Below, piece by piece: positions 1-64,000 of a stretch of 64,000 bases of DNA. A program made the position numbers and the translations under genes. The notes beneath the pieces were generated by a model. The model was not told the DNA's origin and ran no database searches. It saw only the letters and a program-made list of their open reading frames with translations. Position 1 is the stretch's first letter; the number at the start of each line of letters is the position of its first letter. This stretch comes from an uncultured Clostridium sp. (lineage in GTDB: Bacteria > Bacillota > Clostridia > TANB77 > CAG-508): contig CAMUDX010000005.1 in NCBI GenBank assembly GCA_947087745.1, forward strand, positions 854-64,853. Reading direction: 5' to 3'.

Positions 1-570
1 TATATCCAAGTCTTGGCCCTGAGCACCTTCAATTAAAATATTATCATCACACTCATTTATAATTTTTGCAGTATCAGTTATTTCAATAATAGTTATTAAA
101 TCATCTGGAAGATTTTTAAAATAATCTTTTGCTAAAATAATGCTAGGATTTCTAATAATTTTTTCAGCTTGAGCTACTCCACATCCCTTAAATGTTGAAC
201 CACTCTTTATTATTCTTTTTTCTTCTTCGCGATGTTTATCTAAAATGATCATTGCCCTTGGATGAATATAAATTTTTCTATTTCCAATAAGTTTCTTATA
301 TTTTCTGATTTCATCAAATAATATTTCTGGAGTAATAACACACCCAGCATTTAGTACTAATTTGCAATTTGGAGCTAATATTGCCATAGGCAAATGACTA
401 ACTATAATTTTCTCTCCATTATCTTCTACATAAGTATGACCAGCATTACTTGACCAACTGTTTGTAGATAATAAAAAGTGTTCTTTTTTAACTAAGTAAC
501 CACAAATTTTTCCTTTCCCACAACTTCCTGCTTGACCATCTATTACTACTGTTACATTTTTATTATTCAA
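1..570 (-). CDS. Adenylosuccinate synthetase-like protein (PurA/PurZ family), N-terminal part only; gene runs off the window edge
   Basis: The minus-strand frame is open from 570 (TTG, GGAGG 8 nt upstream; alternative in-frame ATG at 591) to position 1. Translation NNKNVTVVIDGQAGSCGKGKICGYL...NAGHT...SGSTFKGCGV...IEGAQGQDLDI parallels the PurA motifs GxQWGDEGKGK, NAGHT, GTTxxGIGP and EGAQG, but the P-loop DE is replaced by SC. Confidence 0.6.
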   Translation of the reverse strand, partial: MNNKNVTVVIDGQAGSCGKGKICGYLVKKEHFLLSTNSWSSNAGHTYVEDNGEKIIVSHLPMAILAPNCKLVLNAGCVITPEILFDEIRKYKKLIGNRKIYIHPRAMIILDKHREEEKRIIKSGSTFKGCGVAQAEKIIRNPSIILAKDYFKNLPDDLITIIEITDTAKIINECDDNILIEGAQGQDLDI

Positions 571-583
571 GAAAAAGCCTCCT

Positions 584-1018
584 TTATTCATAAAATTTTT
601 TTATATTTTCCAAATCTAATATTTCTTTAACAAACTGGTTTAAATTTGATAATCCTGCTATCTCTTTATTATATATATCCATAACAAAATCAATAGTTTT
701 CCACTCATAATAACCCTCCTCGTTATCAACAACTTCTACTTCTTGAACAAAGTCATATATAACATGTAAATGTGTATTACTATTCATAATATTTGATTCT
801 GGATAAACATATGTTACCAGAAGTTTAGGATTTTCTAAACTAATACTCGTTTCTTCCATACATTCTCTTTTAGCAGCTTCAATAGGAGTTTCATTTCCTT
901 CAATTTTCCCACCAATTCCATTCCAACAATTTTTATAAGGTTTTTTATTTCTTTTCACTAATAACAATTTGTCCTTATCTTTGTTAAACAATATAATTAC
1001 TACATAATTTTTATTCAT
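584..1018 (-). CDS. NUDIX (MutT-like) hydrolase
   Basis: Nudix box GGKIEGNETPIEAAKRECMEETSI (GX5EX7REUXEEXGU). GGAGG lies 5 nt upstream of the ATG. The stop is 14 nt from the next start, consistent with an operon with the PurA-like gene. Confidence 0.85.
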   Translation of the reverse strand: MNKNYVVIILFNKDKDKLLLVKRNKKPYKNCWNGIGGKIEGNETPIEAAKRECMEETSISLENPKLLVTYVYPESNIMNSNTHLHVIYDFVQEVEVVDNEEGYYEWKTIDFVMDIYNKEIAGLSNLNQFVKEILDLENIKKFYE

Positions 1019-1344
1019 ATGAAACCTCCAAAATAATCATCAATCTTATGATAATTTTACTACAAATAGATTTTTTTTGCTATACTCCCATTGAAATTTA
1101 ATCGTAATTCATATATAATATTTGTAGAAAGAGAACAAAGTTCGTAACTTGTATGTGATTCGCTCCAACGACGTATCTGTTCGAACTTTTTATAGAACAG
1201 AGAGATATGAAAATCAATCAGTAAAATGGTTGATTTTTTCTTTTGCAAAAAATCATCCTAAATCTATAAAGAAGACCAACTATCAAAAGTCAAGTCTTTT
1301 TTGAAAAAAACTTCTAAAAAAAGAAAATAATATTTTAGAAATGT

Positions 1345-1373
1345 GAAAAAGACTTTAATGAGAACATTAAAGT
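1345..1373 (-). terminator. Rho-independent terminator after the IS110 transposase
   Basis: 9-bp stem ACTTTAATG/CATTAAAGT (1352-1360/1365-1373), followed on the minus strand by a T-run. Confidence 0.5.
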
Positions 1374-1418
1374 TATGTAAAGTTATTGTAGTACATTGAA
1401 AATTAGAAATTATATATA

Positions 1419-2597
1419 TTATGAAAGTTTAGGTGGTCTATAATCTCTATTTTCTTTTAAGACATGAAAAATAATTCCTAATAGTTTTCGTTCGACACCA
1501 GTTAAAGCAACATAATGATGTTTCCCTTCAGCACGTTTTTTTATGTAATAATCATGCATTATAGGGTCATTATTAGCAGCAACCATAGCAGCAGTATATA
1601 AAGCATGTCTTAAATAAGGATAACCTCTTTTAGAAGTTTTTTCATTAGAGGATTTTTTGTTACCAGATTGATTTTCAGAAGGATCAAGTCCAGCAAAGGC
1701 AGTTAACTTGCTTGGTGAACTAAAATTATTAATATCACCAATTTCAGCTAAAATAGTGGGTGCAGTTACTTTACCAATACCAGGTATACTTTGCAAATGA
1801 TTATCAAGTTTAGAATAAATATCTTTAATTTTAACTTCTAATTCATGAGCTTGATTTTCAAGAAAAATAATTTGGTTAACAAGTTGTTTGATTTCAAAAG
1901 AGCAAGCATCTCCAGTAAATTTAATACCAAAAGAATTTTTAGCTAAAGATTTAACTTCACGAACTTTGTCAGTAGAATGATGACCACGAGAAGCCTTTTT
2001 CAACAAATTAGCTAATTTTCTAGTATTAAAATTAACAACTTCATTAGGAGTTGGACAGTTAAGCAAAATTTGTTTAGAAGCTTCACTAAAAGTATCAGAA
2101 AACAAATCTGAATATTCTGGAAAAACTTTATCTAAGATACCTGTAACTTGAGTTTTTGCTTTACAAATATTATCAACAAGATTACTCCTATATCTAGTTA
2201 AATTTTTTAAAGCAAGTAAGTCATCATTAGGCAGAGAAGTTTGCTCAGTACCATTAAAGCTTAAAAAATTGGCAATTAAAATGGAATCAATAACATCATT
2301 TTTTTGCTTACGATTATTATAGGCACCTCTAAAAGATTTTATTTGATAAGGATTAAACACTGAAACATTAAAACCTTTATCAGTTAGTGCAGAGAATAAA
2401 GACAGCCAATAAGTACCAGTAGCTTCCATAGCACAATAAATTTGCGATGTGTCAAAATTACTAATAGAGTCAAGTAATTTTTGTAGTCCTTCTATTGAAT
2501 TAGTAAACTTAATAGCTTTAACTAAAATATAACCATCTTCTGAAATTAAAGAAGCAACATGATTAACCTTTGCAATATCAATACCTAAATAAAACAT
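1419..2597 (-). CDS. IS110-family (DEDD) transposase
   Basis: N-terminus MFYLGIDIAKVNHVA and C-terminal region SIPGIGKVTAPTILAEIGDINNFSSPSKLTAFAGLDP are typical of IS110 transposases (DEDD_Tnp_IS110 plus Transposase_20 domains). Confidence 0.9.
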   Translation of the reverse strand: MFYLGIDIAKVNHVASLISEDGYILVKAIKFTNSIEGLQKLLDSISNFDTSQIYCAMEATGTYWLSLFSALTDKGFNVSVFNPYQIKSFRGAYNNRKQKNDVIDSILIANFLSFNGTEQTSLPNDDLLALKNLTRYRSNLVDNICKAKTQVTGILDKVFPEYSDLFSDTFSEASKQILLNCPTPNEVVNFNTRKLANLLKKASRGHHSTDKVREVKSLAKNSFGIKFTGDACSFEIKQLVNQIIFLENQAHELEVKIKDIYSKLDNHLQSIPGIGKVTAPTILAEIGDINNFSSPSKLTAFAGLDPSENQSGNKKSSNEKTSKRGYPYLRHALYTAAMVAANNDPIMHDYYIKKRAEGKHHYVALTGVERKLLGIIFHVLKENRDYRPPKLS

Positions 2598-2915
2598 AAT
2601 ATAAACACCCTTTCTAATTTATGTTAGAGGCAACCCTCAATGTCTTTACAAGAATATAACCTAGCAATAAATAAAAGTCATTATTATAAAAATAATACTT
2701 ATCCAACTTATTAATATCCGAATGTAAAGTAGAGGCTTTAGTCTTTCTAAAGAGCCTAACGCTCAGGATGGTGGCTAAAACCACTCTAACAATTACAATA
2801 ATTATACCATAAATTGGTCTAATATTATGTTATGAGTTTTTGAATAACTCATAGAAAAAATAAAATAATGTCAAGTTATTTTTAACTTAACATTATTATA
2901 CTAGGATGGTGTGGT

Positions 2916-3146
2916 ATGATTAGTATTGTAAAGAAGAAAAACAAGATTAAAAGAGAATTGCTCTCTAAAATTGAATGGGCTTGTAGTTTGAATGCTATAA
3001 AACTTGAACACGAAATGATATTTGAAGGTTGTTTAAGAATTGTAGAGCATACAAACTTAGCGTATGTAGAACCACATAGAGTAATTATTAAAGATAAGCT
3101 ATTTTTATTCTTTAATGACTGTGATTCTTTTATGTGGGAGATTTAA
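2916..3146 (+). CDS. Hypothetical small protein
   Basis: 76-aa ORF with a weak RBS and no recognisable motif. Confidence 0.3.
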   Translation: MISIVKKKNKIKRELLSKIEWACSLNAIKLEHEMIFEGCLRIVEHTNLAYVEPHRVIIKDKLFLFFNDCDSFMWEI

Positions 3147-3271
3147 GGTATAAATACCCTTTATCTCAACTAAAACACTACATAGAAAGGCTACTTTAAT
3201 TTTAGAGTTTTTTTGTGCTTAAAATTTATTCAAGTAGCTTTCCGTTCAATATTGAAAGGAGAGATTTAAAA

Positions 3272-5017
<1,746 letters not shown>

Positions 5018-5097
5018 ATTTGGATATACTCCAAATTCAAATATGGGAACTTCGTCCCCAATCCCCAAAAAATAAAAATAAGAAAGAAGGAAAGATT

Positions 5098-5445
5098 ATG
5101 AATAATGAAAAAGTAAAGTATTTAATTGATATAATAAAAGATATGGATATAGAAAATAAATTAAGACTTGCAATATGTATGTGCGATAATTATAGTCATA
5201 CAAATTTAAACTATAGCAAAATAGAAATGTGTAAATATTTTGATAATTTGCTAAAAGAAATTAATATAGAATACAAAACAACAACTGTTAATTTTACAAA
5301 CTATTCTTACATAATGTTTGCTATATCAAAAGTTATAGAAATGGATTCAATAGAACAAAATAGAGTAGCATTATATTTGTTTAATAGTATAAATTATAAA
5401 ATAAAAAAATATAAAACTCTTGACAATAAAGAACAAATGTTTTAA
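5098..5445 (+). CDS. Hypothetical protein
   Basis: ATG at 5098 is preceded by GAAGGAAAG. No known motif. Confidence 0.45.
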   Translation: MNNEKVKYLIDIIKDMDIENKLRLAICMCDNYSHTNLNYSKIEMCKYFDNLLKEINIEYKTTTVNFTNYSYIMFAISKVIEMDSIEQNRVALYLFNSINYKIKKYKTLDNKEQMF

Positions 5446-5476
5446 GATATATAAAGTAAGAAAAGGATGTGAAGCT

Positions 5477-6370
5477 ATGGAAGAAAATAATTTAGCAATT
5501 CAAAATGAATTGACTATCGAAGATATAAAAAACTTAATATATACAATAAGAGATAAACAGGTTATGCTAGATAGTGATGTGGCAAATATATACCATTGTG
5601 AGACAAAATATGTAAATCGTGTGGTAAAAAGAAATATAGAGCGATTTCCCGAAGAATTTTGTTTTCAGTTGAATGAGAATGAATTTGAATCTTTAAGGTG
5701 CCAATTTGTCACCTTAAACGAAAATGGAAGAGGACAACATAGAAAATATTTACCTTATGTATTTACTGAACAAGGTATAGCAATGTTATCAGCTTTGTTA
5801 AAAAGTGATATTGCAGTAAGTGTTAGTGTAAATATTATGAAAGCATTTATTGAAATGCGCAAATTTTTATTGATTAATGGACAAGTATTTGAAAGACTAA
5901 CGAGTGTAGAACATAAATTATTAGAACATGATAAAAAAATTGATGAAGTCTTTAATCAATTACAACTGGAGGAAAATATCAAACAGAGGATATTTTTTGA
6001 TGGTCAAATATATGATGCATATAGCATCATTATAGATATTATAAAAAAGGCAAATAACAAGATTTTAATTATAGATAATTATATTGATGATAGTATTTTG
6101 AAAATGTTAGCTAAAAAGAAAAATAATGTGGAAGTAGTTATTTTAACATCTGATAAAAGTAATATTGAAAATTTAGATGTTAAAAAATTTAATAAAGAAT
6201 ATCCTGTTCTGAAAGTTGCTAAAACTAATAAATTTCATGATAGATTTATTATAATAGACAATAAAGAAATGTATCATCTAGGAGCTTCAATAAAAGACTT
6301 AGGAAAGAAATGTTTTGCAATTAATAGAATTGAAGATGTAGAATTTATTGAAAAAATTATTAATTTATAA
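5477..6370 (+). CDS. ORF6N (KilA-N-like) domain protein
   Basis: IRDKQVMLDSDVANIYHCETKYVNRVVKRNIERFPEEFCFQL...LPYVFTEQGIAMLSALLKS matches my recollection of the ORF6N DNA-binding domain. ATG at 5477 has an upstream AAAAGGA. Confidence 0.75.
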   Translation: MEENNLAIQNELTIEDIKNLIYTIRDKQVMLDSDVANIYHCETKYVNRVVKRNIERFPEEFCFQLNENEFESLRCQFVTLNENGRGQHRKYLPYVFTEQGIAMLSALLKSDIAVSVSVNIMKAFIEMRKFLLINGQVFERLTSVEHKLLEHDKKIDEVFNQLQLEENIKQRIFFDGQIYDAYSIIIDIIKKANNKILIIDNYIDDSILKMLAKKKNNVEVVILTSDKSNIENLDVKKFNKEYPVLKVAKTNKFHDRFIIIDNKEMYHLGASIKDLGKKCFAINRIEDVEFIEKIINL

Positions 6371-6375
6371 AATAA

Positions 6376-6411
6376 ATTAGGAGAGTACTAAAAAACTCTC
6401 CTAATTTTTTA
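6376..6411 (+). terminator. Rho-independent terminator
   Basis: Stem ATTAGGAGAGT/ACTCTCCTAAT followed by T6. Confidence 0.8.
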
Positions 6412-6439
6412 ATTTATTAATATTGTATTTCTCAAATGA

Positions 6440-6658
6440 AAAATGGACCATTTTGGACCAGTATTATAATTGAAATTTGGACCAATTAGTTACATAACCA
6501 TGTATTAAATTATATTAAAATTTATTAACGTGTCAAAACTAAAATGCATTGATAAATCAAGTATTGACACTTATACTAAATTTTAATTTTAATCAATTAA
6601 GAGGTTATATATCGTTTTTATGTTATTTAAAAATCTTAATTATAAGGTGGTCCATTTT
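6440..6658. repeat. TGGACCA motif cluster: three direct copies plus one inverted copy
   Basis: TGGACCA at 6444, 6454 and 6478. The 11-mer AAAATGGACCA (6440-6450) recurs as an exact reverse complement at 6648-6658. Confidence 0.6.
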
Positions 6659-6734
6659 TCGCTCGTTAAATACATATGTAAAATGTTACTTATGCTCTTA
6701 TTCTATATATACATTTTCAAGAATAACATATAGT

Positions 6735-7449
6735 ATGAAAAAATTAACAATATTTATAATTATATTTTTGATAGCATCTTTATTGTTTCAGCAATTTAAT
6801 AATATTAAAAATAAAATAAATGATGGAAATGATAACTTTGTTGTTACTTTTAGTAATCAAGAACTAATAGATAAAGCTGTTTTTACATCACAAAAAATAC
6901 CAAATGCTATATATCAGAATATGCTTGGCAAGTCCATTCCTTTAGAATGTAAAAACTTGGTTGATACTAACTCTCTTTCTTACTTGCAAGTAACTTATTT
7001 TGGTTTTGATAAACAATCTCATGTTGGAGAAATGATTGTAAATTCCAACCTCTCAGATGATGTTTTAGAAATCTTTAAAGAACTTTATGAAATTAACTAT
7101 CCTATAGAAAAAATTAAGCTAATTGATGAATATAATGCTAATGATGAATTGTCTATGTCAGATAATAATACTTCTTGTTTTTGTTATCGACCTATTTCAG
7201 GCACTCATAAAATATCCTATCATTCCAAGCGGTACAGCAATAGATATTAATCCCCTATATAACCCATATGTAACAAATAGTGGAATAAGTCCTGTATCAG
7301 GTGCATTATATGCTGATAGAAGTCTACATTGTGAATATCAAATTAATACTAATGATTCTTTATATAAGATTTTTACTAGCCACGGTTGGTCTTGGGGCGG
7401 AAATTGGTCTAAAAGTAAAGATTATCAGCATTTTGAAAAGGAAGTGTAG
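6735..7449 (+). pseudogene. M15-family peptidoglycan metallopeptidase (VanY-like), +1 frameshift at 7230
   Basis: Signal-anchor MKKLTIFIIIFLIASLL. The frame reads ...NNTSCFCYRPISGTHKISYHSK, and after skipping C7230 continues GTAIDINPLYNPY...GWSWGGNW. SxHSxGxAIDINP is the family metal-site motif as I recall it. Confidence 0.7.
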
Positions 7450-7460
7450 TGTATCATGGG

Positions 7461-7537
7461 TGTGTCATGGGGACGTTCTTTTTGACACACTTCATAAAAA
7501 TCATTAAGTGTGTCAAAAAGAACGTCCCCATGACACA
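7461..7537. repeat. Perfect 30-bp inverted repeat with a 17-nt spacer
   Basis: TGTGTCATGGGGACGTTCTTTTTGACACAC (7461-7490) is the exact reverse complement of 7508-7537. It is GC-richer than its surroundings and starts 12 nt after the M15 stop. Confidence 0.95.
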
Positions 7538-7587
7538 AATTTGCTTTTTACAAAAAATATGTTATATTAGATACAGGAAGTGATAAT

Positions 7588-8316
7588 ATGATACAAAGTA
7601 ATAATATGACAACAAAAGAAGAAGATATGACTGCAGAACAGCAACTAGCGAAATACTTAGATAAGTATTTATATGATAAATTAAAATTAAAGTGCAAGAA
7701 TATTAATAGAATTTCAGATAAAACTCTACAAATGGAAGGTATAGATGTTATTATTGAATATAATAATGGAAATTTAGTAAATATAGATGAAAAAGCTCAA
7801 TTGCACTATATAGATGTTTGTAGGAACACCTTTGTTTTTGAGATTGACTTTATTGGTAGAGATAATGTTTTGCATCCAGGTTGGTTATATAATAATGAAT
7901 TAAAAACAGATACATATATGCTTATTTGGCCTAAAGTAACAATATATAACGAAGTTATAAAATCTATATATAATAATAAGGAACAGTTAAATAAAATAAA
8001 AGAAATTCTCCGAAATATTAAATGTGATGATTTTGTAAGTGTAGAATGTTATCTTATTAAAAGAGAGACAATTAAAGAATACTTATCTTCTAATGGTTGG
8101 AATTCAGAAAGAATTCTAGAAAAGTCAGCTGAATTAAGGCATAATAAAAAGTATAAAAGAACTTTTGTATCAGAGACTGATGATTTCTATTTCTATTTTT
8201 CTGAACCTTTTAATTATAGAGAATCTCCTATCAATATTGTTATTAAAAAAGATGTTTTAAAAAAATTATCACATAGAAAATATTTAGTAAAAAAAGATTC
8301 TTTAGAATATATATAG
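7588..8316 (+). CDS. Hypothetical protein with a PD-(D/E)xK nuclease-like motif
   Basis: 242-aa ORF. EGIDVIIEYNNGNLVNIDEKAQ fits D...(D/E)xK spacing. No adjacent methyltransferase. Confidence 0.5.
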   Translation: MIQSNNMTTKEEDMTAEQQLAKYLDKYLYDKLKLKCKNINRISDKTLQMEGIDVIIEYNNGNLVNIDEKAQLHYIDVCRNTFVFEIDFIGRDNVLHPGWLYNNELKTDTYMLIWPKVTIYNEVIKSIYNNKEQLNKIKEILRNIKCDDFVSVECYLIKRETIKEYLSSNGWNSERILEKSAELRHNKKYKRTFVSETDDFYFYFSEPFNYRESPINIVIKKDVLKKLSHRKYLVKKDSLEYI

Positions 8317-8324
8317 TTATTTAC

Positions 8325-8356
8325 TAAAGCCAATAAGATTTCTCTTATTGGCTTTA
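8325..8356. terminator. Bidirectional terminator between convergent genes
   Basis: Stem TAAAGCCAATAAG/CTTATTGGCTTTA with a 6-nt loop. Confidence 0.7.
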
Positions 8357-8359
8357 GTA

Positions 8360-9340
8360 TTAACCTTTGTTTGTTTTACCTTCATTTACTTTTATTAGTT
8401 CTATTTCTTCTAATTTATCTTCTTTAAATAAACGGTTTATATTTTTTACGCTATCATTACTTAATTTACAATCATTTTTGTTTATAACTTCTGATACTAC
8501 TGAACGAGCTGCATTTTTTAATATTTTTTCTAGTGTTTCCTCATAGTCATCATATTTTGAAGTTTCTTCTTTCTTTAAATCTGATAAACTGCAATAATAT
8601 TCATATTTCCCTTCTTCTTCACTATATGTAAAGTAATCATATGAAAATACTATTCCACCATAACTATTTTTGCCTCCTGTCTTTAACACAACTACTTTCT
8701 TATCTCTATCATACCATGCATCTCTTAATTCAAATGATGATGGGTCTTTATATCCTTCTATTACATCATTACATAAAACAGCTATTAAATTTTCTGATTC
8801 TATATCTTCTTTTTCTTTTGTACTTGCTTTTTTATATGCTTTTTCATATTCTCCTTGTTCTAATAACTCATCTGTCGAGATAAATATTTTTGGTAAAACT
8901 TGTTTTCCCATAATAATTAAACCTGCTACTACAATTAAAATTATAATAATTTTTTTCATATTTTTCTTGCATGTTCTTATTATTGAATCCATTACATTAT
9001 TAACACCTATATTAGTTTTTCCTCCACATTTCGGACAGAATTTTTGTCCTACTTTTACTTCTTCTCCACATGTTGGGCAGTAAAGCTTTTTTTGTGTTCC
9101 TCGTTTCATTCCACATTTGGGGCAAAATTCTTGTTCACATTTTAGTGTAGCTCCACAATTTAAACATTTTTGTTCCTTTATGCTATTTTTTTCTTCTATT
9201 TCAGTTGATTCTACTTCTTGTGCTTCTATATTTTCTTGATTTGGCTCTTCACCTTTCACTTCATTTACTTCTAATTTTTCTGCGTCTGTTTTTTCTACAT
9301 CTTCATTTTCTATTTCTTGTATTTTTTCTTTTTCTTCCAT
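8360..9340 (-). CDS. Double zinc-ribbon membrane protein
   Basis: CLNCGATL...CPKCG and CPTCGEEV...CPKCGG, followed by one TM segment and an extracytoplasmic domain. The start at MEEKEK has an AGGGG RBS; the track ORF extends to 9364. Confidence 0.7.
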   Translation of the reverse strand: MEEKEKIQEIENEDVEKTDAEKLEVNEVKGEEPNQENIEAQEVESTEIEEKNSIKEQKCLNCGATLKCEQEFCPKCGMKRGTQKKLYCPTCGEEVKVGQKFCPKCGGKTNIGVNNVMDSIIRTCKKNMKKIIIILIVVAGLIIMGKQVLPKIFISTDELLEQGEYEKAYKKASTKEKEDIESENLIAVLCNDVIEGYKDPSSFELRDAWYDRDKKVVVLKTGGKNSYGGIVFSYDYFTYSEEEGKYEYYCSLSDLKKEETSKYDDYEETLEKILKNAARSVVSEVINKNDCKLSNDSVKNINRLFKEDKLEEIELIKVNEGKTNKG

Positions 9341-9672
9341 GTTTTTCCCCTTTCTCTTTTTCATATATAAAAAATCAAGGATTCTCGCTATAAAACAGTT
9401 ATTAAATATGTACTTTTTTAATGCGTATTCCTTTATGTGACAAATTATAACATAGTATTTTTTATTTGTACATATTAGTATTTAGAATTTCCTTTTAATA
9501 CTAAGTTTTATAAATACAATAAAAAAGCTATACGAGTAACAAATGCACTTAAAAAAATGAAACTGAACTTTCGTATATATGAGTTACATAATAGAATAAT
9601 TTATTGGTTAAATATTTTAAAAATAACATGTAAAAAGATACACTTTTAAGTGTACCTTTCATTTATTATATA

Positions 9673-10491
9673 TTATGCACTTTTTAATTCAAGTCTTAAT
9701 TTATCTGCAATCATTGCAATAAATTCGCTATTAGTTGGTTTTCCTTTACTTGCAGAAATTGTATAACCAAAAATTGATTCTACCACATCTTGTTGACCTC
9801 TTCCCCATGCAACTTCTATAGCATGTCTTATTGCTCTTTCTACTCTTGATGGTGTTGTATTAAATTTTAATGCTATGTCTGGATATAAGCTCTTAGTTAT
9901 TTGATTTATCATATCAATGTTATTTACAACCATCATTATAGCTTCTCTTAAATATTGGTATCCTTTTATATGTGCTGGAACACCAACTTCGTGAATGATA
10001 TTAGTAACAAGTGCTTCTAAATTACCTCCCTCTTTAGTCTTATCTTCTGAAAGTTCTATGTATTGTGGTTTAATTTCTCTACTAATAAAGCTGTTATTAT
10101 TTGCTTGAGGTTGATAATTTTTTAATTCTTTTATCCTTTTTATTAATATATCAATGTCAAAAGGTTTTACTATATAATATTGTGCTCCTAATGATATTGC
10201 TCTTTGAGTTATTTTGTCTTGTCCTACTGCTGATAGCATTATACAAATTGGTCTTTTCTCCATTTTTATTACATTAATTCTTTCTAAAACTCCTATTCCA
10301 TCTAAATGTGGCATTATAACATCTAATAATACTATATCTGGTGAAAATTTTGAAATTGCATCAAGCGCTTCCTCTCCATCTCTTACTTTTGCAATAACCT
10401 CCATATCTTCTTGTCTTTGAATATAACTTGATAGTGTTTCACTAAAATCTGGGTTGTCATCTGCAATTAGTACTTTCATTTTTTCTCTCAT
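9673..10491 (-). CDS. spo0A: Sporulation master regulator Spo0A
   Basis: Receiver domain VLIADDN...[14 protein letters not shown] and the hallmark C-terminal [24 protein letters not shown] lies upstream of MREKMKV. Confidence 0.95.
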
Positions 10492-10537
10492 TCTTTTTCC
10501 TCCTATTATCAAAAATCGTATTTTTTTTACAATTTGA

Positions 10538-10566
10538 ATTATACAAGTTGTGCCAAAATTTGGCAA
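10538..10566 (-). promoter_or_regulatory. Sigma-A-type promoter candidate for spo0A, overlapping a 7-1-7 palindrome
   Basis: Minus strand reads TTGCCA-17 nt-TATAAT. The palindrome TGCCAAAATTTGGCA (10551-10565) covers most of the -35 hexamer and part of the spacer. Confidence 0.45.
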
Positions 10567-10605
10567 TATAAAAGATGGAAATTTCTTCCAGCTTTTATGT
10601 AAGTA

Positions 10606-11244
10606 TTATTTTTTTATACATTTGTTAATATATTTTTTATCAAGTATTTTATTTCTTATTATATTTATCCTTTTTTCTTCAATATCTTGTAGCATTTTGG
10701 CTATTTTACTATTTTCAATTTCAATTTTACAAATAATTTTATCTAAATATTTTATATTTATTATTTCTATATCTCCATTTTTACAATAATACTTAAATAT
10801 CTCTAAATTATTGTATTCTAATTCAACTTCTACTTCTATTCCTTGGCATTTGATTATCTTTTCTGCTTTTGAAATTGCATTTATAGTCGCTTCAGAATAA
10901 CAACTTACTAATCCTCCTGTTCCTAACAGTATTCCTCCAAAATATCTTGTAACAATAACAACAATATTACATAAATTATTTTTCTGTAATATTGAAAGCA
11001 TAGGTGCTCCTGCTGTCCCTGATGGCTCCCCATCATCACTACTCTTTTCAACAATTCTCCCATTTTCTGCAACTCTATATGCTACACAATTATGTTTTGC
11101 ATCATGATATGTTTTTTTTATTTGTTTTATCTTTTCTTCTGCTTCTTCTACATTTTCTACATAAAATATATTTGCAATAAATTTTGATTTTTTTTCTATA
11201 ACTTCTGCTGTCGAACATTCTTTTATTGTGATAAATTCTTCCAT
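10606..11244 (-). CDS. yigZ: YigZ / IMPACT-family protein
   Basis: HNCVAYRV...SDDGEPSGTAGAPML motif. Confidence 0.85.
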   Translation of the reverse strand: MEEFITIKECSTAEVIEKKSKFIANIFYVENVEEAEEKIKQIKKTYHDAKHNCVAYRVAENGRIVEKSSDDGEPSGTAGAPMLSILQKNNLCNIVVIVTRYFGGILLGTGGLVSCYSEATINAISKAEKIIKCQGIEVEVELEYNNLEIFKYYCKNGDIEIINIKYLDKIICKIEIENSKIAKMLQDIEEKRINIIRNKILDKKYINKCIKK

Positions 11245-11265
11245 GTATTTTTCCTCTCTAAATTC

Positions 11266-11577
11266 TTAATGTTTTTGTTTTACATAACTTTTACCCTTAT
11301 GCTCATAATCAAGGAAAGCAAAACCTCCACCATTCCACCTTTTACTATTTCCAGCAAAATAAATACGGCATTTAAAAATATATTTTCTTTCCTCTATTGG
11401 TGCTGACTTATCTATACAACCATTAACTGTACTATATCTTTCACTTATATCTCCATTTATATAATACATAAATCTTTCATAATTTATGTTAGTGCCATAG
11501 CAAGTGCCTACATAATCATCATTATTATATTTATCTATATATTGTCTATCAATTAATTCCATATTCCAAACTTTCAT
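11266..11577 (-). CDS. Hypothetical protein
   Basis: 103-aa ORF with no clear RBS or motif. Confidence 0.4.
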   Translation of the reverse strand: MKVWNMELIDRQYIDKYNNDDYVGTCYGTNINYERFMYYINGDISERYSTVNGCIDKSAPIEERKYIFKCRIYFAGNSKRWNGGGFAFLDYEHKGKSYVKQKH

Positions 11578-11584
11578 CTACAAC

Positions 11585-12832
11585 TTATTCTATTTGACCT
11601 GCTACATATCCTGTTGAATAAGCAATCTGTAAATTAAACCCTCCTGTATATGCATCTACATCAATTATCTCTCCTGCAAAATACAATCCCTTTATTAATT
11701 TTGATTCTAAAGTTTTAGGATTAATTTCTTTTATATTAATTCCTCCACTTGTAATAATCGCCTCTTCTATTGGTCTAAATCCTTTAATATCAAAATCCAT
11801 ATTTTTTAAAATATGCACTAATTTTTTTCTTTGTTCTCTTGTTATTTCATTTACTCTTTTTTCTGGATTTATTTCTGATTTTTTAATTACATACTCTATC
11901 ATTTTCTGTGGTAATAATTTATCTAAACTATTTTTGTATTGCTTATTTTTTAATTCGCTAAAATCTCTTAAAATTCTTTCTTCTAATTTTTCTTCTGATA
12001 ATGCAGGTTTTAAATCTATATATATTTTTATTTTTTTATTTTCTAATAATTCATCTAAATTAGAATATCTTATTAAATGTGCTGAACTACTCAATATAAT
12101 TGGTCCTGATATTCCAAAATGTGTAAAAATCATCTCTCCAAAATCTTCATATATTATCTTATTTTTATTTACATCTAATATTTTTATTTCTGTATTTCTT
12201 AAACTTAGCCCTTGTAAATTTATTATTTCTTTTTTATTATATAATTCTAATGGAACTAGTGATGGTCTTATTTCTTGAATGATATGCCCCAATTTTTCTG
12301 CTATTTTATATCCATCACCTGTTGAACCAGTTAGTGGATAACTTTTTCCACCTGTTGCTAAAATTATTTTATCTGCATATATTTCTCCATTATTTGTTTG
12401 CACACCTTTAGCTTGTCCATCTTTTATTAATATTTCTTTAACAATCGTATTTAATTTTATTTTTACATTTAATTCTTTTAACTTTTTTATAAAACAGTTT
12501 AATACATCTATAGATTTATCTGTTACAGGAAATATTCTATTTCCTCTTTCTTCTTTTACTTTTAGCCCTTGTTCTTTTAGGAATTCTATTATATCTTGAT
12601 TGGTATATCTTTGAAAACAACTATATAAGAATTTTCCATTTCCATGTATGTTTTTTATAAATTCTTCCATTTCTAATGAACTTGTTATATTACATCTACC
12701 TTTTCCTGTTATTAGTAATTTCTTTCCCAACCTATCCATTTTCTCTAATAATATTACTTCATTTCCTTTTTTGGATGCCTCGATAGAGGCTATCATCCCT
12801 GCTGGTCCACCACCTATAACAATTACTTTCAT
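11585..12832 (-). CDS. BaiN/RdsA (HI0933-like) NAD(P)/FAD-dependent flavoprotein
   Basis: MKVIVIGGGPAGM dinucleotide-binding motif, family-typical length, C-terminal GGFNLQ. Confidence 0.85.
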   Translation of the reverse strand: MKVIVIGGGPAGMIASIEASKKGNEVILLEKMDRLGKKLLITGKGRCNITSSLEMEEFIKNIHGNGKFLYSCFQRYTNQDIIEFLKEQGLKVKEERGNRIFPVTDKSIDVLNCFIKKLKELNVKIKLNTIVKEILIKDGQAKGVQTNNGEIYADKIILATGGKSYPLTGSTGDGYKIAEKLGHIIQEIRPSLVPLELYNKKEIINLQGLSLRNTEIKILDVNKNKIIYEDFGEMIFTHFGISGPIILSSSAHLIRYSNLDELLENKKIKIYIDLKPALSEEKLEERILRDFSELKNKQYKNSLDKLLPQKMIEYVIKKSEINPEKRVNEITREQRKKLVHILKNMDFDIKGFRPIEEAIITSGGINIKEINPKTLESKLIKGLYFAGEIIDVDAYTGGFNLQIAYSTGYVAGQIE

Positions 12833-12903
12833 TAATTTCTTCCTCTCATTTTTCATCATTATATCATGTTTTTAGAGAATTTTCATTAAAATATTATAAA
12901 AAA

Positions 12904-13530
12904 TTATTTTTCCAAAAATTGCTTTACATTTTCGTATCTTTTATTTTCTTTTATTACTAAAGTCCATAAATAAATCAAAATAATTAAAATTGCAATATTA
13001 TGTATTTTTAAAATTACTATACTACTTATTAATGTTAATACTATTATTGTAATGTTTGAAAATATATGTATACACTCTATAGATTTTGTATATCCCCAAA
13101 ATATGTGTATAATACTTTTTAAAATTCTTCCTCCATCAAGTGGGAATATTGGTATTATATTAAATAACATTATTAGTAAATTAGCGTAAATTATATTTAT
13201 TTCTGATTTATTTAAAAATATATAAAATAATATTATAATTAAATTAGTAATTGGTCCAGCTATTGCTATCACTATTTTCTTCAGTTCTAATAAATTTGCA
13301 TTTTTTATTTTTTTATTATAATCTTTTGTATTTAGTTTAAATGCCACAGATAAGCCAAATGGCATTATTTCTATTTTTTCTGGTTTAAGTCCTAAAATTA
13401 TTCCCATGCATATATGACCTAATTCATGTAATATACAAAAAAACATTATTGTTGAATATATTTCTATTTGTTTAGTTAAATAAAACAACAATAAAAAAAC
13501 AAAGATTTTTAAATCTATTCTTAATCTCAT
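12904..13530 (-). CDS. M50 site-2 protease, SpoIVFB-like
   Basis: HELGH and NIIPIFPLDGGRIL motifs; polytopic membrane protein. Confidence 0.75.
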   Translation of the reverse strand: MRLRIDLKIFVFLLLFYLTKQIEIYSTIMFFCILHELGHICMGIILGLKPEKIEIMPFGLSVAFKLNTKDYNKKIKNANLLELKKIVIAIAGPITNLIIILFYIFLNKSEINIIYANLLIMLFNIIPIFPLDGGRILKSIIHIFWGYTKSIECIHIFSNITIIVLTLISSIVILKIHNIAILIILIYLWTLVIKENKRYENVKQFLEK

Positions 13531-13563
13531 ATTTCTTCCTTTTCTTTGCTATAAAATATATAT

Positions 13564-14556
13564 TTAAATATCTAAAATTAATTGTGGGTCTATATATCTT
13601 CCTGCTTTTCTAATTTCAAAATGTAAATGCGGTCCTGTAGAATTTCCTGTTGACCCGACTTCTGCAATCTTTTGTCCTTGTTTTACTTCTTCTCCTTCAT
13701 TTACTAGTAATTTAGAGCAGTGTGCATATACTAGTATTATATCGTTTATTTCAATTTTTAAATGATTGCCATAGTCTCCTTTTGTTGAGTTTAATATTAC
13801 TTTTCCATCTGTTGCTGAAATTATGTCTGTTCCCATGTCTGCACCTATATCTAACCCTGTATGGTATTTAGATACTGTACTTACTGTTGGATTACGTACC
13901 CCAAATTTAGATGTTATTGTTCCTTGTAGTGGTATTATAAAACTAATATTATTTTTTATTTCATTTGCCTCTTGTTTCATCTGCTCTTCTTCTGTTAATT
14001 CTTTTTGTTCACCAATATTAACTCCTATATCTTGCTCATTTGCTCCTCCTATACTATTATCTGTTGGATTATTTGTATCAACTGGATTTTCTGTATTCTG
14101 TGTATTATTAGTATCTTGGGAATCCTCTGGACTTCCAGTGTTTTGGGTATTTTGTTCGCCCTCTGTTTGTGTATTGTCTTGATTTTCTTGTTGGTTTGTA
14201 TTTTCTTGTTGTTGCTCATTTGTATTTTCTTTCATTAGTCTATTCTCTAAGTTATTAAAATAGCTACAGATTTGTGAATATATTTCATTGAAATTGACTT
14301 CATATGCCAAAATTTCATTAATTTTATTTTTTAATTGTTCTGAAAATATAAAATTATTATGTATTAATCCATAAAATATTAAGTATATTAATGCACATAT
14401 AATTATTTGATTACGCATCTTCTTTATTACTGATGTATTTTTATTTTTTTCTAAATTTACTCTGGCTGTTGTATTTCTTAATTCATATCCTTTTCTTCTA
14501 TTGTAAATCTCTTCTGCTCTTCTTATTTTTTCTTCTACTGATATAGTTCTTTCCAA
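13564..14556 (-). CDS. M23 (LytM-domain) peptidase with a TM anchor and a Q/N/T-rich linker
   Basis: HTGLDIG...GNHLKIE...GSTGNSTGPHLHFEI. The likely start is TTG at 14556 (AAAGGAG 8 nt upstream); the track ORF starts at 14565. Confidence 0.85.
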   Translation of the reverse strand: MERTISVEEKIRRAEEIYNRRKGYELRNTTARVNLEKNKNTSVIKKMRNQIIICALIYLIFYGLIHNNFIFSEQLKNKINEILAYEVNFNEIYSQICSYFNNLENRLMKENTNEQQQENTNQQENQDNTQTEGEQNTQNTGSPEDSQDTNNTQNTENPVDTNNPTDNSIGGANEQDIGVNIGEQKELTEEEQMKQEANEIKNNISFIIPLQGTITSKFGVRNPTVSTVSKYHTGLDIGADMGTDIISATDGKVILNSTKGDYGNHLKIEINDIILVYAHCSKLLVNEGEEVKQGQKIAEVGSTGNSTGPHLHFEIRKAGRYIDPQLILDI

Positions 14557-14620
14557 ATAAAACACTCCTTTTCCTTTGTTTCATACTAATGTATATGATG
14601 GAAAAAGAGCTTTTATGTTA

Positions 14621-14980
14621 TCATATTAAATTTATTATTAAACTTATGAATAATCCTATGCTTACTATAAGACTATAATTTCTTAATATTTTATATTTTG
14701 TTTTTAAAGTTTTACTTGGCTTTTCTGGTACCTTATTATTTTCTATTTTTGTGACAAAGTTTGAAACAATCATTTCTGCCTCTTTTACAATATATTCTTT
14801 GTCCTTTTCTTTCTTTTGTTCATTTTTTTGTTTACTATTTTTTTCAATAGTTTCAAATTTTTTTGCATATTTATTTGACTTTACAATAAATATTGCTTCT
14901 TCTATAATATTCGAAGGTAATTCTCTTAATACCACTATATTTTTCATTCCACTTGTATCCATATATATCCAACCTTTCAT
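14621..14980 (-). CDS. Hypothetical protein with a C-terminal TM segment
   Basis: 119-aa ORF; the start codon is ambiguous. Confidence 0.4.
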   Translation of the reverse strand: MKGWIYMDTSGMKNIVVLRELPSNIIEEAIFIVKSNKYAKKFETIEKNSKQKNEQKKEKDKEYIVKEAEMIVSNFVTKIENNKVPEKPSKTLKTKYKILRNYSLIVSIGLFISLIINLI

Positions 14981-15247
14981 AAACCGTTTATATTTCTATT
15001 TATATTTTTACCACTTTTTTCTAGCTTATACAGAGAATTATGAATATTATAATATTATAACCATATATTGTTATTTATATAAATTAAGATACAAATTACT
15101 TTATTAATGAATATTTTTATTAAAATTATTTATATATTTTATTCTTTTTTATCTAGGAAACTAACTGTTCCTATTTTATAAATATCTCAATTTGCATTAT
15201 TTCAATATTATAATTTATTATCTCTACCCTCCTTTGATTATGATTTT

Positions 15248-16525
15248 TTACATTCCTGTAATTGGTAATTTTTTTATTATTTTTTCTTGTTCAACTTCTA
15301 TTTCTGTTATTTTATTTGATACTTCAATTTTTTTCTCTTTAGAATTATTTACTACAATATTAATTGTTTCATTTAATTCAATGTTTATTTCTATAAGTTC
15401 ATCATAATTTATATATCCATCTAAAGTCCTAGTTTCTTTTAAATAATATTTCCCAGGTAATATTTTATCTATTATTATTTTTCCATTTATATCTGTTATT
15501 AAGTTTGAATAAATAATTTCTTTATTTTCATTTAATAATTCAAATTCTATTCCCTGTAATGGTTTTTTACTTTCTTTATCTTGTTTTAGTATATTTATTT
15601 TTGTTTTATTTTCTCCATAATTTTCTGGATATGTAGTATTACCTTCTTCATATTCATATACTGTCAAGGCATAATTTTGAAAGCCTTGGTTTTGGGATAC
15701 TCCATATAAAATTGGTTTTGTTAAACTTTCTGTTTCTACATTTATTTTAAATTCTCCATTATTATTTAAATTATTTATTGGAATCAATATTTTAAATTGT
15801 TCGTTTTTATTAAATTTATTTCTTTCTTTATTACTTATATTCGTAATTTTTATTCCTTCTGGAATATTCTCTCCTGAGATAGTAATTATATAATTTTTCA
15901 TTATTGCTGATGATTTTACTTCATAAGTTTTTGATACATAATCTTTATTTTCTAAATCTTGTTCCCAATTAGTTTGATTAGTTGTGATTTCAGATTGGTT
16001 TGATGATGGTATTTCTGTTGAATTTTCAGCTGTTTCTACTATTTGTCTGAATGCATTTAATACTCTGTATCCTTCATCGCAATCTGCTGAATATTTATTG
16101 TAGTCTCTGTTTTTTAAATAATAATATACTGCTTGTTTCGTTGCTAAATATGCTTCTTTTTCATTTGCTACTCCTAATTCTTCAATAGTTTTGTATGGAT
16201 ATCCATTTATTAATATCCTCCATAATTTTACATCTTGTATTTTTCCTGATATTGTTACATCATATTGGTCAACTTCTCCTATCCCTGGTAAATCAGGGTT
16301 TATGCAATATGCCGGATATTCTATTCCGTCTTTATTATATACTACATATGTTCCTCCTAATGGTTTTCCAGAATATATTAATACTTTATCACAATATACT
16401 TTGTCATATACGTTTACTTGATTTATCGAGTCTGCTTGTACAGAATTTTTTACTAATATTAAATCTGATAATATAATCATAATTATTATTAGTAATATTC
16501 CTACTATTTTTAATGTTAATTTCAA
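15248..16525 (-). CDS. Thioester-domain / SpaA-fold surface adhesin with a truncated sorting signal
   Basis: Signal peptide; YCINPDLPG and TKQAVYYY (Cys/Gln thioester-domain-like); C-terminal Cna-B/SpaA-like domain (LKQDKESKKPLQGIEFELL...PGKYYLKETRTLDGY). The ORF ends LPITGM-stop with no hydrophobic tail. Confidence 0.65.
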   Translation of the reverse strand: MKLTLKIVGILLIIIMIILSDLILVKNSVQADSINQVNVYDKVYCDKVLIYSGKPLGGTYVVYNKDGIEYPAYCINPDLPGIGEVDQYDVTISGKIQDVKLWRILINGYPYKTIEELGVANEKEAYLATKQAVYYYLKNRDYNKYSADCDEGYRVLNAFRQIVETAENSTEIPSSNQSEITTNQTNWEQDLENKDYVSKTYEVKSSAIMKNYIITISGENIPEGIKITNISNKERNKFNKNEQFKILIPINNLNNNGEFKINVETESLTKPILYGVSQNQGFQNYALTVYEYEEGNTTYPENYGENKTKINILKQDKESKKPLQGIEFELLNENKEIIYSNLITDINGKIIIDKILPGKYYLKETRTLDGYINYDELIEINIELNETINIVVNNSKEKKIEVSNKITEIEVEQEKIIKKLPITGM

Positions 16526-16540
16526 TTTTTGCTTCCTTTC

Positions 16541-17122
16541 TTATTGTTTTTCTATCGCCTGTACACATCTTCTGTATTGTGGCTTATTTTCTATACATGT
16601 TATTAATGTTATTTTATTTTCTTGTGTGTTTTCTAAATAGCTCCAATCAATATCACTTATTTGTATATTTTGCATAACTTCGTATATTTTTTTATTTTCA
16701 CCAAATGTATATATTATCTTATCACCTTCCTTTAATTCTTTTAACCTTGCAAAATAATTTACAGGATATCCTCTATTATGTGCTGCTAATCCTATATTCC
16801 CATTCAATTTTTTTGTTTCTTCAAAATGTCCTACATATCCATTTAATATATTTGCATCTGTTCCTTCTGCAATTGGTGCTATTAGTGATATTTCTGGTAT
16901 TTCTATTTGCCAATTTGAATTTTGTGAAATTTCTTCTTTTTCTATATTTGTTTCTTCTATTATTTTTTCATTATTGTTTATTATGTTATTTTTTATATTT
17001 TCACATCTTGTTATAAATTCAAAACTATTTTCTGTTCTTTTGTTTGTTAAAAAATTCATACCTAAAAATACTACAGTCGTTAAAATAAGTGCTGCAATAT
17101 TTATGAATCTTTTAGAATACAT
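16541..17122 (-). CDS. Sortase
   Basis: N-terminal TM, catalytic His (LAAHN) and TLITC Cys motif. Confidence 0.85.
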   Translation of the reverse strand: MYSKRFINIAALILTTVVFLGMNFLTNKRTENSFEFITRCENIKNNIINNNEKIIEETNIEKEEISQNSNWQIEIPEISLIAPIAEGTDANILNGYVGHFEETKKLNGNIGLAAHNRGYPVNYFARLKELKEGDKIIYTFGENKKIYEVMQNIQISDIDWSYLENTQENKITLITCIENKPQYRRCVQAIEKQ

Positions 17123-17179
17123 TCATATTTGTCACCTGCCTTTTGGATATTTTTTTACTTGTTTCATCGAATAAATTTC

Positions 17180-17245
17180 TTGAATAAAATTTTTTTGAAT
17201 TAATTTTTTGAATTAACTTTTTTTGAATTTATTTGAATTTTGAAT
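17180..17245. repeat. Six TTGAAT copies within T-tracts in a divergent promoter region
   Basis: TTGAAT at 17180, 17195, 17208, 17223, 17233 and 17240, including three TTTTTTGAATTAA-like units. Confidence 0.6.
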
Positions 17246-17422
17246 AAAGTAATTTGTATGGTTTTATAATACTATAATTATATACCTTTGTAAAGTTCTT
17301 TTCGTCGACCATTTTCGACATCATAAACTATAACATTACTAAAATAGCTATTTTTCCTAAAAATTCTATTGCTAATTTTTTCGCATAATGTTATCATTAT
17401 CTTATATGAGAAGGAGATTTCT

Positions 17423-18349
17423 ATGGAACAACCTATTTTTAATTTTTACGATACAACAAGCTTAAAATCATATAATTTAGATAAACATATTAAATATCAA
17501 CTTAATTTATTAGATACTTTAGATGTATATACTAGAATTCATTGTGAAAATGTTGCTAACATTACTTGTAGATTATGTGAATATTTACATTGTTCAAAAT
17601 CTTTTACAATTTTTTGTACTACATGTGCATATTTACATGACATTGGAAAATTGTTTATACCTCAAAATATATTGCAAAAAAATTCCACTTTAACTGAAGA
17701 TGAATTTGAAATAATGAAAAAACATACAATATATGGATATAACATGTGTAATGAAGATTTAGAATTAAGACCTTATGCTGCTACTGCATTAAATCATCAT
17801 GAAGCTTTAAATGGTACTGGTTATCCTAATGCTTTAACTAAAAAAGATATTCCATTAGAAGCTCAAATTATTAGAGTTGCTGATATATTTGATGCTTTAG
17901 TTAGTAAACGCCAATATAAATCTCATATTGATATTTCTGATGCATTAAAAATGATGATTGAAGATGTCAAACCAATTAATAAAAAAAGTAAATTACTTTC
18001 TGAAAATACAGGTAAGTCAAATCCTTTAATTATTAAAAAATTATTTAAAGTTGTATTAGACGATATATATTATGAAATTTATTGTACTGAAGGGTATGTA
18101 AAACAATTAAAATCTGAACTTGATAGATTTGAAACCATTCTTAAATATGAAGATTCTATGAATTCTTCAAAAAAGCAAAAAGAGAAAGATTATTATTTGT
18201 CAGGTATTAATATTTTATTGAAAAATAACGAGACTATTGAAAACTATAAGTCTTTATATGATGAATATAAGAATGCCTATAGTATAAGAAAAAATATTAT
18301 AGATAATTTGTATAAAGAAATTAAAATTATAAAAAAATTAAAAGTTTAA
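17423..18349 (+). CDS. HD-GYP domain protein (putative c-di-GMP phosphodiesterase)
   Basis: HD...HHEALNGTGYP motif. ATG at 17423 follows GAAGGAG. Confidence 0.85.
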   Translation: MEQPIFNFYDTTSLKSYNLDKHIKYQLNLLDTLDVYTRIHCENVANITCRLCEYLHCSKSFTIFCTTCAYLHDIGKLFIPQNILQKNSTLTEDEFEIMKKHTIYGYNMCNEDLELRPYAATALNHHEALNGTGYPNALTKKDIPLEAQIIRVADIFDALVSKRQYKSHIDISDALKMMIEDVKPINKKSKLLSENTGKSNPLIIKKLFKVVLDDIYYEIYCTEGYVKQLKSELDRFETILKYEDSMNSSKKQKEKDYYLSGINILLKNNETIENYKSLYDEYKNAYSIRKNIIDNLYKEIKIIKKLKV

Positions 18350-18395
18350 AAATCTAAAATAGATAAATTAGAATTTTTATATATTATATTCTAAT

Positions 18396-18887
18396 TTATC
18401 TATTAAATATTTCTAATATTCTGCTAAAGAAGCTTTTATCTTCTTGTTGTATTCCTTCTGTTGATGCTTCTATATAGTCCTCTTTATCTAGCTCTGTATA
18501 TATTGTTTGATTATTTGTTTGTTTTTGCATTCCTAATTGTTCTGTTGCAATTTTTTCTATATTATTTAAGTTTAAACTACCTTCTAAACTAATTTCTAAT
18601 TGTTTATTTTCCTTTTGTATAGTTGCTAGTTGACTTTTTTGTGATTCTATTGCTTTAAGTTCTTCATTGATTATTGAATTTCTGTAGCTTATTACTAATA
18701 ATGTAGCAAAAATAGCAACTACTAAAAATATCTGTTTTTTTCTTTCCTTTTTTATTTGTTTTTCTAACTTCTTATTTATTTTTGGAGTATTTTCTATTAC
18801 TTCTAACTTCTTTTTGTTTCTTTTTCTTCTATAATTTGGCTCTAGTTTTTTTGGACTAGTTTCATATTGATATGCTCCTCTTGCCAT
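18396..18887 (-). CDS. ftsL: Cell-division protein FtsL-like
   Basis: Lies directly downstream of rsmH. Lys-rich N-terminus, single TM, coiled coil, LNNIEKIATEQLGMQK. Start at MARGAYQ follows GAGGAGG. Confidence 0.7.
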   Translation of the reverse strand: MARGAYQYETSPKKLEPNYRRKRNKKKLEVIENTPKINKKLEKQIKKERKKQIFLVVAIFATLLVISYRNSIINEELKAIESQKSQLATIQKENKQLEISLEGSLNLNNIEKIATEQLGMQKQTNNQTIYTELDKEDYIEASTEGIQQEDKSFFSRILEIFNR

Positions 18888-18924
18888 ATTTACTACACCT
18901 CCTCTTTTGTATATTCTCATATTA

Positions 18925-19860
18925 TCATGTATTTCTTTTTTCGAATATTCTTAATTTTGCACTTTTAGATCTTGTGTTTTCACTTTGCTCCTTGTCTGTT
19001 GCTACTATAGGTTTTTTGTTTACTACTTTTCCTAATGACTTAGCTCCACACACACAATATGGTAATTCTTTAGGACAAGTGCATATTCCTTCTGCTTTTT
19101 CATATGCTCTCTTTACTGCTCTATCTTCTAATGAATGGAATGTTATTACACATAGTCTTCCATTTTCTTTTAGTAAATCTATTGCATTTAATACTGTATT
19201 ATATAATGGCTCTATTTCATTGTTTACTTCTATTCTTAACGCTTGAAATGTCTTTTTAGCGGGATGACCATTATTTTTTGCAAATTGTGGAATTGATTTT
19301 TCTATTATTTGTACTAATTGTGATGTTGTTTTTATTTCTTCGTTTTTTCTTAATTCACATATATTTTTTGCTATTTTCCTTGAATATTTTTCTTCTCCAT
19401 ATTCGAATATTATATTTGCCAGTCTTTCTTCTGAATATGTATTTATAAGTTCTTTTGCTGTAAATGACTGATTTCTATCCATTCGCATATCTAAGTCGTT
19501 GTCTCCAAGATAACTAAATCCTCTTGACTTTTCATCTAATTGATATGACGATACACCTAAATCTAGAAGTATTCCATCTACTTTAGGTATATTATTTTCT
19601 TCAAATATTTTATTGATTTCATCATGGTTTCCATGAATGTATTTGACATTTTTAAATTCTTGTAAATTTAACTTAGCTGCTTTTAAGGCATCTTCATCTC
19701 TGTCTATCCCTATTAATAATCCTGTATTTTGTAGCCTTTTTAGTATTTCCTTGCTATGCCCTGCTCCACCTAATGTTCCATCTACATATATTCCATCTTT
19801 TTTTATATTTAATCCATTTAGTGTTTCTTCCAATAACACAGGTTTGTGATAAAATTCCAA
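18925..19860 (-). CDS. rsmH: 16S rRNA (cytosine1402-N4)-methyltransferase RsmH
   Basis: HKPVLLEE...DGTLGGAGHS...DLGVSSYQLD motifs. TTG start follows GAGGTG. Confidence 0.95.
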   Translation of the reverse strand: MEFYHKPVLLEETLNGLNIKKDGIYVDGTLGGAGHSKEILKRLQNTGLLIGIDRDEDALKAAKLNLQEFKNVKYIHGNHDEINKIFEENNIPKVDGILLDLGVSSYQLDEKSRGFSYLGDNDLDMRMDRNQSFTAKELINTYSEERLANIIFEYGEEKYSRKIAKNICELRKNEEIKTTSQLVQIIEKSIPQFAKNNGHPAKKTFQALRIEVNNEIEPLYNTVLNAIDLLKENGRLCVITFHSLEDRAVKRAYEKAEGICTCPKELPYCVCGAKSLGKVVNKKPIVATDKEQSENTRSKSAKLRIFEKRNT

Positions 19861-19931
19861 GTTACACCTCTATTTTGTTTTTATTTAATATTTACAGCTA
19901 GCTTTTCTAAATAGAAAACCTAGCTGCTCTA

Positions 19932-20263
19932 TCTTGTGTATTTAATTTTTTCATCTATTTTTCTTTTGAATATTAAATATCTTTTGTAATTCTCTTTTAG
20001 TTTTCTATTATTTATCTTTTGTATTTTCTTCTTTCGTACAATTTTATCTTTAGTAATTTTAGCTTTTGTATCTCTCTTTTTTCTTTCGTTTATTTTTCTT
20101 TTGTGTTTAATTTTTAAATTTTTATCTTTAGTATAATTTTTCTTTGGTAAATTTCTTGTTTTATCTTTTGTAGTCTTTTCTTTTGTTTCTTTACTTTTTT
20201 AATCTTTAGTAAAACTTGTCTTTTGTGTTTTTTTCTTTTGTTTCCTTAAAATTTTTTCTTTAG
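19932..20263 (-). repeat. Array of same-strand short motifs in the mraZ-rsmH spacer
   Basis: Plus-strand TCTTT[T/A/C]G at 19962, 19980, 20015, 20030, 20047, 20082, 20097, 20125, 20164, 20179, 20203, 20219, 20234 and 20257, plus about 5 one-mismatch variants. On the transcribed strand these read CNAAAGA. Confidence 0.7.
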
Positions 20264-20286
20264 TTTTTTATATAAACTTTTGCAAG

Positions 20287-20712
20287 CTATATACCTAACA
20301 TAGTCATATTCTCTGCAATTTCATCTGCTGAAATTTCTTCATCGCATTTTGACCATTTTTCTTTATCCCATATTTCTAGCCTTGTTCCTACTCCTATTAT
20401 TACTACATCTTTTGTTAATTCTGCTGCCTCTCTTAAATTTGTTGGGATTAAGAATCTTCCCTGCTTGTCTATCTCACATTCTGTTGCACCTGATAGGAAA
20501 AATCTTACGAAGTTTCTAGCATTTTTGTCTGTTAGTGGTAATGATTTTAGTTTTGTTTCGAAATTCAACCACTCATTTTGTGAAAATACAAACAAACATC
20601 CATCTAATCCCTTTGTTACTATGAATGTTTCTCCTATGTCTTGTCTTAATTTTGCTGGCATTATTACTCTTCCTTTAACATCTAGAGAATGTTCATATTC
20701 ACCTATAAGCAA
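20287..20712 (-). CDS. mraZ: Transcriptional regulator MraZ
   Basis: [22 protein letters not shown] and a second SpoVT/AbrB-like repeat (DKQGRFLIP). The likely start is TTG at 20712 (GGGGTG upstream); the track ORF starts at 20721. Confidence 0.9.
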
Positions 20713-20742
20713 TTGATTCACCCCATTTCTATTCTTTGTCTA

Positions 20743-20768
20743 CCACTTTCTACCACTTCTCTCCACTT
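20743..20768 (-). promoter_or_regulatory. Putative MraZ operator: three AAGTGG repeats with exact 10-bp spacing
   Basis: CCACTT at 20743, 20753 and 20763 (plus strand), between the predicted promoter and the mraZ start. A fourth AAGTGT copy lies in the promoter spacer. Confidence 0.55.
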
Positions 20769-20775
20769 CATCTAA

Positions 20776-20804
20776 ATTTTAATACACTTTTATTAATATT
20801 GCAA
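20776..20804 (-). promoter_or_regulatory. Sigma-A-type promoter candidate for mraZ
   Basis: Minus strand reads TTGCAA-17 nt-TAAAAT. Confidence 0.5.
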
Positions 20805-20927
20805 GTACTTTTTTAAATTTTTTTTATTTTTTTGATATTTTTTTATTGCATTTGAAATTTTTAAGATGTTAATAGTTTCAATTTTTCTTATTTTTATAGA
20901 ATTTATGGGGCTTTTATTTGCTATTTT

Positions 20928-21608
20928 TTAATTTATTGTTGTATTCGTAGGTCCTGTTCCTACTACATTTTCTTGTAATGACCTCCATGTATTACATCCT
21001 ACTATTCCATCTGCTGATAGGCCTCTTGACCTTTGATAATTCCTTACTGCCGTTTCTGTTTGACTTCCAAATATTCCATCTAATCCCCCTGTTGGATACC
21101 CTAGTGTGTTTAAGTTATCTTGTGCTATTAGTACATAATTTCCTTTTGACCCTCTTCTTACTAATGGATATCCTCCTGAACTACATGCTGGTGTTCCAAA
21201 TCTTCTGTCAAAGTGTACCCATGTTGGTGATATCGATAATGGCTCGACATATCCCCATAGTCCTGATGAAATTGCACTGTTTCTTAATGCATTTCTTCTT
21301 GCTGGTGTGAATGTTTGTGCTACATCAAATGCTGTTCCTGCATAGTGTTGACTTTGTGAGCCATGTCCTCCTTCATATGGTCTTTTAAATGCAAATCCTA
21401 CTGGTATCGGTCCTCCCCATATATATCTTTGGCTATTCCATGCTTGCATTGTTCTTTTGTCACTCCATAATATATTGCTTTTGCTTGAGCCTCTAAATTC
21501 TCTTACTTTTAATGTTCCATTTGCATTATATGGCATTGGTTCATTTTCTCCTCGATAGTATACTTCCATTCTGTTTGTGTCATTGTTATATATTATTATC
21601 TTCGCCAT
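20928..21608 (-). CDS. Peptidase M15A-like domain fused to a PG_binding_1 domain
   Basis: SQHYAGTAFDV...WVHFD (H-x-D...H zinc-site pattern) and C-terminal NTLGYPTGGLDGIFGSQTETAVRNYQRSRGLSADGIVG. Strong AAGGAGG RBS; GC-richer than neighbours. Confidence 0.75.
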   Translation of the reverse strand: MAKIIIYNNDTNRMEVYYRGENEPMPYNANGTLKVREFRGSSKSNILWSDKRTMQAWNSQRYIWGGPIPVGFAFKRPYEGGHGSQSQHYAGTAFDVAQTFTPARRNALRNSAISSGLWGYVEPLSISPTWVHFDRRFGTPACSSGGYPLVRRGSKGNYVLIAQDNLNTLGYPTGGLDGIFGSQTETAVRNYQRSRGLSADGIVGCNTWRSLQENVVGTGPTNTTIN

Positions 21609-21697
21609 ATTCTATCCTCCTTTTATTGTTCTTCTGTATTATATGTTTTTTCTTATTTTTATGTGAGTTTGTATGTATAATAAAAAACCGAAACTAA

Positions 21698-21730
21698 GAA
21701 TTTGTACGCAGTGCAAACTGCTACAAATTC
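21698..21730 (-). terminator. Stem-loop with a GCAA tetraloop (probable terminator)
   Basis: GAATTTGTA-C-GCAGT-GCAA-ACTGC-TACAAATTC, followed on the minus strand by a T-rich stretch. Confidence 0.5.
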
Positions 21731-21867
21731 TAACTTCCGCCATAATTATCTTCTACGGAAATTTATCATACAATGATAAATTTCCTAGAATATAAAAAAG
21801 AACATCTAAACTAGACTTTTTCTAATTTATTTGCTCTTTTTTATATATTTCTATTTACTTTTATGCA

Positions 21868-22738
21868 CTATTTCATTTTATTATCTTTTAATAATTTCTT
21901 TTTATTCAATTTGTTAGTATCTAGATATTTATAATTTAATGCATTCGTTTTACTAATAACAGATTTACCTAAATTCTTTTCTATATCATCTCTTGCCACT
22001 TTAGTGGCATGCCCTCCCATTCTAGCAATTTTTCTATTTCCCTTTAAGCCATATGGTTTATGCTCTTTTGCTAATTCTCTTGTAGCTATTTCTCCTAAAT
22101 CTGTTAAAGCGACTTCAATATCAGTCATATTATCTCTTAATGATTCTTTTCTTATGTCCTTGTAGTCTTTGTATTCACTTGCTTTCATTCCTGACCAAGT
22201 TTTATATATATCATTTGTTAAAACTGCATATTGGTAATTTTCTTTAATGCCATTTTCTTGCCAAATATCAGTTAATTTTTTCTATCCAATATTCCTTTAA
22301 GTCTTGCTTCTATCCATTTATCTGAATATCCTTTGTTTCTATAATAGTCAATTGCTCTATTAATTGCTATCTCTGGATTAAAAATTTCATCTATTCTTTC
22401 TTTTCCCATATTAGCAAGCCATAATTTAAACGGCTCTGCCTTTGGGCTTGGAACTGACTCTATTAATCTTAGAATTCCTTCTGTATCTAGTGTATCTGTG
22501 TCTCTCATTTTGCCATCATTTTCAACTGTACGATATTTTCGTACAGTTGGCTTCCTTCTTGCATCAATTTTCTTTTTAAATCTGACCAATATCTTTTTGG
22601 AATTTTACTATTTGTCAATGCACTAATAACATCTATAATACTAAAATAATATTCTTCTTTATTAGAATCCCAAACACTTCTTATTTCATTTCCTTCGAAA
22701 AGATTTGAAATTGTTTCTAATTTATTATTATCTGCCAT
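21868..22738 (-). pseudogene. Bro-N / DinD-like protein gene split by two frameshifts at A-runs
   Basis: Three consecutive frames read SVWDSNKEEYYFSIIDVISAL...QLK | DGKMRDTDTLDTEGILRLIESVPSPKAEPFKLWLA...LDRK | LTDIWQENG...ESLRDNMTDIEVAL. The breaks lie at the minus-strand A4 (22519-22522) and A6 (22276-22281). Confidence 0.75.
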
Positions 22739-22887
22739 ACAAAATCATCTCCTTAGACAGTTATACCTATTTTTACTACGAACATTTGTATTGTATCATA
22801 AAGTCAGATAATACTCAATCTTTTTTTGAAAATTTTTATACCAAATTTTTATCCTTTTAATCTGTCTGATTTTTTAGTACACAATGT

Positions 22888-23477
22888 CTAATCTCTTTCT
22901 TCAAATTCCTTCATTTTTTCTATTTCTATCTCTAGATTTTTTATAATTTCTTCAAATGCATCTAATAATTGCATTAATCTATTTATATCTTTTCTTATAA
23001 TAGAAGAAATCTCTATTTGAAAACATGCTATATTGCTTTTTCTATTAATATAGTTGGAAATCGTTTTGCTATCTGAGGCTGAAAAGATTGTATCTATTCC
23101 AACTTTTCCACATTTTATTAATCCCATATTAATTATATTTAATAAATTATTAGCTCTATTTATATTATTTCCATTATCTGTTCCTATATCTATATCAAAA
23201 CCATATCCTTTTCTACATCCATGTATATCAAGCATACATACTATATTTTTTTGTTCTATAATATCTAATATTCCCTTTTTGTATTTAAAACCATATCCAC
23301 TATCTTCATAATTTGGGTCATCTATTAAATTAAATGTTCTTATTATTCCATGTGCTTTTGTTCTTCGGCATAACTCCTCAACAATGACACCTGTCATAGT
23401 ATCTGCCTTTTTTATCTCCCCATCTCTACTTTGTCTAACTGCATGTGGAGCAGATAGTAAGATTGGACTATTTCCAT
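22888..23477 (-). pseudogene. N-formylglutamate amidohydrolase-like protein; the N-terminus is out of frame with its ATG
   Basis: ILLSAPHAV and LDIHG motifs. The open frame extends upstream of M at 23397 with no in-frame start. ATG at 23477 is one base out of frame, and adding one A to the A3 run (23471-23473) would join them. Confidence 0.5.
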
Positions 23478-23631
23478 TGTTATTCTCTTTCTATAATAAT
23501 ATGTAATTATATTAATATAAAAATGGTCATTTTACAATACATAGAAGGAACTTTAAACTAGCATTTATACTATCTTAAAGTTCCCCCTATTTTTGCTCTG
23601 AGATATACCTAAACAGTCTTAATATATAATT

Positions 23632-24885
23632 TTATTTATTTAACCTCAAATGTTTTCCCCAGCAAACAGCAATAACAATTATAATAGCAATTGATAAAAG
23701 TGTAATTAAAATAACTTTTATAATATTATTTTTATTAAATATATCATCTTTATTATCCACTCTTTCTGCCTCATAAATTTCTTCTAGTTTTTTCTTATTC
23801 TCTTCTTGTTCTTGCTCATATTTACTTTGCTCTTCTTGATTTCTCTTATAGCAATTTATCTCATATACTCTCTTAGAAAAACCATTTTGTGCTGTAACTA
23901 TTACACTAATAGAATTATTACCTTCTTTCAAATTGTCTTTACCTATTATTTCAACCTTAGCATTCTCATTTTGAGGTACAGCAAATATATTCAGATTAGT
24001 AACATCATTAGGTACTTCTATACTATAATGAGTTATATTTGCATCAAAAGGAGGATTTAATAAAATATTTTCTATCGCCAAAATTTCTAAATTAGTATTT
24101 GCTAATTCAATATTATTAGTCTTAGTTACTTGTATTGTATATACTTTATTTTGAGTTTCATCCTCTGATGTAACCTTTATAATAATATTATTTAATCCTT
24201 CTTTTAGATTATTATTTCCGACTATTTCTATTTTGGCATTTGGATTTTCACTAATTGCCAAAACATCTATATCATTTATATCATTACCAACTGTTAAATA
24301 ATAATCATAGATGTTTTTGTCGAAATCGGGTATTATTCCTTCTTTATCTAACCTTAATACTTGTAATGTTGAGTTATCACTTTTACTATCTAATTGTTGA
24401 TTACTATTTTCTTGTCCTTCCACTTCTATTTCTTCTTTTCCAATTTGTATTTGAACATCTCTAAATTCTGTTTGAATTACTTGTCTTTCACTATCGTAAA
24501 ATTCACCATCTAAGTTAAAAGTTGCAATACCATTTTCCTTTGCTCTAAATCTAAATACTGCAAGTTCACCATCTTTAGGGCTACTGCCACCTGTAATATC
24601 ATACCATACATATATTACTCTATTATCTACTACATTTGTGTTTTCAGGACCTGAAATATACTCTAATTTATAGTTATCAAAATAAAGATTTGTCGTAAAT
24701 GATACCGTTTTAGTATTTTCAATTGCTACTTTTATTTCTATTTCTTCTCCTTGTTCAAAAATATTTTTATTACTCTCTAAATATACTGTTCCTGTATTAA
24801 TAGCATTTGATGTCTTGCAAAAACAGCATATTACAAGCATAATAATTAATATACATTCACTTATTACTAATATCTTCCTTTTCAT
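23632..24885 (-). CDS. Membrane-anchored cohesin-like protein with two cadherin-like beta-sandwich domains
   Basis: Signal peptide; cohesin-like module (GEEIEIKVAIEN...FTTNLYFDNYKLEYISG...GELAVFRFRAKENG); two copies of an L..L....G.I.P.FD.N...Y...V repeat; C-terminal TM and basic tail. Confidence 0.65.
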   Translation of the reverse strand: MKRKILVISECILIIMLVICCFCKTSNAINTGTVYLESNKNIFEQGEEIEIKVAIENTKTVSFTTNLYFDNYKLEYISGPENTNVVDNRVIYVWYDITGGSSPKDGELAVFRFRAKENGIATFNLDGEFYDSERQVIQTEFRDVQIQIGKEEIEVEGQENSNQQLDSKSDNSTLQVLRLDKEGIIPDFDKNIYDYYLTVGNDINDIDVLAISENPNAKIEIVGNNNLKEGLNNIIIKVTSEDETQNKVYTIQVTKTNNIELANTNLEILAIENILLNPPFDANITHYSIEVPNDVTNLNIFAVPQNENAKVEIIGKDNLKEGNNSISVIVTAQNGFSKRVYEINCYKRNQEEQSKYEQEQEENKKKLEEIYEAERVDNKDDIFNKNNIIKVILITLLSIAIIIVIAVCWGKHLRLNK

Positions 24886-24903
24886 TTACTTCCTCCTCTT
24901 TAT

Positions 24904-27153
24904 CTATTGCTCTATAACATGTAATTTTAATATATGTCTTTGTATTATTAGTAAATCAACAGATGTCGGTTTAGCTACTCTTTTACTTACATTTGATGCT
25001 TTTTTATATATTTCCTTTAAATGTTCAATTTCTAGAATGTGTCTTTGTATCACTAGTAAATCAACACTATTTATTTTTCCATCTCCATTTGCATCTCCAT
25101 ATATAATAATTGTATATTCCCTTAAAATATGATTATTTTCCTTAATTCTTATCTTAGTTCCAGTTCCCACAATATCTGTATCTTGTAATACTTTATTTTC
25201 ATTATTTACAATCTCAATTTCTAAATTAGTTATTATTTTTTGTTTTATATCTCGTACAGTATTTTCTTTATAATCTATTCCACTGATTTCTAGTTCATTT
25301 ACTTTTAATGGACTTTCAAAATCTATTTCTGAATCTTCTATTTTTCTTACTACTATTACTTTACATTCTGCTTTTATATCAGGATTTTCTTTAGAAGTTG
25401 CAACTATCGTAGTTTCACCTTGTTGATATGCTGTTATAGTTCCATCTTGCTTTATATCTACTATTTGTGCATTTGAACTACTATATATAATTCCTTTTTC
25501 ATTCGCATCTTCTGGCTCTATAATTCCTGTAATTTTAAAACTCTCTCCTATTTGTAGATAAATTTCTTCTTGTTCTAATTTTATTCCAGTTACTTTGCTG
25601 TATACCGTTATATCAATTTGACTTTGTACACTGTTCTCTTGTGCTTTTACTGTAATTGTTGTTGTTCCTGGTCTTAAAGCTTGGATAACTCCTTTATCAT
25701 CAATAGTTGCTACTCTTGAATTACTAGAACTATACAATACCTTATGACTTGATGCTTCTTGTGGAGATATACTTACTTGTAATTGTTTTGTTTCTCCTTT
25801 TTGTATTGTTGTATTATCTATTGCTAAATCAATATTTTCTATCTGAACTGGAGGTAATTCAGTAACATAAGTCTGATAAATAAATCCAACTATTCCATTA
25901 TCTAAAATAACTTTATCCCATCTTTCACCTGCTTGAATTCCTCTTCCTATTCTTGTCATTACATTTTGATAAGAAACAGTTGTAATTGTCTCATATGAAG
26001 TGCCTGGACCTGTTCTTATATTTACATTTGTTGCATTACAATATACTTTTGTATTATCTTGTATGAATTCATTTGCATTTATACCTGGACTTTGTGTTGG
26101 AATTGTAGGCATATTGTTATATACAGGTATTATAAATGTCATTGCTGTATCTAGTATTCCACTATTTTTATATCCATTATATATAGATTTAGATTCACTA
26201 TATGGTGCTAATACATTAGTCATATATTGGTGCCAAAATAGTCCATCTCCTCTATCATCATTTACATCAAATTTTTGTAAGTAAATTGTATTTTGTCCAA
26301 CATTTATATAGCTTGAGCCTATAAAAATTGCCCCTCCTGTGATTGCTCTTTCTTTCGTATTCCATGGTATTAAATATTTGTCTTTTGTCTGCTGGCTTGC
26401 TCCTTTGCCATCCTTTGCATATTGCAACCCATTTTTGATTGCTCCCATTGGCTCTGATGAACTTGTGGCCCCTATATTATAAAAATTATACAATCCTTTA
26501 AATCCATCTACTGTTCCACTAATTGAACTATGTGTTAAAAATGGTCCTACTTCCTGTTTTATTCGAGATGCTAAGTGATACGGACTTACAAGTGATGTTT
26601 GTCCCGCTCTTAAAATTAAATCTGAATATTTTTCATTCATATTATAAATATTTCCATAGCTGTCTAAATATGAAACTTTCGTACTATAGAATTCTGTACC
26701 ATATAAAATTTTTTCTATTCCATCTAAATTATTTGTAGTTACATCATAAGATAATCCTTCAAATTGGAATATTCTTACTTCGTTTAAAAAGTTTCTTGGG
26801 TCCATGCAGTATTCTACTGCTTGTCTTGAACTATCAACCCACCCACTATCAACTTCTACATTATATTGACCAGGTGTGGTATTTTTCCAACTGTCTGAAT
26901 AATTCTTTGGTACTAGGTTTTTTCCAAATACATTTTCTTGGTCTATTGCATAATTCCAATCTAAGTTGGTATATAATGCAGTAAACTTCCAATTTGGATG
27001 TTTTTTTGCTAGTTCTTTTAAATATGCTTGATAATTGCTTGGAAAATTTTCAATCCCTTGTAATTTATCTGATGCATTTACCTTATTAACTATTAATAAA
27101 AATGATAAAATTATCAAAAATATTATGATAATAAAAGAGTATTTTGCTTTCAT
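24904..27153 (-). CDS. Peptidoglycan N-acetylglucosaminidase-like hydrolase with SH3, two Big_2 and a C-terminal dockerin
   Basis: Signal peptide; glucosaminidase-like region (SPYHLASRIKQEVG...YNFYNIGA...YLQKFDV); SH3b-like VNIRTGPGTSYE; two Ig-like repeats (SSSNSRVATIDDKGVIQALRPGTTTITV); dockerin F-hand GDANGDGKINSVDLLVIQRHIL plus a degenerate second repeat TSVDLLIIQRHIL. Confidence 0.8.
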   Translation of the reverse strand: MKAKYSFIIIIFLIILSFLLIVNKVNASDKLQGIENFPSNYQAYLKELAKKHPNWKFTALYTNLDWNYAIDQENVFGKNLVPKNYSDSWKNTTPGQYNVEVDSGWVDSSRQAVEYCMDPRNFLNEVRIFQFEGLSYDVTTNNLDGIEKILYGTEFYSTKVSYLDSYGNIYNMNEKYSDLILRAGQTSLVSPYHLASRIKQEVGPFLTHSSISGTVDGFKGLYNFYNIGATSSSEPMGAIKNGLQYAKDGKGASQQTKDKYLIPWNTKERAITGGAIFIGSSYINVGQNTIYLQKFDVNDDRGDGLFWHQYMTNVLAPYSESKSIYNGYKNSGILDTAMTFIIPVYNNMPTIPTQSPGINANEFIQDNTKVYCNATNVNIRTGPGTSYETITTVSYQNVMTRIGRGIQAGERWDKVILDNGIVGFIYQTYVTELPPVQIENIDLAIDNTTIQKGETKQLQVSISPQEASSHKVLYSSSNSRVATIDDKGVIQALRPGTTTITVKAQENSVQSQIDITVYSKVTGIKLEQEEIYLQIGESFKITGIIEPEDANEKGIIYSSSNAQIVDIKQDGTITAYQQGETTIVATSKENPDIKAECKVIVVRKIEDSEIDFESPLKVNELEISGIDYKENTVRDIKQKIITNLEIEIVNNENKVLQDTDIVGTGTKIRIKENNHILREYTIIIYGDANGDGKINSVDLLVIQRHILEIEHLKEIYKKASNVSKRVAKPTSVDLLIIQRHILKLHVIEQ

Positions 27154-27165
27154 TTTATCCCCCTT

Positions 27166-27801
27166 TTAGTTTTCTACTTCCTTCGCTTTTACAATAATTC
27201 TCTTTTTAGAATCACTCGTGCATGTAATTAGCGTTACTTCTCTTTTATTATTTGTCTCTTGTGACAAACAACTTACATCATCTGGTATTACTGTGTATAT
27301 ATCATATATTTCATATTCTACTTTTCCTATCTTGTTATCTGATATAAAGAATGTATCTCCTATTACTAATTCTTTTAAATTTTGAAACATCTTCTTGTTT
27401 CTATAATTATGTCCTGCTATACAAAAATTTCCAATCTCATTTGCATTTACTCCCCAAAATTTGGTTACACATGTTTTTAAGGCTTGTACAGAATAGTTCT
27501 GTAATATATATGTTTCTAACCTAATCTTTGGAATCTCTATTTTAGCCGATACTTCATATCCTTTGTATTCTGATATTATTTCTTCTTTTGGATATGTTTT
27601 TTCCGTATTATTTGTATTTTCCCCAATATCTTTATTTTGTATACTAAGGTCTTCTATTATATATTTAGAATCTTTTGTTTCCTTTTGTTTTATCTTTCTA
27701 TCTTTGTATTCATCTATGCATATCCATATTGATATAGTTAGGATTACATATACAATTATATGTTGTATTATTTTTTTTTCTTTTTTCTTCCTTTCTCTCA
27801 T
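27166..27801 (-). CDS. Sortase
   Basis: TM anchor, IAGHN and TLITC motifs. Confidence 0.85.
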   Translation of the reverse strand: MRERKKKEKKIIQHIIVYVILTISIWICIDEYKDRKIKQKETKDSKYIIEDLSIQNKDIGENTNNTEKTYPKEEIISEYKGYEVSAKIEIPKIRLETYILQNYSVQALKTCVTKFWGVNANEIGNFCIAGHNYRNKKMFQNLKELVIGDTFFISDNKIGKVEYEIYDIYTVIPDDVSCLSQETNNKREVTLITCTSDSKKRIIVKAKEVEN

Positions 27802-27919
27802 ATTTCTTGCCTATATTGCTTATTATGCGAATATACCCTCCCATATTTCTAATTTTATATATTTTCCATATGTATTAAAGTCGCTTTGTATTTAATTACA
27901 AAACAACTTCATTGTTACT

Positions 27920-28942
27920 CTATTTCTTTTTTGTGTAAATTACATAACAGCTTATTAGTCCAACTATGACAATGATTATAGGAATATAAATGTTTTCTCC
28001 TGTCTTTGGTAAAGTATTTGGTGTTTCATTTTTTGATGTTTCTGTTGGCTTTGTTGTTTGATTATTTTCTGGCGTTGTTACTCCTGGATTTGTTTGTGTT
28101 TCTTCTTGCGCTGTAAATTGAAATGTTTCTTGACTTATAACTGTATCTGAATTATCTCTATCTATTAATTTTAATGTAATACTGTAATTTCCTACTTCAC
28201 TGAATATTCCTCTTACTTGTAGAACTTGTGCTACATCTTTTCCTCCTATTTTAAATCCTTGGGCATCTCCCCATCCACTTTCTATAATATCATGTTCTAG
28301 TCTTGCCTTGTCTGTTGCTAATAATTTTACTGTTGCTCCTGCTGGTGTAGTTGCTTCTGCTACTAATCTTGCATGCTCATAATAGTGTCCCATTGGTGAT
28401 GTGTATGAAAGTGTCATTGGTATTTCTTTCCCTTTTACTATATTTCCTGTGTGTTCTAATTTTAATGTATAATTAATATATTCTGGTTCTACTGTTACAT
28501 TTTTTACTATTGGTGTTGTGATGTCATCATAATTTATTGAAGCGTCTGGATTTGCCATACCTTCTGCTGTTACTGTAAATTCTGTTGGATTTGATGTTGT
28601 TATTCCAGCTTTTGCTCTGAATGTTACTGTCATATTTTCTCTTGGGTTTGTTCCTCCTGTTGTATCATGATATACTACTATTACTTTATCTGTTGTGTCA
28701 TTCGCTGTTCCACCTTCTGCTCTTACATATTCGAAAATATTGTCATCATATGCTACATTTATTGTATATGCTCCTAATTGTTGTCCAAATCTTACTGTTA
28801 CTGTTACTTCTTCTCCTGGTCTTACTGTTGTTTTACTTGTTTCTATATCAAATGAATTTAAAGCATCTGCATAACTACTTCCTGTAAGGATAAGTAATGA
28901 TATTATTGCGATTGCAATAATTATATTTATTATCTTTTTCAT
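27920..28942 (-). CDS. LPXTG-anchored cohesin-like surface protein
   Basis: Signal peptide; cohesin-like module (GEEVTVTVRFGQQLGAYTINVAYDDNIFEYV); C-terminal LPKTGE plus hydrophobic stretch plus KKK. Strong AGGAGG RBS. Confidence 0.75.
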   Translation of the reverse strand: MKKIINIIIAIAIISLLILTGSSYADALNSFDIETSKTTVRPGEEVTVTVRFGQQLGAYTINVAYDDNIFEYVRAEGGTANDTTDKVIVVYHDTTGGTNPRENMTVTFRAKAGITTSNPTEFTVTAEGMANPDASINYDDITTPIVKNVTVEPEYINYTLKLEHTGNIVKGKEIPMTLSYTSPMGHYYEHARLVAEATTPAGATVKLLATDKARLEHDIIESGWGDAQGFKIGGKDVAQVLQVRGIFSEVGNYSITLKLIDRDNSDTVISQETFQFTAQEETQTNPGVTTPENNQTTKPTETSKNETPNTLPKTGENIYIPIIIVIVGLISCYVIYTKKK

Positions 28943-29152
28943 TTAATTTTTCCTCCTTTTTTTGTTTTATATTTTTATTATGTCATTTTTTTTCATATTT
29001 ACTTTAGAAAAAATTTCATTTTTTCTTTTATTTTTTCAAAAATTTTTATTTTTTGCCAATATATAAAAAAATTTCATATGCAAATATAATATATCTTTAC
29101 TCAGTTCCAATTTACTAAATAGGGCTATTACCATAATCTAGCAAAAAAAAGT

Positions 29153-29192
29153 AAAAACTTCTAAACAATAATTGTTTAGAAATTTTTACCTT
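29153..29192 (-). terminator. Rho-independent terminator after the sortase gene
   Basis: Stem TTCTAAACA/TGTTTAGAA, followed on the minus strand by a T-run. Confidence 0.6.
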
Positions 29193-29212
29193 TTTTTAAT
29201 ATCATATTTTTC

Positions 29213-29971
29213 TTATACTTCTCTACATTTAACTACAACTCTAAATTTTGTATCATCTGTACATGTTATTAAAGTAACTTCTTTTCTTCCTTGTGTTAAT
29301 TGGCTTGTACATCTTGTATCAGATGGGTCTACAGTATATATATCATATGCTGCATATTGTACAGTTCTTCCTTTTAAATCTGTAACTTTCACTATGTCTC
29401 CAACACTTAATTTTGGCACTTTGCTGAAAAATCTTGAATTTTTATAGTTATGCCCTACTAAACATAGATTTCCTACTTCATTAGCCTCAGGTCCCCAAAA
29501 TTTACATATTGAAACCTTTAGTAATGCATCTGATGTCTCTGCTATTATTGGATATTTTACATTTATTTTTGGAATTTCTACTATTCCTATTATCGAATAC
29601 TCTTTTCCATTTGTTGCAACATATTTTCCTGAATTTATTAAATTCTTTTCTTTGTCTTGTAGTAATGTGGAATTTAGATTTTCATTATTATCTGTTTGTT
29701 CTGGTGTTATTCCTACTACCAGTGCATCTTCTATAAGTTCGACATCTAAAGTGTCTGTATTACCATTATCTTCTTCTGCAAAGTCTATATTACCTAACAA
29801 ATCATCTGCTAATGTACTACCCATATATCTTTCGTACTCAGAATATATGTATAGTCCTGTTAATAGTAATATTACTATTATGCACAATACAAATCCTAGT
29901 CTATACATTTTCTTTTTTCTCTTTAGTTCTGGCGTAACATATATTTTTTGTGTAACTAATATTTGATTCAT
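29213..29971 (-). CDS. Sortase
   Basis: TM anchor, LVGHN and TLITC motifs. ATG at 29971 follows AAGGTGA; the track start at 29980 lies inside the RBS. Confidence 0.85.
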   Translation of the reverse strand: MNQILVTQKIYVTPELKRKKKMYRLGFVLCIIVILLLTGLYIYSEYERYMGSTLADDLLGNIDFAEEDNGNTDTLDVELIEDALVVGITPEQTDNNENLNSTLLQDKEKNLINSGKYVATNGKEYSIIGIVEIPKINVKYPIIAETSDALLKVSICKFWGPEANEVGNLCLVGHNYKNSRFFSKVPKLSVGDIVKVTDLKGRTVQYAAYDIYTVDPSDTRCTSQLTQGRKEVTLITCTDDTKFRVVVKCREV

Positions 29972-29986
29972 CTTTATCACCTTATT

Positions 29987-31759
29987 TTAATTCTCAGTAA
30001 TATTAATTGTGTTTATAAATCCTGTTGTTTCGTCATAATTTAATACTACTTTATATGTTTTTCCTATGTCTGCTTCCTTTTCTGGCATTTGTTTTTCTGT
30101 TGTTTTTAGTTCTATATTTCCTGTTATTTCTACTTTTTTGTCTTGTTCTTTTTGTTCTTTATTGTTATCTAATACTATTCTTATCAATGTATTTACAGCA
30201 GATCCTGTTATATCATCTCCTTCATATTTTTTGAATTTTGAATTAAATGAATTTATTTCTGCATCCTTTAGTGAATCTAATACATTGTTTTGTTTTTCTT
30301 GTGATTCTTGTGGTATTTGTGGGACATCTATAGTAGCTGGAAATTTTATAAGCATTTTTCTTATATTTGTTAATGTTTCTATGTATTTCTTTGTTGCTGA
30401 ATTTGCAACTGTTTGTATTATTTGTTTGCATCTTTCTGGTGTTAAATTGTTTAATGTTATATTATTTGTATTTTCTGCTAGTATTATCATATCTTCAATA
30501 CTTTCTACAAATTGTATATTACTTGTTATTAATGCCTTTGTAGCTATTTCATTCATAATATATTTTATACCGAATTCTAATTGTATATTTTCTTCATTAT
30601 TTGTTGCTCTTATTTCAACTATTAAGTTTTGCTCTTGCTCTGCTATATTTTTTAGTTCTATTGCTAAATTATAATATTCTGTTTTGTATTTTGTTAAGTT
30701 TATTTCCATAGCACTTTCAATTTGATTTTCTAATGAAACTAATTTTATATTTGCTCCTAACATTTCATCATTTTCTATTGTATCTATTGTTATTGTGTAA
30801 AATCCTTCTTCTACTTTTACTCTTACTGTTTTTCCTTCTTGTTCATATACATTAACTACTAAATTGTCTTTATATTCTGTAGTCTCAAGTTCTTGTAACA
30901 TTTCATCGATATTGCTTATGTACATTTGTTTTAACGAATTTTGATTATCACCTGCATTTATTATATCAATTGCTTCTATTTTGCTTAAGATTATCGTGTC
31001 ATTTCTTAATTGTTCCATAACCTTTTTCAATATATTTTTATATTGGTCAGGTTTTATTGTTAATACATATGAATTAACTGTAACTGTTTTTCCGTTTATT
31101 GTTATCATTACATCAGTTTGTTTTGAGAAGTTAGAATTTGTTAAATTTGCATTTATTATATCTGTGTAAGTTTGTTTTAATGTTTTTAGTTCTTCGTTTG
31201 TTATTGTCATAGAGCTTTCTGAATCTTTATATTTTAATAATTCTAATATTGATTCTAATTCTCCTACTTCCATATCTAAACTTGTTGATAGTTGTTCTAA
31301 GTTTGTACTATCTATTGTTAAAAATTGTTTTACTATATCTGTTAGTCTTAATGAAATTGCTTCTTCTGTTGAAATATATTCAAATTCTGCCAGGTTTTCT
31401 TCTTCATTAAGTATTTTTATATCATTATACATCTTTTTGTTTGTTACATCATTTTTTATACTCATTGATAACGATATTTTGTTTAATTCTTCATTTTCTT
31501 CGTTCTCAAATGTTACTACAGTTTTTGATTCGTTATTTTTCTCTTTTATTTTTTTTGTCATGTCTGAAACTTTTTCTGTGTCAAATATATTTTCTATCTG
31601 TGTTGTTGTTTGTTCCATGTATTTTGCAAATAACTCTCTGTTTGATTTGAATATATCTGTTTTTAGATATAAATATGCTCCTACTCCTCCTAATGTTAGA
31701 ATTAAGATTACTAATACTATTGTAACTATTAATATTACCTTACTTTTGTTACTTCTCAT
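29987..31759 (-). CDS. Hypothetical N-terminally anchored 590-aa protein
   Basis: Long ORF with one N-terminal TM. Its start overlaps the rlmB stop (TAATG). No family recognised. Confidence 0.6.
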   Translation of the reverse strand: MRSNKSKVILIVTIVLVILILTLGGVGAYLYLKTDIFKSNRELFAKYMEQTTTQIENIFDTEKVSDMTKKIKEKNNESKTVVTFENEENEELNKISLSMSIKNDVTNKKMYNDIKILNEEENLAEFEYISTEEAISLRLTDIVKQFLTIDSTNLEQLSTSLDMEVGELESILELLKYKDSESSMTITNEELKTLKQTYTDIINANLTNSNFSKQTDVMITINGKTVTVNSYVLTIKPDQYKNILKKVMEQLRNDTIILSKIEAIDIINAGDNQNSLKQMYISNIDEMLQELETTEYKDNLVVNVYEQEGKTVRVKVEEGFYTITIDTIENDEMLGANIKLVSLENQIESAMEINLTKYKTEYYNLAIELKNIAEQEQNLIVEIRATNNEENIQLEFGIKYIMNEIATKALITSNIQFVESIEDMIILAENTNNITLNNLTPERCKQIIQTVANSATKKYIETLTNIRKMLIKFPATIDVPQIPQESQEKQNNVLDSLKDAEINSFNSKFKKYEGDDITGSAVNTLIRIVLDNNKEQKEQDKKVEITGNIELKTTEKQMPEKEADIGKTYKVVLNYDETTGFINTINITEN

Positions 31760-32655
31760 TATTTTACCTCCAACTTTCTTTGTTTTACTACCTCATAAAC
31801 TACAATTCCTGTAGATACAGCAGCATTTAGTGATTCTATCTTTCCCTTCATAGGAATTTTTACTAGAAAATCACAATTTTTCTTTACCTTTTCACTAATT
31901 CCTTTTCCTTCATTTCCAATTACAATACCAATTGGTCCTCTTAAATCTTGGTTATAATAGAATTTGTTTGTTTCTATATCAGTTCCGCATATCCATAATC
32001 CTTCTCTTTTTAATTCTTCTATTGTGTCTGATATATTGGTAACTCTTGCTATTTTCATATGCTCTACTGCTCCTGCTGATGCTTTGTTTACTGTACTATT
32101 TACTGTTGCGGCTCTTCTCTTTGGTATTATTACTCCATGTACTCCTGCTGTCTCTGCTGTTCTTATTATTGATCCTAAATTATGTGGGTCTTCTATTCCA
32201 TCTAAGATTATTATAAATGGGTCCTCATTTTGTTCTTTCGCCTTTTTTAGTATGTTCTCTACCTCACAATATTCATATGGCGGTACTATTGCTATTACTC
32301 CTTGACAATTCTCTGTTTGTGACATTTCTTCTAATTGTCTTCTGTCTTTCTCTACAACTACTATTTTTTGTTCTTTGGCTATTGCTATTATTTTGTTTAT
32401 TGAGCCATGTTTTTCACCTTTTGCTACAAAAATTTTGTTAATGTCTTTGTTACTTTCTAGTAACTCTAATACTGAATTTCTTCCTTCTACTTGGTCTTCG
32501 AATTTTTGGTCATCATTTTCTTTTGATTTTCTATTTTCTTTTGAAATAGCTTTTACTTTCTCTTGCCTATATCCGCTTTTTTTATATTGTTGCTTGTCTC
32601 TTCCTTTTTCAGTATCTCTTCTTGCCATATTACTTTTTTTCTTTCTTGTGTTCAT
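31759..32655 (-). CDS. rlmB: 23S rRNA 2'-O-methyltransferase RlmB (SpoU/TrmH family) with a Lys-rich N-terminal extension
   Basis: EGRNSVLELL...DGIEDPHNLGSIIRTAETAGVHGVIIP...IPMKGKIESLNAAVS. Confidence 0.85.
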   Translation of the reverse strand: MNTRKKKSNMARRDTEKGRDKQQYKKSGYRQEKVKAISKENRKSKENDDQKFEDQVEGRNSVLELLESNKDINKIFVAKGEKHGSINKIIAIAKEQKIVVVEKDRRQLEEMSQTENCQGVIAIVPPYEYCEVENILKKAKEQNEDPFIIILDGIEDPHNLGSIIRTAETAGVHGVIIPKRRAATVNSTVNKASAGAVEHMKIARVTNISDTIEELKREGLWICGTDIETNKFYYNQDLRGPIGIVIGNEGKGISEKVKKNCDFLVKIPMKGKIESLNAAVSTGIVVYEVVKQRKLEVK

Positions 32656-32761
32656 TTTTTTCCCTTTCTTTTATTATTAAACATGAAATTTATTGTATTT
32701 CATTATTTAATAAGGTGCATTTTTTATACCTCCTTTTTGTTATATAACAAAATTAGGCTCG

Positions 32762-34573
32762 TTATTTGTCATCTAGTTTTAATACTGCTAGAAAAGCTTC
32801 TTGTGGCATTTCTACATTTCCTATTTGTCTCATCTTCTTTTTTCCTCTTTTTTGCTTTTCTAATAGCTTTTTCTTTCTGGTAATATCTCCACCATAACAT
32901 TTTGCTAATACATCTTTTCTCATGGCTGATATTGTTTCTCTTGCTATTACTGTTCCCCCTATTACTGCTTGTAATGGTATTATAAATAAATGTCTTGGTA
33001 TTACTGTTTTTAATTTTTCTACCATTTTTCTTCCTCTATCATATGCTGTGTCTTTATGTACTATAAAACTTAATGCATCTACTTTTTCTCCATTTACATG
33101 TATGTCTAATTTGACTAGTTTAGATTGTCTATATTCTTTAAATTCATAGTCAAATGATGCATATCCTTTTGTTTTTGATTTTAAATTGTCAAAAAAGTCA
33201 TATATTATTTCATTTAGTGGCATTTCGTAAATTAATGTTACTCTATTTTCATCTAGGTATTTCATGTCTATATATATTCCTCTTCTGTTTTGACATATTT
33301 CCATTATGTTTCCTACATATTCTTTTGGTGTTAACATCTGTGCTGTTACTATTGGCTCTTCTATATATGATATTTCTTGTTCTGGTGGTAATTCTGTTGG
33401 ATTATATATTTCTATTATTTCTCCTGTTGTTTTATGTACTTTGTATATTACTGATGGCGAAGTTGTTATTAGTCCTAGGTCAAATTCTCTTGCTAATCTT
33501 TCTTCTATTATTTCTAAGTGTAATAATCCTAAAAATCCACATCTGAATCCAAATCCTAATGCTGCAGATGTTTCTACTTCATATTCTAATGCTGCATCGT
33601 TTAATTTTAATTTTTCTAATGCTTCTTTTAAGTCTTCGTACTCACTTCCATCTATTGGATATAGTCCACAATATACCATTGGTGTTACTTTTTTATATCC
33701 TTTTAATGGCTCTTCTGCAGGATTATTATTTTGTGTTATTGTATCTCCTACATGTATGTCCGATATTACTTTGATACTTGCTGCTATATATCCTACTTCT
33801 CCTGCTTTTAATTCTTCTGCTTCTATATATTCTCCTGGCTCAAAATACCCTACTTCTACTACTGTGAATATTTTGTTTGTTGCCATTAGTCTTATTTCAT
33901 CTCCTGCTTTTACTGTGCCATCAAATACTCTTACATATGCTATTGCACCTTTGTAATTATCGTAAAATGAATCAAATATTAAGCATCTAGTTTTTGCAGT
34001 TTCTTCTCCTTTTGGTGAAGGTAAACTTGTTACTATTTTTTCTAAAACTTGTTCTACATTTAATCCTGATTTTGCAGAAATACATGGTGCATCTTCTGCT
34101 GGTATTCCTATTATTTCTTCAATTTCTTTTTTTACTTCTTCTGGTCTTGCATTTGGTAAATCTATTTTGTTTATTACTGGTAATATTTCTAAGTTATTGT
34201 CTATTGCTAAATATACATTTGCTAGCGTTTGGGCTTCTACTCCTTGACTTGCATCTACTACTAGTATTGCTCCATCACATGCTGCTAAACTTCTTGATAC
34301 TTCATAGTTAAAGTCTACATGACCTGGTGTGTCTATTAGATTTAAGATGTACTCTTGTCCATCTTTTGCTTTGTATTTCATCCTTACTGATTGTGATTTT
34401 ATGGTTATTCCTCTTTCTTTTTCTATTTCCATATTATCAAGTACTTGACTTTCCATTTCCCTTTTGCTTAATACACCTGTCATTTCTATTAATCTGTCCG
34501 CTAATGTTGATTTTCCATGGTCTATATGCGCTATTATACTGAAGTTTCGTATATTTTCTTGCCTTTCGTTCAT
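32762..34573 (-). CDS. lepA: Elongation factor 4 (LepA)
   Basis: [33 protein letters not shown] and the LepA-specific C-terminal domain. Confidence 0.97.
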
Positions 34574-34703
34574 TTGTCCTCCATTTTTTCTAAGTTCATT
34601 ATTAGTTCCATTTTATATTTCTTCTTTTACATTGTAACATATCTGATTTTAAATCTCAATAGAATTTTTAGTTATATTTGTGTATTTTTACTGTTATTTT
34701 TTG

Positions 34704-35120
34704 TTAAATATTATCTATTCCTCCTTTTAAATTATATAAATTGTTGTATCCCTTTTGTTTCATAGTCTTACAGGCTTTTTTACTTCTGCTTCCACTTGTG
34801 CAATATACTATTATTTCTTGGTGCTTGTTGCTTATCATTCTTTCTATATTTTTTTCTATTTCGTATTCTGGTACTAATATGGCTCCTTCTAAATGTCCTT
34901 CTTGATATTCTTGTGCACTTCTTACATCTAATAGTATCGCTCCTGTTCTTACTCTTTCTTTTAATTCTATATAATCTATTTCTATGCAATCTTCTTCTCT
35001 ATTATATCTTTTTATTTTAAATCTTCTAAACACTCTTTTCACTCCTTTTTCTGCTAAAACGGACCTTTTACCTTTATTTTGGCTAATGTCCTCTCCTCTT
35101 ATTATATTCATTTTTATCAT
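34704..35120 (-). CDS. Rhodanese-domain protein
   Basis: GAILLDVRSAQEYQEGHLEGAI...VYCTSGSRS active-site loop. The true start may be the internal GTG preceded by AAAGGAG. Confidence 0.8.
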   Translation of the reverse strand: MIKMNIIRGEDISQNKGKRSVLAEKGVKRVFRRFKIKRYNREEDCIEIDYIELKERVRTGAILLDVRSAQEYQEGHLEGAILVPEYEIEKNIERMISNKHQEIIVYCTSGSRSKKACKTMKQKGYNNLYNLKGGIDNI

Positions 35121-35188
35121 TATGGTTCGTTTTTATGTACTCTTTGTCATTTTATGTTTCCTCAATTTTATTTTTTAGAAACATTTTT

Positions 35189-35232
35189 TTATCCACATTT
35201 CTTGTGGATAATGTGGATAACTTTGTGAATAA
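35189..35232. promoter_or_regulatory. DnaA-box cluster
   Basis: TTATCCACA (35189-35197), TGTGGATAA (35203-35211), TGTGGATAA (35212-35220), TGTGAATAA (35224-35232, one mismatch). A weaker TTGTTCACA lies at 35260. Confidence 0.75.
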
Positions 35233-35632
35233 CTATTATTACTGACCTTTTTTATTTTTTTGTTCACAGCCTTATTGTTGATAATTTGGTTTACATTTTT
35301 TATATTTTTATTTCATCAAATTATGTGCACTTGTTTTTTTGTTTTTTTATGTTTCGTGTGTCTTGTATCTGTTGCAAATTCTGAATTCTACCTATTTGTT
35401 TTCTTGCACGCAAAAAAGTATAACAATTAATTACTAATAATAATTAACTATTATACTTTTATAAAACTGGAGACTAATTATTTCTAATTAATCTCCTTTA
35501 ATAGCATCATATGATTACTTTATAATCTTATAATACTATATTAAAAAATTACATTATATATATCATATCTTTTGCCTTACATATGTAAATTATATAAATA
35601 CACTTTCTTATACTATTATTCAATATGCGTTA

Positions 35633-36094
35633 TTATTCTTTTATATTATTCATATATTTGTCTTCTTTTTTATATAACACTGCATAAGCAACTAAAAATA
35701 TTGTTCCAATCCATAGTATATAGAATCCTATACTGTAATGTTTAAACGATTCAACACCTAAATTTATTGTTGTTATAAAAACAAAAATAGCAATAAGAAT
35801 TGTTGGAACAAGTGAAAATTTAGGATTATCTAAATTTTTAACACTTCTTCCTATTCCTGTATCAAATAAAAATGGTACATATTTTTCTACTACATCTTTA
35901 AATATAAATAATAAATTAGCAATAGCTAAAATCATTACAACCTTTCCTTCCCAGTATCCCCACAATGATATTGAGTATTTGTATCCTAAAATGTTATATG
36001 ATAAATATGGCATCATTGTGCCTAATATTAATCCTGCTACTCCAATTATAGCTAAAATTTTTGTTGTTTTACATTTTTCAATAATATTTTTCAT
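35633..36094 (-). CDS. Polytopic membrane protein (YdjH-position)
   Basis: Four or five hydrophobic segments; AGGGAG RBS; last gene of the SPFH/zinc-ribbon operon. Confidence 0.6.
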   Translation of the reverse strand: MKNIIEKCKTTKILAIIGVAGLILGTMMPYLSYNILGYKYSISLWGYWEGKVVMILAIANLLFIFKDVVEKYVPFLFDTGIGRSVKNLDNPKFSLVPTILIAIFVFITTINLGVESFKHYSIGFYILWIGTIFLVAYAVLYKKEDKYMNNIKE

Positions 36095-36138
36095 TTTTTC
36101 TCCCTTTCATTACTTTTTATTTACTTTGCCTATTCTTG

Positions 36139-37518
36139 TTAGCCTCGTACTCTTTTATTATTTGCACCTGACATAGTTGAATTTGATAAGCCTTTTTGAT
36201 GTTTTATTAGATTATCAGTTTTTCTTAAATTAAAAATACTTCTTTTTGTTTCTACTTCATGCTTATGTCTTGCATTTGAATTTCTATATCTAAAATATAT
36301 CGTAAAGAAATATACAAATCCTAAAATTAAAAATAGTTTTCTGTACTTAAAATCAGATGCAAGTAGCATTAGTATAAATCCTAATAACTCTACTATTGCA
36401 GATATTCCTAGAAGTTTTGGAAAATATATAGGTACACTTCCCATCGTTTTCTTTGTTCTGCCATTAACTGCTACATAATGTAATACTGATTGATTATCTT
36501 TAATTTGTTGATAGCTATATAACCATACTGGCAAATATGCTGACTTCCACTGTTTCCCTTTTACAGTAAGTTCTTCTTTATCCCATCTAACACCACGGTC
36601 ATAATTCTTTAAACTCTCATTTGCTGCAAATCTAGATATATCTTTAGATTGTCTATCAACCAATGGTCTTAATTCATCTATATTTGTATCACGTCTCTCT
36701 GAAGTATATCCTTTTAAATAATTTGCATTCCATTTTACATTACTTTCTATATCAAATGGCATAATTGCATTTATTACATTATTTGTTTTGTCTGATGCTT
36801 TTTTATTTAATTTATCAGAACTTGATTCTACTGTTAAACCACCAATTGTTAAATCAAATTCACGTTCAATATCATATAAATCTGCATCATAATAAGTTCT
36901 CTTATTGTTTTCACTTCCACTAGTATATCTTCTTACTTCATGTTCGCCTTGTCCTCTATAATATGCATGTGAATTAATATCAACCACCATATAAGGTAAG
37001 TAAACTCCCATTATATTTTCTGTTGTAAATTCTTCTCTAAATTTTGGGTGTGCAAAGAATTTTCTTCTTCCTACAAATTCTTCTATCTGTTTTTTAGCAT
37101 CTTCTTTAGTTATATTAAATGGTAATACAACATCTGGAATTGCACCATTTGGTATTTGCTGATTTATTGATAATGTATTTCTACACCAATGGCATCTTGC
37201 TTGTGTTGCTTCAGTAGTATCTATAACTACTTCTGCACCACAACTACTACACTTTAAGGTCATGATATTTTTACTATTTTCTTGGATATCTTGTGTTCCT
37301 GAGCCCATTATTTCGCCTTCTAATTTTGTTATATCTTCTTCTAAACCTTCTACCTTTTCTGGTTTAAATTCATGTCTGCAAAAATTACATCTTAGAAGTC
37401 CCTTTTTAGCATTCAAGGATATATCCGTTGCTCCACATTTTGGGCATTTGTTTTGCCCGTCTTTTGCTTCTAAATCAGTTTTTATAATTTTAGGTTCATT
37501 AGTGGAATTACTTTCCAT
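36139..37518 (-). CDS. Zinc-ribbon (TFIIB-type) protein with C-terminal TM segments, YdjG-like
   Basis: CPKCG...CNFC and CSSCG...CHWC ribbons. The gene is adjacent to the SPFH gene. Confidence 0.6.
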   Translation of the reverse strand: MESNSTNEPKIIKTDLEAKDGQNKCPKCGATDISLNAKKGLLRCNFCRHEFKPEKVEGLEEDITKLEGEIMGSGTQDIQENSKNIMTLKCSSCGAEVVIDTTEATQARCHWCRNTLSINQQIPNGAIPDVVLPFNITKEDAKKQIEEFVGRRKFFAHPKFREEFTTENIMGVYLPYMVVDINSHAYYRGQGEHEVRRYTSGSENNKRTYYDADLYDIEREFDLTIGGLTVESSSDKLNKKASDKTNNVINAIMPFDIESNVKWNANYLKGYTSERRDTNIDELRPLVDRQSKDISRFAANESLKNYDRGVRWDKEELTVKGKQWKSAYLPVWLYSYQQIKDNQSVLHYVAVNGRTKKTMGSVPIYFPKLLGISAIVELLGFILMLLASDFKYRKLFLILGFVYFFTIYFRYRNSNARHKHEVETKRSIFNLRKTDNLIKHQKGLSNSTMSGANNKRVRG

Positions 37519-37521
37519 AAA

Positions 37522-38682
37522 TTACACCCCCAAAAGTTTAGATTTTGCTTGGTCAAATTCTTCTTGTGATATAATTCCATCATCTAATAATTTTTTTAGT
37601 TTGGCTAATCTTTCATATGGATCTTCTTGGCTTTGAACAGGTTGCTGTTGTACTGGTTGTTGTAGTCCTCCTATTGTTCCACCTACAGCATTTACTCCCA
37701 TTCCCATAAATGCCATTCCATTTGCTCCTCCATTTTCTCCAGCTGCTTGGAAACCTCTTGCTACTGATTGTTGCATAAATGAATTTCCTCTTGCTCCTGA
37801 CAATGCATCTGCTTTTTTTACATCTCTTAATAATACTTTTGTATCTTCATCATATTCAATTGCTTGTAAAGCAACTTTAACAATTTCAAGTCCTCTATCT
37901 GTTTTCCATTGATATCCATCTTCAACTGCTTGTGATAAGCTTTTAGCAAATCCAATTTGATCTCCTTGAATTTTTGTAATACGATTTCCCTTGCTAGGAT
38001 CATTTGTATAATTTGAAAATGCTGCTGATAAACTTCCAACAACTTCATTAAATAATTGTGCTCCTGCATCATTATCCATATCTGCAAAATCAAATATTGG
38101 TGCATTGACTTGTAAATACTCACTTGGAACAAAATTCTTTATAAATAATAATGGATCAACTATTTGTAATGTATAAGTACCTCTTGTTACTGCCCCTACT
38201 TGTGCATTTAAATACGCATCATCCCAATAAATTTCTGATTGAGTTCCAAATCTGTTATTTGGTATTTCTTTTAAATTTACATAGAATGCCAACTGTTGAG
38301 ATGCTGGTTGTCCTCCAAATTTAAATCTATCCCATGTTTGAGAAAGAGTTGAAGATAATCTTCCTCCTTCTGAAAACATTGATTGAGAATTTGGGTCATC
38401 TGATGTGAATATAAAACCTCCTGGTTCTGTAATTAATCCTGTAATTGCTCCATCTTGTAATGTAATTAATGCTGTTCCTTCTGGTACTATTATTTTACTA
38501 CCATTTGTTATAATATTTTCTGATCTTTTTGTATTTGTTCCTCTTCCTGCATTAGTTTCTTGTTGTACTGCTCTAAATATTGCAGCTGTTCCTGGAACAT
38601 TTTGCATTGGAATATAAAAATCCTTCCATGAATCTGCAAGTGCTCCTCCTAAAGCTCCTGTAAAAGCTTTAATAAATCCCAT
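37522..38682 (-). CDS. SPFH/virion-core-like protein (YdjI-like) with a C-terminal SHOCT domain
   Basis: MGFIKAFTGALGGALADSWKDF... matches my recollection of YdjI-type SPFH proteins. The C-terminus LAKLKKLLDDGIISQEEFDQAKSKLLG is SHOCT-like. Confidence 0.8.
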   Translation of the reverse strand: MGFIKAFTGALGGALADSWKDFYIPMQNVPGTAAIFRAVQQETNAGRGTNTKRSENIITNGSKIIVPEGTALITLQDGAITGLITEPGGFIFTSDDPNSQSMFSEGGRLSSTLSQTWDRFKFGGQPASQQLAFYVNLKEIPNNRFGTQSEIYWDDAYLNAQVGAVTRGTYTLQIVDPLLFIKNFVPSEYLQVNAPIFDFADMDNDAGAQLFNEVVGSLSAAFSNYTNDPSKGNRITKIQGDQIGFAKSLSQAVEDGYQWKTDRGLEIVKVALQAIEYDEDTKVLLRDVKKADALSGARGNSFMQQSVARGFQAAGENGGANGMAFMGMGVNAVGGTIGGLQQPVQQQPVQSQEDPYERLAKLKKLLDDGIISQEEFDQAKSKLLGV

Positions 38683-38825
38683 AATATACCTCCTCTTATT
38701 TATAGTAATTAATTATACAATTTAGTTGTATTATATTATTTATGTTGAAGTTTGTAAATAGTTTTCTCACAAAACTTCGTAAATTTAGTCAGTTTTTTAC
38801 ATTTTTTGTATGTTTAAAAATTCAT

Positions 38826-38874
38826 GAAAAAACCATCATAATTACCTTGATATTGCTTGTAATCATGATGGTTT
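38826..38874 (-). terminator. Rho-independent terminator
   Basis: 16-bp stem (one mismatch) AAACCATCATAATTAC/GTAATCATGATGGTTT, followed on the minus strand by T6. Confidence 0.75.
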
Positions 38875-38880
38875 CTTTGG

Positions 38881-39099
38881 CTACTTCTTAATAGCAAATT
38901 GGCAAATGTAGGAATCTAAGCCTTGTGAACAACTGCTGTAAGGTTCCCCTCTCTGTGCAGAAAGCGGACATCCAAATTCTGCTGATGCTTCTCCACTGGC
39001 AATCAATGAGCATTCCTTATCAGAAGGATATTCAAAATAATTAGGATTTCCTTCTGTGGGTCTGTGAACTCCTACAAAGTTAGAACTTTCTTTAGCCAT
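38881..39099 (-). CDS. Hypothetical 72-aa protein with four Cys, in a GC-rich island
   Basis: AAGGAGG lies 9 nt upstream of the ATG, and a strong terminator follows directly. No family recognised. Confidence 0.6.
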   Translation of the reverse strand: MAKESSNFVGVHRPTEGNPNYFEYPSDKECSLIASGEASAEFGCPLSAQRGEPYSSCSQGLDSYICQFAIKK

Positions 39100-39162
39100 A
39101 ATGTAATGCCTCCTTGTGGTATGGTAATTATATTATACATCAAATCTACATAAAAATCAATT

Positions 39163-39447
39163 TTATATGACAAATTTAAAATATAAAAATATCGCAATTT
39201 CAAGTATTAATATAGCAGGCATACCTAAAGTAAAAGCTAACTTTTGAGTTTTATGTCTAAAAGTATACATGCCAGCAATAGTACCAATACCTCCGCCTAA
39301 TAAGCAAATTCCAAAAAGAGTTTTCTCTTGTGTTCTCCATTTACCTTTCTTAGCTTTTCTCTTATCTAAATACATTGCTAAAAACCCTATTAAGTTTATT
39401 ATTATTAAGTATATTATTATATTCTGTACTGTAAAAATCTTATCCAT
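39163..39447 (-). CDS. DUF1294 membrane protein
   Basis: DKRKAKKGKWRTQEKTL...GGGIGTIAGMYTFRHKT motif. Confidence 0.8.
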   Translation of the reverse strand: MDKIFTVQNIIIYLIIINLIGFLAMYLDKRKAKKGKWRTQEKTLFGICLLGGGIGTIAGMYTFRHKTQKLAFTLGMPAILILEIAIFLYFKFVI

Positions 39448-39544
39448 TATTATTTCCTCTCCTACTCAATATTTTAAAGCCCAAAGTTTTATCTTCAAGC
39501 TTTTTTAATATTCGCAAAAATTTAAGATTTTCTTAATGTAATGG

Positions 39545-40618
39545 CTACTTATCTGTATTTTCTGCAAAGTCCGTATAAATTTTTGTAATTTTTATTTGTG
39601 ATTTACCTTGTTTAATATTATTATCTTGTTTAACAACTAAATCTACATCATATAACTCTTTTAGTTTAGTTATATTTTCGCGTTTATGACCTACAACATT
39701 ATTAATATCTATTGGATTGATTGTTACTTCTACTTCTTTTACCTTTACATTTAATTTTTTTATTCTATTTACAATTGAATCATACCATAAACCTGATTCT
39801 ACTAGCTGTCTAAATGCTGGATGGTATGGACCTGCAACTACTTGACTTTTTTCTTCTTTTGGGTCTGATATTTCATCTGTATTTTGAAGTCCTATTCTTA
39901 TTACTTCTATTTTCTTTTTGTTAAACATTGCATATAATTCTTTACATATATCAACTGCTCGTACTGTTGATAATGGTTCATATTTCTTTTCATTATATTC
40001 TTGTTCTAGTTTTGTATTTTTTATTACTAATACTGGATATATTCTTACCATTTTTGGTTTAAGTTTTATTAATTGTTTTGCTGTATTTATTTCATCTATA
40101 TTTGTACTATCTGGAAGCCCTACCATCATTTGATGTCCTAAATTAAATCCATTCCATCTTATCATTTTTGATGCCTTTTTTACATCTTTAAATGTATGTC
40201 CTCTTCCACTTCTTTTTAATATATAGTCATTTGCTGATTGTACTCCTAATTCTATTGTTTTTACTTTATACTTTTTAAGCCTTTTTAATATTTGTTTATC
40301 TATATAATCTGGTCTAGTAGATATTCTTATACTTTCTGCTTTTCCTGCTTCTATATATTCATATGCTGTTTGTAAAAGTTCTTCTTGTTTTTCTACTTCT
40401 ATTCCTGTAAAGCTTCCTCCAAAAAATGCTATTTCTACTTTTGCTTCTTTGTCTTTTATTTTTTCTAAGTAAAAGTCTATTGTCTTTTTTATTTCCTCTT
40501 TTGTTATCATCTTAGTTTGTCCACTTATAGATTTTTGATTGCAAAATATACAATCATTTGGGCATCCTAAATGTGGTACAAATATTGGTATTATATATTG
40601 TTTTTTCAAACTTTTCAC
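39545..40618 (-). CDS. Radical SAM protein (ELP3-like, no acetyltransferase domain)
   Basis: CPNDCIFCNQ cluster motif (CxxxCxxC). The start overlaps the rnc stop. Confidence 0.8.
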   Translation of the reverse strand: MKSLKKQYIIPIFVPHLGCPNDCIFCNQKSISGQTKMITKEEIKKTIDFYLEKIKDKEAKVEIAFFGGSFTGIEVEKQEELLQTAYEYIEAGKAESIRISTRPDYIDKQILKRLKKYKVKTIELGVQSANDYILKRSGRGHTFKDVKKASKMIRWNGFNLGHQMMVGLPDSTNIDEINTAKQLIKLKPKMVRIYPVLVIKNTKLEQEYNEKKYEPLSTVRAVDICKELYAMFNKKKIEVIRIGLQNTDEISDPKEEKSQVVAGPYHPAFRQLVESGLWYDSIVNRIKKLNVKVKEVEVTINPIDINNVVGHKRENITKLKELYDVDLVVKQDNNIKQGKSQIKITKIYTDFAENTDK

Positions 40619-41286
40619 CTCTTCATATTTTCTAGTGCCTGTTTTGCTGCTTGCATTTCTGCTTGTTTTTTTGTTCTTCCTTTTCCTCGTGCTAATGGAT
40701 TTGAGTTACATCTTACCTCTGCTTCAAATTCTTTATTGTGGTCTGGTCCTTTTTCTTTTACTATTATATAATCTATAACTACATCACCTTTTATTTGTAA
40801 CTTTTCTTGTAGTACTGTTTTATAGTCCTTTTGTCCTACATTTTCTGAGGCTATTTTTATTTCCTCTTTTAAATTTTCTATTATGAATTTTTTTGTTTTA
40901 TCTATTCCTCCATCTAAATATATTGCTGCTATTACTGCTTCTACGCTATCTGCCAATATTGCTGGTCTATTTCTTCCTCCACTCATTATTTCTGACTTTC
41001 CTAAATATAACTTTTCTCCAAAATTATATCTCTGTGCTATTTTATACAAACTACTTTCACATACTACTGTAGCTCTTACTTTAGTCATTTCTCCTTCTTT
41101 TAATTTTGGATAGTTGTTATATAAATACTCACTTGATATAAATTCTAATATACTGTCTCCTAAATATTCAAGTTTTTCGTTGCTTTGTACATTTTTTTCG
41201 TATGCATATGATGTATGCGTTAATGCTGTTTTCAATAATTTGGGATTTTTGAATTTATATCCGATTTCTTCTTCTAATTCTTCCAT
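40615..41286 (-). CDS. rnc: Ribonuclease III
   Basis: NEKLEYLGDSILEF signature plus a C-terminal dsRBD (GPDHNKEF...GRTKKQAEMQAAKQAL). Confidence 0.95.
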   Translation of the reverse strand: MEELEEEIGYKFKNPKLLKTALTHTSYAYEKNVQSNEKLEYLGDSILEFISSEYLYNNYPKLKEGEMTKVRATVVCESSLYKIAQRYNFGEKLYLGKSEIMSGGRNRPAILADSVEAVIAAIYLDGGIDKTKKFIIENLKEEIKIASENVGQKDYKTVLQEKLQIKGDVVIDYIIVKEKGPDHNKEFEAEVRCNSNPLARGKGRTKKQAEMQAAKQALENMKR

Positions 41287-41308
41287 TTGTCATCTTCTTT
41301 CTCTTTGT

Positions 41309-41941
41309 CTACCCTAATTCATTTTTTATTTTGGTAGCTTTTTTACGAATTCTTTGTATTGCTGTATCTACTGACTTAACTTTACTGTTTAATTTTGTCG
41401 CTATGTCAATATAGGATTGTCCTTTTTTATATTGTTCTAGTACTTGTCTTTCAAAATCACTTAAGTTTTCATTTATTTTTGTTTCGATATATTTATAATA
41501 TTCTTTATTTGCTATTATATCTGATGGGTCTTCTACAGATTTTGTTTCTAATACCTCCATAACAGATACACTGTTATCATCTTCTTCATATGCTGATGCA
41601 TTTAATGATACTGATGAATTTAATGGTATATGTTTTTGTCGATTTGAATTCTTTACTGCTGTTATTAATTGTCTTTCTATACACATATTTGCAAATGTTT
41701 TGAATGAATTTTGTTTTTCTAAATTGTAAGATTTAACTGCTTTATATAAACCTATCATTCCTTCTTGTATCATGTCTTCTTTTTCTGCTCCTATCATAAA
41801 GAATTTGTTGGCTTTCATATATACTACTTCATTATATCTCTTTATTAGACAATTTAAAGCATTTTGGTCATTTGCTTCTATATCTTCTATTAATTTTTCA
41901 TCTGACATTTGTTGGTAATTAGAAAACATTTCTTCATTCAT
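41309..41941 (-). CDS. sigH: Sporulation sigma factor SigH
   Basis: DMIQEGMIGLYKAVKSYN...SFKTFANMCIERQLITAVKNSNRQKHIPLNS is SigH-typical. Confidence 0.9.
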   Translation of the reverse strand: MNEEMFSNYQQMSDEKLIEDIEANDQNALNCLIKRYNEVVYMKANKFFMIGAEKEDMIQEGMIGLYKAVKSYNLEKQNSFKTFANMCIERQLITAVKNSNRQKHIPLNSSVSLNASAYEEDDNSVSVMEVLETKSVEDPSDIIANKEYYKYIETKINENLSDFERQVLEQYKKGQSYIDIATKLNSKVKSVDTAIQRIRKKATKIKNELG

Positions 41942-42117
41942 TATTTTGTTGTCCTCCTGTTTTTTCAGTTACCCGTATTATATTCGTAAAATGCCTATGT
42001 GTCAAGTGGTCTATACAGTTTTTTGTATATTTTTCTTTTTTCTTTTAACTTTTTTCCTTTTTCGACATATTATATATTAGCAATGTTCATTGCACAATTT
42101 AGAAAGGATAGATTTAT

Positions 42118-42582
42118 ATGGATTTAGATTTTGAAAAACAAAAACCATGCCCAGTTGTTGAGGTTGATGGTGTTATCGAAAAAGGTAAACAATTTGATTT
42201 AGATATCAGTTTACCAGAAGATCATCGTGATGTTATATATGGTGTTATAAGAAACTGTTTCAAAGAACCAGTTAGTGATGCTGTAGTTAAGTTAATAGAA
42301 GTTGATTGTAGATTCGGTAAAGAAGAAAGAAGACCTGTTTCTCATACTTTCACAGATAAAAATGGTGAATTCGTTTTCGGACCTTTATGCCCTGGAAAAG
42401 AATATGCTATTCAAATTTGGGTTGATGATGTTAAACATGTTAAAGTTTGTGCTAAATGCTTCCATGAAGGAAAATGCTTAAAAGGTGAAAAATTAGATAA
42501 ATGTGATTTTGATATGAAACCTTGTAAAGATGACAAAAAAACTTGTTGTTGTGAAGAAAAAGAACACGAAGAAGAATGCTAA
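42118..42582 (+). CDS. Prealbumin-fold (CarboxypepD_reg-like) protein with a Cys-rich acidic tail, possibly a spore-coat protein
   Basis: VVKLIEVD...FTDKNGEFVFGPLCPGKEYAIQIW; C-terminal CAKCFHEGKC...KTCCCEEKEHEEEC. The coat role is inference only. Confidence 0.65.
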   Translation: MDLDFEKQKPCPVVEVDGVIEKGKQFDLDISLPEDHRDVIYGVIRNCFKEPVSDAVVKLIEVDCRFGKEERRPVSHTFTDKNGEFVFGPLCPGKEYAIQIWVDDVKHVKVCAKCFHEGKCLKGEKLDKCDFDMKPCKDDKKTCCCEEKEHEEEC

Positions 42583-42618
42583 TCAAAAAATATATTTTAG
42601 AAGTTATTTATAGTAACT

Positions 42619-42648
42619 AAAGGAGATGTTTTTAATATCTCCTTTTTT
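42619..42648 (+). terminator. Rho-independent terminator
   Basis: Stem AAAGGAGAT/ATCTCCTTT followed by a T-run. Confidence 0.8.
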
Positions 42649-42761
42649 AAATTGTTAATCTCAGTTTTTATTGTATTTCTATAATTTTCCTGAATCTATA
42701 CTGTATACTTGACTTTAATATTGAATATTAATAAAATATATTTAATTTTAAGGAGGTAAAT

Positions 42762-44159
42762 ATGTTTGAAAAAAGTATAAATACAATGAAAAGAGATATT
42801 ATAGATTCCATATCAGATTTAGTGAATTTCCCTAGTATTTCTATTGAAACTAATGATGAAAAAATGCCATTTGGTAAAGACTGTAATGATGCTCTAATTT
42901 ATTTTTTAGATTTAGCAAGTAAACTAGGTTTTAAAACAAAAAATATTGATGGATATTGTGGATATGCTGAATTTGGAGATGGCTCTGAGCTAATTGGAAT
43001 AGTTGGACATTTAGATGTTGTACCCGCTAAATCAGATGATTGGTCATATTCGCCATTTTCCGCAACTATTGATAATAACTGTATTTATGGTAGAGGTACG
43101 ATTGATGATAAAGGACCAGTTATTAGTTCTTTGTATGCAATGAAAGCAGTTATGGATTATTATAAAAATAATAATTTAAAACCTAATAAAAGAGTTCGTC
43201 TGATAGTTGGTTTGAATGAAGAAACTCATTGGAAATGTATTGATTATTATAAGTCTCATGAGGAAATTCCTTCTTTAGGTTTTAGCCCTGATAGTGATTT
43301 TCCATGTATTTATGCAGAAAAATCCGTTTTGTCACTATGTATATCTGATAAAATACTTTCTAATAATTTAATATCAATAATTGATATTGATTGTAATAAT
43401 AATGCGATTAATGTTGTTCCAAAGTTTTGTAGTATAACTTTAAAATTAGATAATTCTATTGATTTATCACTTATTCAATCAGTAATAGATAAATTGGATT
43501 ATAATATTGAAATAAATGAACTTGAGGATTATAAAATAAAATTGTCTTCTTATGGTGTTGCTTCTCATAGTGCTCACCCTGATTTAGGGGTAAATGCTAT
43601 TTCTCATTTAATTATAGTATTAAACGAAATATTTAAAATATATAAAATTAATTTTCCTTTATTTGATAATTTTTGTAAGTATATTGGTGATGAATATGAT
43701 GGCACTAAAATTGGATTAAATATAGATGATGAGTCTGGAAAACTTACTCTTAACACTTCTCAATTATATATTAAAAATAATAATATTTTCATTGGAGTTA
43801 ATTTAAGGATTCCTGTAAATACTGAAGTTGATATTGTTATAGATAAATTCTGGCAATGTTTTTCTAATAATAATATTACTGTTTTAAGTAAAATGGATTC
43901 TTTATTTGTAGATAAAAATAATAAACTTGTAAAAACATTGTGTGATGTTTTTAATTCAAGTTATAATTCTGATTTTAGTCCTATTGCTATTGGTGGTGCA
44001 ACTTATGCTAGAGCTTTTCCTAACTGTATTTCTTTTGGTATGAATTTCCCTGGAGATAAAGATATGTGCCATCAAGTTGATGAATTTATTGATATTGATA
44101 AGCTTATTCTTGCTACAAATATTTACGCTAAGGCTATTTATGAATTGTTGAACTTTTAA
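42762..44159 (+). CDS. pepV: M20-family dipeptidase (PepV/Sapep type)
   Basis: GHLDVVPA...WSYSPF...GRGTIDDKGP motifs; 465 aa. Confidence 0.9.
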   Translation: MFEKSINTMKRDIIDSISDLVNFPSISIETNDEKMPFGKDCNDALIYFLDLASKLGFKTKNIDGYCGYAEFGDGSELIGIVGHLDVVPAKSDDWSYSPFSATIDNNCIYGRGTIDDKGPVISSLYAMKAVMDYYKNNNLKPNKRVRLIVGLNEETHWKCIDYYKSHEEIPSLGFSPDSDFPCIYAEKSVLSLCISDKILSNNLISIIDIDCNNNAINVVPKFCSITLKLDNSIDLSLIQSVIDKLDYNIEINELEDYKIKLSSYGVASHSAHPDLGVNAISHLIIVLNEIFKIYKINFPLFDNFCKYIGDEYDGTKIGLNIDDESGKLTLNTSQLYIKNNNIFIGVNLRIPVNTEVDIVIDKFWQCFSNNNITVLSKMDSLFVDKNNKLVKTLCDVFNSSYNSDFSPIAIGGATYARAFPNCISFGMNFPGDKDMCHQVDEFIDIDKLILATNIYAKAIYELLNF

Positions 44160-44246
44160 TATTAATTATTTCAAAAGATTTTGATTTTTAATATTAATAT
44201 TGGGATAAGACTAATTAGTATATATAATTTTTTATAAACACCTTTT

Positions 44247-44280
44247 TTCCCAGTCAGCGAGAATTCCCGCTGACTGGGAA
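44247..44280. repeat. GC-rich perfect 13-bp hairpin
   Basis: TTCCCAGTCAGCG - 8 nt - CGCTGACTGGGAA. No downstream T-run on either strand. Confidence 0.9.
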
Positions 44281-44333
44281 ATTAGTTAAAATAAAAAATA
44301 TATACTACACTTACTTCTAATATTATCTTATTT

Positions 44334-44480
44334 TTAGATTAGTCCTATCTTTCTTGCAAATTGTTTTCCTTTTTTAGTCATCTTTTTTGTATTCATATTC
44401 ATCATATCATTTTCAGCACATATCATTACTATTCCTGCTGTTATTAGAGTTCCCCATAATATTCCCTTTGCAAATTTCAT
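44334..44480 (-). CDS. Possible 48-aa small membrane protein (below the ORF-track cutoff)
   Basis: GAGGTGA RBS then ATG; MKFAKGILWGTLITAGIVMICAEND... It starts 6 nt after the upstream TSUP stop. Confidence 0.3.
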   Translation of the reverse strand: MKFAKGILWGTLITAGIVMICAENDMMNMNTKKMTKKGKQFARKIGLI

Positions 44481-44485
44481 ATAAA

Positions 44486-44881
44486 TCACCTCTTTCTTTT
44501 TTTAGTATTTCTTCCACTTTTAAATATATACTTCCTAAAATAGGAATATATTTCAAAAATTGCTATAATCGCTAAAAAGAGTCCAAAATATCTCCTTAAA
44601 TCAATTACATTTGTTTTGCTTGATATTATTGCACCTATTATTGCACCACCAATCCCACAAATTGATATTATTATAGATACTTTTATATCAATTAGCTTAT
44701 TTTTCCAATTTATTATTATTGCTGATATTGATGTCGGTATAAAAAATATTAAATTACTAGCTTGTGCTACATGTTGTTCTATTCCTAATATAATTGTTAA
44801 TAGTAATATTAAAACAGTGCCTCCACCCATACCAGTTCCGCTTACTATGCCAGATATTAAACCTATTAGTACTTCCTTCAT
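44486..44881 (-). CDS. Half-size TSUP (TauE/SafE, DUF81) transporter subunit
   Basis: GLISGIVSGTGMGGGTVLILLL motif, four TM segments. Confidence 0.75.
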   Translation of the reverse strand: MKEVLIGLISGIVSGTGMGGGTVLILLLTIILGIEQHVAQASNLIFFIPTSISAIIINWKNKLIDIKVSIIISICGIGGAIIGAIISSKTNVIDLRRYFGLFLAIIAIFEIYSYFRKYIFKSGRNTKKRKR

Positions 44882-44907
44882 TATTACTCTTCCTTTTTAA
44901 ATCATTT

Positions 44908-45253
44908 TTAGAATATAAATTTTATAGATGTATATATTAAAAAACATATAAATGCTATTTTAAAATATTTTTCATCTAATTTTTTTAGTAATCTTGCTCC
45001 TATATATCCTCCTAATATTCCACCTATTGCACATAGGATTCCTATTTTCCAATCGATGTATTTATTTTTATAATAAAATATTCCGCTTACTAATACCATA
45101 GGTAATATACACACAGCAGATGTTGCTCTTGCTTTTTTATCTTCCATTTTTAATAAATGTATAAATGCTGGTACTAATATCATTCCGCCCTCCTGTTGCA
45201 AAAAATCCACTTACAAATCCAGCTAATATTCCTATAATTATTTTCTTCAACAT
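44908..45253 (-). pseudogene. Half-size TSUP transporter subunit with a +1 frameshift at 45187
   Basis: ATG at 45253 gives MLKKIIIGILAGFVSGFFATGG. Skipping the minus-strand C (plus-strand G45187) continues GMILVPAFIHLL..., restoring the GxGGGxxxVP motif. Confidence 0.65.
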
Positions 45254-45342
45254 AATATTGTATTATTTCCAATATTTTGTTTATTATTTATCTCACAAAT
45301 ACATTTAAAATTTTTTGTACAAAAAAATTTTAGCTTAAAAAG

Positions 45343-46596
45343 CTAAAATTCTATATTTTCATCTTTTATATAATATTTTGTTCCTAACATTTTATCTGGA
45401 AAATATTGCTGTTCTACAATATGCCCTGGAAAATTATGTGGATATAAATATCCCTTGCTATATCCTAACAGTTCCATTCCTTCTACTGGTGCATTTCTTA
45501 TATGCATTGGAATTTCTCCTGTGTCTTTATTATTGACATCTTCTATTGCTTTATTTATTCCTAAATATGTTGCATTTGATTTTTTTGATGTTGCTACATA
45601 TACTGCTGCTTCTGCTAATATTATTCTTGCTTCAGGCATTCCTATCATATGAACTGCCTGCATTGCAGATGTTGCAACTAATAATGCATTTGGATTCGCC
45701 ATTCCTACATCTTCTGATGCTGCAATTACTATCCTTCTTGCTAAAAAGACTGGGTCTTCACCTCCATTTATTGCTCTTGCTAAATAAAATAATGTTGCAT
45801 CAGGGTCAGAGCCTCTCATAGATTTTATGAATGCACTTATGTTGTCGTAATGTGTGTCTCCATTTTTGTCAAATACTGCTTTTCTTTGCTGTACACTATT
45901 TTGTAATACTTCATCTGTTATATTTATATTTCCATCTTTGTCCATTTGCGTTGTTAATACCGCTACTTCTAGACCATTTAGTGCTGTTCTTACATCTCCA
46001 TTTGCAATGTTTGCAAGTTTTCTTAATGTGCTATCTTCTATATTTATATTATATTCTCCTAATCCATCTTTTCTTGTTATTGCATTTTTTAATATCTTGA
46101 ATACATTTTCTTCTGTTAATGGATTAAGTTTTATTACCATTGACCTTGATATTAAAGCTTTATTTACCTCAAAATATGGATTTTCTGTTGTTGCTCCTAT
46201 TAATATTATTGTCCCATTTTCTACATATGGTAATAATGCATCTTGTTGTAGTTTGTTAAATCTGTGTATTTCATCTATAAATAATATACTTTTTCCTACT
46301 GGATTTAACATGTAATTTCGTGTTTCTTCTACTACTTTCTTAATATCTCCTACTCCTGACGTTACTGCATTAATTTTATAAAACTTGTATTTTGTAGTTT
46401 CACTTATTACTTTTGCTAATGATGTTTTTCCACATCCTGGAGGTCCAAATAATATTAGACTTGATAACCTGTCTGCTTTTATAGTTCTATATAATAATTT
46501 TCCCTCGCCTAATACATGTTCTTGTCCAACATATTCTTCTAGTGTTTTTGGTCTTACCCTAAATGCTAATGGCTCTTTATTATTCATAACCTTCAT
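45343..46596 (-). CDS. rarA: Replication-associated recombination protein A (RarA/MgsA)
   Basis: PLAFRVRPKTLEEYVGQEHVLGEGK...LFGPPGCGKTSLA and the MgsA_C region FIKSMRGSDPDATLFYLARAINGGEDPVFLARR. Confidence 0.92.
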   Translation of the reverse strand: MKVMNNKEPLAFRVRPKTLEEYVGQEHVLGEGKLLYRTIKADRLSSLILFGPPGCGKTSLAKVISETTKYKFYKINAVTSGVGDIKKVVEETRNYMLNPVGKSILFIDEIHRFNKLQQDALLPYVENGTIILIGATTENPYFEVNKALISRSMVIKLNPLTEENVFKILKNAITRKDGLGEYNINIEDSTLRKLANIANGDVRTALNGLEVAVLTTQMDKDGNINITDEVLQNSVQQRKAVFDKNGDTHYDNISAFIKSMRGSDPDATLFYLARAINGGEDPVFLARRIVIAASEDVGMANPNALLVATSAMQAVHMIGMPEARIILAEAAVYVATSKKSNATYLGINKAIEDVNNKDTGEIPMHIRNAPVEGMELLGYSKGYLYPHNFPGHIVEQQYFPDKMLGTKYYIKDENIEF

Positions 46597-46613
46597 TCCT
46601 TTGACTTTATTTT

Positions 46614-47228
46614 CTATTGTCCTAATATTAATAGACCTTTTCTTATTAAATCTTCTGTTGTTATATTTTCTTTTTCTATTTTTTCAAATGCTTTTTCTAT
46701 TTCTTTCTTATTGTATCCTAATACTTGTAGTGCTGATATTGCTTCTTGTATATTGTTATTTTGTTCTATTGCTTTTTCAATTTTTGTATTTGCTGATGTT
46801 CCTGAAACCTTATCTTCTTGTTGTATTTTCTTTAATTTGTCTTTTAATTCTAGTATTATTCTTTCTGCTGATTTTTTTCCTATTCCTGGTACTTGTACTA
46901 TTTTTGTTACATCTGCATTTATTACTGCTATTGCAAAGTCTGTGACACTTATATTTGCTAATATTGCTAATGCTACCTTCGCACCTACTCCACTTACTGT
47001 TAATAATAATTCAAACATTTTTAGCTCTTCTTGTGTTATAAATCCAAATATGCTTATATCATCTTCTCTTACTCTATAATATGTATGTACTTTTACTTGT
47101 TCTCCAATCTCTCCTATATTTTGTATAGATATTCCTGACATAAATACTTTATACCCTAATCCCCCTACATCTATTATTATATATTCATCTACTTTTGCTT
47201 CTATTTTTCCTTTTATATATGCTAACAT
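46614..47228 (-). CDS. ruvA: Holliday junction helicase subunit RuvA
   Basis: MLAYIKGKI...GLGYKVF...LLTVSGVGAKVALAIL...VPGIGKKSAERIILELK. Confidence 0.92.
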   Translation of the reverse strand: MLAYIKGKIEAKVDEYIIIDVGGLGYKVFMSGISIQNIGEIGEQVKVHTYYRVREDDISIFGFITQEELKMFELLLTVSGVGAKVALAILANISVTDFAIAVINADVTKIVQVPGIGKKSAERIILELKDKLKKIQQEDKVSGTSANTKIEKAIEQNNNIQEAISALQVLGYNKKEIEKAFEKIEKENITTEDLIRKGLLILGQ

Positions 47229-47405
47229 TTTCCTTTTACATAGTTCTTAATCAGTATGGATTGTTTCTCTAATTTTACTATGTTCTCCTTTCTTGTGATT
47301 TATGTATTGAATATACTTCAAAAAAAAATGTTTGTCAAGATTTTTTCAAACATTTTTTCGTGCTTTTTTAGATTCTGCATTTTTTATGTAATAAATTAGA
47401 GACGC

Positions 47406-47711
47406 CTACAGGCATCTCCCTTTTCTTTTGTGATAGCGTTCAGTAATGTAGCTCTGTCCATATCCGATGAGCCATCCTGATGCTGCCATTACACCCAAAG
47501 ACAAAACAAACAAAATGCAATACACACCAAACTTCCATACAGCAAATTCTCCGTTATAATCGTTGAAGATTTTAACGTCTGTCATGCATAGCAATACAAA
47601 ACCTGTAAAGGAAACCAATAATAACACGATTCCTATTACAATGTAAAGTAACGCTATCCCCATCAGAATCCGCCTTCTCACAACTTTACTTGTTTTCTTT
47701 TTGCTCTTCAT
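47406..47711 (-). CDS. Hypothetical two-TM membrane protein in a GC-rich island
   Basis: CAGGAGGGA RBS; a hairpin overlaps the stop; composition clearly GC-richer than the flanks. Confidence 0.55.
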   Translation of the reverse strand: MKSKKKTSKVVRRRILMGIALLYIVIGIVLLLVSFTGFVLLCMTDVKIFNDYNGEFAVWKFGVYCILFVLSLGVMAASGWLIGYGQSYITERYHKRKGRCL

Positions 47712-47792
47712 AATCTGTCCCTCCTGTGATTTATGTGATTCTTGACCACTATTAAATTTATTATAACATTTTGATAATATAAAATCAAATCT

Positions 47793-48995
47793 TTAATATT
47801 CTATTATTTCATTATACATATTAATTGCAAAATTATCAGTCATTCCTGATATATAATAAATTATAGCTTGATAGAAGTCTTTTGGATTATTTAAGTCAAA
47901 TAATATACTATTTTTTAAACCTTCCCTATTTTCTTTTTTTATATATTCACTTAACCATTCTCTAAAGTTTGGTAAATAAACCTTATAGTATTTTTCTAAT
48001 TTTCTGATATTTTCTAATGTTTTTTCCCCATCATAAGTAGATTTTAATATGTTATATATCTCATTTATAACTATTTCAAAAAATCTTTGTGATGGTTTTA
48101 ATAATTCAGAATTATATATTTTTTTGTAATTAAATTTCTTTATAGTATTTAGTAGTTCTAGTGCTTCATTTGAAAAACACAATCCTTTTTCAGGCGATGA
48201 ATTTTTACACAAATCATATACTAATGTATTTATAATTATTGTATTATTTAAATCATGCTCTTCTTTATAATTTAGAATGCTATATAATTCTTTTAGCTCT
48301 TCTTTTTTAATTATTCCTAGTTCAATTCCATCTTCTATATCACGACCTATATATGATATTTTATCTGCTATTTTTACTATACATCCTTCCCATGTATATG
48401 GAGCATATTGATTTGGCATTGTATAATTATCTAAATCTATATACTCATCTCTAGGCTTAATCATATTTTCATCAACTTCTCCACAATGTGCTATTATTCC
48501 ATCTCTTACTGCATAAGTTAAATTTAAATTTTGTTTTTTATTCTCATTGTCTTTTAATAGTTCTATATTCTCTACCATTTCTAGCCCATTTCGTTCATGC
48601 CAAAATCTTTTTCCTATATCTTTCATAGATATTTCTGATAATATTGTTTCACCTCTGTGTCCAAATGGTCCATGTCCTAAATCATGTGCATTTGCTATAA
48701 CCTTTGTTAATTCTGCATTTAATCCCATATATTTTGCCATTGTATAGCTTATTGATTCTACATATTTTACATGTTCAAACCTTGTTGATATATGGTCTAT
48801 TGTTGGTGAATAAAATACTTGTGTCTTATGTTTTAGCCTTCTATATGCTGCCGAAAATATTACTCTATTATAGTCCCTTTCAAATTCTGAGCGTACATCA
48901 TACTTTTTTTGATATAATGGTGCTTTTCTTGATATCATTTTTTCCCATTTAGGATTATTTTCGTTTGCTGATTCTTTTAAAAATAGATTATTCAT
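47793..48995 (-). CDS. dGTPase-family HD-domain triphosphohydrolase
   Basis: FERDYNRVIFSAAYRRLKHKTQVF...RFEHVKYV...AHDLGHGPFGH. Confidence 0.85.
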   Translation of the reverse strand: MNNLFLKESANENNPKWEKMISRKAPLYQKKYDVRSEFERDYNRVIFSAAYRRLKHKTQVFYSPTIDHISTRFEHVKYVESISYTMAKYMGLNAELTKVIANAHDLGHGPFGHRGETILSEISMKDIGKRFWHERNGLEMVENIELLKDNENKKQNLNLTYAVRDGIIAHCGEVDENMIKPRDEYIDLDNYTMPNQYAPYTWEGCIVKIADKISYIGRDIEDGIELGIIKKEELKELYSILNYKEEHDLNNTIIINTLVYDLCKNSSPEKGLCFSNEALELLNTIKKFNYKKIYNSELLKPSQRFFEIVINEIYNILKSTYDGEKTLENIRKLEKYYKVYLPNFREWLSEYIKKENREGLKNSILFDLNNPKDFYQAIIYYISGMTDNFAINMYNEIIEY

Positions 48996-49021
48996 TTCTA
49001 CCTCTCTTTTCTTATTTTATT

Positions 49022-49159
49022 TCATTTAATAATTTCAAATATTTCTATGTATTTCGGTTTGTCAAAAGCTAAGAGTCTATATATAATACACAACAAGGCG
49101 ACATTTATGGTTATTGATAACATCAATCCTATAATTAGTAATAGTAAAAATTCTACCAT
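49022..49159 (-). CDS. Possible 45-aa hydrophobic peptide (below the ORF-track cutoff)
   Basis: AGGTGA lies 7 nt upstream of the ATG. MVEFLLLLIIGLMLSITINVALLCIIYRLLAFDKPKYIEIFEIIK. It ends 26 nt upstream of the dGTPase-like gene. Confidence 0.3.
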   Translation of the reverse strand: MVEFLLLLIIGLMLSITINVALLCIIYRLLAFDKPKYIEIFEIIK

Positions 49160-49447
49160 AAGCAATCACCTGCTTACTCATCTCTACTTTTACTACTATA
49201 CTATAATCATTTTCCAAAAACAAGCGAACAGATTGAATTTTTACAGATTGTCAAAATACTTTATATCTCATAAAATCTCTGAATTCTAAAAAACAATTTA
49301 ATTTATGTTAATCATTGATTATTTAGAATAAATGTGATAAAATAGTAAATATCTATTGTACTTTATACAGCAAAGTCCAAAAGAAATTAATCATTTTTTT
49401 CTGGAGGGGCTGTATAAAACCTCCAGATAACTTAAGGAGGTAAAATT

Positions 49448-49858
49448 ATGTTAGTCTTAGTTTGTGTTTTATGTGCAATTGGATTAGTGTTTGCAATCCA
49501 GTATCGGAAGAAGTCTAAGCGTAAAATTTTGTTGTGTAAGGCAGTTATCCTTGTGTGCGGACTTGTATTATTTATTTCAGCTATGTTTTTGCCTACAATG
49601 ATTTTGCTTGTGAAAAGTAATGATACTGGTGCTCTTCAGCAGCAGATTGATACTTTAACAAAAGTAAATAAACAATTGGAAAGTTGGGTTGAAATAGTTG
49701 AGAATCAATTATCAGATAATCCTCAACTACTCGACAATGTAAAAGAATACTTTAACAAAGAAATTTCTTCTAATAGAGAAGAAATTGAAAGATGTATTTT
49801 TTACCAAGAAGTAACAGTCCCACAATCTCGGTGGTTACTTTACTTCAAATACTATTAA
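49448..49858 (+). CDS. Hypothetical membrane/coiled-coil protein
   Basis: AAGGAGG RBS, two TM segments, and a strong terminator downstream. Confidence 0.55.
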   Translation: MLVLVCVLCAIGLVFAIQYRKKSKRKILLCKAVILVCGLVLFISAMFLPTMILLVKSNDTGALQQQIDTLTKVNKQLESWVEIVENQLSDNPQLLDNVKEYFNKEISSNREEIERCIFYQEVTVPQSRWLLYFKYY

Positions 49859-49871
49859 CTAAGCAACTACG

Positions 49872-49916
49872 CGAGCTCCAATTTAGTTTCTAGAAATAAA
49901 TTGGGGCTCGTTTTTT
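49872..49916 (+). terminator. Rho-independent terminator
   Basis: Stem CGAGCTCCAATTT/AAATTGGGGCTCG followed by T6. Confidence 0.8.
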
Positions 49917-49991
49917 ATCTTAATTTCTACCTTTACAAAAAAATCAAAAAGATATATAATGTTTCAAAACAAACAAGAAAGAAGTGAAGTT

Positions 49992-51539
49992 ATGAAATTA
50001 AGCAAGATATTAGAAAGCATAGAAATAAAAAACATCATAAATATGAATGATATAAATATCACAAATATTTCCTCAGACTCACGATATATAAAAGAAAATG
50101 GTCTATTTTTTGCAATAAATGGATATAACAAAAATGGAACAGACTTTATAGATTCTGCGATTAAGAATGGTGCAACAGCAATAGTAGTTGAAGAAAATTC
50201 AGATTTAAGTAAATTAAATATCTCAGAAAATATTCCAGTAATATCAGTTTTAAAGATTAGAAAATCTTTAGCAATTGCAAGTTGCAATTTATATGATAAT
50301 CCTTCTAAAAAACTAAAAGTTATTGGAGTCACTGGAACAAAAGGTAAAACTACTTCTACATTTATGATAAAATCAATATTAGAAGCACATGGTTTAAAAG
50401 TAGGGTTAATTGGAAGCATCGCTATCTATATTGGGGACAAGCAATTAGAAGTAACTGATAGAACAACACCTGAAAGTTATAAAATACAAGAATCATTAGA
50501 TAAAATGGTCAAAGAAAATGTTGATATTGCAATTTTAGAAGTTTCTTCACAAGCCATGAAATTAGATAGAGTTACTGGATGTGATTTTGATGTTGCCTTA
50601 TTTACTAACTTAACAGAAGACCATATCAGTCCTAGAGAACACTCAGATATGAATGATTACTTTAATGCGAAACTAGAACTTATGAAAATATCTCCAAACT
50701 TAGTAGTTAACTTGGATAATGAGTATACAGAGAAAATCCCTTCATTATTCCCTAATAAAAATATTACTACATTTGGAATGCAATCTAAAAAATACGATAT
50801 TTCTGCTAAAGACTTAAAACCTGAGAATTCATGTGTTAACTTTACTTTATCAATAAATGGAAAAGATGAGCCTGTATGTGTTTCTATTCCAGGAGAATAT
50901 ATGGTATATAATGCACTTGGTGCAATTGCAGTTGCAAGCCACTTTAACATAACTGCTGATGAAATTAGAACTGCTCTTAAAAGTGTTAGAGTATTTGGTA
51001 GAAGTGAATTAGTTCCTAATAGATTAGGATTAACAATTATGATTGATTATGCACACACACCTTCTAGCTTAGAATCTATTTTAAAAACTGTTAAGCCTTA
51101 TACTAAAGGTAGAGTAATATGTACCTGGGGTGTTGGCGGAGATAGAGATAAAGCTAAAAGACCTATTATGGGTGAGATTTCTGGAACTTTAGCTGACCTT
51201 ACAATTCTAACTTCTGATCAAGTTCGAACAGAAGACCCTATGTCTATATTAAAAGATATTGAAGTTGGTCTGAAAAAAAGCGGTGGAGATTATATCCTTA
51301 TTTTAAATCGTACAGAAGCTATTAGATATGCTCTTTCTATTGCTACAAAAGATGATATACTTGTTATACCTGGTCTTGGAAATGATTTATATATTGAATA
51401 TATGGGAGTTAAATATCCATATGATGAAAGAGTAATAATTCACGATATTATAGAAGAAATGTTAGATGATAATTATGATTATGAAAAAGTAAAAAAGTTT
51501 AATAATGAAACATTTGAAATACCAAGTGATAAAATATAA
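49992..51539 (+). CDS. murE: UDP-MurNAc-L-Ala-D-Glu:meso-DAP ligase MurE
   Basis: VIGVTGTKGKTTST, DYAHTP and GVGGDRDKAKRP motifs. Start at MKLSKIL. Confidence 0.95.
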   Translation: MKLSKILESIEIKNIINMNDINITNISSDSRYIKENGLFFAINGYNKNGTDFIDSAIKNGATAIVVEENSDLSKLNISENIPVISVLKIRKSLAIASCNLYDNPSKKLKVIGVTGTKGKTTSTFMIKSILEAHGLKVGLIGSIAIYIGDKQLEVTDRTTPESYKIQESLDKMVKENVDIAILEVSSQAMKLDRVTGCDFDVALFTNLTEDHISPREHSDMNDYFNAKLELMKISPNLVVNLDNEYTEKIPSLFPNKNITTFGMQSKKYDISAKDLKPENSCVNFTLSINGKDEPVCVSIPGEYMVYNALGAIAVASHFNITADEIRTALKSVRVFGRSELVPNRLGLTIMIDYAHTPSSLESILKTVKPYTKGRVICTWGVGGDRDKAKRPIMGEISGTLADLTILTSDQVRTEDPMSILKDIEVGLKKSGGDYILILNRTEAIRYALSIATKDDILVIPGLGNDLYIEYMGVKYPYDERVIIHDIIEEMLDDNYDYEKVKKFNNETFEIPSDKI

Positions 51540-51581
51540 TTTTGGGAATTATTTTCAAAACAAAATCTAAGCAAATACTGC

Positions 51582-52445
51582 TTAGATTTTTATTATTTCT
51601 CCATCAAATACTTTTGTAGCAATTCCTGTCATGTATATTTCTTGATTAGCTTCATCTATCTCTATTTTTAGTTCCCCACCTTTTAAGTATACTGTAACAT
51701 CACTTTTTGTAAAGTTCAATTTATGGCAAAGTGTAGCTACTGCACAAGCTCCTGTACCACATGCATATGTTTCGCCTACACCTCTTTCCCACACTCTCAT
51801 TTTTATGCTTGAATTTCCTAAAACTTGTATAAATTCTACATTTGTCTTTTGTGGAAAATGCTCATCATTTTCTATTAAACTTCCTATTTCACTAATTGGA
51901 ACTTTTTCTACATCTTCACAAAATACTATTGCATGTGGGTTTCCCATTGAAATACAATATACTTCTAATTCTTTTTCTAGTATTTTTAAATCTAATTGCT
52001 GTTCATATTTTGCTTTTCCCATATCTATTGTTATTTCTCTTATATCATTATTTATTTTAGATTTCCTTATAAAAGCATTTTTTATTCCTGCTAATGTTTC
52101 TATTCTTATTTCTTTTTTTTCTGTTAATCTATTATCATATATGTATTTTGCAAAACATCTTATCCCATTTCCACACATTTCTGCTTCTGTACCATCTTGA
52201 TTATATATATTCATTTTAAAATCTGCTATATTGCTTTTATTTATTAGTATAATTCCATCTGCTCCTACTCCAAAATGTCTATTACATAAGTATCTTGCTA
52301 TTGGGGGTATATTCTGTTCTTCTATAATATTTTTATTATCTATACAATTTATTAATAAATAATCATTCCCTAATCCATGCATTTTGGTAAAATGTATTTT
52401 ATTTTGCTGTTCAATATTTTCTTCTTGATTTTCAAAAGATATCAT
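51582..52445 (-). CDS. dapF: Diaminopimelate epimerase
   Basis: FTKMHGLGNDY, both catalytic Cys contexts (EMCGNG, ACGTGA), SMGNPH. Confidence 0.93.
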   Translation of the reverse strand: MISFENQEENIEQQNKIHFTKMHGLGNDYLLINCIDNKNIIEEQNIPPIARYLCNRHFGVGADGIILINKSNIADFKMNIYNQDGTEAEMCGNGIRCFAKYIYDNRLTEKKEIRIETLAGIKNAFIRKSKINNDIREITIDMGKAKYEQQLDLKILEKELEVYCISMGNPHAIVFCEDVEKVPISEIGSLIENDEHFPQKTNVEFIQVLGNSSIKMRVWERGVGETYACGTGACAVATLCHKLNFTKSDVTVYLKGGELKIEIDEANQEIYMTGIATKVFDGEIIKI

Positions 52446-52566
52446 TTAATATCTACCTCCTATTAAATGATATTTTACAAACTTTATAAAAGTGCATATA
52501 TTCATAAGAATTATGCACTTTTGTTATTCAATTTTTGTTATTATTCAACAAATTTTATTTATAATC

Positions 52567-54327
52567 TTAGTTTTCACTAATTATTTTTATATGTACATCT
52601 TTTAATTGTTGTTCTGTTACTTTTGATGGTGAATTCATTAATAAATCTCTTGCCTTTTTATTCTTTGGGAATGCAATTACTTCTCTTATGTTTTGTGAGT
52701 CTGAAATTAACATTACCATTCTGTCTACTCCTGGCGCTGCTCCAGCATGTGGAGGTGTTCCATATTGGAATGCATTATATAATGCTCCAAATCTTGTTTT
52801 TACATCTTCTTCGCTATATCCTGCAATTTCAAATGCCTTTATCATTATCTCTGGATTATGGTTTCTTACTGCTCCTGATGCCATTTCATATCCATTACAT
52901 ACTAAATCATATTGATATGCCAATATGTCTAATGGATTTTTTGTTCTTAGTGTTTCTAATCCCCCTTGTGGCATTGAAAATGGGTTGTGACAAAAATCTA
53001 TTTTTGGATTTCCTTCATCATCTTCTGCCATTTCGTACATTGGAAAGTCTACTATAAAACAGAATTTGTATACATTCTTTTCTATTAAGTCTAATCTTTT
53101 TCCTAATTCTATTCTAACTAATCCAGCTATTTTTTGTGTCTTTTCTAACTTCTCATCTGCTATAAAGAATATTGAACTTCCTCTTTCTAGATTATATTCT
53201 TTTTCTAATCTGTCTCTTATTTCTTCAGTTATGAATTTTGCTATTCCTCCTGTAACTTCGCCTGTTTGTTCTAGTTTTGTCCATGCTAATCCTTTTGCTT
53301 CACATTCTTGTACCGCAAATTCTGTCATGTTATCAAAGAATTTTCTTCCCTGCTCTGCTCCATTTGGTACTATTATTGCTTTTATTATTTTTCCTTTGAA
53401 TGCGTTAAATTCTGTGTTCTTAAATAGTTCTGTGATGTCTTGTATTATTAATGGATTTCTTAAATCTGGTTTATCAATTCCATACTTTTCCATTGCTTCT
53501 TTATATGGTATTTTGATAAATGGTCCTTTATCAACTTCCCAATTTGTGAATTTTGTAAATACATTTGGTATCACTGTCTCTATTACTTTGAATACATCTT
53601 CTTGTGTTGCAAAACTCATTTCAAAATCTAATTGATAAAATTCTCCTGGTGCTCTATCTGCTCTTGGGTCTTCATCTCTGAAACAAGGTGCTATTTGAAA
53701 ATATTTGTTAAATCCTGATACCATTAATAGTTGTTTGAATTGTTGTGGTGCTTGTGGTAATGCATAAAATTCTCCTGAATGTATTCTACTTGGTACTAAG
53801 TAATCTCTTGCTCCTTCTGGTGATGAATTTGCTAGTATTGGTGTTTGTATTTCTGTAAACCCTAATTCATCCATATTATCTCTTAATGCTTTTAATATTT
53901 TAGCTCTTAATAATATATTGTTGTGTAATTTTTCATTTCTTAAATCTAAAAACCTGTATTCTAACCTTAAGTCTTCTCTTACTTCTTGGTCTGTATTTAT
54001 CTCAAATGGTAATACTGTTTTGCATTTTCCTAATACTTCTATTGTATTTGCCACCACTTCTATCTCTCCTGTTGGCATTTTTGGATTTTTACTTGCTCTT
54101 TCTACTACCTTTCCTTTTATTCCTATACAACTTTCTGTTGTTAATTCTTTTGCTTGCTTTTGTAGCTCTTCATCATTTATTACTATTTGTGTTATTCCAA
54201 ATTCATCTCTTAAATCTAAGAATATCATTCCTCCTAGATTTCTGATTTTTTGTACCCATCCTGCTAATTCTACATCTTCTTCTATGTTTGTTTTGTTTAA
54301 TTCTCCTAAATTGTGTGTTCTATACAT
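52567..54327 (-). CDS. aspS: Aspartate--tRNA ligase
   Basis: MYRTHNLGEL..., class II motifs (FRDEDPRADR, GGLETL.., PPHAGAAPGVDR). Confidence 0.97.
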   Translation of the reverse strand: MYRTHNLGELNKTNIEEDVELAGWVQKIRNLGGMIFLDLRDEFGITQIVINDEELQKQAKELTTESCIGIKGKVVERASKNPKMPTGEIEVVANTIEVLGKCKTVLPFEINTDQEVREDLRLEYRFLDLRNEKLHNNILLRAKILKALRDNMDELGFTEIQTPILANSSPEGARDYLVPSRIHSGEFYALPQAPQQFKQLLMVSGFNKYFQIAPCFRDEDPRADRAPGEFYQLDFEMSFATQEDVFKVIETVIPNVFTKFTNWEVDKGPFIKIPYKEAMEKYGIDKPDLRNPLIIQDITELFKNTEFNAFKGKIIKAIIVPNGAEQGRKFFDNMTEFAVQECEAKGLAWTKLEQTGEVTGGIAKFITEEIRDRLEKEYNLERGSSIFFIADEKLEKTQKIAGLVRIELGKRLDLIEKNVYKFCFIVDFPMYEMAEDDEGNPKIDFCHNPFSMPQGGLETLRTKNPLDILAYQYDLVCNGYEMASGAVRNHNPEIMIKAFEIAGYSEEDVKTRFGALYNAFQYGTPPHAGAAPGVDRMVMLISDSQNIREVIAFPKNKKARDLLMNSPSKVTEQQLKDVHIKIISEN

Positions 54328-54359
54328 TTTGTTTCCTCCAATTTATTATTATAATATCT

Positions 54360-54388
54360 AATATAGCATATTTACTGTCTTTTGACAA
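54360..54388 (-). promoter_or_regulatory. Sigma-A-type promoter candidate for aspS
   Basis: Minus strand reads TTGTCA-17 nt-TATATT, about 30 nt upstream of the ATG. Confidence 0.35.
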
Positions 54389-54491
54389 TATTATTTTTTT
54401 GAAAACATCTAATTTTACAAGTGGCAGTCATCTATTACTATCTGAGAAAAAACTAAAGCAAAAAATATATACTATTGTTTTAATATTATTT

Positions 54492-54545
54492 AAAAAAGCA
54501 TCTATTACACTTAACAGTAATTATTGTTAGTGTAAATAGATGCTT
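54492..54545 (-). terminator. Rho-independent terminator after the Cys-lattice gene
   Basis: Stem of about 20 bp (AAGCATCTATTACAC.../...GTGTAAATAGATGCTT), followed on the minus strand by T6. Confidence 0.7.
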
Positions 54546-54570
54546 GTTGATAAAACTGTGTTTAACTATA

Positions 54571-54888
54571 CTATTTGATATCGCTATCTTCTTGTGCATC
54601 ACTTAGTTTCGTACAGTTATTACATTCGAAACTGTTAATGCAGTATCTACAAGAGTTACATTCTGTACAATCAGAACTTCTGTAGCAACTTACACTTCGC
54701 ACACATCTGATGCAAAATAAACATCTTGTGCAATCCTCACATTCATTGCAAAAAAAACTTAATATGCAATTAGTGCAATTTTTGCATCCGAAACATAATA
54801 TGCACCGATGATTGTTGTGTACTTTATTCCATGTTAATTGGAATATACTAAGTGTTACTGCCACTAAGGTTATAATAACCCAGTTCAT
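54571..54888 (-). CDS. Membrane-anchored protein with a strict period-3 Cys/Ser lattice
   Basis: GGAGG RBS and its own terminator. N-terminal TM. Residues 29-92 carry Cys (18) or Ser (4) at every third position. Confidence 0.7.
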   Translation of the reverse strand: MNWVIITLVAVTLSIFQLTWNKVHNNHRCILCFGCKNCTNCILSFFCNECEDCTRCLFCIRCVRSVSCYRSSDCTECNSCRYCINSFECNNCTKLSDAQEDSDIK

Positions 54889-55040
54889 TGGATTTCCTCC
54901 TTCAAATTTTTTCTAAATTTTATTTTACCATATATTAGATTAACTTTCAACTTTTTTACAACTTTATTTATTTTTTTAATATTAATAATAGCTAAAAGTC
55001 TAAAATTCAAGGCATTCTATACTCATTTTAAAATAATTTA

Positions 55041-55811
55041 TCACAGTATTCTAATTACATCTTTATATGTTACATAAATAGATAATGCTATTAATAGAGA
55101 AAACCCAATCATCTGTATAGTTGCTTCTGTTTCCACCTTCAGCGGTTTTCTTCGTATTGCTTCTATTATTAAAAATAATATTTTTCCACCATCTAATGCT
55201 GGTATTGGAAGCAAATTTGTTATTCCTAATGATATTGATATTACTGACATTATATAAATATAGTTTGTAAAGTTTGTTGTCTGTATTACTATTTCTGATA
55301 TTCCTACTGGACCTGTCATTTCATTTATTGAGATTCCTTGTGTGAATATAGCTTTTATACTATTTCCTAGTTCTGCAATAAATTGTCCTGTTCCTTGTGC
55401 ACCATAATATATTCTATTTAGTATAGTATCTTTTGCAGGATCAGCAAACTGAATTCCTACAGTTGTCATTAATATAAAGTATATTAATACTCCAAATATT
55501 ATATTCACTAATGCTCCTGCTGCAACTATTGCAATTCTCTTAGGTATACTTGCCTTTGTAAATGACCCCTTTTCTTCTGAAGCTTCTGCTTCTCCTTCCA
55601 TACTTACAAATCCACCTAATGGTATAATTCGTAATGCATATTTAGTTTCTTTTATCTGTTTTTGCCATATGGTTTTTCCAAACCCTATGGCAAATTCGTT
55701 TACTTTTACTTTGCATAATTTTGCTACAATGAAGTGTCCTCCTTCATGTATAAATACTAAAAATCCTAGCAAAAATATAATTTTTATTGCATTAAATATG
55801 AATGAAATCAA
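55041..55811 (-). CDS. RseP/RasP-like M50 site-2 protease that appears to lack a PDZ domain
   Basis: HEGGHF and NLLPIPALDGG motifs. The protein is only 256 aa, with about 25 residues where RseP homologues carry PDZ. It occupies the uppS-cdsA-(dxr)-rseP position. Confidence 0.8.
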   Translation of the reverse strand: MISFIFNAIKIIFLLGFLVFIHEGGHFIVAKLCKVKVNEFAIGFGKTIWQKQIKETKYALRIIPLGGFVSMEGEAEASEEKGSFTKASIPKRIAIVAAGALVNIIFGVLIYFILMTTVGIQFADPAKDTILNRIYYGAQGTGQFIAELGNSIKAIFTQGISINEMTGPVGISEIVIQTTNFTNYIYIMSVISISLGITNLLPIPALDGGKILFLIIEAIRRKPLKVETEATIQMIGFSLLIALSIYVTYKDVIRIL

Positions 55812-55827
55812 TGTATTCCTCCTATTT

Positions 55828-56658
55828 TTATAATATTCTTAATAATATATATGCAAATGGTGCGATAAATAATAAACTATCTATTCTATCTATAATTCCA
55901 CCATGCCCTGGTATTATATTACCATAATCTTTTACTCCTACATATCTTTTTATTGCTGATGCCGCAAAGTCTCCTAATTGTCCTAATATACTTAATATTA
56001 ATCCAATAACTGCTATTTGCCAATATGAGTAACTTAAGTCTGTATTTTGATTTATTAAATATGTATATCCCGTTACTAATATTATTGCTCCAATAGCTCC
56101 TGCTATACATCCTTCTATAGACTTTTTAGGGCTTACTTGACTAAATTTATGTTTTCCAAAGTATTTTCCTATTAAATAAGCAAATACATCTGTTCCCCAT
56201 CCTGTTAATATTAAATACCATATTAATAATATTCCATCTTTCATTTGTCTTATTAATGACATACTTATCATACAAAATACTATGTAACATATTCCAATAA
56301 AAGTATATGCTACATCATTAAAGTTTGTTTTCATATTTGTTACTATTACTTGAAAAAATAGTATTACTATTAATATTGGTAATGCTAGAAATCCTACAGT
56401 CCCCATATATTGGCTAGGTATCACATGTATTGTTGCGATTAATAAACAAGATAAGTATGATATCCATTTTACTGGATTTGCTTTTTTTGATACTGCATCT
56501 AAATATTCTCTCATTGCTTGTAATCCAACTATTGTTAGAACTATATCTACTACATATTTATTTCCAAATATTAAGACAATTGCTACTATTGGAAAGCCTA
56601 CCGCTGCTGATAAAATTCTAGTTACATCTATCTTTGTTTTGTTTTTCTCTTCTTCCAT
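55828..56658 (-). CDS. cdsA: Phosphatidate cytidylyltransferase
   Basis: SPKKSIEG...GDFAASAIKRYVGVKDYGNIIPGHGGIIDRIDS signature. Confidence 0.92.
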   Translation of the reverse strand: MEEEKNKTKIDVTRILSAAVGFPIVAIVLIFGNKYVVDIVLTIVGLQAMREYLDAVSKKANPVKWISYLSCLLIATIHVIPSQYMGTVGFLALPILIVILFFQVIVTNMKTNFNDVAYTFIGICYIVFCMISMSLIRQMKDGILLIWYLILTGWGTDVFAYLIGKYFGKHKFSQVSPKKSIEGCIAGAIGAIILVTGYTYLINQNTDLSYSYWQIAVIGLILSILGQLGDFAASAIKRYVGVKDYGNIIPGHGGIIDRIDSLLFIAPFAYILLRIL

Positions 56659-56767
56659 TTATTTCTCCTTTTGTTGTCTATAATAATAGATTAATCACTA
56701 TAAGATTAATTTACTAGTATATAAACAATTCATTTTATAAGTATTTATAGTATTAATTAGTTTCTTG

Positions 56768-57481
56768 TTAATTTGCTCCGAATTTTCTAGTTCTTTTGTT
56801 ATACTCATTTATTGCTATATCTAAATCTTCTTCTGTAAAGTCTGGCCAATTCTTTTCTATAAAATATAACTCTGAATATGTTGATTGCCACATCAAAAAT
56901 CCACTTAATCTTATTTCTCCACTTGTTCTTATTATTAAGTCTGGATCAGGATAATTTGCTGTATATAAGTTTTCTTCTATCAACTTTTCATTTATTTCTG
57001 ATATTTCTATTTTTCCTTGTTTTACTTCTTCTGATATCTTTGTTACTACCTTTACTATCTCATCTCTTCCACCATAGTTTAATGCTATAGTAAATGTTAC
57101 CCCTGTATTATTTTTAGTTCTTTCAATACATTTATTTATACTTTTTTGCATTCCTTCTGATAATGCTGTTATATCTCCTATAACTTTTACTCTTATGTTC
57201 TCTGTATCTGCTCGTTTTGAATAATCATCTAGATATGTTTGTAGTAACATCATTAATCCACTTACTTCTTCTTCTGTTCTCTTCCAGTTTTCTGTTGAGA
57301 ATGCATAAACTGTTATATATTTTAATCCTATTTTATTTGCATATCTTACTATATTTTCTAGTGTCTTTGCTCCTTGCTTATGTCCAAAGCCTGCTGGTTT
57401 TCCCTTTGATTTTGCCCATCTTCTGTTTCCATCCATTATTATTCCTATGTGCTCTGGCATTTTTTTTTGGTCTTCCTGCAA
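56768..57481 (-). CDS. uppS: Undecaprenyl-diphosphate synthase
   Basis: HIGIIMDGNRRWA...TVYAFSTENWKR...RTSGEIRLSGFLMWQ. Confidence 0.95.
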   Translation of the reverse strand: MQEDQKKMPEHIGIIMDGNRRWAKSKGKPAGFGHKQGAKTLENIVRYANKIGLKYITVYAFSTENWKRTEEEVSGLMMLLQTYLDDYSKRADTENIRVKVIGDITALSEGMQKSINKCIERTKNNTGVTFTIALNYGGRDEIVKVVTKISEEVKQGKIEISEINEKLIEENLYTANYPDPDLIIRTSGEIRLSGFLMWQSTYSELYFIEKNWPDFTEEDLDIAINEYNKRTRKFGAN

Positions 57482-57492
57482 ATTTATCCCCC

Positions 57493-58383
57493 CTATTTGT
57501 TTCTTATTTTAATATATATTGCAAGTTCTTTTAAAAACTCTCCTTTTTTTTCATATGTTTCTGCTATTTCTACTGCTTCTTTTGTTAATTCCTCTAGCAT
57601 TTCTTGTGATTTTTTTAAACCATATTTTGTAACATAAGTACATTTTCCTCTTTTTTCATCATTTCCTACTGGTTTTCCTAATACTTTCTCATCTCCAATT
57701 GCAGATAATAAGTCATCTTTTATTTGAAATGTTAATCCTATTGTTTCTGCAAATTTCGTAATTTTTTCTAAGTCGTCTTGTTTTGCATTTGCTAACATTG
57801 CTCCTACTCTTGCTGATGCTCTAAATAATGCTCCTGTCTTATTTTTGTGCATATATTCTAAATAGTCTGATGATATTGATTTTCCTTCATATTCTGTATC
57901 TACATATTCACCTGCTATCATTCTTTGTGTGGCTGTTGTAATTTCATTAATTGCTTTTATTTTATTATTTTGATTTTCTATATCTTTACTATTTAATAAA
58001 TCTTTTATTATCGTTCCATATGCTAGATTTAATAATCCATCTCCTGATAATATAGCTGTAGCCTCATTATACTTTTTGTGATTTGTTAACTTTCCATGTC
58101 TAAAATCATCATTATCTATCCCTGGTAAATCATCATGTATTAAGGAAAAATTGTGTATCATCTCCATAGCACATGCAAATGGCATAACCTTTTCAATATC
58201 TTCTTTGAAAATTTGATATACCTTTATCATTAATATTGGTCTTATTCTTTTTCCTCCTGCCATTAAACTATATTCCATTGCTTCATTTAATATTTGCTCT
58301 GGACATTCTTCTTTTGTTACATATTTTTCTAGTTCTTTGTCTACTAAATCTCTATATTTAGACAGCTCTTGTTTTAATTCCAT
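57493..58383 (-). CDS. Polyprenyl (farnesyl/geranylgeranyl) diphosphate synthase
   Basis: IHDDLPGIDNDDFRHG and FQIKDDLL aspartate-rich motifs. Confidence 0.9.
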   Translation of the reverse strand: MELKQELSKYRDLVDKELEKYVTKEECPEQILNEAMEYSLMAGGKRIRPILMIKVYQIFKEDIEKVMPFACAMEMIHNFSLIHDDLPGIDNDDFRHGKLTNHKKYNEATAILSGDGLLNLAYGTIIKDLLNSKDIENQNNKIKAINEITTATQRMIAGEYVDTEYEGKSISSDYLEYMHKNKTGALFRASARVGAMLANAKQDDLEKITKFAETIGLTFQIKDDLLSAIGDEKVLGKPVGNDEKRGKCTYVTKYGLKKSQEMLEELTKEAVEIAETYEKKGEFLKELAIYIKIRNK

Positions 58384-58484
58384 TATTACTTCTTATTTCC
58401 TTTCTAGTATTTAGTTAGCAAAATTTAGTAACATCCTGTTCTTATCTATTTATTTTCATTTTTTATTGCATATAAATTAATTAT

Positions 58485-59033
58485 TTATATATTCATTATA
58501 TCTAATTCTTTGTTTGCTAGTATTTTGTCTATTTCTTCTACCTTGCTGTCTGTCATTTTTTGTATTTCTGCTTCTGCTAATTTTAAATCATCTTCTGTTA
58601 TTTCACTTGCTTTTTGTTTTGCTTTAAATTCATCTAGTCCATCTCTTCTTACTCCTCTTATTGATACTTTTGCATCTTCTGCTAATTTTCTTATTTCTTT
58701 TACTAGCTCTTTTCTTCTTTCTTCTGTTAACTCTGGAAAGTTTAATCTTATTACTTTTCCATCATTGTTTGGGTTTATACCTATATCTGAAGATAATATT
58801 GCTTTTTCTATTTCTTTTAAACATGTTAAGTCCCATGGTTGTATTACTATTAACCTTGCTTCTGGTACTGATACTGCTGCTACTTGGTTTATTGGTGTTG
58901 GTGTTCCATAATACTCTATTTTTATTTTATTTAATATTGCAGGATTTGCCCTCCCTGCTCTTACTTCCGCCAATTTCTCTGTATATACTCCTATTGTTTT
59001 TTCCATTCTTTCTTTTATACTTGTGTAATCCAT
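58485..59033 (-). CDS. frr: Ribosome recycling factor
   Basis: RAGRANPAILNKIKIEYYG...INPNNDGKVIRLNFPELTEERRKELVK. Confidence 0.96.
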   Translation of the reverse strand: MDYTSIKERMEKTIGVYTEKLAEVRAGRANPAILNKIKIEYYGTPTPINQVAAVSVPEARLIVIQPWDLTCLKEIEKAILSSDIGINPNNDGKVIRLNFPELTEERRKELVKEIRKLAEDAKVSIRGVRRDGLDEFKAKQKASEITEDDLKLAEAEIQKMTDSKVEEIDKILANKELDIMNI

Positions 59034-59144
59034 AATTTTTTCTCTCCTCTTTTTATTATTTTTGTGTATTTCTCTTCTTGTAATTATATGTCATTAATAT
59101 TGTTTTAAAGAACGATACATTTTTAAAATTATTTGTTATCATAT

Positions 59145-59852
59145 TTATTTTACTATTGTTCCTATTCTTTCACCTTTTACTGCTCTCACTACATTTTCTG
59201 GATCTGCTATCCCAAATACTAATAAAGGCATATTATTATCTCTACACATTGCTGTTGCCGTTGAATCCATTACTTTTAAATCTTTTTCTAAAACTTCTAT
59301 ATAAGATATTTCTTCATATTTTGTTGCTGTTGCATCTATTTTAGGGTCTGCAGAATAAACTGCATCAATTGATTTTCCTAATAATATTATATCTGCTTTT
59401 ATTTCTATTGCTCTTAAAACTGCTGCTGTATCTGTTGTGAAATATGGATGCCCTGTTCCTCCAGCAAATATTACTACTCTTCCACGTTGTAAATGTTTTT
59501 CTGCTTTTCTTAATATAAATGGCTCTGCTATTTCTCTCATTTCTATTGATGTTTGTACTCTTGAATAAACTTCCCTCGCTTCTAGTGCATCTTGTAAAGC
59601 TAATCCATTCATTGCTGTTGCTAATATTCCCATATAGTCTGCTGTTGTTCTTTCCATTTGATGTCCTTGTCTCCCTCTCCAGAAGTTTCCTCCTCCTACT
59701 ACAATCGCAACTTCTACTCCCATTTCTACAATCTCTTTTATTTTATCACATATCTTTCCAACTGTTTCTACATCTACACCTACTTTTTGTTGTCCCGCTA
59801 ATGCTTCTCCACTTAATTTTAGTAGTACTCTTTTATATTTGGCTCCTTCCAC
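59145..59852 (-). CDS. pyrH: UMP kinase
   Basis: [13 protein letters not shown]...[10 protein letters not shown]...[16 protein letters not shown]. Confidence 0.96.
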
Positions 59853-60010
59853 TTCGTTTCCTCCTTATTTTATTTTTGTTTATTCTATCATATATCTAAA
59901 AAAAAATCACTAGTTTTATAAAAGATTTTGGTAGTTTGAAAAAAGCACCAAAAAGGACATATTTTGTGACATTTTTATGTCATAATATATGCCCCTTCTG
60001 ATATTATTTT

Positions 60011-60250
60011 TTAAACATTTTCTTTTATGTAATCTACTACATCTCCTACAGTTACAACTTTTTCTGCATCTGCGTCTGGAATTTCTATATCAAATTCTTC
60101 TTCTAATGCCATTATTAATTCTACTATGTCTAAAGAATCTGCTCCTAAATCATCTATAAATGATGCTTCCATTGTTACTGTTGTTTCTGTTACTCCTAAT
60201 TGTTCTACTATTATAGCTTTTACCTTTTCAAATACTTCTTCTGAACTCAT
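60011..60250 (-). CDS. acpP: Acyl carrier protein
   Basis: [20 protein letters not shown] (phosphopantetheine Ser). Confidence 0.95.
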
Positions 60251-60407
60251 TGTTATAAGTTCACCCCCTCTCGTATCTGTTAATATTATATTTTAACAAT
60301 TGTCTTTTTATCTTTAACATTTATATTATATGTTTTTGTATTTGTCAAGTAATCTTTTAAAATATTTATTTTTTATACTGAGTGTTCAAATTTTGTTCAT
60401 CTATTGT

Positions 60408-61442
60408 TTATTTTTGACTACCTTCTTTGTCCTTTTCAAACTCTTCTATCATCTTTTCCACTGCTTTATTTTCTACAAATCTTTCCGCTTGTTTTATTGT
60501 GGATTCAAATAATCTTTCATCACTACTTCCATGTGCTTTTACTACTGGTTTATTAACTCCTAAAAATAGTGCTCCTCCATATGATTTATAGTCCATTGCT
60601 TTTTTTAGATTCTTTATTGCTGGTAATGATGGTAATGCACATATTTTTGTTAATAAATTTTTTGCAAAACTTTCTGTTAGATTCCTTTTTACAAATTTTC
60701 CTAATCCTTCTGCTGTTTTTAAAAATACATTTCCTGTAAATCCATCTGTTACTATTGCATCTATCTTCCCAGAAAATGCATCTCTTCCTTCTACATTCCC
60801 TACAAAATTGATTCCTAATTCTTGTGATTTTTCTTTTAATAATTTATATGATTCTTTTGTTAATTCATTACCTTTTGTTTCTTCTGTTCCTATATTTAAT
60901 AACCCAATTGCTGGCTTTTCTATTCCAAATGTGTTTTTTAAATATATTGTTGACATTTGTGCAAATTGTAATAAATTCATTGGCTTGCAGTTTGTGTTTG
61001 ATCCTGAATCTATTAATAATAATTGACTTTTATATGATGGTAATATTCCTGCTAGTGCAGGTCTATCTATTCCTTTTATTCTTCCTACTAATAATGTCGC
61101 TCCAGCTAATAGCGCTCCTGAATTTCCTGCTGATATGAATACATCGCCTTCTCCATTTTTTAACATTTTAAATCCTACTACCATAGATGAGTCTTTTTTG
61201 TGTTTTATTGCATCTGTTGGACCATCTTCCATTTCTATTGTTTCTGTTGCATTTTTTATTTTTAGTCTGTCTGATATTTCTTCCATTTCTTTTTTATAGA
61301 ATTCTTTTATCTTTTTTCTTATTATTTCTTCTTTGCCTATTAGTATAAGTTCTGCTTTTATTTGGTTTATTGCTGTTATTGCCCCTTTAATATTTGCATC
61401 TGGTGCATTATCGCCACCCATTGCATCTAATAATATTTTCAA
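60408..61442 (-). CDS. plsX: Phosphate acyltransferase PlsX
   Basis: MKILLDAMGGDNAP...SAGNSGALLAGA...VKAHGSSD. Confidence 0.95.
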   Translation of the reverse strand: MKILLDAMGGDNAPDANIKGAITAINQIKAELILIGKEEIIRKKIKEFYKKEMEEISDRLKIKNATETIEMEDGPTDAIKHKKDSSMVVGFKMLKNGEGDVFISAGNSGALLAGATLLVGRIKGIDRPALAGILPSYKSQLLLIDSGSNTNCKPMNLLQFAQMSTIYLKNTFGIEKPAIGLLNIGTEETKGNELTKESYKLLKEKSQELGINFVGNVEGRDAFSGKIDAIVTDGFTGNVFLKTAEGLGKFVKRNLTESFAKNLLTKICALPSLPAIKNLKKAMDYKSYGGALFLGVNKPVVKAHGSSDERLFESTIKQAERFVENKAVEKMIEEFEKDKEGSQK

Positions 61443-61586
61443 TTTTGCTTCCTCCTGTTTTATATTGTATTTTTAATAGATTTATTTTATTATTCTTTTT
61501 TGAAAAAAGCAATACTTTTACTCAATTATCAGTATTATTTTTGTTTTCTACATTACTATTATACTTCTTTGCTCTCTATATTGATG

Positions 61587-61617
61587 AGAAAAACTTCCAG
61601 TATACTGGAAGTTTCTC
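61587..61617 (-). terminator. Terminator hairpin built on a 22-bp perfect palindrome
   Basis: AACTTCCAGTATACTGGAAGTT with flanking GAGAAA/TTTCTC. Confidence 0.6.
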
Positions 61618-61675
61618 ATTAAACAAGTTGAACTCATCTACAATTTGCTACATAAATAGATTTTTTTCCGAAAAG

Positions 61676-61864
61676 CTAGATTCTTACCTGAAACATTGAG
61701 CGATTATACTCCATTCTTCCTTCCAGGTCATTAATCCCTTCCTTATTATCTTTGAATATTTCTTCAATTTCCTCATATGTAAGCCCAGTCTGTTCCATCA
61801 AATCATCCATGTTGATGATTTGATTTACTTCTACGAAACTTTTAAGCTGTTTTTGTGTAATCAT
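61676..61864 (-). CDS. Hypothetical 62-aa protein (GC-richer island)
   Basis: ORF with a downstream terminator. No motif recognised. It abuts the IS1634 copy. Confidence 0.45.
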   Translation of the reverse strand: MITQKQLKSFVEVNQIINMDDLMEQTGLTYEEIEEIFKDNKEGINDLEGRMEYNRSMFQVRI

Positions 61865-62104
61865 CTTGCTATTCTCCTTTTCTGTGCTGAATGTGAGTTC
61901 ACTTGTTTTTAGTTCTGCCTTTAGGCTTTTTAATTATACCACATCATTATCTCTTTTTCAATAATCTATGTAGACTTTTGCAAACCTCCCGAGTTTGCCA
62001 CTTAACAAACAAAAATTTTTAACTTTTTGCAAGTAAGCACTTGCTTTTTTTGTATTCTATTGATATAATGTGCTTGTCGGTATATAAGTATATGTTGAAT
62101 AGGA

Positions 62105-63950
62105 ATGGAGAATATCTTTATGTATGTAGAATGCTTTAAAAATAACGGTATTAGTTATCTTAGATTAGTACAAAGTAATCGAGTAAAAAATTCTAAAGGA
62201 ATTAAAACAGCTCGAAAAAAAGTAATATATAATATTGGACCTCTTTCAAAATTTGACGATGGTAAACCAAATTATGTAGAACGTTTAAAAAAATCTTTTA
62301 AGACTGGAAATCCAATTATCTCTTCTTTAGAAAAATATTGTGGCACAGTCAATGTTCCAATTATTCATAAATTTGCCATTACAGAAGGTAGTCCTGATTG
62401 TTTTGGTAATCCTAAAATCTTTTCTAATATTTTAATTGAGAGAATTTTAGAAGAAATTGGTATAAGAAATTTATTTGCTTCTTACAAGGGCTTTTCTAAA
62501 ATACAATATGATGTTTATGGATTTGCAAAACTTTTAATTGTTGGTAGACTCTTAAATCCTGCTTCTAAGTCTTCTACAATAAATCAAAATGATAACTACT
62601 ATTTACCAATTTTAGATAATTTCAATCCTGATAATGTATATGATACCTTAGATTTCATTTTTAAAAATAAAGATAAAATTATCAGAAGAATAAATACAAA
62701 TCTTGTTAAAAAAGCTAATCGTTCACCTAAAATAATTTATTATGATGTGACTAATTTTTACTTTGAAATTGAACATCCTGATGATGACATTTTAGATGGA
62801 AACAATAATATTATTCAAAAAGGTATTAGGAAAAATGGTGTTTGTAAAGAAGAAAGAAAATTGCCAGTAGTACAAATGGGTTTATTCATGGACGATAATG
62901 GTATTCCAATTTCGATTGAATCCTTCCCTCGGAAATACATTAGACCATCTTACTCTTAAACCTGCTCTAAAAAATAATATAGATAATTTTGAGTTCTCAA
63001 GATTTATACTAATTTCAGATAGAGGCATTTTTCAATATAGAAATTTACTGAATGTTTTGCAAGCTGGAAATGGTTACATAGTTGCTAAAAGTCTTTTGAA
63101 AAGTACTCAAAAGGAACGAGATTGGACTTATGATGACAATGATTATGTTAAAGTTAGCGAGAATTTTAAATATAAGTCTAGAGTTGTAAAAAGAATTATT
63201 AAAGATGAAAATAATATTAAACATACTATTGAAGAAAAAGTAGTTGTTTATTGGAGTAAAAAATTTCAAGAAAGAGCAGAAAAAGAAAATAAATCTTTTC
63301 TGGATTTCATAAATAAATTGCAGGATACTCCTGAAAACTTTAGACTAACTGCTTTACAAAATAAAAGCATTAGAAATTTTCTAAAAAAAGAATATATTAA
63401 TAAATGTACAGGAGAAATCTTAATTTCATCAGAAATAAAGCCTATGTTAGATTTTGAAAAAATTAATGCATACACTAAAAGTTTAGGATATTACCAAATT
63501 GTAACATCTGAATTAAATATGGCAGAAACTGAAGTTATAGATAAATACCATGGACTGACACAAATTGAAGAACAATTTAGAACAATGAAAAGCACTCTTG
63601 AAACAAGACCTCTTTATGTAAGAACGCCTGAACATATAGAAGCTCATCTTCTAATTTGCCTCATTTCACTTATCATTTTAAGAATAATACAAAAAAGAAT
63701 TATAGCTTCAAATCAGATACCAATAAGTGAAGATATGTACTGGACAACAGGAATAAACGGAAACAGAATACAAGATGCTCTTAATAAATGGCTGGTTGAT
63801 TTAATGCCAAATCAGCTCTATCGATTTATGAATATAGAAGACCATGATTTACAAATAATACTTAAGGCATTTGAAATAACTATTCCAAAAAAGTTATTTA
63901 CATTAGGAGAACTAAAAAACTTAAAAACTAATATCAAAGTTTTCATATAG
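62105..63950 (+). pseudogene. IS1634-family (IS4-like DDE) transposase with a +1 frameshift at 62930
   Basis: MYVECFKNNGISYLRLVQSNR... and ...GIPISIESFP. After skipping C62930 the frame continues GNTLDHLTLKPAL...ISDRG...YHGLTQIEEQFRTMKS. Element ends are not resolved. GGTATATAA recurs directly at 62079, 63950 and 63964. Confidence 0.8.
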
Positions 63951-64000
63951 GTATATAAATGTAGGTATATAAAATTCAAAATTTTAAAAGTTTGACTTAT

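What the first reader, a model, noticed from the sequence alone, without database searches (positions are those of the whole stretch)
54571..54888. Small membrane-anchored protein with a perfect period-3 Cys/Ser lattice (22 consecutive C/S-x-x triplets)
After an N-terminal TM segment (residues 3-20), every third residue from 29 to 92 is Cys (18 positions) or Ser (positions 44, 65, 71 and 86). Cys-to-Cys spacings are only 3 or 6. Example: CILCFGCKNCTNCILSFFCNECEDCTRCLFCIRC... The gene has a consensus GGAGG RBS and its own strong terminator, so it looks expressed. I do not recognise this architecture: it is not a DnaJ-type CxxCxGxG motif, not SCIFF-like, and not metallothionein spacing. Possible roles include a metal-thiolate or iron-sulfur scaffold, a disulfide- or thioether-ladder structural peptide (coat or exosporium), or a RiPP-like precursor. 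The upstream neighbour in the same orientation is a site-2 protease that appears to lack a PDZ domain and could act on its TM anchor.
Basis: seen in the sequence. Interest (0 to 1): 0.7.

Follow-up and report, generated by a model that had tools for sequence, protein, structure and literature searches.

The report
Membrane-anchored cysteine-every-third-residue mini-protein
A real, strongly selected 105-residue gene in an uncultured gut Clostridia bacterium encodes a membrane-anchored protein with a cysteine at every third position for 66 residues; it belongs to an undescribed family whose repeat module also occurs in phage proteins of unknown function, and its nearest structural analogue is a beetle antifreeze protein.

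Summary
Window 54571-54888 (minus strand) encodes 105 aa: an N-terminal transmembrane (TM) helix, then 22 unbroken C/S-x-x units (18 Cys, 4 Ser).

- **Real gene.** It has its own promoter, a GGAGG ribosome-binding site and a terminator. Two orthologues keep the lattice (77-86% identity) while off-lattice residues diverge (30-41%). Flanking proteins are 86-93% identical.
- **No curated family.** Pfam and NCBIfam give no hit. About a dozen relatives exist among billions of proteins, all a TM helix plus a Cxx lattice.
- **No link to the protease.** More distant homologues have different neighbours, and none has maturase genes. The rseP-aspS gap is a variable insertion spot.
- **Phage relatives.** The lattice matches phrog_15341, a family of soluble phage proteins of unknown function. 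One record is annotated "insect antifreeze protein".
- **Closest solved analogue.** The only notable PDB (solved-structure) match is the Tenebrio antifreeze beta-helix, itself a C/S/C/A period-3 lattice. Family membership fails.
- **Structure prediction.** AlphaFold2 is inconclusive (pLDDT 63-68).

Best guess (about 0.4): the Cys column faces the cytoplasm and forms the metal-thiolate core of a narrow repeat fold. A disulfide-laddered external solenoid is the main rival.

The parts
54571..54888 (-). Coding sequence, 105 aa plus TAG stop: the Cys-lattice membrane mini-protein
   Evidence: ORF. The exact protein is found on 14 public contigs. Orthologues are under selection.
54829..54882 (-). 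Residues 3-20, N-terminal hydrophobic anchor (WVIITLVAVTLSIFQLTW)
   Evidence: AlphaFold2 predicts a helix at residues 2-23 with the highest pLDDT of the model. A hydrophobic segment occupies the same place in all family members. There is no K/R before it and there are 1-5 K/R after it.
54805..54828 (-). Residues 21-28, conserved Asn-rich juxtamembrane linker (NKVHNNHR)
   Evidence: N21 and N26 are invariant in the family alignments.
54607..54804 (-). Residues 29-94, 22 unbroken C/S-x-x units (the lattice)
   Evidence: Identity between orthologues is 77-86% on the lattice and 30-41% off it.
54751..54804 (-). Residues 29-46, the first six units (CIL CFG CKN CTN CIL SFF): conserved head of the family
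   Evidence: The family consensus is C[FI][LM]C[FW]G[SC]KxC[TV]NCI[LF]CF. C29, C32, C38 and C41 are invariant; G34 and I42 are nearly invariant.
54571..54606 (-). Residues 95-105 plus stop: acidic C-terminal tail, part of the end motif CNNCxx[LI]x[DN]A[EQ]
   Evidence: The motif is shared by the window protein, the L008 orthologue and P0001, and partly by P0003.
54896..54900 (-). Ribosome-binding site GGAGG, 7 nt upstream of the ATG
   Evidence: An equivalent AAGGAGGAA precedes the L008 orthologue.
54922..54950 (-). Promoter-like site TTGAAA-17-TAAAAT with an extended -10 TG
   Evidence: 10 of 12 matches, TG present. The TATGGTAAAAT -10 element is also present upstream of the L008 orthologue. 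This is a consensus match only.
54490..54545 (-). Intrinsic-terminator-like hairpin (about 19 pairs) followed by U6
   Evidence: centroid -21.3 kcal/mol, z = -3.66. No riboswitch or T-box is found in 54200-55150.

Best explanation
Shown:
- This is a genuine, independently transcribed gene for a small single-pass membrane protein.
- An N-terminal anchor helix and a short conserved Asn-rich linker hold a 66-residue domain of 22 Cys-x-x units at the membrane.
- Selection acts almost only on the lattice residue of each unit. The other two residues change about as fast as synonymous sites in the neighbouring gene.
- Units are gained and lost one at a time.

Inferred:
- The lattice residues point into the core of a very narrow repeat fold, of solenoid or stacked-knuckle type with about 12-15 residues per turn. 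This is the geometry of the beetle antifreeze beta-helix, whose inward residues follow the same period-3 pattern.
- The charge distribution places the domain on the cytoplasmic side, and the phage relatives of the module are soluble and have no signal sequence. The thiols are therefore most likely cross-linked by bound metal ions (Zn, possibly Fe), as in CxxC knuckles, and not by disulfides.
- The product would be a rigid, metal-stabilised rod or platform on the inner face of the membrane. It could also act as a metal or redox buffer there.

The gene is a lineage-specific insertion between rseP and aspS and has no functional tie to the protease. It is the cellular, membrane-anchored branch of a lattice module otherwise found in phage proteins of unknown function (phrog_15341).
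For: Gene reality and selection:
- The exact protein is found on 14 contigs.
- Orthologues occupy the same slot in L008 and in P0001/L092.
- 9-10 of the 17-19 shared Cys codons differ TGT/TGC while Cys itself is kept.
- dN is 0.11-0.13 on the lattice and 0.60 off it. The adjacent M50 gene has dN 0.04-0.05 and dS 0.63-0.66.
- L095 differs from L097 by exactly one CTN unit.

Lattice positions are small and inward-facing:
- Ser accounts for 21 of 36 non-Cys lattice residues in 53 lattice proteins.
- Ala replaces Ser at residue 44 in L008.
- The +2 position is rich in N, G and D, and the +1 position in I, F, T and V. Off-lattice hydropathy has a period of 4-5 units.

Analogue:
- With the family profile, the antifreeze protein TmAFP (1EZG) is the only notable PDB match, at E = 0.0011. 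Its sequence reads C/S/C/A every third residue.
- The phage-lattice profile matches it at E = 1.2e-5.
- AlphaFold2 gives a TM helix plus short strands. The only Foldseek PDB matches are two beta-solenoids, QnrB1 and TmAFP, and both are non-significant.

Cytoplasmic location and metal:
- K/R counts are 0-2 before the TM helix and 1-5 after it, with the after-side higher in 10 of the 11 members and equal (1 versus 1) in the other.
- Phage homologues have no hydrophobic N-terminus and lie among phage replication-type genes.
- Total Cys number is odd in 21 of 53 lattice proteins, which argues against obligatory disulfide pairing.
- CXXC-type zinc fingers are the next, non-significant PDB matches.
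Against: - No metal or redox chemistry can be tested here.
- AlphaFold2 confidence is low (pLDDT 63 and 68), and the second model matched nothing in the PDB.
- The positive-inside argument rests on only 1-5 charges, and no dedicated topology or signal-peptide predictor was available. Several members have small residues near the end of the hydrophobic segment that could serve as a signal-peptidase site.
- Near-neutral change of exposed residues with conserved Cys is also the signature of secreted disulfide-rich proteins under diversifying selection.
- Similarity to TmAFP and to phrog_15341 is dominated by the Cys lattice. Homology and convergence cannot be separated (bias scores 20-38; hhalign against TmAFP gives only 10% probability).
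- No precedent is known to me for a continuous Cxx column that binds metals.
Confidence: 0.4

Rival explanations
1. The N-terminal segment is a signal anchor or signal peptide that puts the lattice outside the cell. There it folds as a disulfide-laddered beta-solenoid like the Tenebrio antifreeze protein. It would form a rigid surface rod whose exposed residues vary under phage or host pressure.
For: - TmAFP is the best PDB match, and it has the same period-3 C/S/C/A inward lattice.
- A phage homologue is annotated 'insect antifreeze protein' through InterPro IPR016133.
- Off-lattice dN of 0.60 is close to the neighbouring gene's dS, as in secreted Cys-scaffold proteins.
- Several members have A or G near the end of the hydrophobic segment.
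Against: - There is no positively charged n-region before the hydrophobic segment, and K/R residues cluster after it.
- The host is an anaerobic gut Clostridia bacterium and the phage relatives are soluble, so the module must fold in a reducing cytoplasm.
- 21 of 53 lattice proteins have an odd Cys count.
- In the family, position 3 is usually Ser while its i+/-6 partners are invariant Cys.
- In TmAFP only every second lattice position is Cys. As far as I know, four Cys per 12-residue turn cannot all pair across that narrow core.
- There is no T-C-T motif, no Pfam AFP hit, and hhalign gives 10% probability.
Confidence: 0.2
2. The lattice carries several iron-sulfur clusters. CxxCxxC triads would act as in ferredoxins, making a membrane-tethered electron-transfer or Fe-S storage protein.
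For: - CxxCxxC is the three-ligand motif of 4Fe-4S ferredoxins (established knowledge).
- The host is an anaerobe.
- There are 18-28 Cys per protein.
Against: - There is no Fer4 or other Fe-S family hit in Pfam or NCBIfam at E <= 10.
- There is no CxxxCP fourth-ligand motif and no Pro in the lattice.
- No redox-enzyme neighbour occurs in any context.
- Unit number varies from 13 to more than 30 with single-unit indels, which is unlike fixed cluster sites.
Confidence: 0.08
3. It is a phage-derived accessory gene. As a membrane-anchored copy of the phage lattice protein, it would act in phage exclusion, defence or another phage-host interaction. This is a rival about role only and is compatible with either fold.
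For: - The lattice matches phrog_15341 at E = 2.4e-9, and hhalign against the phage lattice gives 98.9% probability.
- The gene sits in a variable insertion spot.
- It evolves about 13 times faster than its neighbours at off-lattice sites.
- Its distribution among related species is patchy: 2 of the 80 fetched loci have it in this slot.
Against: - There is no hit in PADLOC.
- There are no prophage genes around it in any of the five bacterial contexts, which are housekeeping genes.
- tblastn of the window protein against 50,697 phage records finds nothing.
- The similarity may be lattice-driven convergence.
Confidence: 0.12
4. It is a substrate or regulatory partner of the adjacent PDZ-less site-2 protease, which would cleave its TM anchor.
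For: - It has the same orientation as the protease gene and lies immediately downstream of it, in three related species.
Against: - The adjacency is not conserved. Homologues lie next to rpmF/der, mutL, groES or dtd.
- Most relatives have rseP followed directly by aspS or by unrelated cargo.
- The gene has its own promoter and terminator.
- The rseP position is explained by the conserved uppS-cdsA-rseP order.
- The N-terminal tail is 0-3 residues in most members (11 in P0003), so cleavage would release nothing into the cytoplasm. As far as I know, known RseP/RasP substrates are N-in, C-out.
Confidence: 0.05
5. It is a RiPP (ribosomally synthesised, modified peptide) precursor whose Cys or Ser residues are converted into thioether or other cross-links.
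For: - The Cys/Ser-rich core is superficially like ranthipeptide, sactipeptide or lanthipeptide cores.
Against: - No radical-SAM, LanM/LanB, protease or exporter genes are found in any context.
- There is no NCBIfam precursor family hit.
- The 'leader' would be a TM helix.
- The phage homologues carry folded N-terminal domains.
Confidence: 0.04

Closest known systems
Tenebrio molitor antifreeze protein (TmAFP, PDB 1EZG/1L1I; beetle 12-residue repeat A/TCTxSxxCxxAx, motif as quoted in PMC11323028)
   Same: - It has an unbroken period-3 lattice of small inward residues. TmAFP residues 15-78 read C C C A C S C A C S C A ... (sequence).
- N/D-rich turn positions are shared.
- Ser and Ala are the only tolerated lattice substitutes.
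- It is the only notable PDB match to either lattice profile (E = 0.0011; E = 1.2e-5).
   Different: - Here nearly every lattice position is Cys, not every second one.
- There is no T-C-T ice-binding ladder.
- The protein is bacterial, has a TM anchor, and is probably cytoplasmic and not secreted.
- There is no Pfam AFP hit, and hhalign gives 10% probability.
- Ice binding makes no sense in a gut anaerobe.
PHROG family phrog_15341 (phage proteins of unknown function), for example Campylobacter phage CP220 gp032 and Vibrio phage 1.238.A gp68
   Same: - It has the same unbroken (C-x-x)n lattice of 12-23 units.
- The HMM match of the window protein is E = 2.4e-9.
- The profile-profile probability is 98.9%.
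   Different: - The phage proteins are soluble, with an N-terminal domain of about 35 aa in place of a TM helix.
- Their off-lattice residues are more acidic and richer in N/D.
- They lie in phage genomes, next to SSB/DnaB in one phage-like contig and next to portal/ligase genes in CP220, often in 2-5 copies.
- Their function is unknown, so the match gives no mechanism.
CxxC zinc knuckles, CXXC-type zinc fingers and metallothioneins
   Same: - In CXXC domains, consecutive CxxCxxC triads chelate one Zn. These domains are the next, non-significant PDB matches.
- There is a high density of thiolates with little other conserved sequence, as in metallothioneins.
   Different: - There are no CxC or CC motifs.
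- There is no Pfam hit to any metallothionein or zinc-finger family.
- The lattice is strictly periodic and far longer than any known knuckle array.

Membership tests
Insect (Tenebrio-type) antifreeze protein repeat (Pfam AFP / InterPro IPR016133) | Significant match to the family model | tested here: not met
   No Pfam hit at E <= 10. phmmer against 1EZG gives E = 1.7. The family profile gives E = 0.0011 with bias 37.6. hhalign gives 10% probability.
Insect (Tenebrio-type) antifreeze protein repeat (Pfam AFP / InterPro IPR016133) | 12-residue repeat with a T-C-T ice-binding ladder and Cys only at i/i+6 | tested here: not met
   The sequence has no T-C-T. Cys is at i/i+3 throughout. Hydropathy periodicity is only roughly 12-15 residues.
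Insect (Tenebrio-type) antifreeze protein repeat (Pfam AFP / InterPro IPR016133) | Period-3 lattice of small inward residues (C/S/A) | tested here: met
   The lattice read-outs of the window protein and of TmAFP are both unbroken C/S/A lattices.
Insect (Tenebrio-type) antifreeze protein repeat (Pfam AFP / InterPro IPR016133) | Right-handed beta-helix with intracoil disulfides; secreted | tested here: inconclusive
   AlphaFold2 pLDDT is 63-68, and Foldseek E to 1L1I is 7.4. Disulfide state cannot be tested with these tools. Charge distribution suggests a cytoplasmic location.
phrog_15341 (phage, unknown function) | HMM match | tested here: met
   E = 2.4e-9, 38 bits, residues 25-99. There is no curated cut-off and the match is lattice-dominated.
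phrog_15341 (phage, unknown function) | Phage genomic context and a soluble N-terminal domain | tested here: not met
   The window gene lies between rseP and aspS with no phage genes nearby. It has a TM helix in place of the soluble domain.
4Fe-4S ferredoxin | CxxCxxCxxxCP motif and a Fer4 model match | tested here: not met
   No Pfam or NCBIfam hit. There is no xxxCP motif in the sequence.
Metallothionein (bacterial SmtA/BmtA and others) | Family model match; CxC/CC motifs; metal clusters | tested here: not met
   No Pfam hit and no CxC or CC motif in the window protein. Metal content cannot be tested here.
DnaJ-type CxxCxGxG zinc finger | Repeated CxxCxGxG | tested here: not met
   There is only one CFGC, with no second Gly, and no Pfam hit.
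SCIFF / ranthipeptide-type RiPP precursor | Precursor family model and an adjacent radical-SAM maturase | tested here: not met
   No NCBIfam hit. No rSAM gene is found in five independent contexts.
Site-2-protease substrate (anti-sigma factor type) | Conserved linkage to the protease; an N-in, C-out TM helix with a cytoplasmic N-terminal domain | tested here: not met
   The linkage is restricted to three close species. The N-terminal tail is 0-3 residues in most members and 11 in P0003.

The most novel reading that the evidence does not exclude
The (Cys-x-x)n module is a new fold class. It would be a tripeptide-repeat solenoid whose whole core is a continuous column of cysteine thiolates holding a linear stack of metal ions, roughly one Zn or Fe per four Cys. 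Bacteria would use it as a membrane-tethered rod and many phages as a soluble protein. No solved structure or characterised protein has this arrangement.
Probability: 0.2. Interest if true: 0.8.

Novelty: new variant of a known kind. Interest (0 to 1): 0.5.

Why it matters
If the metal-column reading is right, this would be a minimal, genetically encodable and length-tunable metal-thiolate rod. The unit number varies naturally from 12 to more than 30. That would interest metalloprotein structure and protein design, and it would give a first functional handle on a phage protein family that has no known role (phrog_15341).

If the disulfide reading is right, it would be the first bacterial counterpart of the beetle antifreeze beta-helix, used for something other than ice binding.

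Either way it is a clear example of selection acting on a one-in-three residue scaffold while the remaining residues drift at close to the neutral rate.

The practical correction is that the neighbouring site-2 protease should not be used to infer its function.

Tried and rejected
Searches that found nothing:
- Pfam, NCBIfam and PADLOC scans gave no hit.
- The single-sequence word-index homology search timed out once and then found nothing, although the protein is in the collection.
- tblastn of the window protein against 50,697 phage records gave no match.
- Rfam on 54200-55150 found no riboswitch or T-box, so the hairpin is a plain terminator.
- Tandem Repeats Finder found no DNA-level tandem repeat in the gene, so the lattice is kept at the protein level.
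- Three literature searches found no paper on such lattices. A 2026 preprint on 'cysteine-rich repeats' concerns a different spacing.

Searches that were uninformative or spurious:
- The viral-contig scan with the family profile returned six hits. All are out-of-frame translations of simple DNA repeats in contigs with 33-60% GC, and I rejected them.
- Two AlphaFold2 runs, on the window protein and on P0008, gave pLDDT 63 and 68. Foldseek against the PDB gave non-significant matches only or none, and against BFVD nothing significant.
- tblastn for remnants of the gene in the 78 other rseP loci found none. Whether the gene was gained or lost cannot be decided.

Considered and rejected:
- A collagen-like triple helix: Cys is too large for the core position that Gly occupies.
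- A regular alpha-helix: i/i+3 residues do not line up on one face.
- A continuous beta-strand: its period is 2, not 3.

A 3-10 or polyproline-II helix bundle with a Cys stripe remains geometrically possible, but AlphaFold2 does not favour it.
Full report
**1. The observation**

The minus strand of window 54571-54888 holds a 105-aa ORF. Its product has a hydrophobic N-terminus (residues 3-20). From C29 to C92, every third residue is Cys (18 times) or Ser (residues 44, 65, 71 and 86). The lattice read-out is CCCCCSCCCCCCSCSCCCCSCC, and there is no Cys off the lattice.

This is far beyond chance. The window's other ORFs contain 1.1% Cys, so at least 18 Cys in 105 residues has P about 4e-16. All 18 falling in one phase has P about 8e-9. 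No other stop-free segment of the 64-kb window has more than four lattice Cys in a row. No DNA-level tandem repeat underlies the pattern.

**2. It is a real, separately expressed gene**

- The ribosome-binding site GGAGG lies 7 nt upstream of the ATG.
- A promoter-like site TTGAAA-17-TGgTAAAAT lies 35-60 nt upstream.
- A roughly 19-pair hairpin followed by U6 follows the stop codon (centroid -21.3 kcal/mol, z = -3.7).
- No riboswitch or T-box is present in the two intergenic regions.
- The exact protein is encoded on 14 public contigs, including the MAG GCA_022794615.1, 'Clostridia bacterium ABMPRH_55_1'. The window has 27% GC.

**3. Orthologues and selection**

I scanned one genome per species with the neighbouring M50 protease as bait and kept the 80 best loci. 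Only one other species (L008, M50 90% identical) has a lattice ORF in the same slot. It has an equivalent GGAGG site, the same TATGGTAAAAT -10 element and a terminator-like hairpin of its own. A third orthologue (P0001; loci L092 and L093) also lies between cdsA-M50 and aspS.

- Flanking proteins are 86-93% identical between these genomes, but the lattice protein is only 44-49% identical.
- Identity is 77-86% at lattice positions and 30-41% off the lattice.
- 9-10 of the 17-19 shared Cys codons differ TGT/TGC, so it is the amino acid that is conserved, not the DNA.
- The adjacent M50 gene has dN 0.04-0.05 and dS 0.63-0.66. In the lattice gene, dN is 0.11-0.13 at lattice codons and 0.60 at off-lattice codons.
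- Off-lattice residues therefore change about as fast as neighbouring synonymous sites. With three sequences I cannot separate relaxed from diversifying selection.

**4. The family**

Pfam and NCBIfam give no hit at E <= 10.

An exhaustive phmmer search of 1.84 billion representative proteins found eight proteins at E <= 1e-3. A profile search of 5.8 billion clusters found eleven. None has a name or a Pfam domain.

All the closer hits share one plan:
- a TM helix;
- a juxtamembrane linker with invariant N21 and N26;
- a conserved head, C[FI][LM]C[FW]G[SC]KxC[TV]NCI[LF]CF;
- a variable run of Cxx units, 13 to more than 30 in all.

The three orthologues, and partly P0003, also share an end motif CNNCxx[LI]x[DN]A[EQ]. 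This suggests a capped, folded domain and not a disordered thiol sponge.

One member (the P0010 type) occurs on 27 low-GC (24-30%) metagenome contigs, several of them labelled human gut. One contig (L095) lacks exactly one CTN unit relative to the others, so the evolutionary unit is a single triplet.

**5. Context, and the site-2 protease**

The M50 gene is the RseP/RasP homologue in the conserved order pyrH-frr-(polyprenyl synthase)-uppS-cdsA-rseP.

- In at least six relatives, rseP is followed directly by aspS.
- In others the gap holds unrelated cargo: a pilin-like protein plus a sigma-like protein, an 886-aa protein, or Sel1-like proteins.
- No remnant of the lattice gene is detectable in the other 78 loci.
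- More distant homologues lie between rpmF and der, near mutL, upstream of groES, or near dtd and gpsA.

No partner gene is conserved, and no radical-SAM, lanthipeptide-type, protease or exporter gene appears in any context. The adjacency to the protease is therefore an accident of insertion into a variable spot. The RiPP reading has no support.

**6. The same lattice in phages**

Weaker hits of the searches are soluble proteins of 80-125 aa. They have an N-terminal domain of about 35 aa followed by 12-23 unbroken C-x-x units, often C-x-[ND].

- The window protein matches PHROG family phrog_15341 (unknown function) at E = 2.4e-9. The soluble proteins match it at E down to 2.6e-30.
- hhalign of the TM family against the soluble lattice gives 98.9% probability. 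The score is dominated by Cys columns, so common descent and convergence cannot be separated.
- Campylobacter phages CP220, CPt10 and CP21 carry 2-5 copies each. Vibrio phage 1.238.A gp68 is annotated 'insect antifreeze protein' through InterPro IPR016133.
- One homologue lies beside SSB and DnaB in a phage-like contig.
- The window protein itself finds nothing by tblastn in 50,697 phage records. PADLOC gives no hit.

**7. Structural analogue**

With the family profile, the only notable PDB match is the Tenebrio molitor antifreeze protein 1EZG, at E = 0.0011 with high bias. The phage-lattice profile matches it at E = 1.2e-5.

The TmAFP sequence printed is itself a perfect period-3 lattice, C C C A C S C A C S C A and so on. 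This is the A/TCTxSxxCxxAx repeat, as the motif is quoted in PMC11323028. From my own knowledge of the structure (Liou et al. 2000), those four positions point into a very narrow 12-residue-per-turn beta-helix, and the two Cys form a disulfide across each turn.

Several features here fit the same kind of geometry:
- Ser is the dominant non-Cys lattice residue (21 of 36 in 53 proteins), and Ala occurs once.
- The +2 position is N/G/D-rich and the +1 position is I/F/T/V-rich.
- Off-lattice hydropathy has a period of 4-5 units, that is 12-15 residues.

Membership in the antifreeze family nevertheless fails. There is no Pfam hit, hhalign gives 10% probability, there is no T-C-T ladder, and Cys is at i/i+3 instead of i/i+6.

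AlphaFold2 gives a TM helix plus short strands at pLDDT 63, and 68 for P0008. Foldseek returns only QnrB1 and TmAFP, both beta-solenoids, at E = 1.7 and 7.4. It returns nothing for the second model and nothing significant in BFVD. The fold remains an inference.

**8. Which side of the membrane, and which chemistry**

- There are 0-2 K/R residues before the hydrophobic segment and 1-5 after it, and most lattice domains carry a net positive charge. By the positive-inside rule, the domain faces the cytoplasm.
- The phage relatives have no signal sequence or TM helix, so the module can fold in a reducing cytoplasm.
- Total Cys number is odd in 21 of 53 lattice proteins.
- Lattice position 3 is Ser in most TM-family members, while its i+/-6 neighbours are invariant Cys.

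Both of the last two points argue against obligatory disulfide pairing. The strict preference for Cys over other small residues points to thiol chemistry. In a cytoplasm that means metal ligation, as in CxxC knuckles and CXXC zinc fingers, which are the next, non-significant PDB matches.

Against this:
- The charge argument is thin.
- No topology predictor was available.
- Several members have small residues that could serve as a signal-peptidase site.
- Fast change of exposed residues on a fixed Cys scaffold is also typical of secreted disulfide-rich proteins.

**9. Verdict**

Shown:
- a real gene;
- a conserved, selected Cys lattice with a one-triplet unit;
- membership of a small unnamed family of TM-anchored proteins;
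- a lattice module shared with phage family phrog_15341;
- no functional link to the site-2 protease and no RiPP machinery.

Inferred, at about 0.4: a cytoplasm-facing, metal-thiolate-cored narrow repeat fold tethered to the membrane, acting as a rigid scaffold or a metal or redox buffer.

The main rival, at about 0.2, is an external, disulfide-laddered TmAFP-like solenoid. A phage-related role (about 0.12) is compatible with either fold.

I rate it a new variant of a known kind. The known kind is a Cys-ladder repeat protein with a beetle antifreeze analogue and a catalogued but uncharacterised phage family. Interest is moderate at 0.5, and it would be high if the continuous metal-thiolate column were confirmed.

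Noticed in passing
L131 1423-1797 (Vibrio phage 1.238.A gp68); L132 2480-2851 (Campylobacter phage CP220 gp032); L128 6001-6288: Soluble phage proteins of 80-125 aa carry the same unbroken (C-x-x)n lattice of 12-23 units, in PHROG phrog_15341 (unknown function). Campylobacter phages hold 2-5 copies each, and one Vibrio phage copy is annotated 'insect antifreeze protein'.
   Followed up: partly
window 55041-55811 (-): The RseP/RasP homologue is only 256 aa and has no PDZ domain. Its matches in all 80 related gut Clostridia loci align to nearly the whole 256-aa query, and the ORFs read out in 13 of them are 243-265 aa. PDZ-less RseP therefore appears to be a trait of the clade.
   Followed up: partly
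window 54328-55040, and the equivalent gap in L009, L011, L019, L032: The gap between rseP and aspS is a variable insertion spot. It is empty in many relatives. Elsewhere it holds a pilin-like protein plus a sigma-like protein (L009), an 886-aa protein (L011) or Sel1-like proteins (L032).
   Followed up: partly
window 54571-54888 (-): Half of the Cys codons are TGC (9 of 18), against 22% TGC in 30 other ORFs of this 27%-GC window (Fisher p = 0.017). The two orthologues show the same roughly 50:50 use. The cause is unknown.
   Followed up: partly
window 55828-59852 (-): The gene order is pyrH-frr-polyprenyl synthase-uppS-cdsA-rseP. As far as I recall, many Firmicutes have dxr between cdsA and rseP, and it is absent here. 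A polyprenyl synthase gene sits between frr and uppS.
   Followed up: no
P0002 (548 aa, metagenomic): This large protein has several repeats of a helical module (about 40 aa) followed by a Cxx lattice, 79 Cys in all. It is the strongest match to phrog_15341, at E = 2.6e-30.
   Followed up: no
L095-L121 (metagenome contigs, several labelled human gut): The P0010-type homologue is polymorphic in gut populations. Variants include a deletion of one unit (L095), altered or truncated C-termini (L110, L111, L115, L119) and frameshifted database entries (P0004, P0012). Some of these may be assembly errors.
   Followed up: partly
L122-L127 (viral contigs): The hits of the family profile in IMG/VR are out-of-frame translations of simple DNA repeats (for example CIPCSPCIP and CILCSQ) in contigs with 33-60% GC. 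They are not relatives.
   Followed up: yes
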